Source of the DNA: Eledone cirrhosa | Taxonomy: Eukaryota | Length of the DNA stretch: 64,000 bases | Reading direction: 5' to 3' | NCBI GenBank assembly: GCA_964016885.1 | Contig: OZ024740.1 | Location: 224,378,001-224,442,000 of the forward strand | Part shown: positions 1 through 64,000 of the stretch, one piece after another | Position numbering within the stretch: the stretch's first letter is position 1 | Layout of the letters: the number at the start of each line of letters is the position of its first letter | The notes under the pieces: generated by a model | What the model was told of the DNA's origin: nothing | Seen by the model: the letters and a program-made list of their open reading frames with translations, nothing else | The model's database searches: none | Translations under genes and position numbers: made by a program

Positions 1-580
1 ACAAGGCTGTAAGATAAAATCTCAGTTAAGAGGGGATGATCATGTTTCTAGGATAAATAATGAAAGACTGCTGAAAATTCTCACTTTTGGCAAACTTCAG
101 GTAGTAGAGTAAATGTAGAATGATCTCTTCTTGTATAGAAGGATGAGCTGGAGTATAATATCAAGCATAATGGAATACAAGCATCAAAATTTGAGTAACG
201 CACTGCTTACCATGATAGGTGGATAAATATCTGTCAAATTGGCATCAAGAGCTATGTCAAAACAAGGATTGAGCACTTCGGTAATCTAATGCAAGGTGAA
301 AAGAATGCAGTTTCTGTTCAACATGTTGTGCGAAGGATGTGGACTGGTTTGCATGAGCAAAGCAAGTTTAGTGTCTCACAGAAGAGATGCAAACACTAAA
401 ATATGGAGTAAAAGGGAAGTAACATTTTTTTGGCCCTCATGCATCGAACATGATGAGAGAGTCCATATATGTGTATGTACACACACAGACTCAGAAACAT
501 ATCCTTACAATTTGCTGTATTAACTAAGCTTGCGGATATATATATATAATGGGCCACAATTAACAAATTAAGTAAAACCC

Positions 581-639
<59 letters not shown>

Positions 640-642
<3 letters not shown>

Positions 643-1248
643 AGGTCACCAGTTGGTGCTACTGGTAACATGTATCCCAGTACAACCTGTCTCATGGTCG
701 GGTCGTTGGCGACTAAACTGGCAACCCCACCAAGGTTTCTTGGTGAGGAGGGTGACTTTGGACATCCTGCAGGACTAAAAACAAAACCTGTCAAAGGGCA
801 AGGGAACTCTTAAGTGTCAATAGCCATCCAAAATCACTGGGAGAGATGACCCCTTAGCCTTTGTCAAGGCAGAATTCTAGGAGAAGGAAAACTCTGATAT
901 AATACCTGCAACCCTGATGATATCCAATGATGTTGACTTGTTCTTCTTTTTGGTAAATATCATCTTGGTTAAGAGAGTGGGACTGGCTTTGTGCAGTGCC
1001 TTTGCTCACTATAAAAGCTTCACGGCGCAGGCATTGCTTTATATCTGGAGATCTCTCTGCACTTGTCGTCACATGGTACCATGGGCCCAGCACTATATGT
1101 CAATAATTGTCACAGGTGTGGTGTTTCTATCAGAGTTTTCAAGTTGCTGGCTGGACTAAAAAGTCACACTCGTTCAGTGCAGCGGTAGGGGTTCTCCTAC
1201 ATGGATATAAAGTAGTGGCCGTACTCGAAAACGAGTTGGCAGCCACCA
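640..1248 (+). mobile_element. Non-autonomous, internally deleted RTE(BovB)-like element (5' leader joined to a 3' zinc-finger remnant)
   Basis: Sits between (TA)n tracts. Shares its leader (CAGTACAACCTGTCTCAT...GGTGAGGAGGGTGA) and 3' end (GCAGCCACC-ATATAT) with 15910-16400. The 3' part reads HRCGVSIRVFKLLAGLKSHTR, like the terminal C2H2 remnant of RTE/BovB ORF2. Confidence 0.6.
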
Positions 1249-1329
1249 TATATATATATCCAGGAAGCTCCAACCGTTAAGGTTGTCTTTTTTCCGGGTA
1301 TGTCAATATTTATTTATAAAACAAATCTG

Positions 1330-1395
1330 TATTTTATCTGATGAAAGCGCATCATAATTTACCTTGGTTGCCCTTGAAATATATATAATAAAATA
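1330..1395 (+). ncRNA. Type I hammerhead ribozyme motif
   Basis: Stem I TATTTTAT(1330-1337)/ATAAAATA(1388-1395); core CTGATGA(1338-1344); stem II AAGCGCA/TGCCCTT (1 mismatch); GAAA(1376-1379); palindromic TATATA; cleavage-site TA. Confidence 0.75.
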
Positions 1396-1434
1396 AAATA
1401 TGATTTTATAAATATAGTTTCCATTTATTAAAAT

Positions 1435-1511
<77 letters not shown>

Positions 1512-1519
<8 letters not shown>

Positions 1520-1673
1520 TTGAGGTTGGTAATGGCACATGGAATATATAAGAGACAGAATACTTTTTTTGTGAAAAAACATAATTTTATAAGGTAAGGA
1601 AATAATAAAGGGTATAAAAAATGACCGGTTTCGATGGGTCTGCAAAAGCCATCTTTTCAAATGTTGATTAATA
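1512..1673 (-). repeat. 3' pseudo-LTR copy with a U3:A8-variant hammerhead motif (1618-1665, sense to the ORF)
   Basis: Reverse complement of 5398-5558. Minus strand reads TTGAAAA-GATGG...CCATC-GAAA-CCGG-TC. Confidence 0.8.
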
Positions 1674-1979
1674 TTAAGAAAAATTAATAATACGAAGAGT
1701 TAAAACTTGAGATTTGAAAATTCAAGTATAAAATTCATTGTGGGATTTCATAGCAGTTTTCATCTAGGTAGCAACAACAGGTTGACTGCTGTGTCCCTTT
1801 CTGGTAGTGAATGAGAAGTTATTTGGGGTGTGGGTTATTTTATAAAGGTCAGATTTAGCAATCGTCAACTGGCCAGCTGCTGGTCAGTGAGGGGGTGGAA
1901 GCAATATACATACACATATCTTCCTGTGGTGGGTAGGAGAGTGGAGCGTGATAGAAAGGGATTTAGTGCACTTACACCT

Positions 1980-2021
1980 ATATATACACACATACCTTCA
2001 CCCACACATACATACATATAC

Positions 2022-2058
<37 letters not shown>

Positions 2059-2119
2059 CACACATACATACACACACACATACATATACATACACACATA
2101 CACACACATATATACACAT

Positions 2120-2174
<55 letters not shown>

Positions 2175-2205
2175 TATATATACATACACATACATCCAGA
2201 TACAC

Positions 2206-2244
<39 letters not shown>

Positions 2245-2495
2245 CATACACACATACAAACATACACACACACACACATATATACACATACACACACACA
2301 CACACACGCATATATATATATATACACATACGCATACATCCAGATACACACATACATACACACACACACACGCACACACAATACATACATCCACATGCAC
2401 ACACATATACACACACACACACATATACACATACATACACCCACACACAGAGAAATGGCCTCCAAATATATATATATATATATACATACAGACAC
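1980..2495. repeat. Compound (CA)n/(TA)n microsatellite in the 3' region of the Penelope-like element
   Basis: Visible directly; it generates several spurious low-complexity ORFs. Confidence 0.95.
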
Positions 2496-2767
2496 ATATA
2501 TTTTTTCCATAATATAAGAAGTTGGGACAGTGAAATTAAAATACAAGTCATTCTTCATGTAGATTGGGCCCCGCAACCGACAGTGGTGAATTCTGTGTGC
2601 GCATATATATATAGATATATGTGTGTGCACGTGCAGGGTTTAACATGGATGTGTTGGTCACACAAAGGCATGGTCTGTCAACGAATAAACCTGATTCTAC
2701 AGAATTGGTCTCTGGTCTTTAATAGTAGTGATTCCGTGCGTATGTGTGTTTATATTTTATGACAATT

Positions 2768-5437
2768 CTATTGGGGTGATAACCCGTTTAGTTTTGGTTT
2801 AAATTTGTTAAGGAATAGATTTTCTTTGTTTATTCTTTGTTGCTGTGTGAACGAATCTGAGCACTTGTAGAAGGGGAAGATTTTAAAGTTGGGTAGTGTC
2901 ATTCCTGCGCAGTTCGCAATATGGCTGCTCAAGGGGATTTTTCTTGTGTTAGCGTCCCGGATTTGTTGGCGGTGGATGGTCATTCTTTTGCGTAATGAGG
3001 TGCCCGTCTGTCCTATGTAGTTGTGTTTGCACCCACCGCAAGTTATTGCGTAAATCAAGTTCTCCGAGTTGCAGGTGAAATTGTTTTTTACTGTAAATGT
3101 TTGGCCATCTTTGAATGTAAATGTTTGTCCTTCAGTGAGGTAGAGGCACGTTCCACAGTTTGTTCTACCACATTTGGTAACTGTAGGGTTGAGGATTGGT
3201 TTGGGTATATTTGGTCCAGTGAGAATGCGTTTAAGTGATTTGGGTTGTCTTTTACTTTTAAGGATCTTGTGTGTTTCAAGAATAGACTTCATTTTTACAT
3301 CTTTAAGTAGGATGGGGAGGTTTTTGTGTAGGTAATCAAACATTTCGGTATTTCTGGGGTTGAAAGTGGATACATATGGCAGGGTGTTTAGTGTGGTTTT
3401 CTGTTTTGGATTGTTAAGTTGATGGGGATTTAGGTGTTTTGCCCTGTCTATTCCATTGTTGATTATTTCAAGTGGAAAGGCTCTTAAGATAAGGGTGTCT
3501 TTTAGTTCCTTTAGTCTTTGCTCCCGTTTAGGTGGATCTGATACTATGGTACATATACGTTTGGCCAAATTGTAAGGAATGTTAAGTTTTGTATGTTTTG
3601 GGTGACTTGATGTAAAAAAGAGGTATTGCTTGGAATCTGTGGGTTTATAGAATATATCTGTATCTAATTTCCCGTCTATTACAGAGATGAGAATATCCAA
3701 GAAGGCTAATTCCTTAGGATTGGATTCCATTGTGAATTGTATGTTATTATCTATGTTGTTTATCATGTTTTTAAACGTAGTAAGTGAGTTCATGTCTTCT
3801 TGCCATAGGATAAAGCAGTCGTCTAGATATCTTTTCCAATTGGCTTTGAGGTGTGTGTGGAAAGAGTCTCCAAATAAGAGAAGAGACTGACTGTATATTT
3901 GTTGTTCATGGAATCCCATGACTAGGTTGGCATATGTGGGTGCTACTTTCGTGCCCATTGCCGTACCTGATACTTGTCTGTATGTTGAACCATTGAATGT
4001 GAAGTAGTTATTTTGTAGGATAAAGCGGAGTCCGTCAGTGATAAAATCTGTGTTGATGCGTGTCGGTATTTCTGATGGGTGTGTGTTAAGCCAGTATTGG
4101 ACTGCTGTTATTCCATAGTTGTGAGGTATGTTTGTGTAGAGGTTTATTACGTCAAAGGAGACAAGAATTGTATTTGCACTTACTGTTTTAGGGAGGTGTT
4201 TCAGCATGTCAAGGTCATCTCGTATGTAGCTCTGTATATGTTGTAGAAAGGGTTTCAGTAGGATGTCCAGAAAGTTGCTAAGTCTGTAGGTTTCACATGT
4301 AGGGCCTGCTATAATTGGCCTGAGTTTTAGGTCTTCTGGTGGTGTTAGTTCAATGTAATTGTTGGTTGAGGTGTCACATGCATCGTTTATGGGTTTACAT
4401 TTGTGGAGTTTCGGTAAGCCGTAAAAAGAGCTTGTATTGCATTTGAAGTGGCTTATATAGTTAAACTCTTTTGTGGTTAAGCTGTTGCGGTATTTATTCA
4501 GTAAGGTCAAAAGGTTCCCCATTGTTTTGGTGTGTTTGTAGTTTTCTGTTTTTTCATAGTATGTGTTGTTTTCTAAAATGTTAAGTGCGAGGGTCCTATA
4601 GTAGTCCGTATTCATAATGACAACAGTACTGCCTTTATCGGCTTCTTTGATAGTTATCTCAGGGTTGTTTCTAAGTGTGAATAATTCTTCCCATTCGTGT
4701 GTAGATAGGTTTGATTTCGTGTGTTTATTTGTAATTTTTTCATAGGGAAAGTTGGTGATGTGTTCGCAGTACGTGTCCAGTGCTTTATTTCTTCCCTTTT
4801 GTGGGCAGAAATTGCTTTTATTTCTAACCAGTGATTCGTCTTCAGTGTTGGTGTCGTTGTGGAAGAATTCCGTTAGTCGCAGCTTTCGGCAGTATTCCAT
4901 GATGTCATCCTTCATTTCGGGGAAGTTTGGTTTACGTGGTGTAGGTGTAAATTTCAGGCCCTTACTTAAAATGTTGATTTGTGTGTTGGTTAGAGGTGTC
5001 TTTGAGAGGTTGATTATTTTTGGTTTCTCCTGAGGGGGGGGGGGGGGGGGGCATCGAGTATCCTGGTATTTCAGGCTTTTCCCTAAAAAAGGAATGTAGT
5101 TTTGTGTGTGATTATATTTTGTTGGTCTGTTGCGTGTGGGTCTGTAGCTTGTTGTTTCATGAGGGTGAATGTGATGGTGGGGGTGGTATGTGTTGTGGTT
5201 GTTGATGAGCAAGGGTTCTGTTGTTGGTTCATGTGGTCTGGGTGCGTTATTTCTGTGGTACAGAGTGTTGAGGTTGGGGGGTTGTCTTTTGTTGGATTGA
5301 GGGTGATGTCTGGTGTGGTTGTGGGTAAGTTCTGTTGTGATTTCAAGTGGTCTGGGTGGATTTCTTCTGAGGAATGTGGTGTGTGTGTTTTGTGTTGTAT
5401 TAATCAACATTTGAAAAGATGGCTTTTGCAGACCCAT
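2768..5437 (-). CDS. Penelope-like reverse transcriptase + GIY-YIG endonuclease (889 aa, uninterrupted)
   Basis: RT motifs YGLPKLHK, LRPIIA, VSFDVINLYTNIP, GTAMGTKVAPTYANL, RYLDD; Cys linker CGRTNCGTC; GIY-YIG NLIYAITCGGCKHNYIGQT. The first ~13 codons come from the inverted pseudo-LTR, so the true start is uncertain. Confidence 0.95.
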   Translation of the reverse strand: MGLQKPSFQMLINTTQNTHTTFLRRNPPRPLEITTELTHNHTRHHPQSNKRQPPNLNTLYHRNNAPRPHEPTTEPLLINNHNTYHPHHHIHPHETTSYRPTRNRPTKYNHTQNYIPFLGKSLKYQDTRCPPPPPPQEKPKIINLSKTPLTNTQINILSKGLKFTPTPRKPNFPEMKDDIMEYCRKLRLTEFFHNDTNTEDESLVRNKSNFCPQKGRNKALDTYCEHITNFPYEKITNKHTKSNLSTHEWEELFTLRNNPEITIKEADKGSTVVIMNTDYYRTLALNILENNTYYEKTENYKHTKTMGNLLTLLNKYRNSLTTKEFNYISHFKCNTSSFYGLPKLHKCKPINDACDTSTNNYIELTPPEDLKLRPIIAGPTCETYRLSNFLDILLKPFLQHIQSYIRDDLDMLKHLPKTVSANTILVSFDVINLYTNIPHNYGITAVQYWLNTHPSEIPTRINTDFITDGLRFILQNNYFTFNGSTYRQVSGTAMGTKVAPTYANLVMGFHEQQIYSQSLLLFGDSFHTHLKANWKRYLDDCFILWQEDMNSLTTFKNMINNIDNNIQFTMESNPKELAFLDILISVIDGKLDTDIFYKPTDSKQYLFFTSSHPKHTKLNIPYNLAKRICTIVSDPPKREQRLKELKDTLILRAFPLEIINNGIDRAKHLNPHQLNNPKQKTTLNTLPYVSTFNPRNTEMFDYLHKNLPILLKDVKMKSILETHKILKSKRQPKSLKRILTGPNIPKPILNPTVTKCGRTNCGTCLYLTEGQTFTFKDGQTFTVKNNFTCNSENLIYAITCGGCKHNYIGQTGTSLRKRMTIHRQQIRDANTRKIPLSSHIANCAGMTLPNFKIFPFYKCSDSFTQQQRINKENLFLNKFKPKLNGLSPQ

Positions 5438-5558
5438 CGAAACCGGTCATTTTTTATACCCTTTATTATTTCCTTACCTTATAAAATTATGTTTTTTCAC
5501 AAAAAAGTATTCTTTCTCTTATATATTCCATGTGCCATTACCAACCTCAATTTTCTCT
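5398..5558 (+). repeat. Inverted 5' pseudo-LTR copy with hammerhead-variant motif (5406-5453)
   Basis: TTGAAAA(5411-5417) GATGG/CCATC GAAA(5439-5442) CCGG TC; inverted relative to 1512-1673. Confidence 0.8.
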
Positions 5559-5589
5559 ATAACCTTCGTTTTGTGTAGAAAATTACACT

Positions 5590-5670
<81 letters not shown>

Positions 5671-6344
5671 TAGAAAGAGAGAGCTACACACACTACATTA
5701 AGCTCTATAAGCTCTATTACTCACAGTGGGAGAAAGGTGTGTAGAAGAGAACCAATTTACATCAACAGGTACATATAAATAGAGGGGAAGAGGCAGAGCG
5801 AGAGAGAGAGCGAGAGAGAGAGCGAGAGAGAGAGAGAATGAGGGAGACAGAAACATACATACACACACACATATATATATATATAATTATCATTCTTCTG
5901 TGATGGCAGTCAGAATAAAATACTTAGAAATCTAAACAATGCCAATCAATAGGACTTGATGTAGAATGAAAACATAAACCAATTTTGTTAGAATCATTAG
6001 AGAACAATCTAGAAATGTAAAACAACAAAACAAAAGCAACAAAAAAAAAGGCAGCAATTATTTCTCTATATTATGGAATTGCAATTATTGTAGTAGGTAG
6101 GTTAATGCTGGGAAACAGACTCGCATCGACATATTATTTCAAGAACATTTATACCTACTACTGTTGCTACTTATGATGCCTCTGCTGTTAATACTACTAC
6201 TCCTGGTGCTACTACTACGACCACTACTCTTACTACTACTACTACTACTACTTCTACTACTGTTGCTGCTGCTGCATTGTGAAATATTTGACCATTAGGA
6301 AAATAATGTTATACAACATCAACATCAACAGCAATAATAACAAG

Positions 6345-7225
6345 TATATTAAACCCATGTTATCTGCTAAAGCAAGGTTTAGCCACACAGGGTCTCATGA
6401 AAAGCTTCACCACTTTTCCTTTTCCTTTACATCACCACTCAACCACTCAATGGCGTTAATTTGCTCTTCCATCATCTTTACCCATGACTTGGTTTTCCCC
6501 TTTTCTCTACTTCCTTTCATATTCATTTCCATCATTCTTCTCACCCAGCAACTTTCATCCTACCTCAAAGCATTTCCTGACTATCCCATTCCATTTCTCT
6601 TCACAACATTCATCACTGGTTCTGTTCCCATTCTTCCTCTGACCTACTCACCTTTATCCTTCCTCAACACATGATCTAACCATCTCATTCCATTTCTCTT
6701 CACAACATTCATCACTGGATCTATTCCCATCACTCTGCTCACCCAGTCACTTTCATCCTTCCTCAACACATGACCTAACCATCTCATTCCATTTCTCTTC
6801 ACAACATTCATCACTGGATCTATTCCCATCACTCTGCTCACCCAGTCACTTTCATCCTTCCTCAACACATGATCTAACCATCTCATTCCATTTCTCTACA
6901 CAACATTCATCACTGGTTCTATTCCCATCACTCTGCTCACCCAGTCACTTTCATCCTTCCTCAACACATGACCTAACCATCTCATTCCATTTCTCTTCAC
7001 AACATTCATCACTGGTTCTATTCCCATCACTCTGCTCACCTAGTCACTTTCATCCTTCCTCAACACATGACCTAACCATCTCATTCCATTTCTCTTCACA
7101 ACATTCATCACTGGGTCTATCCCATCACTCCGCTCACCCAGGCACTTTTATCTTTCCTCTACACATGACCCAACCATCTCATTCCGTTTCTCTTCCCAAC
7201 ATTCATCACTGGCTCTATTCCCCTC
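6345..7225 (-). repeat. RTE LINE 3' remnant with a 99-bp tandem array (~6-7 units)
   Basis: CCATCTCATTCC recurs at 6680, 6779, 6878, 6977, 7076 and 7174. The unit translates (-) to VMGIDPVMNVVKRNGMRWLGHVLRKDESDWVSR, the RTE C-terminal RWxGHVxR motif. Confidence 0.85.
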
Positions 7226-8621
7226 ATCTGTTACTAAACTGCAAATAGAAATAATAGTGCTGTTATTAATGGTGTTACTACTTTGGCTACTGCTATATGA
7301 ACAATAAAAACAAAAAGTTATTGTGATGATAATTACAATTATCATCATGGTTTGAAGTATTCGTAGAGCATGCTTTGCAGCATAATTTCATTCATTTATG
7401 TTCTGAGTTCAAATCCCACCGAGGTTAGCTTTGCCTTTCAACATTGCAGGGGTTGATTTAATCGACTTTCCTTTCCCCAAAAAATGTTGACCTTGATCTC
7501 AAATCAGAAACCATTATTTTTTTAGTAGTAGTAATAGTGTTTACATAAAGTACACACTGAAAAGTGGTTGGTGTTAGGAAGTACATCCAGCCTTAGAAAC
7601 CATGGTAAAAATTGGTATAGACTAAGAGCCTAGTCACTTGGATTAAAAACTGACTTTTACCATCATAATCCCACATCCACACCATACCAGCATGGATAGC
7701 AGGTGTAAAATAATGTTGACGATGATTGTAGTGGTGGTGGTGGTGGTGGTGAAGTTGTTAGTAGGAGTGTCAGTGACAGTGGCAATGTTGGAGATGATCA
7801 ATAATGATGACTAAGGTGATGATGATGATAATGATGATAATGATGATGATGATGATAATGACGATTATAATGATGATGATGATGATGATGAGAATAAGGA
7901 TGATAATGATGAGAATAAGAATGATGATGATGATGATAACAAAACATTGCTAAGAAATAGAATGTAGCCATAAAACCTTCAGTTATGAGCTGTAGTTGAA
8001 TGGTTTTTCGGAAATTTATTGCAAAACGTGTTAAAAGAGGTAGAACATTTTCCTTTGGTAATCAATAAAGTATAAGATATTGAAATATAAGAGAAACACC
8101 TAGAATGTAAGGATAGACAGATCGTATGTGGTAGACTGTGAATAAACTGGGTGTCAAAATAATACAACTAAGAGATTAACTAATCTATAAAGTTAGACAA
8201 TATACAACAGAACACAGAACTTTAACAAGGAAGATTTTTATTCAAGCAGCTCATTTGTAGAAGAGATAGTTCAGTGAGATAGTTCAAATAAATTCTTCAC
8301 AAAACTATAGAGATTTTTAAGTCTATTATGTATTTTTATTTGACTTAGAAATTACAGAGTTTTTGAGATACAGATCTTTATTAAGATGGAAAATACTTCT
8401 TTCACAGTTTGCTTCCTTGTTTTGTCTTTATTGAAAACATATTTCTCTTCTGAACTTTATACATATATTTCATTATAAGCATGAAATTCTTGGTTCCTGA
8501 GTCATTGGTATAGTTTCACTGCTATGATAAAAGACATACTATTCCATTCATGTACTGAGTTTTGTTTCCCCCATTTGCACAGCCAACCTGATATATATAT
8601 ATAATATGTATGTGTGTGTGT

Positions 8622-8925
8622 GAAGGTACATGGCTTAGTGGTTAGAGTATTGGGCTTACAATCATCAGATTTAAGTTCAATTCCTGTATTGTGTAACGTA
8701 AGAGACTTTATTTTACATTACTCCAGTTTACTCAGCTGTAGAAATTAGTTGCAACATCACTGGTGCTAAGCTTTATTGGCCTTTGCCTTTCCCTTGGACA
8801 ACATTGGTAGTGTGGAGATGGGCGATTGGCATGCTTGGTCTCCCACAAACAACATTGCCTGGACTTGTGCATCAGAGGGAAACTTTCTAGGTGCAAATCT
8901 TATGCTCATACATGACCAAACAGAA
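8622..8925 (+). mobile_element. tRNA-derived CORE-type SINE
   Basis: Head TGGCTTAGTGGTTAGAG...GTTCAATTCC (A/B boxes) and CORE-like CTCCAGTTTACTCAGCTGTAGAAA; homologous to 30713-31035 and 33388-33647. Confidence 0.7.
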
Positions 8926-9063
8926 TGTTCTCTTCTTATGTATATTCTCATGCATATTGAAAATCGGCAGTGCCAAAACAGGGGAAACCACAAATCAGGG
9001 TAATACTATATTGATGAAAAGGTGCAGAGTGGGTATAAAGGAAGATAAAAACCTGATTGTGAC

Positions 9064-9105
9064 ACCTACTTGTTTCGGCTTGTATGTTGCAAGCCTTCTC
9101 AAGGC
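9064..9105 (-). ncRNA. Minimal hammerhead-like motif (U3:A8 variant)
   Basis: Minus strand GCC-TTGAGAA-GGCTTG caacata CAAGCC-GAAA-CAAG-TA-GGT; perfect 6-bp stem II, weak stems I and III. Confidence 0.5.
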
Positions 9106-11394
9106 TATACATACACACTCACAAGTATATAAGCACAGGCATGATTATGTAATTAAAGTTACTTTAGAACTACATGGTTAGGGGTTCAGCCCAACTGTGT
9201 ACCACTTTAGCCAAGGGTTTTCTACAAGAACCCTCTACTATAGTTACAAATGCGTTGTGAACGAAATTTGGTTGTCAGAAACTGTACGAAAGCCCAATGT
9301 ATGTATACATGTATATGTGTATGCATATGTGTGCATGTCTATATGTGTTTGTCTGTGTCTCAGTTTACGTTTTCTGTTTGTATATCTCCTATAACTGACC
9401 AGTTTGACAAACAACAATCAAATAAGTACTAAACTTGAAAGAAATTGATTACTAAGTTACTGAGTTGGGTAAGCTCAACTAACAACCTTGAACCTTGTAC
9501 CACAGCATGGGCACAGTATAATTATTGAAATAGGTAGTGAAATAAAAGAAAGAATAAAATAAAAAATGCACAAACACACATATATTTCAAATTTAATTGT
9601 GTCCATGACTGAAAGGAATTACAAATTCATAGGTGTGCTCTTGAATCAGCAGGATAGAATGAGGTGAGTGTGATTATTGTGGTTAATGTGAAATTTCCTA
9701 AATGTGTACGAATATCTCATAGTATAATATATCTAGTGTGTTTGAGTGCTTTAGTAATTGTCTATGTATAAACTTTTGAAACAATGTAGAATGCTATCAG
9801 TTAGTGCCTGGGGTAAATAATTCAAAAAAGTTACTTTCTGAATGAATTTAAACTAAGTAATATAGTTTTAAAGATAACAAAATGAATAAAACATTATTTC
9901 AGTTTAATGTTTTTCCTTATAATTTGGAAAATGTCCAACACTGATTAGAAAGAAAATTAAATTAATCAGTTCAAACCCAGTGAAAAAGTGGGAAATAAAT
10001 CTAAATGTTTTATAACTAAGAAAGACAATTTATTTGAATCATCTGAAACTGAAATAGAGTAGTAATAAATGTTCAGGTGAGCTGGACAGTAAGTCTTCAG
10101 AGAAGAAACCCATCTCAAGCAAATATTTTCGCCCTTAACATCTTACATTCCATGGGGGCCAGGCTGAATCCAGGTCGTGACTCCTGTGTGGCGTTCTGCA
10201 GACATTTAGTCATTTGAATATTGTAGACTTGTTGTGTATTTAAACCATATGGAAATTTACAGGATCTAGCTGGAATTCCTCTCCATTTGCTCCTGCTTCC
10301 AAACTTAAATTTAAATGCTTTCTTTATTTGGAAAAATAATGTTTGTAGACATGGTTATTTTTTCCCATTCTCCAAACTAAAACCAAAACCAGAGCCTGCA
10401 TTGCAGAGGACTGGAAGACAATCAAATACCGGAGCTTGTCCAGCTACTTTCTCTTTCACCAGTTGCTGTCAATATCTCAGGCAGCCTCATGCTCTGGAAA
10501 GCTGCCCTCCTCTGTAAAATCAGAAACATACCAGCTCATCTGAGGAAACAGCCCTGCAAGGTGGTGTGGTTGTTGCAGTGGGTGTCACTGGCCATTGCAG
10601 AAATCAATTTTCCATTTTGTCCACAGGGCACAACTGAAAAACTCCTTTCACCTACGTGTAGTCTGTCACCCATTCCTCTTCCCTTTTTCTGTCTTCCTTT
10701 GCCTAGTGGTCCTTGCTCTTTCCATCCTTTTCCTCTCATTTATGGCATTTAAACTCCTTTCCAATGCTGCTTTGTTTTTCCGTATGTTTGACCAATTTAT
10801 AGTAATGTCTGAAATATTTCAGTCTTCCTTTTTTTTAAAACTAAACAAGCAATTAAGGGAAACATCGTCAGCAACAAATAACTCAGGAGCAAGTGAAGTA
10901 GTTAAAATATACAAGGAAAGCAAAAGATCCAACCTCTTTGGCTGAAACCCTGTATCAAGGAAGAGAAGAGAGAGTGATAAAGAGATAGATAGATAGATAT
11001 AGTGGGAGGTCCATGAATTATAGGATAATTGTAGCTACAATGTCACCTGCTGTTGTATATAGTACTCTGTGTTTCTCTTCCTCAATAATGAACCTGAGCT
11101 TGAAATAGTAGCGAACATATTCCTTTGTTTTCCATAACTACATTTCCTCTTAAATTAAGTATAATAACTGTCACTCATACATTGCAGTTAGATTAGCATT
11201 ATGAAGAATACCAGACAAAATGCATTCTTGTCACTCATAAACTAAACTTAGACAATAACTGGCTGTTAATAATAACCAGGTGACATAACAATATCCTGAA
11301 CATATTTGGGATCCACTCATCTTGAAAACAATAAATATGATAACATTATGCATGAATAAAAGTGGCTTGCACTATAAATAATACATACATATAA

Positions 11395-11428
<34 letters not shown>

Positions 11429-11539
11429 GACACACACACACATATATATATATATACATAACATATATATATATATATATATATATACATAACATATATA
11501 CATATATATATACATACATATATATATATACATACATAT

Positions 11540-11579
<40 letters not shown>

Positions 11580-11618
11580 TTATATACATATGTATATCTA
11601 TATATATATATATATAGT

Positions 11619-11786
11619 AATTGTTTCTACCTTAGGCACAAGGCCAGCAATTACCCAGTGCATTACTGGTACTTTATTTTATCGACCCCGTAAGGATGAA
11701 AGGCAAAGTCAACCTCGGTGGAATTTGAACTCAGATCGTAAAGGGACGTAACTATGATGGAAAGCATGGCGTCCGACCCTCTACCG
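11619..11786 (-). mobile_element. tRNA-derived SINE (family A)
   Basis: Near-identical to 36075-36258 and 47052-47228; B-box GAGTTCAAATTCC. Confidence 0.8.
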
Positions 11787-11988
11787 CTCTTATATGTATA
11801 TAGTAATAATAATATATAGTAATAATATATAGTAATAATAATATATAGTAATAATAATAAATTTGAAGACTAAAATCTAAAGAGGGCTCGATAAAGATAA
11901 ATAAGATCCCGTTAAGAGTGAAAGCAGCGATTCTTTGCTTAAACTTTAATCTGTTATTTTAATAAATAAATATATATATATATATATA

Positions 11989-12029
<41 letters not shown>

Positions 12030-12067
12030 ATATATATATGTATATATATAATATATATATATATAAC

Positions 12068-12337
12068 ATCCAGTCCAAACCAAAAAGGTCTGTAGGTGTC
12101 ACAACAAAAAGCACCCAGTCCACTCTGTAAAGTGGTTATATAGGAGACTCGGTAAAAACGCTTCCAGTCCACACTGTAAATGTGGTTGGTGTTAGCAAGG
12201 GCATCCAGCCATAGAAAACCTGCCAGATACAGTCCTATACGAGTGAGACATGGTCACCTGATCAATCTTGCCTCAAGTGAGACAAATCGCTTGTAACCCA
12301 TGCTAGCGAGGAAGATGGATGTTAAACGATGATGATG
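12068..12337 (+). mobile_element. RTE LINE 3' UTR fragment
   Basis: GGTTGGTGTTAG..AGGGCATCCAGC motif and GTTAAACGATGATGATGA tail; homologous to 50150-50410. Confidence 0.7.
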
Positions 12338-12375
12338 AGGAGGATACATACATACATATATACATACATATATAT

Positions 12376-13793
12376 CTAAGGCGGGTAAAATTCACGAGAT
12401 CCATGGACGAGTTCTCTCCAGCGGTCTCTGTCCCTCATTATCGCTGCCATGTCCTGCATCTCCAACAGACCAGTGTCTGTCCTTAGGGCATCAACATACA
12501 TTAACCTTGGTCTTCCTCTTCTAGTGTGTCCATGTAGGGGCTCCCAAAGGAGTACTGAGTGCAATGTCAACTCTGGATGTCGGTGAGCATGTCCAGCTAA
12601 CCTCAGTCTCCTCTGTGTCACTTTTGAGCTGACTTTTGGGATGCTCCCATACAGCTCTGAGTTTTTCATCCTCAGTGTATACTGATTAATGTTCAGAGCC
12701 ATCCTCAGCATTCTCGTGTAGCACCCATCCACCATCTGAGTGAGTTTCTTGGTCAGTGTCCAAGTCTCAGACCCATACAGCAGCACAGACTCCACTACAG
12801 CAATGAAGAGGCGGACTTTCAGGTCTCTACGAAGGTCCGACTTCCACACCGATCTCAAGCTGTGGCATGCTCTTCCTCTCAACCACATCATCTTCCGTAT
12901 TCCCAATCTTTGCTCCCAAATACAGGAACTCCTCAACCAATTCCAGCGGCTTCCCGCCTACAAAGGTGATGAAGAGGTGTGATTTTGATGATATCATCCT
13001 GGGGTTCTGTAACGGGGCACTGGAGAAAGGAGTTGCCCCGAATCAGTGGAGGATCAGTAACATCATCCCAGTGCCAAAGAAGGGAGATCTCTCTAACACC
13101 AACAACTACCGGGGGATCTCACTGACGTCACTTGTGGCAAAGACCTTCAACAGGATGATTCTTAACAGGATCCAGCCTGAGATGGAGAAGAAGCTCAGGG
13201 ACAACCAGAACGGCTTCAGATAGGGTAGATCAACCACCAGTCACATCCCGATGCTGAGGAGGATATTAGAGGGAGGTAGAGCAAAGTGCCTTCCTGCGGT
13301 CATGGTTTTCATTGACTTTAGGAGGGCCTTTGATTCTGTGGACCGTTACTGCCTGATGAAGATCTTACAGGCTTATGGAATCCCCAAGAAGATAGTGGAC
13401 CTGATATCACTGCTCTACACCAACACCAAAACCCAAGTCATTACACCTGATGGGATGACAGAGTTCTTTGAGATACTGGCTTGCGTGCTCCAGGGAGATA
13501 CATTGGCTTCCTACCTTTTTATCATCGTAGTGGACTATTGTATGCGCCTTGCACTGGAGAAACACCAGGACTCTGGCTTTACTGTAGCACCGGCTCAGAG
13601 CAGGAGACTTAGGGCAAAAAAGGTATCGGATGCTGAATTTGCCGACAACATAGTTTTGGTGACAAATACAGTGAAGGAGGCAGAGGATTTGATGCGGGAG
13701 GTTGAGACTGTGTCGATGAGTGTGGGGCTGAGAATGAATGAGACTAAAACAAAATATCTGGTAGAGAATGTTGAGAAGCCAGAGGGGATCACA
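12376..13793. mobile_element. RTE-clade LINE copy with 5' inversion (RT on +, C-terminus on -)
   Basis: + strand ~12880-13793: IIPVPKKGD, NYRGISL, QNGFR*GRST, FIDFRRAFDSV, VLQGDTL, EFADN. - strand 12376-~12880: ESVLLYGSETWTL, RLRLAGHAHRH, RRGRP. One in-frame stop at 13221-13223. Confidence 0.85.
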
Positions 13794-13794
13794 C

Positions 13795-15108
13795 ATCATC
13801 ATCATCATCATCATCAACGTTTAACGTCCGTGTTCCACGCTTGCATGGGTTTGGACGGGGGTAGTCCCACTTGAGGCAAGAGTGATTGTCTTGCTCGCAT
13901 AGGACTGTCTGGCAGGTTTTCTACAGTTGGATGCCCTTCCTAACACCAACCACATTTACAGTGTGGGTCTGGGAGGTTTTTACCGTGTTGCCTACACGGC
14001 CACATTACAGCGTGGACTGTGTGTTTTTTTGTCGTGACACCTACACGATCTCATTTGTTTCGGCCTCGATGGCGCGGCACCAACATAACTTTACATAGGA
14101 CGGGGTGGTGTGGATGGGTGGGGGTGGTGGCGGGACGGGGTGTATTTTGTTAGAGATGCCTACTGGCAAGGCGGGTCTTCTCTGTTACTGAGTACCGCCA
14201 AAGGTCTCGGTCCAGTGACATTGTCTTGGAGAGGTGTAAGTGTGTGAGGTCGGAGTTTATCAGCTCGTCCCAGGTTTTTCTAGGTCTGCCTATTCCGTGG
14301 CTACCGTCTATCTTTATTGCCCTGCACTTTGTTATACAGCTATCGACTTTCATGCGCATCACGTGTCCATACCAACGTAGCCTTCTCTCGAGTAAACAAC
14401 ATCTGATCCCTCTTATCTCTAATTTTTTCCTTAGTTCGTTTATGCTTTGCCGTTCACGTATATTACTGTTACACATCCAGCGGAGCATGCAAGCTTCGTT
14501 CCTCTCTAGTCTGCGTATATCCTCTGCACACAATGCCCAGGTCTCACTGCCATGCAACATTGCTGTTCGTATGCAGGCATCGTACAACCTGCCTTTCATT
14601 TTTAGGGAGAACCCTTTAGCAGCTAATAGTGGTATAAGCTCTCTGAACTTTTTCCAACCAGTTCTGACTCTAGCTACAGTACTTTCAGAGCACCCTCCCC
14701 CACTGCTGATATTATCGCCCAGGTAACGGAAGCTGTCCACTATTTCTATAGAACCCTCTGCGCAATTGAAAGAGCTAGTATTTTGTGGGCACTTGCTGCT
14801 ACTTATTGCACCAGAACACCGGCCACATGTAAAATCTATGTTCTTAGTTAGCTTACCTGTGATCCCACTACATCTTTTATGCACCCATACTTTGCATTTA
14901 GGACATAAAATGGAGTTTCTACCTACGCCTTTCCTACACACCGAGCACGACCATTTCACAGAAGGGACCGCCGCCTTGTTTTCTTTCCTACAAACTAGAA
15001 CTTTGGTCTTAGCCAGGTTAATTTTAAGTCCTTTTGACTCTAGGCCGTGCTTCCATGTTTGGAATTTCTTCTCTAGCTCGACCATTGATTCCGCTATGAG
15101 TGTCAGGT
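13795..15108 (-). mobile_element. 5'-truncated RTE LINE (ORF 14150-15085) with 3' UTR and (GAT)n tail
   Basis: ORF has [11 protein letters not shown], a C4HC3 finger, [28 protein letters not shown] and GRPRKTW; (CAT)n at 13795-13815 is the tail. Confidence 0.9.
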
Positions 15109-15109
15109 C

Positions 15110-15185
<76 letters not shown>

Positions 15186-15355
15186 ATATATATATATATA
15201 TATACATATATATATGCATATATACATATACATACATATATATATATATATATATAGTTGTTTCTACTTTTGGCACAATGCCAGCAATTACCCAGTGCAT
15301 TACTGGTACTTTATTTTATTGACCCAGTAAGGATGAAAGGCAAAGTTAACAATGA

Positions 15356-15386
<31 letters not shown>

Positions 15387-15542
15387 GTAACAAAATAATT
15401 AAAAATACAGGGAAAATATATCATAAAAATGGCAACACCCAGGAACAATATAGACATAAAATCCCTTTTATCAACTTTCTATAACAGCTTACTATTATTT
15501 TAGCATTTAGAACAGATCTGCAATTGATAGCCATGCTATGTA

Positions 15543-15727
15543 ACATTTAATGGATCTAACTCATCAGTGATATACAAACAACACAAGTTACAGATAAATC
15601 TGATGAGTCATTTAAGCACGATGACACAATAGTAACATTTAAGGATCTAACTCATCAGTGATATACAAACAACACAAGTTACAGATAAATCTGATGAGTC
15701 ATTTAAGCAAGATGACACAATAGTAAC
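15543..15727. repeat. 91-bp tandem duplication
   Basis: GGATCTAACTCATCAGTGATATAC... starts at 15552 and again at 15643; the copies are nearly identical. Confidence 0.85.
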
Positions 15728-15909
15728 TACAATTAGCATCCATGAATAATGGACATTGTTAGGGAGAGGGTTAGGCTCCGCCAGGTTTAAAAGTGCCCTA
15801 GACATGCCATATGAGGTGCCTCTACAACTCCACAAGGAGTTATGGTTTTTAAATCTTTTTCTCCTATCTCTCTCTCTCTTTCTGTCTCTCTCTCTCTATA
15901 TATATATTT

Positions 15910-16398
15910 ATGTCAAGTCACTCTCGTGACAGTACAACCTGTCTCATTGTAGGGTCATCGGCAACTCCACCAAGCTTGGTTGGTGAGGAGGGTGATATTT
16001 GGACACCCTGTGGTATGAAATACAAGATCCGGCAAAGGGCGGAGATAACTAGCAGAGTCACTGGCCATCCAAATAGTACTTATCTTTTTCACCCCGGGAG
16101 TGAAAGTCCCCCCCCCCCCCCCCCCCCCCCCAGTTGTTGTCACAACACCTTTCTAAGAGACGGAAATTCTAAAAACACCTGCGGCTTCGGAAATATCCGA
16201 TGATGTTGACCAGTTCTCCTTTTCGGAGAATGGGATTGGTTGATTGCAAGGCCTTTATCCACTTAAACAAACCTTCAAAGCACAGGCATTGCTTGTTCAG
16301 GATATGTACAGGATGGTCTGGCTAGCCGTAGCCTAAAGGTGCACCATTTTCTGTAATCTGACAAGTGATTGCAATACTCTTAGCAGAGTTTGCAGCCA

Positions 16399-16400
<2 letters not shown>
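15910..16400 (+). mobile_element. Second non-autonomous RTE(BovB)-like bipartite element
   Basis: Homologous to 640-1248 at both ends; followed by (AT)n. Confidence 0.6.
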
Positions 16401-16429
<29 letters not shown>

Positions 16430-16432
<3 letters not shown>

Positions 16433-16775
16433 TCATCATTTCATCATCATTTCATTTTAAGTCCGCTTTTCCCTGCTAGCAAGGGTGGGACGGGAACTGA
16501 TTCTGGCTTGATTTCTACAGCTGGATGCCCTTCCTAACACCAACCTCATTTACAGTGAGTGCTGGGTGCTTTTTTGCTGTGGGACCTCCACGACCACTTT
16601 GCAGTGGAATGATATGGACCCCTGTCCTATCATCTCATTTCTACAGCTGAGTAAACTGGAGCAATGTGAAATATAGTGTCTTGCTCAAGGAAACAAGACA
16701 ACACCCAGTCTGAGAATTGAACTCACAACCTTTCGATTGCAAGGCCAATGATCTAACCACTAAGCCATGTGCCTC
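16430..16775 (-). mobile_element. Full-length CORE-type SINE with RTE-derived 3' tail
   Basis: tRNA-like head, CORE-like CCTTGAGCAAGACACT...GCTCCAGTTTACTCAGCTGTAGAAATG, RTE 3'UTR motif GGTGTTAGGAAGGGCATCCAGC and an (ATG)n tail; paralogue at 40285-40576. Confidence 0.8.
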
Positions 16776-16782
16776 CATTGAT

Positions 16783-16822
<40 letters not shown>

Positions 16823-19222
16823 ATCAATATGGTTGTCACTGCATATCAAGTATGAATTGCTTGTATATACTATACTTTTGCGAAATGTTATATTTGCCCA
16901 TGCAGTCACAAGCATACATAGGTACCCTCATGGCCCTCTTTCCTTAGGTTTAGCAGAACATGCCAGATGTAAAAGCTGGATGGAGAGAAGATGGTGAGAT
17001 GGATTCATAGTATCATGACTTATAGTATGGAGTTAGATAACTACTACCGATTAGTCGCAATATCGATTTATCATGATCAATGAAACTTCTGAAATGATTT
17101 TAAAACAATGAACTAATTAATCAATTAAATTTGCCTTTTGTTTTCATTGTTCAGTATATATATGGCCTTAGGAAAGTTCTTCAACCGTAGGAACCATAGC
17201 AAATGTATGAGAATGACGTAATCACCTGGCCTGTCTAGTCTCATAAAGGGGCTCATCCACCCAACCCAAGCAAGGAAAACAGATGTCAAACAGTGACGAT
17301 GATGGAGATATATATGTATATATATTTATGTATATTTTTGAAGTCATCTATAGGATTTACATCCTATTCTTCTCACACACAGATATACGTTTTTCACAAA
17401 GAGCATATTTAACTGTATGTACCCGTGTGCTTATTTACACATGCATACACACACGCTCACATACACAATAACAACAGCACACAATCACACACATATATAT
17501 GCACACATATACATAATGTGAATGTACGCTTTATGAAAAAAAATGTTCTGTGTGTAGGAAGAATAAATTGTAAATCCTAAAGGGTACTTCATAAATATAA
17601 TGAATATGTTCCTGAAATAATTTTAAAAAGCCTTGCAGTGACACTTTTTAGAGTGACACATCAAAAATGAAAAAACAACCTATAGATGCATATATCTCAA
17701 CAAACTATAAAAGTTAATGAAGAACACGTTATTAAACATTTTCCAAAGACATGGAAGGAAGGACACACTACAAATTATTACATAAATTATCTATAAAAAA
17801 AACTGCTATATAAAGAAAATCTACTGAAAACTAAAAACAATATATTTTAAAGTAATTAATATTTTGCTACTGACATTCCAAACCAGAAGACCATAATAAA
17901 TTTTGTATATGAGCTAGTTAACATTCATAAACTGAGATGAAATGACAGGCTACCTTCAAAAACAGAACAAAATGTCTATTGCGGAAGACTGTTAAAGCTA
18001 AACATGAATTATGATGGAGTCATCAGTTTGCTGTAAAATAGAATAATGAAACTATATCAACATAAGTCAGAATGCAAATTTAGTTGTGGTATTAATTATT
18101 TGTTATTGTTCAGGCAGTAAAAGATAGTGAATGGCAAAAAATGAAATGTACAAAACTGAATAATTTCCAATATATAGTTATGTCCCATTACATTCACTGT
18201 TCAAATCTTTCTGGGGTTGATTTTGATTTTTAATTCACTAGGTTCTCTTTTTTTATATGCTATCATCATTAGCATCATCATCGTTTAATGTCCATATTCC
18301 ACACTAGCATGGGTTAGATGGGTTTTGAACCAAGTGACCATGTCTTACTCATATAAAACTGTTCTGGCTAGGTTTCTATGACTGGATATCTTTCCTAATG
18401 CTAATTAATAATTTTGAACAATAATTTTGTTAGACATTTGAACTGAATGAGAAGTTTATTAAATAATAATCATTTGTCTTTTTTGTTTAGCCACTAGTCA
18501 GTGCCGATTAAACTATGGCCATCCTGAGTTTTGTTGATTTCTATTTTTCAAAGAAACTTTGTTTACTAAATATTATCTAATTGTTCTTTTTAAAGTTGCT
18601 AAAGTTTGCTTTGAGATAGAATTAGTTACTATTTCTAGCTGGTCAAGCAACAACATATAGTCTAGGTTGTTGGCCAGTTACTGGTGATGACATCATTATC
18701 AATATCATCATCATAATCAACACTACCATCATCATCATCATCTTCATCAACACTGGCTTGTCTATTCTCCATGCAAGCATAAGGTAGACAAGTTATCATG
18801 TTCTGAGATATGAGACATCAAATGATCAGGCCTGCTTATACATTCTAGTTCCGTATGATTTCTACTGTCTTCCTTAAGATTAAACATTTTTAATGGTAAA
18901 TTGGGTGCATTTTATAATAGCACCAGGACTACCACTTTACAAGTAGTTTTAAATGAATTTAACCATGGCGCCAGCACTGCCATCTTTTAGGGTGAGATGG
19001 GTGCATTTTGTTGTGGCTACAGATCCACTACTACAAGATTAAAATGTGGTGATGAGAGAGTGGGTGAGAGCATAGCATATGGGATACTGTAGAAGCAATG
19101 GCAGGTACATCCTGCTTGTTATGAGAGCTATCTCTCAGGGAGGGTGAATGAGGTCATGTATCAAGTTATGAAAGCAACCTTCAAAGTAAGAAGTTCCAAA
19201 ACATTTAAAAGTAATTATTTAA

Positions 19223-19444
19223 CCCTTTCGCATTTAAATCTGCTGCATCTGGCCAGAATTCTTTCTCCCCTTTCTGTTCAAACCGGCTGTAACCAGCCGC
19301 TCATAATTATGTTAAGGTTTTGTTCTCAAAATACATAATATCAAAAATCTCATAGATTCGATAATATGTGAGATAATTATGTGAGGTAAAGCCTTAACCA
19401 TGAACATATAAGAGTAGATATAGAGTAATGTAAACGCTAAAGGG
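19223..19444. mobile_element. piggyBac-type MITE
   Basis: TTAA|CCCTTTCGCATTTA ... TAAACGCTAAAGGG|TTAA; second copy at 22438-22640. Confidence 0.8.
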
Positions 19445-19989
19445 TTAAAGTAATTATTTGATAAACATTTATATTTAAAAAAAATTCTTTAAAGACATTA
19501 ATTTATAATTTTAAAGGAGATATTTAAGAAATGTAAATAAATATTGATAAAAAATATTGAATGTTTAAAATTAAGGAAATAGCTTAAAATATGTTTTTAC
19601 TTGAAGAATATATTCAGTTTTCAAGCTTCTTTGCATATCTGTTTGAGATTCCATGCTCCCTCATTATCTAAATCCCAACACCTTTATCTTTCCTGCATTC
19701 ACATGCTTGACACCCCCTTTCCAGTGTTGGTCTTACCTATAAGCTATACCTTAGGGTCACTCACTGTCAAGGGCATCATTTAAAAAAAATATATTTTGTA
19801 TGTTATTATTAGTTTTTATGGTTTAACATTAACTCGTAAAAAATTCCAGCTGTAGGAAACCAGCCAGAAACAGTCCTGTATGAGCGAGACCTGGTCACCC
19901 AATGTAACTTGCCTCAAATGGGACAAACCCATCCAACCCATGCTAGAGTGGAAACTAGACATTAACCGATGATGATATATATATATATA

Positions 19990-21366
19990 GGTGGTACACA
20001 CAAGAGGTTCTGAGACATTTATTTAACTCAAATCAGCACAAAACTCTAATCCTCTTCAAAGCAGGATCCTCCGACTTCAATGCACAATGTGAAGGTATGT
20101 AGGGCACTCGTGACAGCCTCCTTCTTGCCCCCCATATCCTCAAAGCAGATAACCCCAAAATTCTCCATCAGCTTTGAGAACATCCAGAAATTGTACAGGG
20201 CTAAGTCTCAAATGTAGGGAGGATGAGGGACAGTTTGATTTCTATATTTGCCAAGTAGTTAGTCACCATGATGTATTTGTGACAGGGGGCATTGTCATGG
20301 TGCAGGTGCCACTTACCAGACTGGGTCTACTGTTATAATCCAAAGACTAAGAGACTGAGTGCCCAGTGGAAACATTCTGACTCCCCAAGATGCAAGAACG
20401 CCAGGCAAAGTAAATCCACTGGGAAGCTCATGATGATCCCATTCTTTGACAGCAAGGGCACCATCTCATCGACTGGGTCCCCCACAGCCAGACAGTCTAG
20501 AAAGAATACAATGTAGAGGTTTTGGGGCTGTTCAGAAAGAGATTGTGTTGCAAGAGACCAGAAATCTTCAAGTCTGGTCTCTTGCAGTGGATCTACTTTG
20601 CCTGGCTTTCTTGGGTCTTGGGGAGTCAGAATGTTTCCACTGGGCACTCAGTCTCTTAGTCTATGGATTATAACAGTAGACCCAGCTCTCAACACAGGTT
20701 ACCAGAAACTCAAGGACACTTGGATTCAAAGTGACACACTCGACCATCTCCCTATTGTTGCCTGTGCCTTGCATCTTCATTGAGCAGCCTGGGAACAAAC
20801 TTTGCAAAAACTTTGCACATGCTCAGATCGTCATGAATGAGTCTATGCACAGTGCTTTCAGCCACTTCAAATTGTTTAGCAATCATCAGAAGAGATGCAC
20901 GAGGGCCTTACCCAGAAAGTTGTGAATTTTGTCAAGCAACTTTGGTGTGCTGATGTCCCTCTCCCTGCCACACCTCTCATCATTCCTCATCTGTTTCCTG
21001 CCCTCCTGGAACCTTTTGTGCCAGCGGAAAACAGTTGCCTTGCTCATGAAAGTTAGTCTGTAAGTGATTTTGACCATTTCATATGTTTCTGCCGCATTTT
21101 TCTTGAGCTTAACACAAAACTTTATTGAATATTGGGCCTCCAAGTAGTCCTCACATTCTGACTGCATTGTGAAACAGTCAGCTGTGACAAGACATATATG
21201 ATAGGTAGTGTTTAAAGTGCTGTAGTGGCCTTAACCTTCTATCTGGAAAAAAAAAGATTTGTAATGTTAGCTTAGTATAACAATATGAAGGGGCTTTTCT
21301 AGTAACAGTTACATGGCTCAATTAAAAGTGCTTAAAAAGAAAATTTCTCAAAACTTCTTGAGTGTA
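19990..21366 (-). mobile_element. Decayed mariner (Tc1/mariner) transposon with internal inverted duplication
   Basis: N-terminal HTH ORF 20886-21167 (IKFCVKLKKNAAETYEM...VFRWHKRFQEGR...DERCGR); WVYCYNP, HHDNAPCH and PHPPY.xDLA relics; imperfect TIRs CACACAAGAGGTTCTGAGACATTT / revcomp CACTCAAGAAGTTTTGAGAAATTT next to TA. Confidence 0.9.
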
Positions 21367-21382
21367 GCTGGTGTGTATATAA

Positions 21383-21437
<55 letters not shown>

Positions 21438-21854
21438 TTTCGTTTCTGAATTTGTTTAGCAAGATTCTTTATATGAAATCGTGTGTTGAAACCGATATTG
21501 TTATACTTTGGGAGGGTCATGTTGTCAATAAGAAACACACGCACCAGTTGCTTTCACTTCAATTTATTATATATATATAAATGGAATAGAATGAAACGAA
21601 ATTTCATTTCTCACTCTTAGTACGGCACTTACTTAAATGTAAGTATGTATGTATACGTACATACATATATGTATACAGACGTACAGTAGTATGTATATAT
21701 ATATACATACATGCACACATATATATATGCACATATCGGTTTACTGAACATTTATTATAATGCTCGGTTTTTTTGTTTGTAAACAAACAGCCCGAATTAC
21801 GCCGTACAGTGTTTAGGCAACCACGTCAGCTTTTTGTTCAACACTGACACAGGA

Positions 21855-21897
21855 ACGATATACTAGTTTCAAGCTTATTAGCTATCGTCAGCATCGT
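21855..21897 (-). ncRNA. Minimal type I hammerhead ribozyme motif
   Basis: Minus strand ACGATG-CTGACGA-TAGCT aata AGCTT-GAAA-CTAG-TA-TATCGT: 6-bp stem I, intact core, palindromic stem III. Confidence 0.75.
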
Positions 21898-21930
21898 ATA
21901 CTTTTCTGTCAGATGGTTGAACGTCTGAAA

Positions 21931-22045
21931 GTATATACTTTCCTTATGCATATTAACGGCTGAGCAGCTTCATTTGCATATCGAATGAGTTAGTCGGCCG
22001 GGCGCACCGAAATATAAATTTAATATGCATAAGGAAAGTATATAC
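21931..22045. repeat. 115-bp fold-back/MITE-like element with perfect 26-bp inverted repeats
   Basis: GTATATACTTTCCTTATGCATATTAA (21931-21956) vs its reverse complement (22020-22045). Confidence 0.75.
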
Positions 22046-22437
22046 AGTAATGCTAAACTCAATAGCCTTAAGTCCTAAAGCCACCTAAAACATATCTGTT
22101 TCTACAATAATGTTTATTTTTAAGACTTTCTGTCATAATCTTATGTAAGCACATTAATTTAGTTATGTTCAAATGTCATACATTTTTCTTTGTATCATTG
22201 ACACAAGGCCAGCAATTTGGGGGAAGGGAAAAGTCAATTATAACAACCCCTGAACTTAGCTGATACTTTATTTTATGAACTCTAGAAGGATGGAAGGCAA
22301 AGTTGACCATTAAATAAACCTATTACTCTATCGCTCCAAATTGTTAAGTATTTTCAAAATCATTAGAAAATAATATTTTCCAAATATAGTAATGGAATGT
22401 TTAATATATATCTGCTCTATTTGTTAGATTGATGGAT

Positions 22438-22640
22438 CCTTTAGCATTTAAACTGACTATATCTAGCCAGAATTCTCTCACATCTTGCTGTGCAAATCAG
22501 TCATAACTGGCCATTCATATTGATGTTAAGGTATTGTTCTCAAAGTAAATAATATCAAAAATCTCATAGATTCGATATTATGTGAGATAAAGCCTTTACC
22601 ACGAAAATACTATAGAATATACAGAGTAAATTCTAAAGGG
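22438..22640. mobile_element. piggyBac-type MITE, second copy
   Basis: Homologous to 19223-19444; ends AAAGGG|TTAA. Confidence 0.7.
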
Positions 22641-23113
22641 TTAAAACAGTTATGAATACATCTGCCTTTGTAGAAAGGTGTTGCATTTTGTCTTGTCATA
22701 GTGCTAATCTACTTTCCACACACCAGGGAGAGGCCCAGGAGAGGTTTTATTGATTTACTCATCAATGACTCAAACATAAAACAGATAATGATGGTTTATA
22801 TAATTACCAGTAGCAAATCATATTTTATATGACCTATTCCTTACCTATAAGATATTGAATAAGGTATAGAAATTCTAGAAACAGTAAAAAAATAGCTGTC
22901 AAAATATATTACCCATTCTAATTGATTGTCTTATTATTTATATATTTTATATTGTGTTTCATTCTTGTTAATATGTTCGTGTCTAGACCAGTCTAGAATT
23001 AAAACACGAGAGTATTTAACCTCTGTTGATACTGGTATGCCTGTTGTTCTCTACTGATGTTATTATTCTTGAGGGTACAGAAAATGCTTTGAATTGCTTT
23101 TTAAAAAATTATT

Positions 23114-23178
<65 letters not shown>

Positions 23179-26100
23179 ATGTATGTCTGTATGTGTGTGT
23201 GTATCACTAGATACTTGCATAGTATTAACATTCAGAATGAAGTTAAATACTAAAGCAAGATACTAAAATATATTTCGTTATACATTACTGAATTAAGTAT
23301 ATCTAATTTCATAATCATCACCATTGTCTCTATCACCACAACCATCATCTGTTATTTCTGTTATTTTTCCTCACATTTTTACCATGTGTACAGCATTCAG
23401 TGCATTACCACCTACATTAATTATATGCTTTAAATATTGCTTCCAGCATCTCTATCACCTAACCTTGTACCCACACATTAGATACTTTGCTACCTATATC
23501 AGTGGTGCCAAAATTAACACCATCATAATCAATATGACTATTTACTTAAAACTTGATGCTACTGAGTTAAATAACCAGTACTCCAACAACACCACTTCAA
23601 GCATGTCACATAACTAAATCTACTAATCATCATCATCATCAGCATCATTGATGTAGTCACCACCACCAGCATCAGAATGTTATATAAGATTTACATGCTA
23701 ACAAGCATTAGATGGGTTGCCAATCCTTATTTGGTGTTACTGCTCGCCTAGATGGATTAGAAGACAATACACCACTTAAACATTCTCGTTTTTGGCACGT
23801 TTTACTACTAGTTGCATTTATTAACTCGAAATATACTTGGTCATCCTTTCCTTACATCAGTGGAGATATCATCATCACTTAGCATCAATTTCTCTATGTA
23901 TGCATGGGTCGTTTCCAACAGAGCAACCTTCCTCTTGCTGTACTTCTTTATCATCATCTTTGTTAGGTTCAGCCTTTTGTGATCAATTCTTACCATTTCT
24001 ACCCTGGTCTCCCTTGGTCTTGCTCTACTGCAATTTCCTTTCACTGATACCTCAACACATTTTCACTTAACAATCATCATCCATATGCATCATGTATCTA
24101 TATCTCTTTTGAGAATTGGGGAGCTGCACTCTCTGAATGAATTGTAGGCTGTGTGATACCTGCATGCAAGTGGCAATGCTGCATGGGAGTAAAACATAGG
24201 CCTTCACTACACAGAACTAGAGAGGGCTGCAGGGAGCTGTATGAGTCAGACTGGTGCCACAATTTAATGCACCCAGTACACTACGTGATCCATTACTTGG
24301 GCTGAGCATCTCAAACCCATAGTAATGTAGAAATTATTCAGATGACACTTTCTCGTCCAAAAACTACCATTGAATTCTATTATATTATTGTTCACCCAGC
24401 TGCTATAATTATATCTATTTTTTGTTTTGTATTATTAGTATATTTTACAATCATAGAGAATGCTTCATTAAGGAAGGTAATAGAAATAGGAGCATAGTAA
24501 TTGTCACAATTTGATAAAAATATTGGTAACCTTTAGGTAAATTGTTCTTAAGAATTATAAATCATTCTACTTATTGATAAATTATAGCTAATATGAGCTT
24601 CCATAAATTTTATATTGTTTTTCTTGAAATACTATATACTTAGAATTAAATTGATAGTAACTTCAAGGAGTAGGTGTTTTTAAATAGATAATTCAAAATA
24701 CGAGTATTAAATATACTAGTCAAACTAACCACTAGATAATATATGCAGTTAAAAAATGTTTTTACACGTCTGACTTTACATAAGTTTTAACACCTTTCCT
24801 AATATATATAAAACTTGTTTACATTTTTCAAATCCTAGTGGCTGGAGTCATAAAAACATACGATCGGTAAATAAATATATTTTTCATATTATCTAGTGAT
24901 TCTAACGATTTCTATGCAGCGGAATTATATGCTACCTCATGTATTTGAATGAAACATGTATATCAATTAGATAATGTATTAATGTATTGAACCTTGGTGA
25001 TTTATTCATATATATATACATATATATATATATACGCACACACTGTGTAAGAGAGAACCAAATTATAATACTTTACTGTCCATGCTTTTTACTAGACTAT
25101 AAGTAGTATATATATGTAGAAACATATCTACTTGAATGAAAACCAGGTCATTCACTCTGTTCACTTATAATTTACATACAGTCTTACTTTAATGATCACC
25201 ATTGATGGTGGCGATCCTGGCGATGATAATGAAACATAAAAAAACTCAAGTTAGACGTTGCAATAATGGAAAAGTGACAAAAATAGTAATGTTTGGGTAG
25301 AGAAGTGATAATAAACACAATGATAGTTGTTGTAAATGGTGAGAACCTATTGACTTAATTGCTCTTCTGACAAAATAAATGTCATCAGCTGCAGACATTT
25401 CTGAGGAACAATGAAGGTATTAAGTAAATTACAACTTTACTTTCTCCAGACAATAGTCTGTTACTGCCTGTGGAAGACTGATTCATTTCTTTTACACGTC
25501 CCTTTTTAAAATGTTTTTCACCTCATAATAGAATTCATTTCAGATGTTGAATACAATCAAAGACAGCTTAAATGAACTTAGTTCTAGCTTTAAGTCACCT
25601 AGAAAGGCAAGTGTCTGTAGTGGGGCCAGAACTTTCTCAATATAAAATTTCCACAGAATAACCAGTTAGACTATGTATAACATCTTGAATAATTAAGGTA
25701 TTGTTTGACTAAAGAATTTGTGGAGAAAGAATTTGTTGTAAAAGTTCTATACACTAAATACCTTACAGCATTAATTTTTTTTCATATAAAATTTAAAATG
25801 TATTTATAGTTTCAACTATTGCTGTTTTTAAACTATTTGAAGAAATAAAGATACAATACTTCTAGCTTAATAGTAAAGACATGACAGTTGAAGTTTACAT
25901 TGTGTTGTCCCATAAAACAACTTGTTGAAAAAAGTAAGAGAATATTTAATAAGAAAAGGTTGAGGTCCTAATCATGACAAAGTTATTGCTTTCTAAATGT
26001 TTAATCAGGGAAATAATTTGATCGATCTTTCTAATATTGTTGGATAATATACTTAGAATTCTAGCAACAACAGATCTAGTCAGGAGGTAGAACTACATAA

Positions 26101-26299
26101 ATGCTTTATGTAACAAAATCTCATAAGCAGAACATTAATATAGTCTACATTTTCATCAATATTACTCATTGTCATCTCCCTCCTACTCCTCACCTTCAAA
26201 CCCCCCTCTTCTTCTTCTTCTTCTTCTTCTCCATCAACATCCTCGTCATTATCATCATCATCATGGTCATCTTCATCATCATCATGGTCATCATCAAAA

Positions 26300-26632
26300 T
26301 CATCATTTATATTTTCATTTTTCCATGTTTGCATGGATCAGAAAAATTCTTTTCAGCAGAACTTCCCTTCACTTTTGTGAGTTCCACCAATGGCTTTCAC
26401 CATTTCTGCCCACATCTTCTCTAGTCTTTCTCTTTCATAGCTTCCTTCCACTTGAAACTCCTAGCACGTCTTTACCCAATGCTCATCATCCATATGCATC
26501 ACTTGTCTGTCCCAGTGCATACTTTTCTCCTGCATGCCATATCTGATTCCTCTTATGCAGAGTTTTTCTTTCAGCTCATCCATGCTTCATCTTTCATAAA
26601 CATTGACATTACAAATCCAATGGAGCATACTT
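26300..26632 (-). mobile_element. Old RTE LINE 3' fragment
   Basis: Degenerate RLHWDRQVMHMDDE..VKTC region plus a (GAT)n-type tail. Confidence 0.5.
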
Positions 26633-26777
26633 GATCTTGAATAAGCTCTTCTTGCTCTTTAACCTAATTTATCAATGATATTGTAGCTCTTTGTTCAGAG
26701 GCATTGACGCTGTGAACATCCCATCTTTATTTCAGGTATAGTGTATTTAGAACTACATTATTTACATTATTGCCTTT

Positions 26778-27050
26778 CTGAGTTCAAATCCCACCGAGGT
26801 TAACTTTGCCTTTCATCCTTACTGGGTATATGCTGGCCTTGTGCCAAAAGTAGAAACAATTATTTAAGGTGGATTGGCAGTATCAGGTCATATGCCATGC
26901 TTTGCAGCATAGACTTACGGCCCTTTATGGTATGAGTTCGAATCCCGGCAAGGTTAACTTTGCCATTCATCCTTACAGGGTCAATAAAATAAAGCACCAG
27001 TAATGCACTGGAGTAATTGCTGGCCTTGTACCAAAAGTAGTAACAATTAT
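26778..27050 (+). mobile_element. Two tandem SINE family A copies
   Basis: GAGTTC(A/G)AATCCC..GGTTAACTTTGCC motif occurs twice. Confidence 0.7.
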
Positions 27051-30000
27051 TTAATATCTCATTTGGATAAGTTATATAATGTATATGTTACTTGAGAGGG
27101 GATCTGGCTTCTGTTTCTAGCAGATCATGTGACTATGTAGATATTCACTCATTGGTTTATTACCTAATCTAGTGATTATGTAGGTGGTATGAATAACTAG
27201 TTTTTCTTGCATTACAGTAATTTTTTCTAAGTTTAATTAATTTTCTTGATAAGTGTAGCATACCACCAATTACTTGTTTTGTCAAACATATCTCTCAAGG
27301 AAAATAACACCTCCAGTCTCATCTGCTACTACTGAAAAGATTTTTTTATTTTTTATTCTTGGTGTAGCAAAGATTAAGCTTTATGTTTTACAGTCATTAG
27401 TTCAGTAACCCATTGTTTGCAAATTGAATTCTACAGGAAACACATTTTTCTCTATTAATTTTTAAATAGTAAGTATAAAATATATATGTGACTATATGGT
27501 TACACTTGTATTTGTGAATGGTTTGCAAGAATTATTCATAACCAAAGAAAGATAATCACTTAACAATGAGTGTCTATGTAGAGGGTGAAGTGGCAAAATT
27601 GTTAGAACATGAGTCGAAATGTTTTGTATTACATGTTTTCACTCTTTACATTCTGAGTTCAAATTCTTTTGTGGTCAACTCTACCAGTCATCCTTCCTGG
27701 GTCGATAAAATAAAGTAATGAAATTGATTTAATTGACTGATACCTTCTTGGTTATTTCAGCCAATATACTACAGCTGAGAAAAGCTGAATGAATCTTTTT
27801 GGTGCTGCTTGGTATTTAAGAGTGGATGAGAGTATTAATTCCAGTTGTTACAACATTCCTATGTAAGAATAGCATCCCCAAGCATTATTAAATTTGAAAT
27901 GTATTGTATGCGATATGGTGGACTTAATGGAATGTTCATTTGTTTACTGCCTATCATCAGAACTAAACTTGGAATCCAATTGACTAAGATGATTCGTGGG
28001 CTCTCATCCTAGTCTGAACATTTCCAAATTATCTGAAAAATATTTGCAACAGTTAGCTCAGTTGAGACAAGTATAATAAAGAGTTCAACATGACAGGACA
28101 CGAGTATCAGATGTGATTTCATAACCAGTATCTTTGTTGTCCAATACCTTGTTCTCGTGAATAACACATCTTTCATCATCGTCCTTTATTCAAGATAATG
28201 TGTTGGACATGTTTTAAATCATCCCACAGATGTTTGCTATCAGCCCTTTGTCATTTGTCAATACAGTAATAATGGAAATCACAGATTGTTCCTTTGGCAT
28301 GGGTTTTGTATCTAGATGCTATTTCTATCACCACTCAATTGACAGCATGGACTATGAGCATTCCATCATATGTCTGGCACTAGAAATTATCTTTAGTGGA
28401 ACTAAAGAGTCCCCTCTACCATATATCAGTTTTTATTCTGAGCTTCTGCTATCCTGGATGCTTTTCTGGAGCTACAGCTCACATGTTGCTCTTTCTCTTA
28501 CAAACCACTCAACAACATAAACTATATACATTTTATGAAATGACTGACACTAAAAAGTTTCTCTGCAGCAGAAATGCAGAAACCTTCTATCCGTTCAATT
28601 TTAATTTTATGTTATTACCTGTTTTAGTAGGTTATGTATGCTACATCTTTGGGTCTGGCCTGTTGCATTCACTACAAATTGGAATCTTTGTCTCAGCACT
28701 CGAATGGTTACCTTGTTCATCAGGCATATAAATGAATTTTGACAATCCTTTTAGTTGTTACTTCCATCTTTTCTTTCTTGTATGTTGGAGTGGGAGAGGG
28801 GTTTTCTGCATTTGCATGTATACATGATTTGTAACTAGTACTTACTTATAGCCATCAATCTTAACATAAAAGAGGTGCCCAATATTAAGCTAGGTAGGCT
28901 GAAAACTAGTATATAATGATTTTAGAAAGTTTTGATCTCAAGCCATTGGGAGCAGTTATTTTCAAAAGGTAAATTTGATAACATCCGTTGCTGCTAATTT
29001 TCACAAAAATTTACTGAACTGTACATCTTCTAATCAATCAACGTTTTACATTTCAAACTATTTATTGCTGTTCTTATAATGTTTAGTATAAATCATTTCA
29101 AGTGTTCTGTTATATATTTTCTTTAATTTCTTTGACTTTGTACAAGAATGCTTCAAAAATATTTCTTTCTCTCTAAGGATAAAAATTCTTTATGCTATAA
29201 TTTTCTACAAAAAGAAAAAACAAACATAAATTTCAATTTTCATTTGAGTATAACATTTATTACAAATATATACCATTACAATAAAAGTTGTTATTTTTGC
29301 TAAATATCAAATGATAAATCTTTTATTTTTCTCTTCAAATGATAACTTTTTCTTTATTTCGAATGTATGGAAATAGAAGTTGAATAATAAATCGTATGTT
29401 AAATATATTTTTTAACAAAAAAAAAGTTAATACAACATTTTTCTTTTTTAATTCATGGGTCACACACTGTGACATTACGATTATTGTTTTCTTTCTTTCT
29501 GGGAGCAAAATCTAATATATATAATAAGAATCAAGATATTTTCTTTTGCTATACTTTTAATCTAAATCATGAAAAATGAAATTTCTAGCAAAAGTTATGT
29601 TTTATTTCTTGATAAATGTTTCATTGCTATGCTATGTATTAAATATCTATATCTTTTCTTTGTTCTTGGATATAACCAAATGTCCTCAATTCTGTACACA
29701 TACACACATACACATGTATACACATATATGGACATATACAGTAAGAACTAACTTAGAATGAGTGAATGGGTATATAAATATACATAAAGATACGCACATA
29801 CACACACACATATATATATTACACTGTATCATATGCCCTCAACTCCTGATAGAATTATAGTGGGTGGACATTGTGACATGCTGTGCACCAGACTTCTCCA
29901 TCATTCACAGATGCATGCCACACCTTAGCTGCCACTAAGGATCTACCTGTCCATTCAATAATGTTGTTGGTCCCTTTTTTTTGTGCACCCCTTTTTCTAT

Positions 30001-30712
30001 CTGTTTTTAGACATCCTTTGCAAGGACATTGGATATTGTTACATTATTCTGGGGTCTTCATGGGAAAGGAGGAAGATGCGATATTGGATTGGTTTGTGAC
30101 CCTGGTCATTTGTGATATGGTTAATGTATGATATTCCTATGATGTTCTGGTAGCTTCTATTTCTATAGTACTTATATCTTTGCCTGTATCACTGAGTTGG
30201 GATATGGAAAAATTCAGTTTGGAGCTCAAGTTGATGGTTAAACCGCGGGGAGTGAGAAACACCTAGTTCTTGTTAGGACATCATTCCAGAAGGAAAACTC
30301 TGATGTAAAACCAGCAACTCAATGGCAACCAATTATGTTCATCTGTTCTTTTTGGATACCTGTCACCATTGTTCAGAGAATGGGATTGGTCCAGAGCAAA
30401 GCTTTTCTTCACTTAAAAAAGCTTCAAGCACAGGCATCACTTATTCTAAATGACTTTCATGTGAGTTGTGTGAGCATGGCTTTTTTTTTCTTTCACTGCA
30501 GCATATGCAGAAAGGCATTTTAATCCTTGGCAGGTCTAAAAGGTCATGTTCGTGCCACTCATGAATGAAAAAAATGTCATGGGATGGTGATTTTTGAAAC
30601 CAATTATAGCCATTATTGGCTCAGACCTTAAGGTTCATGTTCCACATGCGTACAAGAAGATATAATATAATAGGATATACATATATATATATATATAGTA
30701 TAAACTTTAAGT

Positions 30713-31035
30713 TAAGGTGTGTGGCTTAGTGGTTAGAACATTTAGCACACAATCGTATGACTGTGAGTCTGAATCCCAGAGCAGGTGATACATTGTGTTC
30801 TTGAGCAAGACACTTTATTTCACATTGCTCCAGTTCACTTAGCTGTAGAAATGAGTTGTGATGTCATTGGTGCCAAACTATATCGGTCATTTCCTTTCCC
30901 TTGGACAATATTGTTTGCATAGAGAGGGGAGACTAGCATGCATGGGTGACTGCTGGTCTTCGACAAACATATCTTGCCTAGGAGGAACCCTTTCCAAGTG
31001 CAAACCATGGTCATTCATGACGAAACGGGGTCTAC
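30713..31035 (+). mobile_element. CORE-type SINE
   Basis: Homologous to 8622-8925. Confidence 0.7.
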
Positions 31036-31559
31036 ATTAAGTTAAAAAATATGAATGAAAGTAAAGAGACTTTGGCAATTGTTATTTCTATTATAAAGGT
31101 TTCTGATTTAGGCACAAAGCCAACAATTTTTGGAGGAGTGGAAAGTCGATTAACTCTTTAAGGATGAAAAGCAATGATAATCTCGACAGGGTTTGAACTC
31201 AGAATTTAAAGGACCATAACTATAATGGAACTGTTCTAACAATTTAAGACAATAACAACAACAATAGCAAGCATTTTAAAACCACTTTTCTTGCTAAAGG
31301 AGGAGTTAGACTTGCAAGTGCTATGATAGGCCTCATACTCCCCATGCAGTTCTTATTGAGGCAATGTTTTTATTACTGTTAATTTTCAGGCATAGTTGGG
31401 TAATTAAGTAGTTCACTTCAAAACCACTCTGTATTGATTTAAATCCCACTCCATAGAACCTGGAGCAAGTGTCTTCTGTTATGACCTCAAGTTGGCACTT
31501 ATCTTATCATAAGTAACATTTGGTAGACATAAACAGTGTAGAAGCATATATTTATATAA

Positions 31560-31828
31560 TGTCAACCCCAATACGGCCCTCCTCCCAGATACTAATCTCT
31601 CTCAGAGGTAGTGAGTGACCTTGAATCAGCTACACACAGGTATCAGCCAATTCATTGTAACCATGCACCACTAGGGGATATGATCATCAGTAGCTTGCCA
31701 CTGTCATTCACCAGAGTAGACAACTGAACATATACTGAGTGAGTGCCCAGATTTCAACCCACCAAAGAATAATCCCACAACTATGAGCTGGTTACAATGC
31801 CTGGGGGGGACATCGCATAATTACAGCT
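31560..31828 (+). mobile_element. 3' fragment of an I/Ingi-group LINE (zinc knuckle)
   Basis: Translation with stops: TLNQLHTG...ACHCHSPE*TTEHILSECP, matching the LxRLRTG...CxC...TxxHxLxxCP C-terminus. Confidence 0.55.
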
Positions 31829-33387
31829 CTCTCTCTCTCATATGCATGAAGAATATTTATGTGTGTATATATGTAAATATGTCTGTATCATATTGTATCT
31901 TTTTTTTCTCCCATTATTTAGTGATTTGACAAATAGAGATCAATATAATGGGTGCTTGACTGAAATAAGTACTTGGGTTGATGTGAGCAACTGAATGCTT
32001 GATGGTGGGACCCCAATGAAATTGCAGTTTAATGTATGTAACCAATAAAAGGAAAGAAGAAATGGAATGAAAATAATATACTATAATGATGCTTTTCATT
32101 TTTATTGTATTTTTATAGATATATTATTTGGTGAATAAATATAGTCTTGGTAAGGGATATACTTGATTTATTATAAATAATTAGAAGTGGATTTCTCTTT
32201 ATTCCAATGATTATCTCGTGTTAGAGTCTACTTTTGGTGCAGATGCATAAATATTATAATGCACCAGTTTATATTTGAGCTTATGTTATCAATAATCATA
32301 GCAGGTAGTGAAATCTGAATCAAATTTTTCCATACATCACACTGAGAAATGTTAAACTATTGAACCAAGGAGGTGACTATCAAGGTCCAAAGTATTCTGT
32401 AAGCACTCAATGACAATAACAATTCGTTTTGATGTTACTTCTCTATGACTACAACTGTATCACTAGCTTACAATTTATTTTTCACAAATTGTTATGCTGT
32501 TAAAAGAAAATTATAAAATGCTGGGCAGAGACAAGATGGTCGAGGGGTTATTCTACAAAGAACCAAACAATATTACTAGTATATAGGTATTAATTTCTCC
32601 CAAATGTCGTTAGTGCATTAGGTATATATCCAAATAACTATAATGCTGTAATATGATTGTTTCATGATTCAGGTGAATGGAATAGTAAGTGTCTTACTCT
32701 GTGAGATGTAAGGGAAATGCACTGAAAATCCCAAACCAACTTAGAGTAAACAGCTTTCTCTATCTCTGCTGAAATGACTAGGGAGTTTACTAAAAGAGAA
32801 TTGTAAAATACCAGTGAAGAGTATGTGTTTGGTATGCGTTGGTGTAGTAGGTAGAGACAAAATGGTTAAAATGTTATTTTACCCATAAGCAAACAATGTA
32901 CTTAATTCAGATTTCATTGTAGACATTGTTTTGTTGAATAGATCATGGGATTAACCTGTGTCTAGCAGAAACAATATCCAATAAATGCAGAACAAATTCA
33001 TTAGATAGGATGAGGTTTCCTTTTGTCTGATGGGACATTGCATATTATATCATCTAGCTAGTGCTTGTCTTCAGCATAGATATACAGCTTTCCTCAGGTG
33101 TCTAATGTAGTGCTGCAATGCTTGAGAACCATGATAGATCAAGTAGGATGATTGTGATGTAATGCAGTACTGAATTTAAATATTTAGTGCATGACCAATT
33201 CAAATTCCTAAAATGTATTCAATGCTAATTATTCTAGGGGTGGAGTATTAGGTCCAAAGTAAGGCACTAAATAGCACATGCTTCAGTAAATTTAAAATTA
33301 GTTTAAGTAGAAATGGATGGATAGGGTTAGGAAATTTATTTCAATTATAGGCACCCATCAGTCATAATTGACTATGGTTTTCTCTTA

Positions 33388-33647
33388 GAAAATTCCCCTC
33401 TGGGCAAGGTCTGTTTTGTGGAAGACCTGCAGTCACACATGCATGCTAGTTGTCCAAGGGAAAAGGCACTGGCCGATACAGCTTGGTACCAGTTATGTTG
33501 CAACTCATTTCTACAGCTGAGTGAACTGGAGCAATATGAACAAAAGTGTCTTGTTTAAGAACACAATGCACCGTTTGGTCTGGGATTCAAACTCACAACT
33601 TAATGATTGTGTGCTCAATGATCTAACTACTAAGCCATGTGTCTTCA
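33388..33647 (-). mobile_element. CORE-type SINE
   Basis: Reverse-complement homologue of 8622-8925 and 30713-31035. Confidence 0.7.
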
Positions 33648-34479
33648 TTTAAATATATTGTTTTATATAATAATCCATATAGATCTATTATATGTGATCC
33701 AAACTATTTATAAACTACAATGTAGCTCTCACTTACAGTTATGTACCTCTATCACATGATTTGTGTACCTGGGTGATGTACTGGCAAAGTTGTTAGAGCA
33801 TAGGACATTTGTTCCAGTCTTATATACTCTGAATTCAAATCTTGCTAAGGTCAACTTTACCTTTTATTTTGGGCATTGATAAAATTCACCACATGGGAGG
33901 GGAATTAACAGAATATTTAGAGTATTTGACAAGATAACTTGTGGTATTTGATTTGATTCTTTTAATTCTGAGTGCAAATCTCCTTGAAGCCAATTTGGTT
34001 GGAAAACTTAATCTCTCACTTAGTTTAGTGCTGCCATCTGGTACATGGGTGTCTCTAGCAGAGTCAAATCTGATACAATCATTCAAATTAGATTAAAATC
34101 ATCGATCAAATCAGGAAGGCAGGCATGTAGCTTAGTGGTTAGAGAATTGGATTCATGATCGTCAGGTTACAAGTTTGATTCCTGGGTTGAGCAATGCATT
34201 ATGCCCATCAGCAAGACACTATTTCTTGACAGCAGTTTTTATCAATAGATAGTATCAGCAATGGAAAGACCAATGGAAACATTGTTTCCTTGGATCAATT
34301 TGATGAGTTTAACTCTACTTGGAAAGCAAATGAGGTCTCGGATCTTGTCAAATTATTTGATTGATATTAAAATCAACTACAGCTATAACCACTAAGCCAC
34401 ATGCCTTCACAAATATATATATATATACTCATCATCATCGTTTAACCTCCCCCCTCCGTGCAGTGTGTGTATGGGGGTG

Positions 34480-36020
34480 GGGGTAGGAGGTCCATCATTA
34501 TGTCTATTGATTGTTCGTGTCCTGTAAAAGATTGTCAAAATAGTAACCAAAGCATGCATACTTCTATCTGGAGACGGAGTCCGAAATCTCTTTCGTCGTT
34601 CCTCGTCTGTTTGTTGGAGTCGTTCGTATTCGTCTAGAATGGAAGCGAGGTTATCATCTGAAGATGAGCTGTCCTCATTTATTAGATTGCTAAAACAATG
34701 TACATAAAAGAGAATATTCCAGATAAAAGGATTAAGCTTTTTTTTTACGTATTTTAGAAATGGAGAGCATGTTGTGAAAACGTATTCTGTGTATCGTGTG
34801 ATGAAAGCAATTTTTTCTGAGAGTGGTGCGTTCTGGTCGAACTTGTTGTTGCTGGTAATTATGAGTGGCATCCTATGAACTATTTGGTCTTGTTTAAACT
34901 TAATAGCTACCTCCGTATCAATTCCCTCAACGAGTTTCTTGAATGTCTGCAGTGTCTCTAAAGTGAAGTTTGGTTTTCTATCAGACCTATTTCAACATTG
35001 ATCAGATTTTGAAATGGGAAGCTGCTTGTACCCTGTATTGTTGATACGTGAGTGAACATATCAGCAATACTTCTGGCCACCATAGACTTTCCTGTGTTTG
35101 GTATTCCTCTTAGTACGAGTAAATTTCGTTTTGGCTTTTTGGGGGTTAGCAGCTTCCATACTGTAGTGACAAAGCTTGCTTCTTGTAAATCTTGTGTCAT
35201 AATAATTGATTTTAATATTTTTAGCGATACATCCCTGTCCATGTAGTTCTTATTGTTGTCAAAGAACTCCCAGTTCATATTTTCGAACTTTTCTTTAAAA
35301 CATATTCAGGGTTTTCAGTTTCTCGCATTCTAAAACATTTTTCATAATGCTATCGTGCATAGGATGTGATATGGCTCTCATGAAATTATCGTTGTTTGTT
35401 CGATGTAGCCAATGAGATTTCATGTCTTGTTCGCTTCGGAACTTTTTTGATGTGAATATGTACGTGAGGTAGTTAAAAAGCGTTAGAGTAGTACCCAATT
35501 TTGACTTAAAAGTCGGTTCTTCCTGTGTGCTCGTTTGTTGTCTGCTAGTAGATTGTTTCGGTTGTGCGCCAGTCTGAAAATGTTTCGTTTGTGTCGTCTA
35601 TTCCTTGGATGAGTACATAACGAGGAGGTTGGCAGAAGTAGTTCGCCATGCTGGAAGGAAATTTTATTCTCTGACATTCTGGTATGTATCATACTAATTT
35701 TGTGGCCTTTTTGTATAAGCTTCTTATATATTTCAGACGTTGATTCTCTCCTGGTCTCTGCATACTATGCCATATAATATGAAAGTGGTTAAAGGCATTC
35801 CACTCTTTTTTTGGCGCATAAAGTGTTGTTTTTTGGGTGATATATTACTGTGGCTCCCTCACAGTGAATGAACTCTTTTATCTTATAGTTGCTGCTTATC
35901 TGGTACACATTTTTTCTGCTCTCATCATTATATTCGTTTATATTTAATTCGAAATGTTTGATTGGACCTTCTCCATGTACAGCTTGTGGCCGGCGCTCTG
36001 AAATGGAAAATGGTTACATT
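34480..36020 (-). pseudogene. NS1: Parvoviral NS1/Rep (HUH endonuclease + SF3 helicase), frameshifted
   Basis: HUH motif NHFHIIW (35773-35787); KRNLLVLRGIPNTGKS Walker A (~35084-35107); IGLIE Walker B; after a frameshift, TFKKLVEGIDTEVAIK (B') and MPLIITSNN (motif C); C-terminal KKLNPFIW. Confidence 0.93.
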
Positions 36021-36074
36021 GTAATACTACTTTAACGATGTGCTTGTCGAGTTCGATCCACTCTCGTTATTTCG

Positions 36075-36258
36075 GCGGTGGATTGGCAGTATTGGTAGAG
36101 GGTCGGACGCCATGCTTTCCAGCATAGTTACGTCCCTTTATGATCTGAGTTCAAATCCCGCCGAGGTTGACTTTGCCTTTCATCCTTACGGGGTCGATAA
36201 AATAAAGTACCAGTAATGCACTGGGTGATTGCTGGCCTGGTGCCTTAAGTAGAAACAA
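36075..36258 (+). mobile_element. SINE family A inserted in the 3' end of the viral VP gene
   Basis: Full-length copy flanked by TSD TTATTTCG (36067-36074 and 36259-36266). Confidence 0.9.
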
Positions 36259-37572
36259 TTATTTCGTAATTACGTAAACCTTGTGGCCATTTACATAAGT
36301 CAGTTTTTGCTGAATTCATTATTGTTGCATTAGCTGTACCCCAAGCCATCCAACCCATTGTTTGAGGATTACCAGATATGTATTCGAAATCTACCTCTGA
36401 GTAATATGTAATCGTTATCATAAATGATATTTTTGATGGGTTATTTTGTGAATCTAATATTGGTACTGAGTCTAATGTTGCTATTAGTGGTGGATTTGAT
36501 GGATTTACAGGAAATTGTGTTAGATGTGATCTACCCGTATTTTCTTCTTCATCAGTTTTATCTACTGCTAAATCCTTACTCCATGTACCGTCTTTTGTTG
36601 GTGCCCATTGTGATTTTTTAGCCCCCGAATATGTATTTATTTCACAAGGTAAACCGTTAGTTAATTTGATAGTTGGTGGTTCGAAAGTAGTGTTGAATGC
36701 GTAATACCCCATAAGCGAAAACCAACTAGGTGTTCTATTTATCCATGTGTATTGTGCTGTATCACCAGCGTATAAGAATTGGAAGTCGCCCGTGTTTAGA
36801 TATGATAGTATTTCTTCTACTGGCATTTCTTGTTCTGTAGCTGTTGCAGTTTTTGTATCTTGCCATATCTCTTCTAATTAGTCTATTGCTTTCTATTCCT
36901 TCTAATTTCCCTTCTTCTCTTGTAAGTGGTAGGTTATGTGTCCAGTTATTATTTAAATGAGCTATATTCCAGGTTTGATTTGGGAATAATGCTATTTATT
37001 ATCTACGTAATGTATCATCCATGGTCTAGTGTTGAATGTAGTGTTTGTTGTAGTAGTGTTTTGTAATGTACCCAATTCGTCTGTTAGTGGTATTATGTTC
37101 GATATTTTGTAACCGCATGATTTTACTCTGAAATTGCTTGCTGGTGTTAAGTATGTTTCTAATTCTGCTATTGTCAGACTTGCTTTTAATTGTGTAAGAA
37201 ATTAAAGCTGCTCTATGTGCTAATCTTAATTGTATATATTCTGCGTCGTGTTTTTTGTAATATGCTTTGTCTACTGGATTATCGGAACAATTTATGTAAT
37301 GTATGAATGTTCTTGAGAATTTTTTAGAGACTATTGGATTTATATCCCCTATTACTGGTGGTTGATCCCCTTGTGCTAATGCTGCTGACCCTCCTGGTGA
37401 TGGTCCTACGTGTGGATCCCCCATTGCTGGTGTTTTTACTATCCCACTTTCTTGTGATGTTGCTGCGTTTACTAGATCTTGGTCAGATATTTCGCAACTG
37501 TCTTGGTTTTTATGTGATTGTTCTTGTTCTATTTTTCTTTTTTTTTTTCAGTCGGTGGCATTACAATTTGTT

Positions 37573-37807
37573 GGCATACCTCAAGACGGGCGGTCTCAAA
37601 AGTGAAACTAATTTTTGACAGTTACGTAAGTGATTACTTTCAATTTGGATTGTGAACTTGCTTGTTTTTTTTACAACAGGTCTCTATAGTGATATGGTGT
37701 TAATTAGTATTGCGTGTACTTGATTTTTTTTTTTTTTTCTTTTTTTGTGTATTGTGTGTACGGAAATTTTTTTTTAAAATAATGACATTGTGTGTTGAAA
37801 TAAATAA

Positions 37808-37850
<43 letters not shown>

Positions 37851-38669
37851 TACAAATTCATACAAATGTGTATGTGTGCATAAATATATATATACATACA
37901 CATATATATATATATATACACATACACATATATATACACACAAACACACATATATATACACACAAACACACATATATATACACACACAAACACATATATA
38001 CACACAAACATATATATACGTCTAAACCCATGCTTGCGTGGAAGATAGACGTTAAACGATGATGATGACACAAACACATATATATATACAAACACACATA
38101 TCATCATCATCATCATCAACGTTTAACGTCCGTGTTCCACGCTTGCATGGGTTTGGACGGGGGTAGTCCCACTTGAGGCAAGAGTGATTGTCTTGCTCGC
38201 ATAGGACTGTCTGGCAGGTTTTCTACAGTTGGATGCCCTTCCTAACACCAACCACATTTACAGTGTGGGTCTGGGAGGTTTTTACCGTGTTGCCTACACG
38301 GCCACATTACAGCATGGACTGTGTGTTTTTTTTGTCGTGACACCTACACGATCTCATTTGTTTCGGCCTCGATGGCGCGGCACCAACATAACTTTACATA
38401 GAACGGGGTGGTGTGGATGGGGTGGGGGTGGTGGTGGTGGGACGCGGTGTATTTTGTTAGAGATGCCTACTGGCTGGAGTAGGTTTTACTATATATATAT
38501 ATACATACACACACACATATATATACACACATATACACACCCACACATATATATATATTAAGAAATCCATACAATTGCGTGTGTCTGCATTATACTTTCA
38601 CTATTGAGACCTGTTGTAAAAAAAAAAAAATTAGTCTCACTTTTGAGACCGCCCGTCTTGACGTATGGC
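37573..38669. mobile_element. Non-autonomous Mutator-like DNA transposon inserted in the viral VP gene
   Basis: TIR GGCATACCTCAAGACGGGCGGTCTCAAAAGTGAAACTAATTTTT vs revcomp GCCATACGTCAAGACGGGCGGTCTCAAAAGTGAGACTAATTTTT, extending inward (TTTTACAACAGGTCTC); 9-bp TSD CAATTTGTT (37564-37572 and 38670-38678). Confidence 0.85.
38100..38475 (-). mobile_element. Short 5'-truncated RTE copy nested in the Mutator-like element
   Basis: Nearly identical to 13795-14167 (3' UTR and tail). Confidence 0.9.
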
Positions 38670-39045
38670 CAATTTGTTTTCCTCTTATAATATTCCTTAC
38701 TAAGAACGCCGATACTCCGCTACTTTTTTTACTTCACTCAATTAGTTTGTTGTCAGCTTCATCTATAGTTATATCTGTTCTGTCATAGTCTAAATCGTGT
38801 ATTCTGCAGCAGTTGTCTAATTCATTAATAGGTTTGTTGTTGTAATTGTTTGTGTATGGTCCACAGTAATTATAATATGGTAAATGTAAAGGTATGACTT
38901 ACCGAGAGTCCTGCCAACATTGTTGCATCTCTTAGTTTCAAATCGTCGTAGCTCATTCTGAATGTCTTATTGAGTAGTAGCGAAGTATCGCCGTTCTTCT
39001 TTTGGCGTGTATTTCTGTTGTGGTAACTTTAAATGCGCGCCTTGA

Positions 39046-39120
39046 TATTTATACTTTTTTTTATGCTGACTATGCTTTTAATTTTGCCTACGTGTTCGTA
39101 TTTGAATTATTGTGATTGGA
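39046..39120 (-). promoter_or_regulatory. Putative viral promoter (CCAAT + TATA)
   Basis: Minus strand CCAAT (39115-39119) and TATAAATA (39046-39053) lie between the hairpin and the first ATG (~38956). Confidence 0.55.
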
Positions 39121-39144
39121 GAATCTGACTGCTCGTTGCACTGC

Positions 39145-39283
39145 CCTTTTGGAAAGGGAGACAAGCCGAGAGGGAGGGAGGAGGGGGGTTACATTACAGA
39201 GTTAAGGCTCTTCACGTTTGCCTTTCCGCTAAATACCTAGAATTCCTCCACCTCCCTCCAGGCTTGTCTCCCTTTCCAAAAGG
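39145..39283. repeat. Parvovirus-like terminal hairpin
   Basis: Perfect 23-bp arms CCTTTTGGAAAGGGAGACAAGCC / GGCTTGTCTCCCTTTCCAAAAGG, extended ~16 bp imperfectly; GC-rich in an AT-rich context, at the edge of the viral sequence. Confidence 0.75.
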
Positions 39284-40120
39284 TTCAATATAATCGCTTA
39301 ACTAATTTTAAACAGGTGCCCCAGCATTCTCACAGTTGAAATAGCGTAAACAGTAAAGAATGAATTAAAAGAATCATTTCATGTCTATATTTCTATGCTT
39401 GTACAGGTTAGACAAATACTGAACATTATCCTGGTTTTTGGCTGCTAAGCAAGTGCCTGTATTGTCTATTACAAGATTAACCCGCAAGCTGGCACTGGTA
39501 CTAATTTTCAGTCAAGGAAATACATGCCACACCATCTGGCATTTGAACAAACAACCTTATAAACAAGATCCGAAAACCCTAACCACTAAGCCACATGCTT
39601 TCACTAGTAAAGGAATAAAAGAATAAAATACATAAATAGATAATTGGTGTGTGCAGCATATGAGAGTGACAGGTGGGGGAGCTTCAGTTATTCTCTTTCC
39701 AGGAATATCATCCACATATAAGACAGACACTTCATCTTCTTCAACATGTATCAGATTTATTTCACAATGACTGCTCACATAGACAGGTTATACATTCTTT
39801 TGGCAGCATAAAGAGCCTTGTCTCTCTTCTTCTTGTGTTTTTAGTAGTTTCCTTTCACTGTGTGATGAGTCTATTCACAATCCTTATCCTGCAAGACAGG
39901 TTAAATTTACTAAGGTTGAGCTGTGCCATATCTCCGCTATGTGACTAGGTATTTGGTCATGGAAGAATGACTAGGAGTAATATTTTTAGATTACATATGC
40001 CTTCTTTAATTGAAGGGAGACAGTTATGATAGGCAGGTTACTGACAAGTGAGAATCAAAACCCCATGAATGGCAACAATACATAGAGGTAGATTTACACA
40101 CACACACACACACACAGACA

Positions 40121-40193
<73 letters not shown>

Positions 40194-40284
40194 GTATAGA
40201 AATTATTGTGAGCGTGAAGCCAACAGTATTTCATAATATATAAGTGACTATAACGTCAAAATAGAAAATAATTAACGTAAGATC

Positions 40285-40576
40285 ATCATCACCATCATCA
40301 TTTCATTTTACGTCCGCTTTTTCCCTGCTTGCAAGGGTGGGACGGGAACTGATTCTGGCTTGATTTCTACAGCTGGATGCCCTTCCTAACACCAACATCA
40401 TTTACAGTGAGTGCTGGGTGCTTTTTTGCCGTGGCACCTCCACGATCACTTTGCGTAAACTGGAGCAATGTGAAATAAAGTGTCTTGCTCAAGGAAACAA
40501 CACATCACCCGGTCTGAGAATTGAACTCACAACCTTTCGATTGCAAGGCCAATGCTCTAACCACTAAGCCATGTGT
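40285..40576 (-). mobile_element. CORE-type SINE with RTE-derived tail
   Basis: Paralogue of 16430-16775 with an internal deletion. Confidence 0.8.
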
Positions 40577-40732
40577 GGGAAAATAATTCAAACTCATATA
40601 TATATATATATATATATGCACACACACATGCACTACAAGTACTTGCACACACATACACAGAAACAAATATATATAAATATATAAATGTCTAACCCATGCT
40701 AGCATGAAAGATGGATGTTAAACAATGATAAT

Positions 40733-40792
<60 letters not shown>

Positions 40793-40801
40793 GAGAGAGA
40801 G

Positions 40802-40879
<78 letters not shown>

Positions 40880-41051
40880 GAGAGAGAGAGAGATTGATAC
40901 AAATAGTTGGAAATAAATATAGGTAAGCAGACAGTTTAGAATTGGAAAATATAATATATTGGGAACTACAATTTAGACAATATTTGAAGAGAAAGAAACA
41001 GTTTGAATAATAAAGTTAGGTAGATAAATAGATAGATATGTTTAAATAGAT

Positions 41052-41132
<81 letters not shown>

Positions 41133-41584
41133 AAAGGATGTAAAAACACAATAAAATAGATTGGTGAGAATTGGGGTTATTTTTATACAATGCCACACTC
41201 AGTCACAACATCCAAAGGGGAAATGATCATTGTAGAATAAGATTGGGAACGTTATAAGGGAATAGACATTGGAGTGGGGATAAGATATTGAAGCAAATAG
41301 AGATTTAGTCATCCATATATAAATACACAAATGGAAAAGATAAACTTTGCCAGAAATTCAAATATACGTCACATGAGATAAAAATTAAAAGGAAACAAAT
41401 GTAAAACCCCTATATTGTAGATACAAACATGACATGGAATGTGGGCGACAGACCTGTAAATAAAACAAGACAAACACATAGGTAGATAGTTAGATGGATA
41501 TCTTTCTTTATTTGCCACAAAATGGGACATTACAAGACGTGCAGGCAGGGGTTTTACATAAAATCTTTACAATGATTAGATAGA

Positions 41585-42285
41585 CAGCACCAAACCGACT
41601 GTTTTCAAACTTTACACATGTAATACTTATGTTTCATGGAGTGTTCTGATAAAAACAAATCTCAAATTTTCAATGCCCTAGGAACCGCATTTAGCGATCT
41701 CTCTCTATAATTCTTAGTCTTTCTCTATTTAGATAGATACACACATATAACGTCGCGCCCTTATAATATCTGTCTGTATGTCTTCCATGAGGATATCTGT
41801 CTGTGTGTGTGTGTCTATTAGTTTGAATCCCTAAAATTCGAGAAATACCCAACCGACTTTTTTCAAACTTTACATGTGTATTACTTATACTTCAGGGAGT
41901 GTTATGCACATAAAGAAAATTCAACTTTTTGATCCCCTAGGGATTGGATTAGGTGAAAAACTGCGTTTTTCCAGCTTTTTAGGGGTATTTTGAGACGTTA
42001 CGTCAGACAGATTTACTTGAAATTGTAACTATGTATTAGTCAATCTCTTCTTCATACCGTGAGCAAAGAAAATCCAACTTTTTTATGGCCTAGAGCCCGC
42101 ATTAGGTGAAAACCTGCATTTTTCCTGTTTCATCGGGGAAAATCTTAAAGATTATCCAGCCATCAGAGTATTCGGTTTATTTTCTTTACATATTGTCCAG
42201 GCATGCAGTTTTTCCATGATTAGGTCTGTTGGCGACCCGCATTCCAAAATACCTTATCCTGTGCAACGCCGGGTACCACTACTAG
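41585..42285 (+). mobile_element. Non-autonomous Helitron-like element
   Basis: 3' hairpin TCCTGTGCAACGCCGGGTA followed by CTAG (42282-42285) then T; internal repeat AACCGACT.TTTTCAAACTTTACA at ~41594 and ~41852. The 5' end is uncertain. Confidence 0.65.
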
Positions 42286-42308
42286 TATATATATATATAT
42301 GTGTGTGT

Positions 42309-42372
<64 letters not shown>

Positions 42373-42764
42373 ATACATATATGCATATAGATAGAGTTGT
42401 AGTATATATATTACTCAGTGACATATTTTAATAAGTACATACTTGGGATTTAGTGAAGAACACAATTGCAAATATAGTAATACCTTTTCCCTATATAATA
42501 GTAGAGTATATTTCTCATAGACATTCTGACATGTAGTACCAATGCCAATTCTGTAATGGATGTTTGATAGTGATAGCAGACAATAAAATAAATATGGAAT
42601 ACTTACTTTGGTAAGAAGCCAATGTTTCTAAGTGGCATAAAATTGTAGCTTTAAAGAAAAATAATTATTTCTTACATAGAGATAAAAGCTGAGATATTTC
42701 TTTTTATGGAGGAGGTGATGTTATCTTTTCCACTGAGCTTAAATATTATTTCAGATAATAATAA

Positions 42765-43682
42765 TTATTTCTACTTTAGGCACAGGGCCAGCAATTACCC
42801 AGTGCATTAGTGGTACTTTATTTTATCGACCACGTAAGGATGAAAGGCAAAGTTAACCTCGACGGGATTTGAACTCAGAATGGCAATGGCCGTAACTCTA
42901 TGCGTCAAAGCACGGCGTCTGACCCTCTACCGATACTGCCAATCCACCGCCTTTCAGATAATAATAATAATCATCGTTTTTTCATCATTTTTTCACTGCT
43001 TGAATGGATCATCTCTTCTGCCAGTCTTAGTCATTTGAAGTCAGCTCTCACAGCCTCTGCCCAGGTCTCTCTTTGTCTTTCTTTACTGCAGCATCCTTGG
43101 GATTTCTTGTCATTTCTTTACCCAGCTGTAAATAATATTAATAATAACGATTTCTACTCTAGGCACAAGGCCAGTAATTTTAGGGGAGGGGAAAGTCGTT
43201 TAAATCGACCCCAGTACTTACTGATGCTTTATTTTATTGACCGTGTAAGGATGAAAGGCAAAGCTAGCCTCTGTGGGATTTGACCGCAGAACATAAAGGG
43301 CCATAACTCTCTGTCATGAAGCAGGGTGTCTAATGCTATACCAATACTGCCAATCTACCGGCCTACTGTTATTCCCGCCGAGGTTAACTTTGCCTTTGAT
43401 CCTTACGGAGTCGATAAAATAAAGTACAAGTAATGTATTGGGTAATTGCTGGCCTTGTGCCAAAAGTAGAAACAATTATCAATAATAAAAGGGCAGTGGT
43501 TTGGCAGTTTCGATAGAGGGTCTGACGCCATGCTTTGCAGCAAAGAGTTACGGCCCTTTATGGTCTGAGTTCAAATCCTGCCGAGGTTAACTTTGCCTTT
43601 CATCCTTACGAGGTCGATAAAATAAACCACCAGTAATACACTGGGATAATTGCTGGCCTTGTGCCAAATGTAGAAACAATTA
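42765..43682. mobile_element. Cluster of four SINE family A copies (two -, two +)
   Basis: 42765-42951(-), 43150-43362(-), 43371-43478(+, partial), 43491-43682(+). Confidence 0.8.
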
Positions 43683-46600
43683 TTAATAATAATAACAACA
43701 GTAAAAATAATAAAACTTCTCATGGTCATCACCATCATATTTCTGCTTTTCCATAATGGCATGGGTTTGCTTTGTTTGTTACAGACCAAATGAGTACATA
43801 GTCAGAACATTGTCTTCCTAGATGTGCCAGGGGTCACATCTAATGTTCCAATTTAGGTTGGATTTCTATAGAAAGATACTCTTCTTAACCCCCAACTACA
43901 TTGCACTATGTACTGAGTGCATCTTATTGTATCACCACTATTGGGGGGGGGGGGGTCATTATGTCCTTGAGATGACTGAAGAGTCCTCTCTACACTTTTT
44001 TGCTGGAAACCATTCTGAATATTCAACATTTTTTATTTGCATAGTCTGCTACAAATGTTTGATCTCACAATAACTAACAATCTAACAACACACCTTTAAT
44101 CATTTGAACACTGTCACCCTACTATCTGTTCCCTTCCCAGGATGTCTACTCAAGATCATCACAAAAAATAATATGAATTAAACTTGAATAAACAACCATA
44201 AATGTATAAAATGTAGCAACATTCAAAGTAATTCCTTTCTGAAAACCTCAGGCTTAAGAAACAATCACTGATTTGTATAGAAAGCAGTGTAATTAACTGT
44301 AATAAACAGAATTATATGGCAGAATGAATAATCGAGCTGGCAGAATATAGTTAAATATTGTTGCGACTCGAATACCAGGCTAGCAAGATATACAAGGGTC
44401 AGCTGAAATGTTCATTGGTTGACAACGAAGAAGTAATGCTAGATCAGTGATATCTTGAATGCATTAATTTCAACTCTTCTTAATAATAACTGCATTTTTT
44501 TTACAGGGACTATGATGAAAAATAAACCTCATTTGGTTATTCCATGGCAGTATCTTGATCAGCCTATGAACTTGTCAGCCTATGAATTTTTCAGCTGATT
44601 TCATAGTCAAACAGCAATGGTGTATAAGACCTGATGGTTCAATGTATCAGCATTGTTTAAATTGCATTAAAAGTTTAGGTGTTTTCTTCAGGATCAGCAA
44701 ATACTTCATTTTTATCAGATATTGGTCTCCACAAAATTACATTCTGATCACATTGAAGTAGAGCTTACATGAGCAGTGCCACATATACATGATTGTTAAA
44801 CTTGTTAAAGTCTGTCTCAAGCAAAGGAGCTCATCAAATTACAGCTTATCCTAGTCTTCTTGACATTAACTCTTAATATCCTGTTAAGGTTTTGCAGAAA
44901 ACATCTAAAAACAGTTTTATTAATTCAAATGTCTATAGTATCTGTACTAGTTCATAAATCATAGTGAGCATTTATTGTTTTAGAGTAAAGACTTTAGTTT
45001 TTTAATGTGAAGTTTTTTAATGCTGTTTTGTTCTTTTTAAGAATGGGTTACTAATGCGGTTTCATGTAGTACAGGACGCAAAGAGTACAAGAATTATCTC
45101 TGTACAGGGTACTCATTTTTTGAGATGAGTGAAATTGATTGGCTTGCTCAGCGAGGAAATTGAACCAATGACTTTAAGATCATGTGCCACTAGGCATCAC
45201 ATCTTTACTACTTAACATTTTAGATTAGATAATATATAAAGGTAATCAAAGAGTCACACATTAAACGCTACCCCAAAATGTTACTGTTTCCTATCTATTT
45301 CTGTTACTGCTCTGCAATGGCTTCTGTTTTTCTGCACTAATATATAATACTTCTATTCAACCTTTATTCCTTTACGCATTATTTATGTTTTTTTGCTTAT
45401 TCTCATTTTGCTTTTTCTGTCTTTTGATTTTTGACTTTTCTCTTTTACATTTTTCTTCTCTGTTTTGCCTATCATCCCTTTTACTTTATTTCTATTTTGC
45501 TTCAGCTTTTGCTTGGTTTTACATTTTACCCTTTTAGACTTTTCTCTTTTCTCCCTTTTCACATTTTCTCCACGATTCTTTCTGATAGTTTCTTCCCTTG
45601 CACATCTCACCTATGGAATTTTCTTCCGGCTTCTTGCTTTCCTGACCACTGAAATTTGCAAAAAATCTAAAGCAAATCCTTCTGGCATCTTTTCTCTCCT
45701 TGAACTATAGTCTTGACCTTTTCTTTTCTCAGTAACACCTTGCATTTTAATGGCATTATTGCCTTGCTTGGGGTGAGTAAAAGACAATAAATAGCATTTA
45801 AATTTCTTATTCAATATAACTTCACATGAAACATTTTAATCCTTTTTATACATAAATCTGGAAGACCATGTTGCAGTTGTTGTTTAACCCCACGTCAGCT
45901 CTGTTAAAAAAACCTGTGATGAAAAAATGTTTTAACCATGATCATCTCTCTATTCCAGAAAAAATGCATGTAGGAATGCATTAACTTTTTCATGACATAA
46001 GGTGTGATTTAAATACAATTTTAGCTATTTCTAGGAGATCAAGCAGCTGCATAGAAGCTCCCTCTGCTTACTTTCCCTGCTCCTCTACTCACATTTTCCC
46101 AAATAGTATCATGCAAAGGAAACTGATTTTACTCTTTCAATCTTAACTGCAATTAAAATGTGGACTATGGCAAAAATGATTTCAAAGTGACAATACTATA
46201 AATATATAAATACTTTCCATCTTTCTTTTTCTTTAGATTCTAATATAAAGAAAGCATCATAGAATATTATTGGACCATCTTTAATATATTAATCTTTAAT
46301 GTCTACGTGACGATTCATGTCTCTAAGCTAAACTATTAATAACCGAAACTATATTTGACAAATTGCCTGAAATTGTCCCTGGAAGCTATATGTTAATTTT
46401 ACTAATTAATTTGTTATTGTGTAAAACTGAAATGAAATTTTATTTCATGTTGAAACATAACACTCACTCTAAAAATAGGAGTGTCTTTAAAACACAGCTT
46501 ATTTTTACACTATAAATTTTATGTACATTTTTCATGTTGGTTTGTGTTGGATGAGATATTTTGAAACAAAATTCTTTGGGTAGATACCTGTCCTGGCACC

Positions 46601-46838
46601 AGCCTTTACTTGTCTTTTTACATAAGGTAATCACCTTTGAACATCTAACCTCTGAGGTATATGACATCCATTTATGTAGAACATAACCAAATATCAATGT
46701 CAATAATATCAAATGCAAAGTCAAGAGTTGGAGTGAAATATGCAGATTTACACTGATGCACATACACACAAACAAATGTGTGTATGTGCATTGTGTAAAT
46801 CTGTATATATCAGTGTAAATCTGTGTGTATATATATAT

Positions 46839-46882
<44 letters not shown>

Positions 46883-47051
46883 ATATAAGCTCACTTGTAG
46901 CTGGACTACTAACATGGTGTTCTAAAGTATGGCTATCATATCAAAAACAAAAATAAATATTGCACCTTAATACCTGTCTGATGACAACACAAAAAATGAT
47001 TGTTATGCAACCACATTGATGTCTTTGAAATGCACATAATAGGATTATATA

Positions 47052-47228
47052 ATTGTTTCTATTTTAGGCACAAGGCCAGCAATTACCCAGTGCATTACTG
47101 GTACTTTATTTTATCGACCCCGTAAGGATGAAAGGCAAAGTCAACCTCGGCGGGATTTGAACTCAGATCGTAAAGGGACGTAACTATGCTGGAAAGCATG
47201 GCGTCCGACTCTCTACCGATACTGCCAA
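47052..47228 (-). mobile_element. SINE family A
   Basis: Near-identical to 36075-36258. Confidence 0.85.
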
Positions 47229-47577
47229 ATATAATAAACAGAGGATATAAACATAAAACCATCACTCTTTTTTATAATATTTATGAGTGTGTGTTTGTGC
47301 ATGTGTACTAGGCCTTAGAAGAGCCCAGTATTATCACCACACTTAGCAAAGATCAGACTCCCTCCTTCAATAGATGCTTCCTTTCAATTTTCAATCAGTT
47401 TCAATTACAAAGTTGTTGCTTTAATTTTGGCAAGAATTATACTTTCTGTTACTGGGGTCGATTTGATTGACTTTCCTATCCCCCAAATTGCTGGCATTAT
47501 GTGTAAATTGATATTGTTATTTTTGTTGTTGTGGTTGTGTGTATTATCATATGCGTGTGTGTGTGTGTGATGTGTGT

Positions 47578-47619
<42 letters not shown>

Positions 47620-47936
47620 AATTGTTACCATATATCAATGTACTGCTATCTCATAAATATCGCACACCTAATCCATTGCACAATTTTGACCTATATATTA
47701 ATTTTCATTCCCGTTTTACAATTTTCTTGATATATATATATATGTGAGTGTGTGTGTGTGTGTGTGTATATATTACACCCAACACTTTTATCTTCTATTT
47801 TCCCCGTAAATTCTGATTAAAATGGCTAACAGTAAATGTCAAAACAGAAAATAATTTATATTAATTTCTTTGGAACAAAATGAATCTATTCAGCAAATTT
47901 TTAGATTAAAACTAAAAAATCACCTTCCCTATAATA

Positions 47937-47986
<50 letters not shown>

Positions 47987-48241
47987 GTAATCTGAGTTTT
48001 TCGAATATTAATAATAACATTCGATTTGTTTGCAATTATGCAAACAACCCTCAATTTTATAGCCATGTCAGTAGAATGAACCCTTCATTCTTGCTCTTGT
48101 GTTGGCATATGAACAGAACTGCATACACTAATGTTTCTGGGTATCACACTTCATCAGTACAGCTCACTGTTCACCTGCCGAACTGTCAGAGCTAGTGAAA
48201 ATATATGCTATTTTCAAAAATACACAGTGACTGATCGCCTG

Positions 48242-48316
48242 ATTTGCATATTAGCAGACTCGGTGATCAGTCAATATGCAGATATGACTGATCAGCCAGT
48301 CTGCTAATATGCAAAT
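48242..48316. repeat. 75-bp near-perfect palindrome
   Basis: Outer arms ATTTGCATATTAGCAGACT/AGTCTGCTAATATGCAAAT plus inner TGATCAGTCA/TGACTGATCA. Confidence 0.8.
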
Positions 48317-48324
48317 TGAAAGAG

Positions 48325-50410
48325 TCACCACGAGAGGCTACTAAAAGAAGAGAATAAATGGGACAAAGATAGTCTGCCCCACATCGATCCAATAGAGGGA
48401 CCAGCAGTGTAAGTTGAAGGTAGTATAATAAGTAAGGCAATCAAAGATATGAAGACAGGCAAGGCAGCTGGGCCTTTGGAAATAGTTGCTGAAATGCTGA
48501 AAGCATCTGGAATGGTGGGACACACTATGGTCACCCGGAGAGTAAACCAAGTCATACAGGACGGGGTCATACCAAATGACTGGCGTAGCAGCATTTTCAT
48601 TAACTGCTACAAGGGTAAAGGAGATGCCCTAGATAGGGGTAACAATAGAGGCATTAAATTAATCGACCAGGTCATGAAGGTCACAGAAAAAGTAATAGCG
48701 CAACTAATCAGAGAGCGAATTGATCTAGATGAAATGCAGTTCGGGTTTGTGTCAGGTAAAAGTACCACAGATGCTCTTTTCATTGTACAACAACTACAGG
48801 AGAAGTACCTAGATAAAAGTAAACCCCTATACTTAGCTTTTGTTGACTTGGAGAAAGCATTTGACAGAGTCCTCTGCTCCATTATCTGGTGGGCTCTTAG
48901 AAAACTAGGTGTTGATGAATGGCATGTGAGAGCTACACAAGCCATGTATAGAGAAACAGTCAGCAAGGTTAGAATTAACAACGAATATAGTGAAGAGTTT
49001 AGCGTAAAGGTTGGTGTTCATCAGGGCTCCATCCTTAGCCCCTTCCTATTTATTATTGCCCTTCAGGCTATAACAGAAGAGTTCAAGACCGGCTGCCCAT
49101 GGGAACTTTTCTATGCAGATGATCTAACGCTCATAGCTGAATCAATGGCTCAACTAGAGGAGAAATTCCAAACATGGAAGCATGGCCTAGAATCAAAAGG
49201 CCTTAAAGTTAACTTGTCTAAGACTAAAGTTCTAGTATATAGGAAGGAAAATATGCCACAGGTCTCCTCTAGGAAATAGCCATGCTCAGAGTGTAGGAAA
49301 GGAGTAGGCAGAAATTTCACTTTATGTCCCAAATGCAAAGTATGGGTGCATAAAAGATGTAGTGGGATCACAGGTAAGCTATCTAAGAACGTAGATTTTA
49401 TATGTGGCCGGTGCTCAGGTGCAATAAGTAGCAAGCACCCACAGGATACTAGATCCTTCTATTGCCCAGATGGTTCTATAGAAATAGTGGACACCTTCCA
49501 TTACCTGGGTGACAAAGTGAGTAGTGTGGAGGGAGCTCAGAAAGTACAGAAGCCAGAGTCAGAATGGGATGGAAAAAGTTCAGAGAGCTTATACCACTGT
49601 TGGCCGCTAAAGGTTTCTCTCTAAAAATGAAAGGCAGACTGTATGATGCCTGCATACGAACAGCTATGTTACATGGGCATTATGTGCAGATGATCTGTGC
49701 AGACTGGAGAGGAATGAAGCATGCATGCTCCGTTGGATGTGTAATAGTCATATATGTGAACAGCAAAGCATAAATGAACTAAGTGAGAAATTAAGTATAA
49801 GAGGGATCAGATGCTGTTTACTCGAGAGAAGACTACGTTGGTATGGTCACGTGATGTGCATGAAATACGACACCTGTATAAAAATTGCAGGGTGATCAAA
49901 ATTGATGGGACGATTTCATAAATTCCGACCTTACACACTTACACCTCTCTAAGACAATGTCACTGGACCAAAATCTTTGGCGTTATGCAGTAATACAGAA
50001 GACCCGCCTTGCCTACAAAGCGAAACCTACAGTCAGTAAGCACCTCTTAATCAAATATACACCCCCACTACAACCCCAACCCCTCACCCCACCCCATCAG
50101 CATCAGCCCTTTCTCTGTAAAGTTATGTTGGTACCACAACATGCAGTCCTAAATAAATGAGGTTGTGTAGGTGTCACAACAAAAAAACAGACAGTCCACG
50201 CTGTAATGTGGCCGTCTAGGTAACACGGTAAAAACCTCTCAGTCCACACTGTAAATGTGGTTGCTGTTAGGAACGGCATCCAGCTGTAGAAAACCTGCCA
50301 GACAGTCCTATACAAGCGAGAACCAATATTGCCTCAAGTGGGACAATTCCCGTCTAAACCCATGCTAGCATGGAAGATAGACGTTAAATGATGATGATTA
50401 TGATGATGAT
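48325..50410 (+). mobile_element. Decayed 5'-truncated RTE LINE (RT ORF 48449-49279)
   Basis: KAAGP, YKGKGDALD, QFGFV, FVDLEKAFDRV, GVHQGSILSP, LFYADDL; same family as 13795-15108; (GAT)n tail at ~50388-50410. Confidence 0.92.
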
Positions 50411-53400
50411 AAGACATACATATAATCATATATATGTCATTATTCTGTCTGGATTTGTGACCAACAGATAGTATTAGCAATTGGAAAGACCAATGGAAAC
50501 CTTGTTTCCTCGATCAAATTTGATGAGCTCCACCCCACTCGTTAAGCAAATGAGGTATGGAAGCTTGTCGATCGATTCTAAATATATATGATGACTGTCT
50601 ACATGATTTTGACAACCTCTGATTTCAGTCAGCAATTTTTATGACTTAGAAACCTTTTAGAAATAATATATAACCAAAAAGAAATGTTGTCTTCTTTGCA
50701 TAGTTTAGCTTGCCTGTGTTGGAAAAGAGTTTGAGATAGATTTTCTGTAGTTGGATGTCCATTCTGAATGAATTCTATACTTTGCTGTAAGATTGATATA
50801 TATATATCGCTGAGTTTTATCCAACACCTGCACAGGAGAAATATTGTTTATGGGTGACATACACAAATATCACATGTTGAATTTTAATGGTGCTGCTATG
50901 AAATTGATGACTGACTCCTCTCCTATGACATACATACGCACACACATGATAAAACCTCCCAGTACTTGCTGTAAAATGGTTATGTTTATGAAGGGCATCC
51001 AGCCATAGAAAGCTTGCCAAACCAAAGGATATATAATATCCCTATTTTTCAATCTCTTTTCTTTCAATATTTCTGCTTTGGCTAAGCAGTTGTGCATTTG
51101 TTTCCTTCTTTTCAGTTGACACACTTTGGTGTGTACCATTTTACTTTCTATCTCTTTTCTTTTGTATTTACTTGTGTAATTCACCAGTATACTTGCCCTG
51201 TTTTTGTTTCTATCTCTTTGTCATGTCTTAATGTGCTCTGGATTGAATAGTATCAACCTTAAAGCTTTAAAATTATAGTGATATCCAAGGGTTGATTTGA
51301 GGAAATGAGACTCTCCATTTTGCCATTGTCTTTGTCCTCTATATAAAAAGGGCTTCCTTACATTTTCCTTCTATCAAATCCGTTCCCAAGGCCCATTATA
51401 GCAATGATTATTTAGGGGGTATTCACATATATCAGTAGTGTATATATATATATGTGTGTGCATTTATGAGAAATAGAGGAGGGGAGAAAAAGCAAGAAAG
51501 GGTGATTTTTGTTGTAAGATAGAGAAATTGGTAGTAGCATAGATTAATGACATTGTTCTCCTCATCCTATTATTTTCTTAAGGAACCTGGCAACTAATGT
51601 ACATTTAATAACATTAATAACATTATGCATTATATATAGGTCTGATAATATATCTCATTTGTAAGATAATATTAGGAGCTCATGTCCAGTAACATGAATA
51701 CAAGGCATTTCGATGGAATCTAGTCTGTTCAATTACCAGCCAGATTCAAATCTATATGATCATGTAGTACACAAGCACAGCACCATAGTCAGAAACACAT
51801 AAATACATACACATAATATGTACTACTATGATAGAATACAGATATAGATATAGAATATAGATATAGATATTTCCTTATGTATTCTGCTAGCGTATCTTAC
51901 CTTCTCAAGTCCAATATATTAATGGCCTATATTTCTGGTTTCAACTTTCAATTTTGTACAATGTGTATGTATATAAATATATATATGTATATTTTGGCAC
52001 CAAAGTGGCAGTGTCATTAGAACGTCAGATAGAATGCTTTGTGGTATATGTTTCAGCTCTCTGCTCTTTGAGTTCGGATCCTGCCAACGTCAACTTTGGC
52101 TTTAATCCTTTTGAGGTCGATAAACAGAGTACTAGTCAAGTACTGGGATTGATTCCTCCTCTATATCTCTTTCTCACTCCCTCTCTCTCAATTTCTCTCC
52201 TTCTCTGCTGTAATCAAGCTTACAATGTCTGAGTATGTCAGTACAGCAACCCTATGATCCCTCAGGAGAAGCAAGAACATACCATACCATATATATATAT
52301 ATGGTATGGTTCCAATGATATTTTAGTATATTCCCCCATCTAGAAGTTCGTTCTGCAACACACTGCTTTTTATTAAGGTTATATCCACAAATCAGAAGTT
52401 ATGTTACATCATTACAGTAGTCTGAATTCTTTGGCAAGGTGTAGGCATGATATTTGTAAATTTCATACTTTTTTTTAGATTGAATTATTCAATGTATTTT
52501 TAGTTATATTCAAGTAGACATCTAGTACTGGGAACTGTATTTTGAAGAGTGGGTCAAATTTCAAAAAGTTAGAACAATCAATGTTAAATGGTGATCAATG
52601 GAAGACAAATTAACACGACTTGTGGAATTAATAGGTCTATGCATTATGATCATAACAAGAATGTGTGTGTTAAAGCTAGACTTATTGTTTTATGTCTATT
52701 TACCCATCGTTGCATGGGTTGGACAAAATCCAAAGTGTACCGTGGTTTTTATGAAACATTATGCAACTAGCAGGGATAACCCACAGTTGTTACTGGTACT
52801 CATGTTCAGCCATGTAAACTAGAACAACACAAAATGAAATGCCTCTTCAAGGATGTGTGTGACATTGTCCGAGAATCATGAGCCTAACAGTCAAACCACT
52901 AAGCCATATACATTTAGGATTTTAGACATAGATAAAAAAGTAAAAGATATTGTTTACTGTGATAATACTAACAAGAAACTAAATGAAATCACAATTATGA
53001 CGATTTACTAGGCCTTATTGCCAATGATACACTCATAGAAATTTAAACCCTTTTCCAAAAATTGAAAACAGCAATACTTTTTTTTCAAAGCAATCTGTTT
53101 TCTTCTGTAAGGTCATATAAAAGCATATTAATAACTGAGCAATACATTTGCATTCTTTTATATATTGAACTTAAATTAGAAATCTATGTCAGAGAGTATA
53201 TTAACTTGTTTTTCAATATTCTGAAGATTTCAATGGCAGATTGCCGGAAAAGCTTCTGAAATTCAGTGGGATTCTACAACACTATCTTTCTCCTTGTATT
53301 ACTTTAAGATAAGATTTTGTAGAACTTCAGTTTAACTCTCTGATAATGGACAACAACTTGATGAAATCTATAACAGATTTATTTTGCATTTATGCTTACA

Positions 53401-56400
53401 AACTGCAATGATGAAAGCCATTTTCAAAGCTTTAAAAGATAAGTTTTACAGAGAAGCATTAAAGGTGAAGTAAATCGAACAGCTTTGTTGTAATGAACGC
53501 TGAACATTGACTTGAATGGAATAAAGATATTCAGTATCATAAGAAAGTTTACTTAAAATTAAAATAAATAAATAAGTAAATAAATGAATAAAAGAACTGT
53601 ATTACAGATATCAAGTATAAGGTAATTCAATTCTTTGCCTTGATCTCTCAATTTCTGCTGAAGTTGTAGGAGCACAGTGTATTTTGGGCATTTTAAATCT
53701 GGTGGAGCCCATCCTTCACCCAATCTGAATATAGCTGAATTTTCTCACAGAGAATCACTAAGAAGGTGAGAAGAAAAAAAGTGGAGAAAATGAACCCTGG
53801 TAGTGGACTGACACTAGATTTATCGAACCTGAAACAATGAAAGAAAAAGTTGATCACAGCAGGATTTGAACACAGTAAAAGGAGTACTGCAAAGCAGATT
53901 TTCATAAATTCTAACAATGCTGCCAACTTGTTGCCTATCATATTTCTAATGAAATATGCTACCTAAGTGTTTCAAATAATTTTGAAAATGATTAAACTTT
54001 CTCAGTAAGCATAACTTAACAAATGTTCTGCATAAAATTATGATGGCAGGCTTTTTATATAATTATAAACTCTTTAAGATAAACAGTTTTGTATCACAGA
54101 ATCAAGGACAATTTTATGTTGTTTGGTATTAAACATGTTAATAATCATATGCATTTATTTTAGCAGGTAAACTTCAATGTAGGATCGATATTTCAATAAT
54201 GAACAACTGCATCAAAAGCAATATAAATTATTTCTTGATATTCTTATTCAAATGGTATTTAAAAAAATGCTAAGAAAAATGTGTAAAGGTACAAAAGGTG
54301 TGGGGAATGCTCAATATCATATAGTTTTCCTTTTTATAATATTTATCTAAAACAGCTTGCAGTAAATTATTTCTATCAAGAGACTACCTCTAAATATTAT
54401 CTGTACATTAACGAAATGTTGACTTTAGAAAACTTTTATGCAAAGGCTTTGAAATACTATTTGCATTTATGGTTCAAAGGGAGTTTTAGGGGCACCATAT
54501 TGACATATGGGGTTTCTATTGCATTTTTGAATCTGACAGAGCCCATCTCCTCTGCAGGTCTGAATACAGCAGATTTCTCCTAGAGAAGGATAGAAATTGA
54601 GAGAATGGATGTGAGAAAGGGATATAGAAGAATAATCAACCTCAGTACTTAACTGGTAGGTTTTTTATCGACCTTGAATGTATAAAAGGCAAAAATGACC
54701 TTAGCTGGATCTGAACTCAGAGAGCAGAGAGCTAAATGATTCACTTCGAAACCTGAAATGCTATTTACTATACACAAATATACACATCTCTATATCAGAT
54801 TAATGTGCCCTACTGCCTGCCTTCTTATAAGGAGGAAAAAGAGAACCATTAACTTGATATGGGTTGAGTAATAGTAGTAGTAGTTGTAGTAGCTGCAACA
54901 GTAGTAGTATCTTCACCTGGTCGTAGACATGGCTAAAGGCTTAAAAATTCACTTTGCAGTTATGAAGTCCCAGGATCAATCCCAATGTGTGGTACCTTGG
55001 GCCTGTGTCATTACCTGAGCCTCCAGTCTGCCCACCCATGTAAGTGAAATTCAGTTGTCAGAAAACTGTGTAAACACACATTGATTGGATTGTACCTGTC
55101 ATTCCAAAGACTGGCATTATTAGATATTGTGTCATGCTGATTCTGCTTGAGAATTGCATATGGCTGTGGAATACTCAACCACTTACATGTTAATTCATGA
55201 GTTACCCAGTTCATTGAATAACTGAATTTTCATCGTCGAAACCGATGGAGGATCCATTTCATCCCCATCAACGTCATCATTATCATCATCATCATCAGTA
55301 TCTCCAATCTTATCTTTGCAGATATATGATGTTCTTTTATTTATATTTAATTTTTATATAATAATTTTTCTTTAGATTAACAAAAAAATACACCATTAAT
55401 TTTGGCAGGAATTTTTTGTTGTTCTTTGTTTTTATTGTTATTGTTTATCATTTGTTTTTTTTTATTTTCTAAATATTCTAATTCTGTTGATACTGTTGAA
55501 CATTTAGTGTTGATAAGGCTGTGTATTTATTTTATCACTGATCTTGATAAATCTACTAAAAAATGTAAAGGGCTTTAGCAAAATTTAATTAAAACCATAC
55601 ACATTTGAATAAATTTGCATATTTTCGTGAGTAAACTAATTTAATATTCATGATAATATTCTCTTTCATTTTAAATTTTATTATAATCTATTATTAACTT
55701 ATTAATCACTTCATTTTATCTCGCTGTCATTTAGTACACGAGAGCCTTTTGGATAGTAATCAGCACTATCCATATAAATGTATACTAAAAAATTCAGCCT
55801 CTGACTTATTTATGTAATAACTATGCAAGGCAGATTGCACTGACTTTCACACTTTATATATCATATTTCTAATGGAAACATTGCCTGTGCTTTTAAAATC
55901 ATTTTGAAAATTATAAAATATTTGGAAGTATTTAATAATATTATTAACTTTCTTAGTATTAAACTTAACATAGGTTCTTAATTAAATTATTATAGAAGCT
56001 TTGTAAATACATATATAAACACTTGAAAAGAAAGGTTTATGAATCGTAGAACTAGAAGTAGCTACAGGCTATTTTATATCAAAAGAGCTAAAGAATTCAG
56101 CCACTAACTTATTTATATAATCATTATGCAAGTTGGATCATACTAACTGTAACCATGCTTTCAGCAGCAATATTTTGCAATTTTACTTCACTTTGAAAGG
56201 TGTCATGAGATTAGTTGTAAACAGCAATTCACTTTGCTTAAGATTAGTCAAATTCTGAATGCCTGCATTGTTGATGATTCCGTTATTGTGAATTTTTTAT
56301 CTACTATTAAGAGCATGTGCCATTAACTGATTTATGGAAGTTTTCTAATAACCAGGTTGATTTAGTTTATCTACAAGTTCTAAACCATATATGAGTTTAG

Positions 56401-56774
56401 AATTTCTGTATAAACCAGAATTATTTATGTCATTAAATACATTTACTTACAGCACATTCTTAAGATATTTTTAACGTGAAATTTATGTTCCTTTATCTTC
56501 TAATGAAGGACTAGTACCCAAAATGTTAAAATTCTTTTCCTATTATATCAAGCTTTAAACTAATATAGTTCGTCATTCTACTGTATTGTTTGCTTTGTTG
56601 TTTCCATTTAATTTTCTCATACATACACTACACACACACACACACACGAACATATTTTTTCTGCAACATAAGGGACAAAGATACAAGTTGTGTCCCTTAT
56701 TTTAACATAAACATAAGCAACAGTAACATTACAAATGAAAAGTCAGTAAATTAAACATGAAAAAACGTTCAATA

Positions 56775-57100
56775 CATTTATGCTTTGTGGTTCTCGCATA
56801 TTACTATTACACATCCATCAGAGCATGCAGGCTTCATTTCTTTTCAATCTACACAGGTCTTCTACACACAGCATCCAAGTCTCACAAACATGCAACATAG
56901 CTGCACGTATGCACGCATCATACAATCTGCCTTTCATTCTGAGGAGGATGCCTTTTGTAGCCAGCAATGGTAGTCACTCCCTGAACTTCCTCCATCCCGT
57001 TCTTACTCTGGCTACTGTACTTTCAGAACACCCAGCACCGCTGCAAATTTGGTCACCTAAGTAGCAGAAGCTATCAACTGTTTCTACAGAGCCCTCTATC
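56775..57100 (-). mobile_element. RTE ORF2 fragment
   Basis: Homologous to 14440-14760 (VDSFCYLG, RVRTGWRKFRE, GRLYDAC). Confidence 0.8.
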
Positions 57101-57584
57101 ACCATTTGAAGTCTATTTTTCCATAGGTGTATGGGTTAGATAGGTCATCCATGCTATGAAACAAGTCTGGTCAGTTGGATACACCATACCTTGCTCAAAT
57201 GGAACTGTATTTTGGCTTGATCTTTTTACAGCTGGATACCATTCCTAACACCAACCACATTTACAGTGTGGAACTGAGTGGGACCATTATGAGATAGGTT
57301 TGACCAGTTAACCATGCTGTACCTTGCTCATATATATATATATATAATTTGATTAATAGGTTTATTTTGACATATATATTTGCTTATTTTAATTTTATTG
57401 TTGTTTAGCCATATATCAAGGACTGATTGGTGCACAACTATGTATTCAAATATTTTTTTTCTTAGTCTGTTTATCATCATCGTAATAAGGGTGGTGGTTT
57501 GGCAAAATCATTAGAGCATCAAACACAACTCTTCACTGTATTTAAATTAGAATCTTGCTGAGGTTAACTTTGCCATTCTTCTTT

Positions 57585-58250
57585 CATCATCATCATCATC
57601 ATCATTTTATGTCCCCTTTTCCCTGCTTACAAGGTTGGGAAGGGTCCTATTCAGCACAGCATCTCTCCCCTTGTCACGGCCCTTCGTCTTCTCCTCCGTG
57701 AGCTTCAGCAATCTGAGGTCCCCTCTCACCACCTCCACCCATGTTTTTCAGGGTCTTCCTCTACTGCATCTTCCTCCATGTACATCACATGTCCACACCA
57801 TCACAGTCTTCTCTCCCGCACATTACAACTTATCCCTCTTATACACAGTTTCTCTCTCAACTCATCGATGCTGGGCCGTTCACATACATTGACATTACAC
57901 ATCTAACAGAGCATGCTTGCTTCATTTCTCTCCAGCCATCGCATGTGCTCTGCAGTTGCTGCCCATGTCTTAATACCATGCAGCATCGCACATCTCACAG
58001 AGGCATCATATAGCCGGCCTTTCGTACACAGGGAGAAAACATTCTTTGTCAGCAAAGGAAGCAGCTCCCTAAACGTCTTCCAACCCATCCTTATTCTAGA
58101 TACTATGGCCTCAGAACACCCCCTTCCCATGCTAATCTGATCACCTAGGTACCGGAAGCTATCAACCACTTCTATAAAACCTACCATCATTTGAAAAATG
58201 TGTCTATCACTGCGACTGCTAAAGTCAAATTTCGCTGTACATCTACTGCA
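57585..58250 (-). mobile_element. RTE LINE 3' fragment (related subfamily)
   Basis: ORF 57903-58190 has [12 protein letters not shown]...GRLYDASVRCAMLHG...ERNEASML; (GAT)n tail at ~57585-57605. Confidence 0.8.
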
Positions 58251-60244
58251 TACGTTTAATAAAGGACCAGTTATGTATTGAGATTGATTTCATTCAGTTA
58301 CCCCTCCTCAAAATTGCTGGCCTTGAGTCCAAATAAGAAGATATTCTTATATTCAAGATACTGATAAATTGTTAAGTTAGAGTACTGGTGTTTTGCGATA
58401 TTACATTTTCAAAACTTTCTTCGTTTTGAAAAGAAATAATCGTAAACATAAAAATACTGTTTGTACTCATTTCTGAATATCATAATGTTGTCTCCAAGGG
58501 TAGAATTATATGTTTACTTCTATGTGCATGAACAATTTAAGAGTATCTGTTAGTGTGTTATACAGATATGTGTATACATATGTCAATTGATGGTTTATGT
58601 GTGGCTGTTTACAATTCATGACTATTAGTTTCAGTTACACATCCAGCTTAACACTGTTGTTACAAAAGTTTTAAATTTTCATCGTAGGAGCAATGAAACA
58701 TTACACTAGGCAGACAACTCTTTAGTGTCTGGGTATAATCAGAATTGTTATTTTCATAAAAAAAGTTCCCTAGATATTATGAAATTTCCGGATATTCATT
58801 TAAAATGTTTGTGATTTTAGCACATTTAAGTAAATGGAGCTTATGCCAACAATATATGAGTAAATTGGATATTTTTCCAATTTAGTTTATTGAAAGAAGT
58901 AAAAGAAATATTTTATACAAAAAGTTAGACTTTTTTAATATGAAACAATTTATCTTTCTAGAGTACAATTATCTTATTTTACAGAATTCATCTACACATT
59001 TATTTTTATATTTCATCACTCACTGGTCACATATTCTCACATATTTGAAATTATTTGATTTAAGTATATTTTTTCCAATGGGATTACACTGCAAATATAG
59101 AATCATGTTTTATTTGTTGAAATCTCTCTAAAGGTTCCAACTCTCAATATGTTTTGTCATTGAGAAATCTACATTTTACTGTATAATTTTTACTTTTGCA
59201 ACAAAGCATTTTGAGAATAAAGCTGTATTAAATTGCTTTAATGCATTGAAACTATTTCTTTGGGTATCACAAAAGTGACGTTCTTGTGATTTGGTTAGGC
59301 TGAGAATAATTTGATAGCTGTTTATATATCCAATAAACATATATTGTAAAGTTATTGCACACTATACAATATATTGGGTACAATAATTCTGTGTGCCTTG
59401 TGTTTGACAATGGAACCATAGTATGATATAGAGTGTACAACTCAAACGGAAACATAATTCATCATTTTGTTAGGTAACAAATCTGATAATGACAGTTGCA
59501 ATAAGATGATGGCAGAAATCTAATTTCCATGTATGCAAGAGAAAATTACTAAAATATAGTTTATTTCTGGCTTTAACGTTATAAGTAATAATGTAGATAT
59601 GTTTCTAAAGTAATCCGAAAGATTTCCAAGATGAGCATATTCCCATATGTTTACAATAGAATTATTAAACCTATTTCAGAACTATGGGAGAAAATTTTGA
59701 AGAGTGTTTGACATAACCCTAAGCATAATATGAAGGATGATTTTCAGATATGATATAAAATCATTTACATTTGATGTGTTATTCCATACAGGCCCATCTA
59801 AAACCATTGACCACTAACTGTGATATTCATGGGAGATAAAACAGGAAGTACAAAAAAGTAACAGCCATGGATTCTTTGAATTTCCTTTCCCCAACAAATT
59901 ATCACCTTAACTTACCTCTAAGTAAACATTTACAAGAAATGATATGACACAATCTGATGGACTTCCTTCTCTCTAGAAATATCAATAGATTTGTTCAAAG
60001 CTTATCTAAAACTAACCACACCTGTTATTTTTATTATGGATATCAATCTCTCATCCTCTATCATGACTATAACACCTCATTCCACATTATATAAACCACA
60101 TGATCATAACATTTGCAATATGATACTCCAGAAAATGATATGGAGTATCTTGTATGATGGCTCAGTAGATTGCCTGAAAACATAATAACCTTCAAAGGTA
60201 ATTTGTGTACATTCTCTACAACATATTTTTCTGCCTGTCTGTCT

Positions 60245-60326
<82 letters not shown>

Positions 60327-60329
60327 CCC

Positions 60330-60406
<77 letters not shown>

Positions 60407-62328
60407 CTATCTACCTATCTATCTCTATATCTGAGAGATAACTTAAACACAAATATGCAAATGTACAGGTAGTCCTGCATTTGCTAAGCTAATTTGAGCA
60501 CACTTCTAACCAAAGATCTTATCTGCTTCAAATTCTTGTATCTCTTACAAAGCATGCTTATACAGGGGAACGTTCTACAGACCAGGTTGTCAAACTTTCT
60601 TTCCATTATTTCTTTGATATTTCCATACTGTATTTCCATTGATTAAAGAACATAAATATGAACAAATTCTGAAGAAGTCTTGCATTGGGATTATAATAGG
60701 AATATATATTTCATTATTTACTAAATAATTTGATAAACAGGGATGAAGGGAAGGCATATCGAAATAATTGAAAAGTTCATTGGTAAACATGAAAGCTAGG
60801 TTCGGTCTCATCTATTAGCATTTTGGGCAAGATGTAAATGGAAACTGTGTAGAAACTTGTTAAACAGATTGTACTTCTAATTCAAAGTTCTAAACTGTCC
60901 ACATATCATATCATGTTGATTCAGTTTTGAAATGATATTCATGGTACATGAGTCTGTGGAATACTCAACAATTTACATATTAATTTACCAGATGTATGTC
61001 CAGTGGACTGAATAACTGAATGCTCACCATCAAAATCAAAAGAAGTCCTGCACTATTTGATAAAAGCTTCACTTTTTACTATGTTTTTAACTAATTTTTA
61101 GGTCATTGAGAAATATTGTTTTCTCTTGAATAATTACCATTGATTAAATCTGTGGAATTCAAATTGTAGTTAATGTCATTGTATTCCTGTTATCATTGTA
61201 GAATAATATATACAGCCTGTCATTCCGCTGATCGAAATTGCAGTATTTCCAAAACCTTTTTATTCATTTTAATGTCAATCTAATTCTTGATAAGATCTAA
61301 AAGATATCAGTTCTTAGATATATGTGTATCAGACAATACATATATGTGTATCAGACATTTCATTGTTTTCTGGATATTTTAATATATACCAATCAGTATC
61401 AGTATTACAATTAAAGGAACATTAACCACACTTCCTTCAATCTACTAAGCTTCAACATTAAGACAGGGCTCCTACAATATTGCTGAACTTGCTAGAAATA
61501 GCAGCAAAATCTTCCTCAAATAACATATAATTTAAAAAAAAAAAAATGAATCCTAAATGTGCAATGTAATGGATGTAATGTCATTGCTGTAATATCTTAC
61601 ATCTAGGCTCTGTTTAATCAGAGCTAATATAAGGCTAAACAATATTAATCCTCTAATGGTGTATAGAAAATTTTAATGTGAAAAGAGAATTCCAGTGTTG
61701 CCTCTTGGTACACATTTGTATGGCAACTAAGTGCAAATGTTTTCAAGTCAAAATAATCAGCCAACGACGCTATCAATAGATTAAAATCTGTGATCAGAAT
61801 TGGTGATGATCATGGCACAGAAAGATAATGGTTATGATTATGTTTTTGCTTTCATCTACTAAACTACCACTACGATTTCTTTTTTTATCTTTTTATCATT
61901 TATGGAATGAAAATGCTTTGCATTGTAACTTTCATTCACTTTTTACTAACAGAATGTATCAGAGAAATATTGAGTAAAAGAGTATTAACACTTTTCTGAT
62001 CATGTTTGTAATGAAAATACTGCCAACGGTTTTTAAATAATTGTGAAAATAGGACAGATTTTACAGGCAAAACCAACCAGCAGGAGAACCTGGTGTAGGT
62101 CACTGGGCTGATCTCGCTTGGGATGGTTGCTTCTGACAGGACCCACTGGAAGGAGTGTTTGAGGACTCTGACCCCATGACACTCTCAGGAAGAAGAAGAA
62201 GAAGAAGAAGAAGAAGAAGAAGAAGAAATACAAGATTTACAGGAACAACCAGTAGGCTGTGAAATATTAAAACAAGAAGAACAACTACAACAATAATTCA
62301 GAGAGGAAGACAGTAGCAATAATAATAA

Positions 62329-62546
62329 TTATTTCTACTATAGGTAGAAGGCCAGCAATTTGAAGGGGGGGGGGGGTGTGATTAAATTGACATTAGTGTG
62401 TTACTGGTATTTTATTTTATCAACACCGTCAGGATAAAAGGCGAAGCTAACCTCAGCAGGATTTGAAATCAGACCGTAAAAGGAGGCAACTCTATGCTGC
62501 AAAGCATGGTGTCCAATGCTCTACCAATATTGCCAATCCACCACCC
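62329..62546 (-). mobile_element. SINE family A
   Basis: Homologous to 43150-43362. Confidence 0.75.
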
Positions 62547-63179
62547 TGAATAATAATGATAATAGTAATGAGGGAGAAGAAGATGAAGATGATGATGATG
62601 ATGAATTTAAGTAGATTTAATAAAACAATGTTTTCATTGTTATTTGGAACATAAATTAACAAAAATTCTTACATCAAATTATGATGGATAGATGATCGAT
62701 AAATACACACCCTTTAAATCAAACAGTTTTGTATCATAGAACCAGGAGTATTTTGGGGTAGTTTGGTATAAAAAAGTTAGCATAGATACAAATGCCTATA
62801 TACATGCAAACATACATATTTTTAATTAATTGAATTTTTATATCAATGCAATATATATTAATGTGTTTGCATACATAAACATATACAAGCAAGGATTTAT
62901 ACATGCGAGCATATGTATATATTTACATATACCTTTATTTTCACATTAATATGAATATATTTCAATTTCATATTCACATAAATGATTAATGTTAACATTT
63001 TTTGGCATGCACATTTACATAAAATAGCCACTATGTTTTTAGATTACATCGAATAAAAGGGCTGAGAGGATCCTACAATCATGTCATGGTGCAACACATA
63101 TTTTGTATTTGTGCTCTATACAGTAAATGCAACCTGTACATTGTGTAAAATGGTTGGCTATAAGAAGGGCATACAAACA

Positions 63180-63542
63180 TATAAAACTTGCCATATAAAG
63201 GGTTGGGTGGACACTTCAGTCATGTCAAGGACCTAATACCCTCACTAGTGCTGGTGATCTACACGATAAACACAGCCAGTAAATACTGTATAATGGTTTG
63301 TGATAGGAAAGGCATCCAGCTGTAGAAAGTTGCCAAACAAAGGGTTGGTAGGACTCAAAGACATGACAGCCTCTCTTGTGATGGTGCACTCTGTAGAATG
63401 TGAGACTATATATAAGCAAGATGCAGACTGTTGGCTTGTCTGGGAGGTTAGTAATCTTGCTTCAGTATTGACATGGTCTATGAAGACCTGTCCGACCATA
63501 GCTAGCGAGGAAAGCAGATGTTAAATGACGATAGTGATGATA
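63180..63542 (+). mobile_element. RTE-type 3' UTR relic
   Basis: GGAAAGGCATCCAGCTGTAGAAA motif and GCTAGCGAGGAAAGCAGATGTTAAATGACGAT tail. Confidence 0.6.
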
Positions 63543-63709
63543 TTTTACAAAAACAAAACAAAAGCACCACTTAATTTCCTAGTTTAAATTTCTGAATGAG
63601 CTACAACACTTTCAGCAATTTTCTATCTTTTTGTCTCACACTTTTATGCTGACCAATACATTAGAGTTGATCGACAATTAATGCAGCTTCTTTTGTTATT
63701 TAAGACATT

Positions 63710-63772
63710 TCAGATGAAATCCAGTTGGCACTTCTCCAAGATTGACTTTGCTGAATTATACCCATCATGTAC
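63710..63772 (-). other. Possible terminal coding exon of a host gene lying to the right of the window
   Basis: Strong acceptor TTTTTTTGGTTTTGCCAG| followed by VHDGYNSAKSILEKCQLDFI*; no homology recognised. Confidence 0.2.
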
Positions 63773-64000
63773 CTGGCAAAACCAAAAAAACTTAAATTAA
63801 ATAATGAAAATAAAATAAACAATAAGAATAAGATATTCAATGAAATTGATGAGATAGTTGTTAGGGAAAATCTATAAATCGATAATACTACACAATCCAT
63901 GTCTCCTTGTCTACCTCTAATTTTTTCTCACTGCAACTTGCTGAAAGTCTAAGGTGAGAGAGAATAATAGATTTTACTTTACCTCTTTGTTCTTGATAGA

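Follow-up and report, generated by a model that had tools for sequence, protein, structure and literature searches.

The parvovirus early-to-late switch rests on an order in which NS lies to the left and VP to the right, and in the single-promoter erythro- and amdoparvoviruses it is VP, not NS1, that is made by splicing. As described in PMC11357303, parvoviruses place NS left and VP right, or else carry VP on the other strand. A VP-upstream order was noted in 2022 for two goose-cloaca parvoviruses of 7.2-7.5 kb (MT138329 and MT138334; PMC9001828), and in the Swazi bat-associated megaparvovirus lineage, with four ORFs in ~6.4 kb, the capsid ORF lies downstream of NS1 (PMC13426907). The Octopus sequences KOF81493/A0A0L8GWZ8 and KOF62817 were catalogued in 2016 as helicase fragments only (PMC5013282, supplement); the main text of that paper, in the portions available, mentions neither octopus nor orientation nor upstream order. 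A search outside which subscription journals and ICTV proposals mostly fell yielded no account of how octopus parvoviruses order their genes and none of a layout with VP inside an NS1 intron, and the accessible text of PMC6085071, PMC10267136 and PMC12297876 offers no precedent for this layout.

The window considered here is a 64,000-nucleotide stretch of the Eledone cirrhosa genome, in which the element presented in Table 1 is a degraded integrant of a parvovirus-like virus of cephalopods. The minus-strand order proposed in a first-pass annotation, namely, palindrome, CCAAT/TATA, PLA2-bearing capsid gene and NS1 with HUH and SF3 motifs, was confirmed by folding and by Pfam matches. The hairpin at 39283-39145 showed an MFE of -45.5 kcal/mol (z -8.39), with equal stability seen in 0 of 200 shuffles. 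Its outer stem is perfect over 23 bp and its centre is largely open; other copies show a longer palindrome, the window hairpin being a shortened form. The two insertions that the annotation had placed were also borne out, each being bounded by an 8-bp target duplication, namely, AACAAATT at 38678-38671 and 37572-37565 for the MITE-like insertion, and CGAAATAA at 36266-36259 and 36074-36067 for the dispersed repeat, which is probably SINE-like.

Table 1. Features of the integrated copy, listed along the minus strand (positions are those of the window).
Feature	Position	Strand	Remarks
Left terminal palindrome, shortened	39145..39283	-	central bubble asymmetric, orientation A
CCAAT (39119-39115) and TATA(AA) (39053-39048)	39044..39119	-	likely single promoter, putative start site
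NS1 exon 1, ATG leader of 18 codons	38903..38956	-	phase-0 end
Splice donor GTAAGT	38897..38902	-	GT directly after leader codon 18
Capsid gene (VP) with N-terminal PLA2 (38895-38740)	36032..38895	-	entirely inside NS1 intron
MITE-like host insertion	37573..38678		inverted ends of ~37 bp, 8-bp target duplication
Dispersed host repeat insertion	36075..36266		repeat family D9, inverted pair I3, 8-bp target duplication
Intron 3' end, pyrimidine tract and CAG acceptor (AG 35999-35998)	35998..36031	-	no hairpin
NS1 exon 2 with HUH and SF3 Walker A, B, B' and C	34548..35997	-	
Right end, degenerate, GA-rich remnant	34440..34547	-	resembles right-hairpin core of fuller copies by eye

In the window, VP is disrupted by stops, frame changes and the two insertions, ends at a stop codon at 36034-36032 and, as it stands, presents a PLA2 frame lacking an opening ATG. 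NS1 exon 2 is disrupted by stops and frame changes and lacks its C-terminal end, corresponding to the last ~45 codons; the HUH motif HFHIIW is found at ~35787-35770 and the Walker A motif GIPNTGKS at 35107-35084. Homology to other copies stops at ~34548, and the right-end hairpin is missing from this copy, the 34430-34600 region showing no stable fold (z 0.14). In open copies elsewhere, VP comprises 522-538 aa and the ORF of the second NS1 exon 543-549 aa, both longer than the roughly 500-520 codons first assigned to each gene.

Examination of 51 stretches of the E. cirrhosa genome revealed VP to come first at 24 of 27 adjacent VP/NS junctions, with the 3 NS-to-VP junctions, found at 2 places, linking interior fragments. 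The VP end is joined to the NS start, 52-81 nt away, at 16 junctions on many contigs, while a single 3.5-kb contig from another organism (run X7, record 16) crosses the same VP-stop-to-NS junction. The cap-first order is a property of the virus and not a local rearrangement, as the first-pass annotation had suggested. Each gene has >30 matches in the genome, the VPs are about 36 to 94% identical to the piece in the window, and the host flanks considered (n = 19) do not match one another except for one repeat pair. The copies form a graded series from decayed to near-identical and open, with both telomeres represented; near-identical copies (99.1-100%, mostly >99.8%), several with long open frames, occur at four unrelated sites. 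Ragged, truncated and palindromically duplicated copies resembling replication intermediates are also present, as are rearranged ones (L038/L039, L024, L030 and L031). Copies in all likelihood entered the genome on many occasions. A second, distant lineage in the same genome is likewise capsid-first.

In the copies examined, hairpins were found before VP and after NS1 and never between the two, in agreement with the initial reading of the window. The hairpin after NS1 (L023, L026, L027, L029, L032 and L038) is distinct from that at the left end, with only a short core in common. The left bubble adopts orientation A in the window, the L029 family and L044, and is reversed in L026, L032, L033 and L043; head-to-head and tail-to-tail junctions are also present among the copies. 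Such flip/flop bubbles and junctions suggest rolling-hairpin replication. The 14 nt preceding the window hairpin are similar to the right-end loop of other copies.

The first-pass annotation described two serial genes. VP does precede the body of NS1, yet NS1 begins upstream of VP, at a coding exon and GTAAGT donor that had been overlooked, and VP lies in its intron. The NS1 start earlier placed at ~36020 was rejected because the ATG there directly precedes a stop; the frame is entered at the acceptor instead. The 18-codon leader is kept in 16 copies, with differences by codon position of 551/390/754, counts that are pairwise and hence not independent. GT directly follows leader codon 18 in 14 of these 16 copies, VP starts 7-10 nt past the GT donor in all 13 copies where it was located by script, and a CAG acceptor in the NS1 phase is found at 14 of 17 junctions, that of the window being 34 nt past the VP stop. 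In 17 of 21 copies, a TATAAA lies 85-105 nt upstream of the leader ATG.

Contigs from four public runs were next considered. In two of these (X18 and X9), representing two organisms, a joint at 4672-6291 (L029 coordinates) omits 1618 nt with GT..AG ends, precisely at donor and acceptor sites predicted earlier from sequence; the RNA status of these contigs is uncertain. The X18 NS1 contig is identical to L029, the kind of run not being on record, while X9, from another organism and study, is ~82% alike to L029 and only guessed to be RNA. The joint was not listed for runs X1 and X7, and none of the runs listed with matching contigs is registered as RNA. Leader-side contigs in X1 and X9 end at the donor position and were left out of the joint count, and the other 12 joints found in run contigs do not have GT..AG ends. 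Unspliced contigs spanning VP also occur. In the genome, leader and NS lie at least 1.6 kb apart in all 8 pairs. Run contigs do not stop at the TATA but continue into the hairpin, and those of X1 and X9 go on into unlike sequence; they may therefore derive from DNA or from host transcripts reading through integrated copies, and not from the viral promoter. Because contigs omit exactly the 1618-nt GT..AG stretch that contains VP, the capsid gene can with good confidence be placed inside an NS1 intron, with one promoter at the left end likely serving both genes, splicing giving rise to NS1 and intron retention to the capsid. Since each transcript would yield either NS1 or capsid, the capsid being the NS1 intron, the switch must be one of splicing versus intron retention.

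Transcription would begin ~30 nt past the TATA and terminate at the AATAAA that follows the NS1 stop, seen in L026, L027, L029 and L044; no AATAAA common to the copies was found at the VP stop. Removal of the ~1.6-kb intron would fuse the leader to NS1 in a protein of about 570 aa. If the RNA stays unspliced, the leader would extend into a uORF of 28-29 codons overlapping the VP ATG in another frame, for which reason leaky scanning would likely be required, and reliance of VP on such scanning is modestly favoured. An overlapping NS2 frame was also sought and rejected, no long ORF being conserved.

The window Walker A piece matches PF01057 (E 1e-8), as does NS1 (E 7e-16), in which the HUH histidines are almost invariant. 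The predicted NS1 structure of an open relative (pLDDT 82) aligns along AAV2 Rep68 (E 4e-15). NS1 falls in an unnamed clade (98/98) together with Octopus fossils, and the named relatives inside it are Octopus proteins, in keeping with the mollusc link first proposed; named viruses fall outside and match only part of NS1, at 28-33% identity. By comparison, the criterion quoted for membership of a genus is an NS1 identity of at least 35-40% over 80% of its length (PMC9001828). Thirty relatives were looked up for names and 4 clusters were named, the ICTV reference set not being included. The backbone of the tree showing the 98/98 clade does not settle whether lineages A and B form one clade, and an AU test on this point gave p 0.072. 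A tree of 166 rows is the product of a quick search only. Scans of IMG/VR and JGI metagenomes revealed no free-virus relatives. As for the capsid, the PLA2 domain matches PF08398 (E 4e-14), and the VP family profile matches the capsid of Penaeus monodon metallodensovirus (PmMDV; PDB 6wh3) over 56 residues (E 3e-9), the best match of the capsid body among solved structures. The VP model is of low confidence (pLDDT 38), and a fold search with it returned only weak PLA2 matches; the top Atlas cluster for VP stood at 0.95, with Denso_VP4 on 25% of cluster members.

Were the order intrinsic but NS1 made mainly from its own ATG, through a second promoter inside the VP end, the splice would be minor or merely a product of host read-through. 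Most copies have an in-frame ATG 5-8 codons into exon 2, and because this ATG is common and the predicted HUH domain is complete without the leader, the leader appears structurally dispensable; L066 and L079 of the second lineage carry a TATA after the VP stop and ahead of NS, and, as noted, run contigs reach past the viral promoter. Against this stand the coding-like conservation of the leader, the phase 0 held by donor and acceptor across diverged copies, the exact joint in two organisms and the absence of a TATA from the 31-42 nt that separate the acceptor from the VP stop in those junctions of the window lineage that were inspected. As such, this scheme is unlikely, and the nested-intron reading is preferred.

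That an ordinary NS-VP parvovirus instead underlies the locus, whether rearranged locally, misassembled or integrated as a permuted part of a head-to-tail concatemer, draws on the rearranged copies and on the right-end-like 14 nt before the window hairpin. It is opposed by the identical junction type at 16 junctions with unrelated flanks, by the contig from another organism and by hairpins that flank the VP-NS1 pair but never intervene; this reading is scarcely credible and is largely refuted. Present-day spread as a genome-resident mobile element driven by its own NS1, as opposed to repeated infection, could account for the number of matches and for the near-identical open copies at unrelated sites. 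Yet the ragged and palindromically duplicated forms, the bubble in both orientations and the retention of a complete capsid frame render such spread quite improbable.

The lineage can be called undescribed only in part: no report of a nested intron was found, but NS1 fragments of this clade from Octopus have been on record since 2016 (PMC5013282), and VP-upstream parvoviruses were already remarked upon (PMC9001828). On balance, these copies seem to represent a subfamily-level cephalopod, perhaps wider marine-invertebrate, clade with a retrovirus-like splice switch in which the capsid gene is the replicase intron, one member now invading the octopus genome and a second, distant lineage having acquired or retained the capsid-first order with a different expression scheme. 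For an unnamed clade otherwise known only from orphan proteins, the copies establish the host, the termini and the gene plan, and since exon 1 is overlooked by gene callers, other clade members may be mis-annotated.

Comparison with described systems places the Eledone lineage apart from each. The residues given for Octopus in the PMC5013282 supplement match P0004 and P0020, both inside the Eledone NS1 clade. MT138329 and MT138334 similarly place the structural ORF before the non-structural ORF; they differ in a third large ORF and a host that is not known, the comparison being by description only, and the available description includes no analysis of termini, strand, splicing or introns (PMC9001828). 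The Swazi bat megaparvovirus lineage shares a PLA2 ORF and splice donor 5' of NS1, but there splicing likely carries a structural part across NS1, which reverses the nesting (PMC13426907), and its layout of four ORFs with the capsid downstream of NS1 is not seen here. PmMDV (Metallovirinae) has a marine invertebrate host, and its capsid body is matched by that of the Eledone lineage. Its heavy splicing is a further likeness. It lacks PLA2 and carries 416-nt ITRs (PMC11357303), whereas the Eledone lineage has PLA2 and two differing ends, not the long identical ITRs of Metallovirinae. As in monosense Parvoviridae, terminal hairpins, an NS1 that combines an HUH endonuclease with an SF3 helicase, a PLA2 at the VP N terminus (a trait of most genera), a genome of ~4 kb, both genes on one strand and alternative splicing are found (PMC11357303), the right hairpin being seen in fuller copies and not in the window. 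Neither the customary NS-left/VP-right nor the ambisense layout of classified genera is observed: in the Eledone lineage, VP lies on the promoter side and inside the NS1 intron, a departure from the stated rule of parvovirus gene order.

Re-reading of the sequence bore out the minus-strand layout described in the first-pass annotation for the parvovirus-like copy in the window, namely, a terminal hairpin, followed by VP, the PLA2-bearing capsid gene, and NS1, the HUH- and SF3-containing replication gene. The claimed hairpin is a palindrome far more stable than its shuffles (z -8.39), with the CCAAT and TATA sequences coming next, while the PLA2 motif in VP matches PF08398, the Walker A piece of the SF3 motif in NS1 matches PF01057 and both insertions present 8-bp target duplications. 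Both genes of this decayed copy are interrupted by stops and frame changes, and neither the NS1 C-terminus nor the right hairpin is present. At the point where NS1 homology stops, a 40-nt pyrimidine-rich stretch bounded by GT..AG was seen; no match to this stretch was found among the other copies searched. The rest of the window comprises repeats and retroelement fragments. An 892-codon open frame combining reverse transcriptase with a GIY-YIG-like motif at its C-terminus looks Penelope-like by eye.

In the genome containing the window, the NS1 piece yielded 36 matches among 51 candidates, the VP piece 33 among 40 and the left-end query 42 matches. The copy set of lineage A, to which the window copy belongs, consists of 50 genome stretches (denoted by L numbers) plus the window (n = 51), with both genes being present in 26 of the 51, window included. 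Adjacent gene matches ran from VP to NS in 24 cases versus from NS to VP in three. Because L024 and L066 overlap, these three represent only two places, and they join interior fragments. At 16 junctions, the VP end and NS start lie 52-81 nt apart. Comparison of 19 host flanks revealed a sole matching pair, over a short repeat, and a 3.5-kb contig from another organism's run carries NS1, VP and the leader, i.e., the 18-codon NS1 exon 1, in the order seen here. Given the 24 versus 3 junctions, the mostly unrelated flanks and this contig, the capsid-first order is real and intrinsic, as had been claimed, and is more unusual than was then proposed.

An 18-codon frame precedes VP in all 16 left ends examined, with an ATG in 15 and a GT directly after codon 18 in 14. 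VP begins 7-10 nt beyond this site, out of frame with the leader (placed in 13 of the 16). Pairwise differences between leaders number 551/390/754 at codon positions 1/2/3. Downstream of the VP stop, CAG in the NS1 phase was found at 14 of 17 junctions; of the remainder, L051 has what looks by eye like a TAG acceptor, and no acceptor could be assigned in L050 or L055. The splice was predicted from these leader, donor and acceptor signals before four public sequencing runs (X1, X7, X9 and X18) were compared with the natural copy L029. In two of the four, X18 and X9, a joint with GT..AG ends that skips 1618 nt was detected. L029 and the NS1 contig of X18 are identical; X9, which comes from a different organism and study, is ~82% alike. 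Contigs retaining VP also occur in the runs. Among the fetched copies, none of eight genomic leader-NS pairs has the leader less than 1.6 kb from NS1. The joint is known from contigs, with the kind of run X18 represents not being on record and the RNA status of X9 being guessed. Because the contigs extend past the viral TATA, host read-through may be the source of the RNA. Use of the predicted donor and acceptor sites by cephalopod cells is shown by these data, with the viral promoter being a possible origin of the spliced transcripts.

In the proposed scheme, a single promoter would likely generate one pre-mRNA ending at the AATAAA after NS1; across the copies compared, no common AATAAA was seen at the VP stop. 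Splicing would yield an NS1 of ~570 aa, while in RNA retaining the intron the leader would form a uORF of 28-29 codons that overlaps the start of VP, such that VP likely needs leaky scanning. Production of NS1 from an internal promoter remains a rival to this spliced route, since an ATG lies within the second exon itself, which, without the leader, is predicted to fold into a full HUH and SF3 protein (pLDDT 82) matching AAV2 Rep68 (E 4e-15). Six distant NS1-related proteins (P0156, P0163, P0165, P0166, P0170 and P0189) start at or near the Y-x-x-I/V-Y-P/Q-W strand of exon 2, as would be expected if gene callers had missed an upstream exon.

Lineage B, a second, distant family whose NS stands at ~30% to that of lineage A, is also capsid-first. 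Both genes are present in 7 of 15 further stretches, six being VP-to-NS and one scrambled, and L026/L027, L066 and L067 agree with this order. The VP ATG comes directly after TATA, and no leader exon was seen in lineage B copies. TATA ahead of NS in two copies (L066 and L079) makes an internal NS promoter possible there. The AU test neither established nor rejected a joint clade of the two lineages (p 0.072). At several places, copies of both lineages lie side by side among transposon fragments, clusters that might be the product of a piRNA-cluster-like trap. Tandem arrays of NS gene pieces were also noted, as was a 419-codon open frame in L061 with weak similarity (21-23%) to the capsid family; no NS match lies within that stretch, and the frame is possibly a co-opted or distant capsid. 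By eye, lineage B resembles Sepia and Euprymna ESTs given in the PMC5013282 supplement.

A hairpin lies 3' of NS1 and its AATAAA in L023, L026, L027, L029, L032 and L038. In L023, L029 and L038, this hairpin contains, or is trailed by, an inverted copy of the left-end CCTCCCTCCC core, apart from which the two ends are unlike. The left-end bubble occurs in orientation A in the window, the L029 family and L044, and in orientation B in L026, L032, L033 and L043. A head-to-head junction is present in L030 and a tail-to-tail one in L029. Rolling-hairpin replication leaves both bubble orientations and both junction types, and these marks would represent its footprints. Directly outside the left hairpin of the window copy, 14 nt resemble the right-end hairpin loop of L023, L029 and L038, a hint that a right end may have been joined to a left end in the molecule that integrated. 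Copies L029, L030, L031 and L035, found at unrelated sites, are 99.1-100% alike, mostly >99.8%, and several near-identical copies have long open frames. This family, with L068, spans four unrelated sites and presents palindromic head-to-head, tail-to-tail and fold-back junctions; it may reflect recent integration, ongoing infection or assembly chimera.

Coordinates of features in the window and in related stretches
Feature	Location	Detail
Parvovirus-like copy	window 39283-34440 (-)	hairpin, VP, NS1
Left hairpin	window 39283-39145	
Right-loop-like 14 nt	window 39299-39286	
Pyrimidine-rich stretch	window 34561-34522	
Reverse transcriptase frame	window 2768-5446 (-)	
Splice joint	L029, 4672 to 6291	
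Capsid-like frame	L061:4479-5738 (-)	
Tandem array	L037:4-3062	108-bp unit, >25 copies
Tandem array	L067:6654-7677	shorter unit
Lineage B	L026:2407-1	
Lineage B	L027:9998-8961	
Lineage B	L066:3732-6834	
Lineage B	L067, L071, L072, L073, L079, L080, L083	
Mixed-lineage cluster, genome G000	C12:8.97-9.09 Mb	
Mixed-lineage cluster, genome G000	C25:7.43-7.46 Mb	
Mixed-lineage cluster, genome G000	C2:345.36-345.38 Mb	
Mixed-lineage cluster, genome G000	C841	
Mixed-lineage cluster, genome G000	C23:3.30 Mb	
Mixed-lineage cluster, genome G000	C11:15.43-15.45 Mb	

Named homologues were found in O. vulgaris and O. bimaculoides (71-80% identity), from which the host would be an octopus. In the tree, NS1 falls in a clade (16 of 47 rows; support 98/98) together with proteins of Octopus and unnamed proteins from ENA and Logan. 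The first-pass annotation had suggested a possibly undescribed lineage, but this clade includes Octopus NS1 fragments already catalogued in PMC5013282, the available part of which does not describe the layout. Among the 30 relatives for which names were looked up, the named viruses, i.e., Turdus hortulorum parvoviridae sp., pot worm parvo-like virus 2 and army ant chapparvovirus 4, lie outside the clade. The closest viral folds to the NS1 model are those of unclassified Parvoviridae sp. VP has only two database homologues; among solved structures it best matches the PmMDV capsid, with the match covering 56 residues.

In the literature outside subscription journals, ICTV proposals and bioRxiv supplements, no report of VP lying within an NS1 intron was found. 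PMC13426907 describes a PLA2 ORF at the 5' end and the capsid downstream of NS1. Two 7-kb goose-cloaca genomes have the structural ORF upstream, according to PMC9001828, such that the capsid-first order has passing precedent. The element operates as a parvovirus does and is probably a member of that group, while breaking the customary gene-layout rule that, according to PMC11357303, places NS on the left and VP on the right in all parvoviruses.

Follow-up and report, generated by a model that had tools for sequence, protein, structure and literature searches.

A parvovirus-like element of an octopus genome with a capsid-first gene order and a probable splicing switch between capsid proteins and NS1

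The window, which is the whole stretch of 64,000 nucleotides analyzed from Eledone cirrhosa contig OZ024740.1, contains a 4.7-kb element on its minus strand (39283-34561), in which the VP gene is followed by the NS1 gene. The genome holds many copies of this parvovirus-like element; the one in the window is dead, and neither NS1 nor VP can be produced intact from it. The features are given in window coordinates, in the reading direction of the genes.

39145..39283, minus strand: left terminal hairpin, with 33-nt arms at 39251-39283 and 39145-39177
39046..39053, minus strand: TATA-like box of the putative single promoter, with a TATA-like motif at the corresponding position in most of the copies aligned
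38976..38998, minus strand: 5′ arm of a predicted covarying 23-bp helix, lying within the exon-1 5′ leader
38903..38956, minus strand: coding part of exon 1, the NS1 N-terminus (ATG and 17 codons, phase 0)
38897..38902, minus strand: splice donor GTAAGT (GT at 38902-38901)
35998..38902, minus strand: intron with the entire VP gene, 2905 nt in the window and 1618 nt in the sister copy L027
36032..38895, minus strand: VP gene, with a PLA2 domain at its start
38702..38724, minus strand: 3′ arm of the covarying 23-bp helix, located both in the intron and in the coding region unique to VP1
37573..38670, no strand assigned: host insertion with terminal inverted repeats of about 40 nt and an 8-nt target duplication
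37559..37561, minus strand: second conserved VP ATG, 30–34 nt past the helix in uninterrupted copies
36075..36258, no strand assigned: host SINE-like repeat with a target duplication, inserted at the 3′ end of VP
35998..36020, minus strand: branch-point-like sequence, pyrimidine tract and acceptor CAG; the CAG is kept among copies and the homologous site is used in L027 contigs
34561..35997, minus strand: NS1 exon 2, with HUH-type nuclease motifs and an SF3 helicase

The window VP gene has lost its start codon at 38895-38893, the position where a preliminary description of this DNA had placed a probable, possibly decayed VP1 start, and it is further damaged by stops, frameshifts and two insertions, which account for the length of the window intron. 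The host insertion contains SINE and microsatellite sequence and separates the helix from the second VP ATG. The true VP stop (36034-36032) lies beyond the SINE interrupting the 3′ end of the gene. The PLA2 domain (Pfam PF08398) is recognized with 51.5 bits in L027 and 50.4 bits in L038 (cut-off 23.9). By sequence, the closest solved structure to the L027 VP is the capsid of the Penaeus monodon metallodensovirus (PmMDV, 6wh3; E 5.2e-08 over 57 residues), and a local sequence match connects VP with the SsChPV capsid 9nek (E 0.0017).

In the window, NS1 exon 2 carries a disrupting deletion near 35975 as well as a stop and further frameshifts, and it is truncated at the 3′ end. The SF3 helicase is detected by Pfam Parvo_NS1 with 34.7 bits in the window and 58.4 bits in L027 (cut-off 20), the best PDB matches of NS1 are AAV Rep and parvoviral NS1, and an HFH motif together with a Tyr is invariant in 8 rows. 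The exon-2 model aligns with RepB (Z 5.7, rmsd 3.8, 107 residues aligned) and with the AAV2 origin-binding domain (Z 5.5, rmsd 4.5, 124 aligned), both under Z 8; a Foldseek search with the full NS1 model (mean pLDDT 54) gave no match at E <= 0.001. The element is filed as parvovirus-like, within no subfamily. The tree of 18 NS1 rows, made by a quick method without reference parvoviruses, is not the basis for this placement.

The order of VP before NS1 on the same strand is found in the window and in every copy with both genes. Hairpins resembling the left one of the window occur in the copies L030, L031 and L025, and a short right-end hairpin after AATAAA was seen by eye in L038 and L031, the right end of the window copy being lost. 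Since the hairpins sit before VP and after NS1, and not between the two genes, the explanation of the gene order as a concatemer artefact is ruled out. The element is known here from integrated copies and contigs alone, and no exogenous relative with DNA was found among the viral contigs or metagenome contigs searched.

The central claim of the preliminary description was that the capsid gene lies inside an NS1 intron, bounded by the GT at 38902-38901 and the acceptor-like AG at 35999-35998. Both sites are present in the sequence, the AG being preceded by a pyrimidine tract, and the proposed alignment of copies shows that they are conserved. The donor GT is kept in 12/14 copies and RAGT at positions +3 to +6 in all 14, whereas the acceptor CAG is found in 16/16 aligned rows (four of them near-identical). 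The GTAAGT at 38902 is the sole GTRAGT on the sense strand of the whole 4.7-kb window element, and in both elements scanned, GTRAGT occurs once per element. The distance from the VP stop to the AG is 33, 34, 38 or 39 nt, so that all three frames are represented and the spacer is non-coding. This combination of a conserved GT donor and a YAG acceptor with a pyrimidine tract is that of a U2-type spliceosomal intron.

The coding content of exon 1 differs from what had been proposed. The earlier reading saw no intact ATG and joined the exon in phase 1; an ATG does occur in a different frame, at 38956-38954, and it lies exactly 18 codons ahead of the donor GT. The coding length of 54 nt is the same in 14/14 aligned copies, the ATG is present in 13/14, and its frame is open in all 14 with a pN/pS of 0.36, which at the level of sequence indicates purifying selection. 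The two other frames give 0.78 and 1.06, the latter belonging to the phase-1 frame and its predicted peptide, which is open in 8/14 copies. The apparent phase-1 fit arises from a 46-nt deletion near 35975, shared by none of the 15 other aligned rows. Judged from these alignments, exon 1 joins NS1 in phase 0. The alternative NS1 start at 36019-36017, an ATG followed by TAA, does exist in the window; the ATG is found in 7/16 rows and TAA follows it in all seven, so it is not a decayed start codon.

A search for the junction, also suggested earlier, recovered the exact joint for the sister copy L027. Contigs from 8 of the 18 listed sequencing runs were compared with this copy. In 3/8 runs (X18, X9 and X10, from two studies and under two organism labels), L027 position 2972 is joined to 4591, with 1618 nt of CT..AC ends skipped (GT..AG on the sense strand). 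Position 4591 is the computed end of exon 1, and 2972 maps to window position 35997. The joint-bearing sequences are about 82% alike to L027 in X9 and identical to it in X18. Spliced and unspliced contigs occur together in X9 and X18, the unspliced ones running across the acceptor site. The joint was not seen in four runs guessed to be RNA (X1, X6, X7, X13). In X15, a run taken as DNA whose contigs total 1381 million letters, contigs cross both splice sites uninterrupted, and the joint is absent from the contigs of this genome-sized run. The intron is thus skipped in contigs yet present in a DNA-like run, for the sister copy L027 only and with short overhangs and guessed run kinds.

Such a joint could also stem from faulty assembly or from a DNA copy with a deletion, its GT and AG matching by chance. 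The evidence consists of contigs alone, from runs not recorded as RNA (X9 and X10 are RNA by guess and the kind of X18 is not on record); the short side of the joint has only 29–30 letters, below the 31-letter bridging bar, and in X10 the letters between the joint ends are given as 'not known'. However, the GT..AG joint is repeated to the base in two studies and in diverged as well as identical sequences, it is missing from X15, and there is no intronless copy: 42/42 exon-1 matches in the fetched loci run on into intron sequence (overlapping loci counted separately). Moreover, the joint was foreseen from conservation before the run contigs were compared. An artefact is therefore considered very improbable, and the donor-to-acceptor intron with the whole capsid gene is supported by both cross-copy conservation and the L027 contigs. 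The transcripts of endogenous copies may differ from those of the virus.

Another explanation for the expression of a downstream NS1 is a promoter within the 3′ end of VP, from which most NS1 would be made with its start at the Met eight codons past the CAG, splicing being minor or host-side. This Met is kept in 16/16 rows, which makes an additional internal NS1 start possible. A second lineage in the same genome, with the same gene order, has its own NS ATG and, in 4/7 rows, a TATAAAT that precedes the VP stop by about 30 nt; the unspliced contigs crossing the acceptor also agree with such a scheme. On the other hand, the first family is without TATAAA at the matching place, and in the structure model, the first predicted strand (residues 5–13) has this Met at its center. 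An internal promoter also gives no account of why exon 1 is under purifying selection, why the phase-0 GT is fixed and the CAG invariant, or how the exact GT..AG joint arises, and as the main source of NS1 it is improbable.

It is highly probable that the copies derive from a VP-first parvovirus-like virus, in which VP is spliced out of a single left-end promoter RNA to give NS1, and the unspliced RNA gives the capsid proteins. The TATA-like box would, from its sequence and position, drive the one RNA from the left end. In the spliced form, the 18 codons of exon 1 would be joined in frame to exon 2. In the unspliced form, which would serve for the capsid proteins, the exon-1 AUG would open only an upstream ORF of 28–29 codons (this length in 14/14 copies), overlapping the VP1 AUG out of frame. 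The PLA2-bearing VP1 would consequently be a minor product of leaky scanning. The second VP ATG probably starts the major capsid protein, and 3–10 AUGs lie ahead of it.

A long-range helix between the leader and the intron, which like the second VP start was absent from the preliminary description, emerged unprompted from RNAalifold. Its 3′ arm lies about 180–200 nt into the intron, and the loop of the predicted structure encloses the exon-1 AUG, the donor and the VP1 AUG. Among 310 helix cells, 90.3% are paired, and both-side changes occur in 12 of the 23 pairs, counts which are biased toward the structure, as it was derived from these same sequences. The covariation is 0.328 compared with 0.171 ± 0.018 in shuffled alignments; 0/500 shuffles reach it, and slid controls stay at or below 0.107. 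The own partner arm is best or tied best in 8/14 copies and not best in 6/14, with a mean energy of -34.4 kcal/mol as opposed to -24.6 kcal/mol. A 15th copy, L095 (-22.6), which was not used in defining the helix, has it at an unchanged offset, and Rfam gave no match in L041 and L075. An AUG upstream of the 5′ arm is present in 0/14 leaders counted from the putative start site, and L040 has an AUG at the first base of the arm. None of the 13 joints in the comparison that included X9 and X18 uses a further acceptor where the 3′ arm ends.

Since the helix spans leader and intron, it can form only on unspliced RNA. There, it would let ribosomes pass over the looped-out segment with these two start codons and deliver them to the second VP AUG. 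This ribosome bypass (shunt) for the major capsid protein, held at somewhat less than even odds, is tentatively placed ahead of splice-site tuning and of other roles, each of which is a little less likely. In the splice-tuning version, the switch itself holds, and by looping the cap-proximal donor the helix would preserve a sufficient share of the RNA from splicing; ribosomes would arrive at the second VP AUG by reinitiating after the upstream ORF. The enclosed donor and the coexistence of spliced and unspliced contigs in X9 and X18 fit this version, and the length of the upstream ORF stands at the reinitiation limit of 'less than 30 codons' given in the consulted part of PMC3542737. However, 0–6 more AUGs lie between the stop of this ORF and the second VP AUG, and the fixed spacing of 30–34 nt from the 3′ arm to that AUG is unneeded for splicing control. 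The tuning and shunt roles can coexist. Complementarity would equally serve a fold of the single-stranded DNA genome, used in packaging or replication and without a role in RNA; the frequent G-U-type pairs among the helix changes, and arms that flank exactly the start codons and the donor, make this improbable.

Comparison with known systems shows which parts of the arrangement are unusual. In retroviruses, gag is made from unspliced and env from spliced RNA, with the structural genes in the intron and a short leader exon joined to the downstream gene. The viruses are unrelated, and the spliced product of the element would be the replication initiator, with exon 1 as a part of it. Splicing is also extensive in PmMDV. 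As regards the N-terminal segment, the exon-2 model aligns with the NS1 of minute virus of mice (3wrn) from residue 22, in a weak match (Z 3.7, rmsd 4.7, 122 aligned), leaving over a segment comparable in size to exon 1. AAV2 Rep is without such a segment, the exon-2 part spanning its nuclease domain from residue 1-2, and in the second lineage an N-terminal helix of similar length is contiguous before the first strand.

According to the available part of PMC11357303, all parvoviruses have the NS gene on the left and the VP gene on the right, a plan from which the element departs. The single-promoter parvoviruses described in the accessible sections of PMC12298888 (Bocaparvovirus MVC/HBoV1, Erythroparvovirus B19 and Amdoparvovirus) use one left-end promoter and one pre-mRNA spliced into NS and VP messages, and carry PLA2 in VP1. 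As far as those sections go, the element shares the VP1 PLA2 and, putatively, the one promoter and the splicing-sorted pre-mRNA, but as a mirror image: in these viruses NS occupies the left half and the largest NS protein comes from unspliced RNA, whereas in the element VP is the leading gene, RNA left unspliced would yield capsid, and NS1 depends on removal of the entire VP gene. PmMDV (Metallovirinae) has, in the same part of PMC11357303, a genome organization and a mode of transcription that are unique, and no PLA2; it shares with the element a marine invertebrate host and the VP sequence match, and differs by the PLA2 of the element VP. The Caulimoviridae-type ribosome shunt, as outlined in the portion of PMC3542737 consulted, employs a large stem-loop around several AUGs, with the start codon just 3′ of its base. 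The predicted covarying stem enclosing AUGs and the start codon 3′ of it are similar; the short ORF ending just 5′ of the stem in that shunt has no counterpart in the element. The 3′ arm belongs to the intron and is coding sequence, so that the structure would be lost on splicing, unlike in the Caulimoviridae type.

The literature compared includes PMC5013282, PMC11357303, PMC13426907, PMC12298888, PMC12115719 and PMC3542737, and the available parts contain neither a parvovirus with VP placed first or with its capsid gene in an intron nor a report from octopus, the PmMDV gene order and splice map lying outside this comparison. The word 'octopus' occurs 0 times in the available text of PMC5013282, whose supplements may list such sequences. 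A new octopus parvovirus-like lineage with an inverted plan, in which the intron of a split NS1 contains the capsid gene and the helix acts as a splicing-erased shunt to the major capsid AUG, which would tie the splicing state to the choice of start codon, is as a whole a proposal judged less likely than not.

A capsid-first lineage that needs VP spliced out for NS1 would reverse the usual early/late logic and imply that the two cassettes can swap order. As many diverged copies are present in one genome, the splice sites, the 18-codon exon and the helix are readable from natural variation alone. The second lineage, with the same gene order and NS expression seemingly solved otherwise, offers a natural comparison, and the helix is a testable case of a pre-splicing-only RNA structure that may set start-codon choice. 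Gene callers begin NS1 inside exon 2 (P0001), and viruses with a similarly split NS1 may for this reason carry wrong annotation.

The parvovirus-like element of the window, whose NS1 gene is recognised by Pfam Parvo_NS1, is a dead copy. Its VP1 start is gone, two insertions lie in VP, the right end is missing, and stops and frameshifts occur in both VP and NS1. Two DNA searches of the 3.0-Gb genome gave 29 and 32 matches, and 27 longer genomic stretches were retrieved for the comparison of copies; VP precedes NS1 in every copy with both genes. Of ten matches to the NS1 protein, the two with a named source are from Octopus vulgaris and O. bimaculoides, which makes an octopus the likely host.

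Features of the element in the window
39283 to about 34561, minus strand: parvovirus-like element (left hairpin, TATA-like box, VP, then NS1)
38998-38976 and 38724-38702, minus strand: helix arms, 5′ in the leader and 3′ in the intron
38956, minus strand: exon-1 ATG, at the homologous place in aligned copies
38670-37573: inverted-repeat element inserted in VP
36258-36075: SINE inserted in VP

The preliminary description placed the capsid gene inside an NS1 intron. The features it reported are real at their stated coordinates, and its interpretation is right in outline but wrong in reading frame. On the donor side, 14 copies were aligned, near-identical ones being counted once. The donor GT is kept in 12 of them and RAGT at +3 to +6 in all. 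On the sense strand, the window element and the sister copy L027 each hold a single GTRAGT. Exactly 54 nt upstream of the donor lies an ATG, kept in 13/14 copies, whose frame is open in all 14 with a pN/pS of 0.36, close to that of VP1 (0.28). The exon-1 frame chosen originally is open in just 8 of the 14 and has a pN/pS of 1.06. The VP1 ATG follows at intron +8 or +11 (12/14 copies), out of frame with exon 1. On the acceptor side, the CAG is kept in 16/16 rows (13 distinct), and the spacer between the VP stop and the acceptor measures 33, 34, 38 or 39 nt; the invariance of CAG beside this varying length indicates that no reading frame runs through the spacer. Read in phase 0 after CAG, every row encodes the conserved N-terminal region of NS1. 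The window copy agrees with it over eight codons, beyond which a private 46-nt deletion produced the phase 1 of the earlier reading. An ATG at 36019, offered there as another NS1 start, is present in 7/16 rows and is followed by TAA in every one. The methionine at codon 8 behind CAG, kept in 16/16 rows and mid-strand in the predicted NS1 model, remains the single real alternative start.

The joint itself was sought with L027, from a near-identical group without the window's insertions, as the query; it was L027 rather than the window copy that was compared with contigs of 8 of the 18 listed sequencing runs. A joint from L027 2972 to 4591, homologous to window 35997 and 38903, occurs in contigs of X18, X9 and X10, with overhangs of just 29–30 nt, in contigs rather than reads, the kind of run (RNA or DNA) being guessed. 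The skipped 1618 nt have GT..AG ends on the sense strand. The X9 joint contig (1336 nt) combines 30 nt of exon 1 with 1274 nt of NS1; at about 82% likeness to L027 it derives from a different copy, and its organism label differs as well. Contigs of X1, X6, X7 and X13 lack the joint; X6 and X7 have one unspliced contig each, of about 3.5 kb, and unspliced contigs are present in X9 and X18 too. Those of X15, taken as DNA from run size, pass straight through both sites, none with the joint, and the 42 exon-1 matches include no intronless DNA copy. A splice switch, in which unspliced RNA serves the capsid and spliced RNA serves NS1, is regarded as very probable.

To this switch the family adds a covarying helix. 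An inverted-repeat scan matched 18–21 nt of the 5′ leader with the VP1-unique region, and RNAalifold recovered the same leader–intron helix. Of its 310 cells over 23 pairs, 90.3% are paired, and 12 pairs are changed on both sides. Covariation scores 0.328, compared with 0.171 for shuffles (0/500) and at most 0.107 for slid controls; both kinds of control leave the relatedness of copies in, and the structure was derived from the same sequences. Duplex energies range from -23.7 to -40.0 kcal/mol, with the leader's own partner ranked first in 8/14 copies; in four copies tested, NS1 and the remaining VP hold no comparable partner of the leader arm. A 15th, later-found copy has the helix at the same offset in different letters. 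Because the 3′ arm is intronic, the helix is possible on unspliced RNA only. Within its loop lie the exon-1 AUG, the donor and the VP1 AUG; the second VP AUG, preceded by 3–10 AUGs, is 30–34 nt downstream of the helix. An AG at 38700-38701 directly follows the 3′ arm, with a stop triplet next in 9/14 copies. As a minor acceptor it would yield a short leader ORF ahead of the second VP AUG, or it may merely reflect VP1 codons; no joint at this AG was seen among 13 listed joints of run contigs on L027. At 38880-38902, RNAalifold also predicts pairing between the four leading bases of the donor and sequence about 17 nt downstream, leaving the VP1 start in the loop; this pairing is nearly invariant and hence uninformative.

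In the proposed scheme, spliced RNA would carry an open leader, and its first AUG, whose sequence context is favourable (A at -3 in 13/13), would begin 18 codons joined to NS1. On unspliced RNA the same AUG would yield only a short upstream ORF, since its frame stops after 28–29 codons in 14/14 copies. VP1 would be a minor product of leaky scanning, and the second VP AUG is the probable start of the major capsid protein; ribosomes would get there by bypassing the looped-out stretch or by reinitiation. A further possible role of the helix is to restrain the donor. Its action as a ribosome shunt is a tentative reading; the likeness is to the caulimovirus shunt (PMC3542737), but without the short upstream ORF of the latter.

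According to PMC11357303, NS lies on the left and VP on the right in all parvoviruses. In single-promoter genera, as outlined in PMC12298888, NS comes from unspliced RNA and VP is reached by processing, and the element is the mirror image of this. No such layout was found in searches of the open-access literature. The main risk to its novelty is Penaeus monodon metallodensovirus (PmMDV), the nearest solved capsid to VP.

A second, distant lineage also has VP before NS on one strand, with an ATG of its own for NS.

Other parvovirus-like loci
L038:5961-9407, minus strand: second lineage
L068:2912-6291, plus strand: second lineage
L070; L069; L025:8683-9705; L039:6099-7015: second lineage
L073:2760-4659, plus strand: NS gene of an apparent third lineage, directly behind a first-family 5′ end

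The aligned rows of the second lineage reveal no conserved donor or acceptor. TATAAAT stands about 30 nt upstream of the VP stop in 4/7 of them, with TA-rich variants in two more; it may be an internal promoter, but conserved codons overlap it. The NS1 of this lineage has a predicted helix (residues 3-15) ahead of the first strand, and the alignment of the first family's exon-2 model with NS1 of minute virus of mice, a weak match, begins at residue 22 of the latter; both fit exon 1 as a real part of NS1. The database proteins P0004 (NS1, 40% identical) and P0012 (VP, 37%) each come from a 4017-nt ENA contig, possibly of one free relative, and P0004 as called starts after the first strand, as expected from a spliced start. 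Lineages are mixed within one array in L038 and L025. L027, L028, L029 and L030 are near-identical, form both tandem and inverted arrays and are spread over at least three contigs of chromosome size, suggesting recent integration or amplification.

The insertion at 37573-38670 is non-autonomous, with an 8-nt target duplication and terminal inverted repeats of about 40 nt that begin with GGC, and may be Merlin-like. Elsewhere in the window, an 892-codon open frame (2768-5446, minus strand) may represent a Penelope-type reverse transcriptase with endonuclease, and a tandem array with a 99-nt period occupies 6426-7217.
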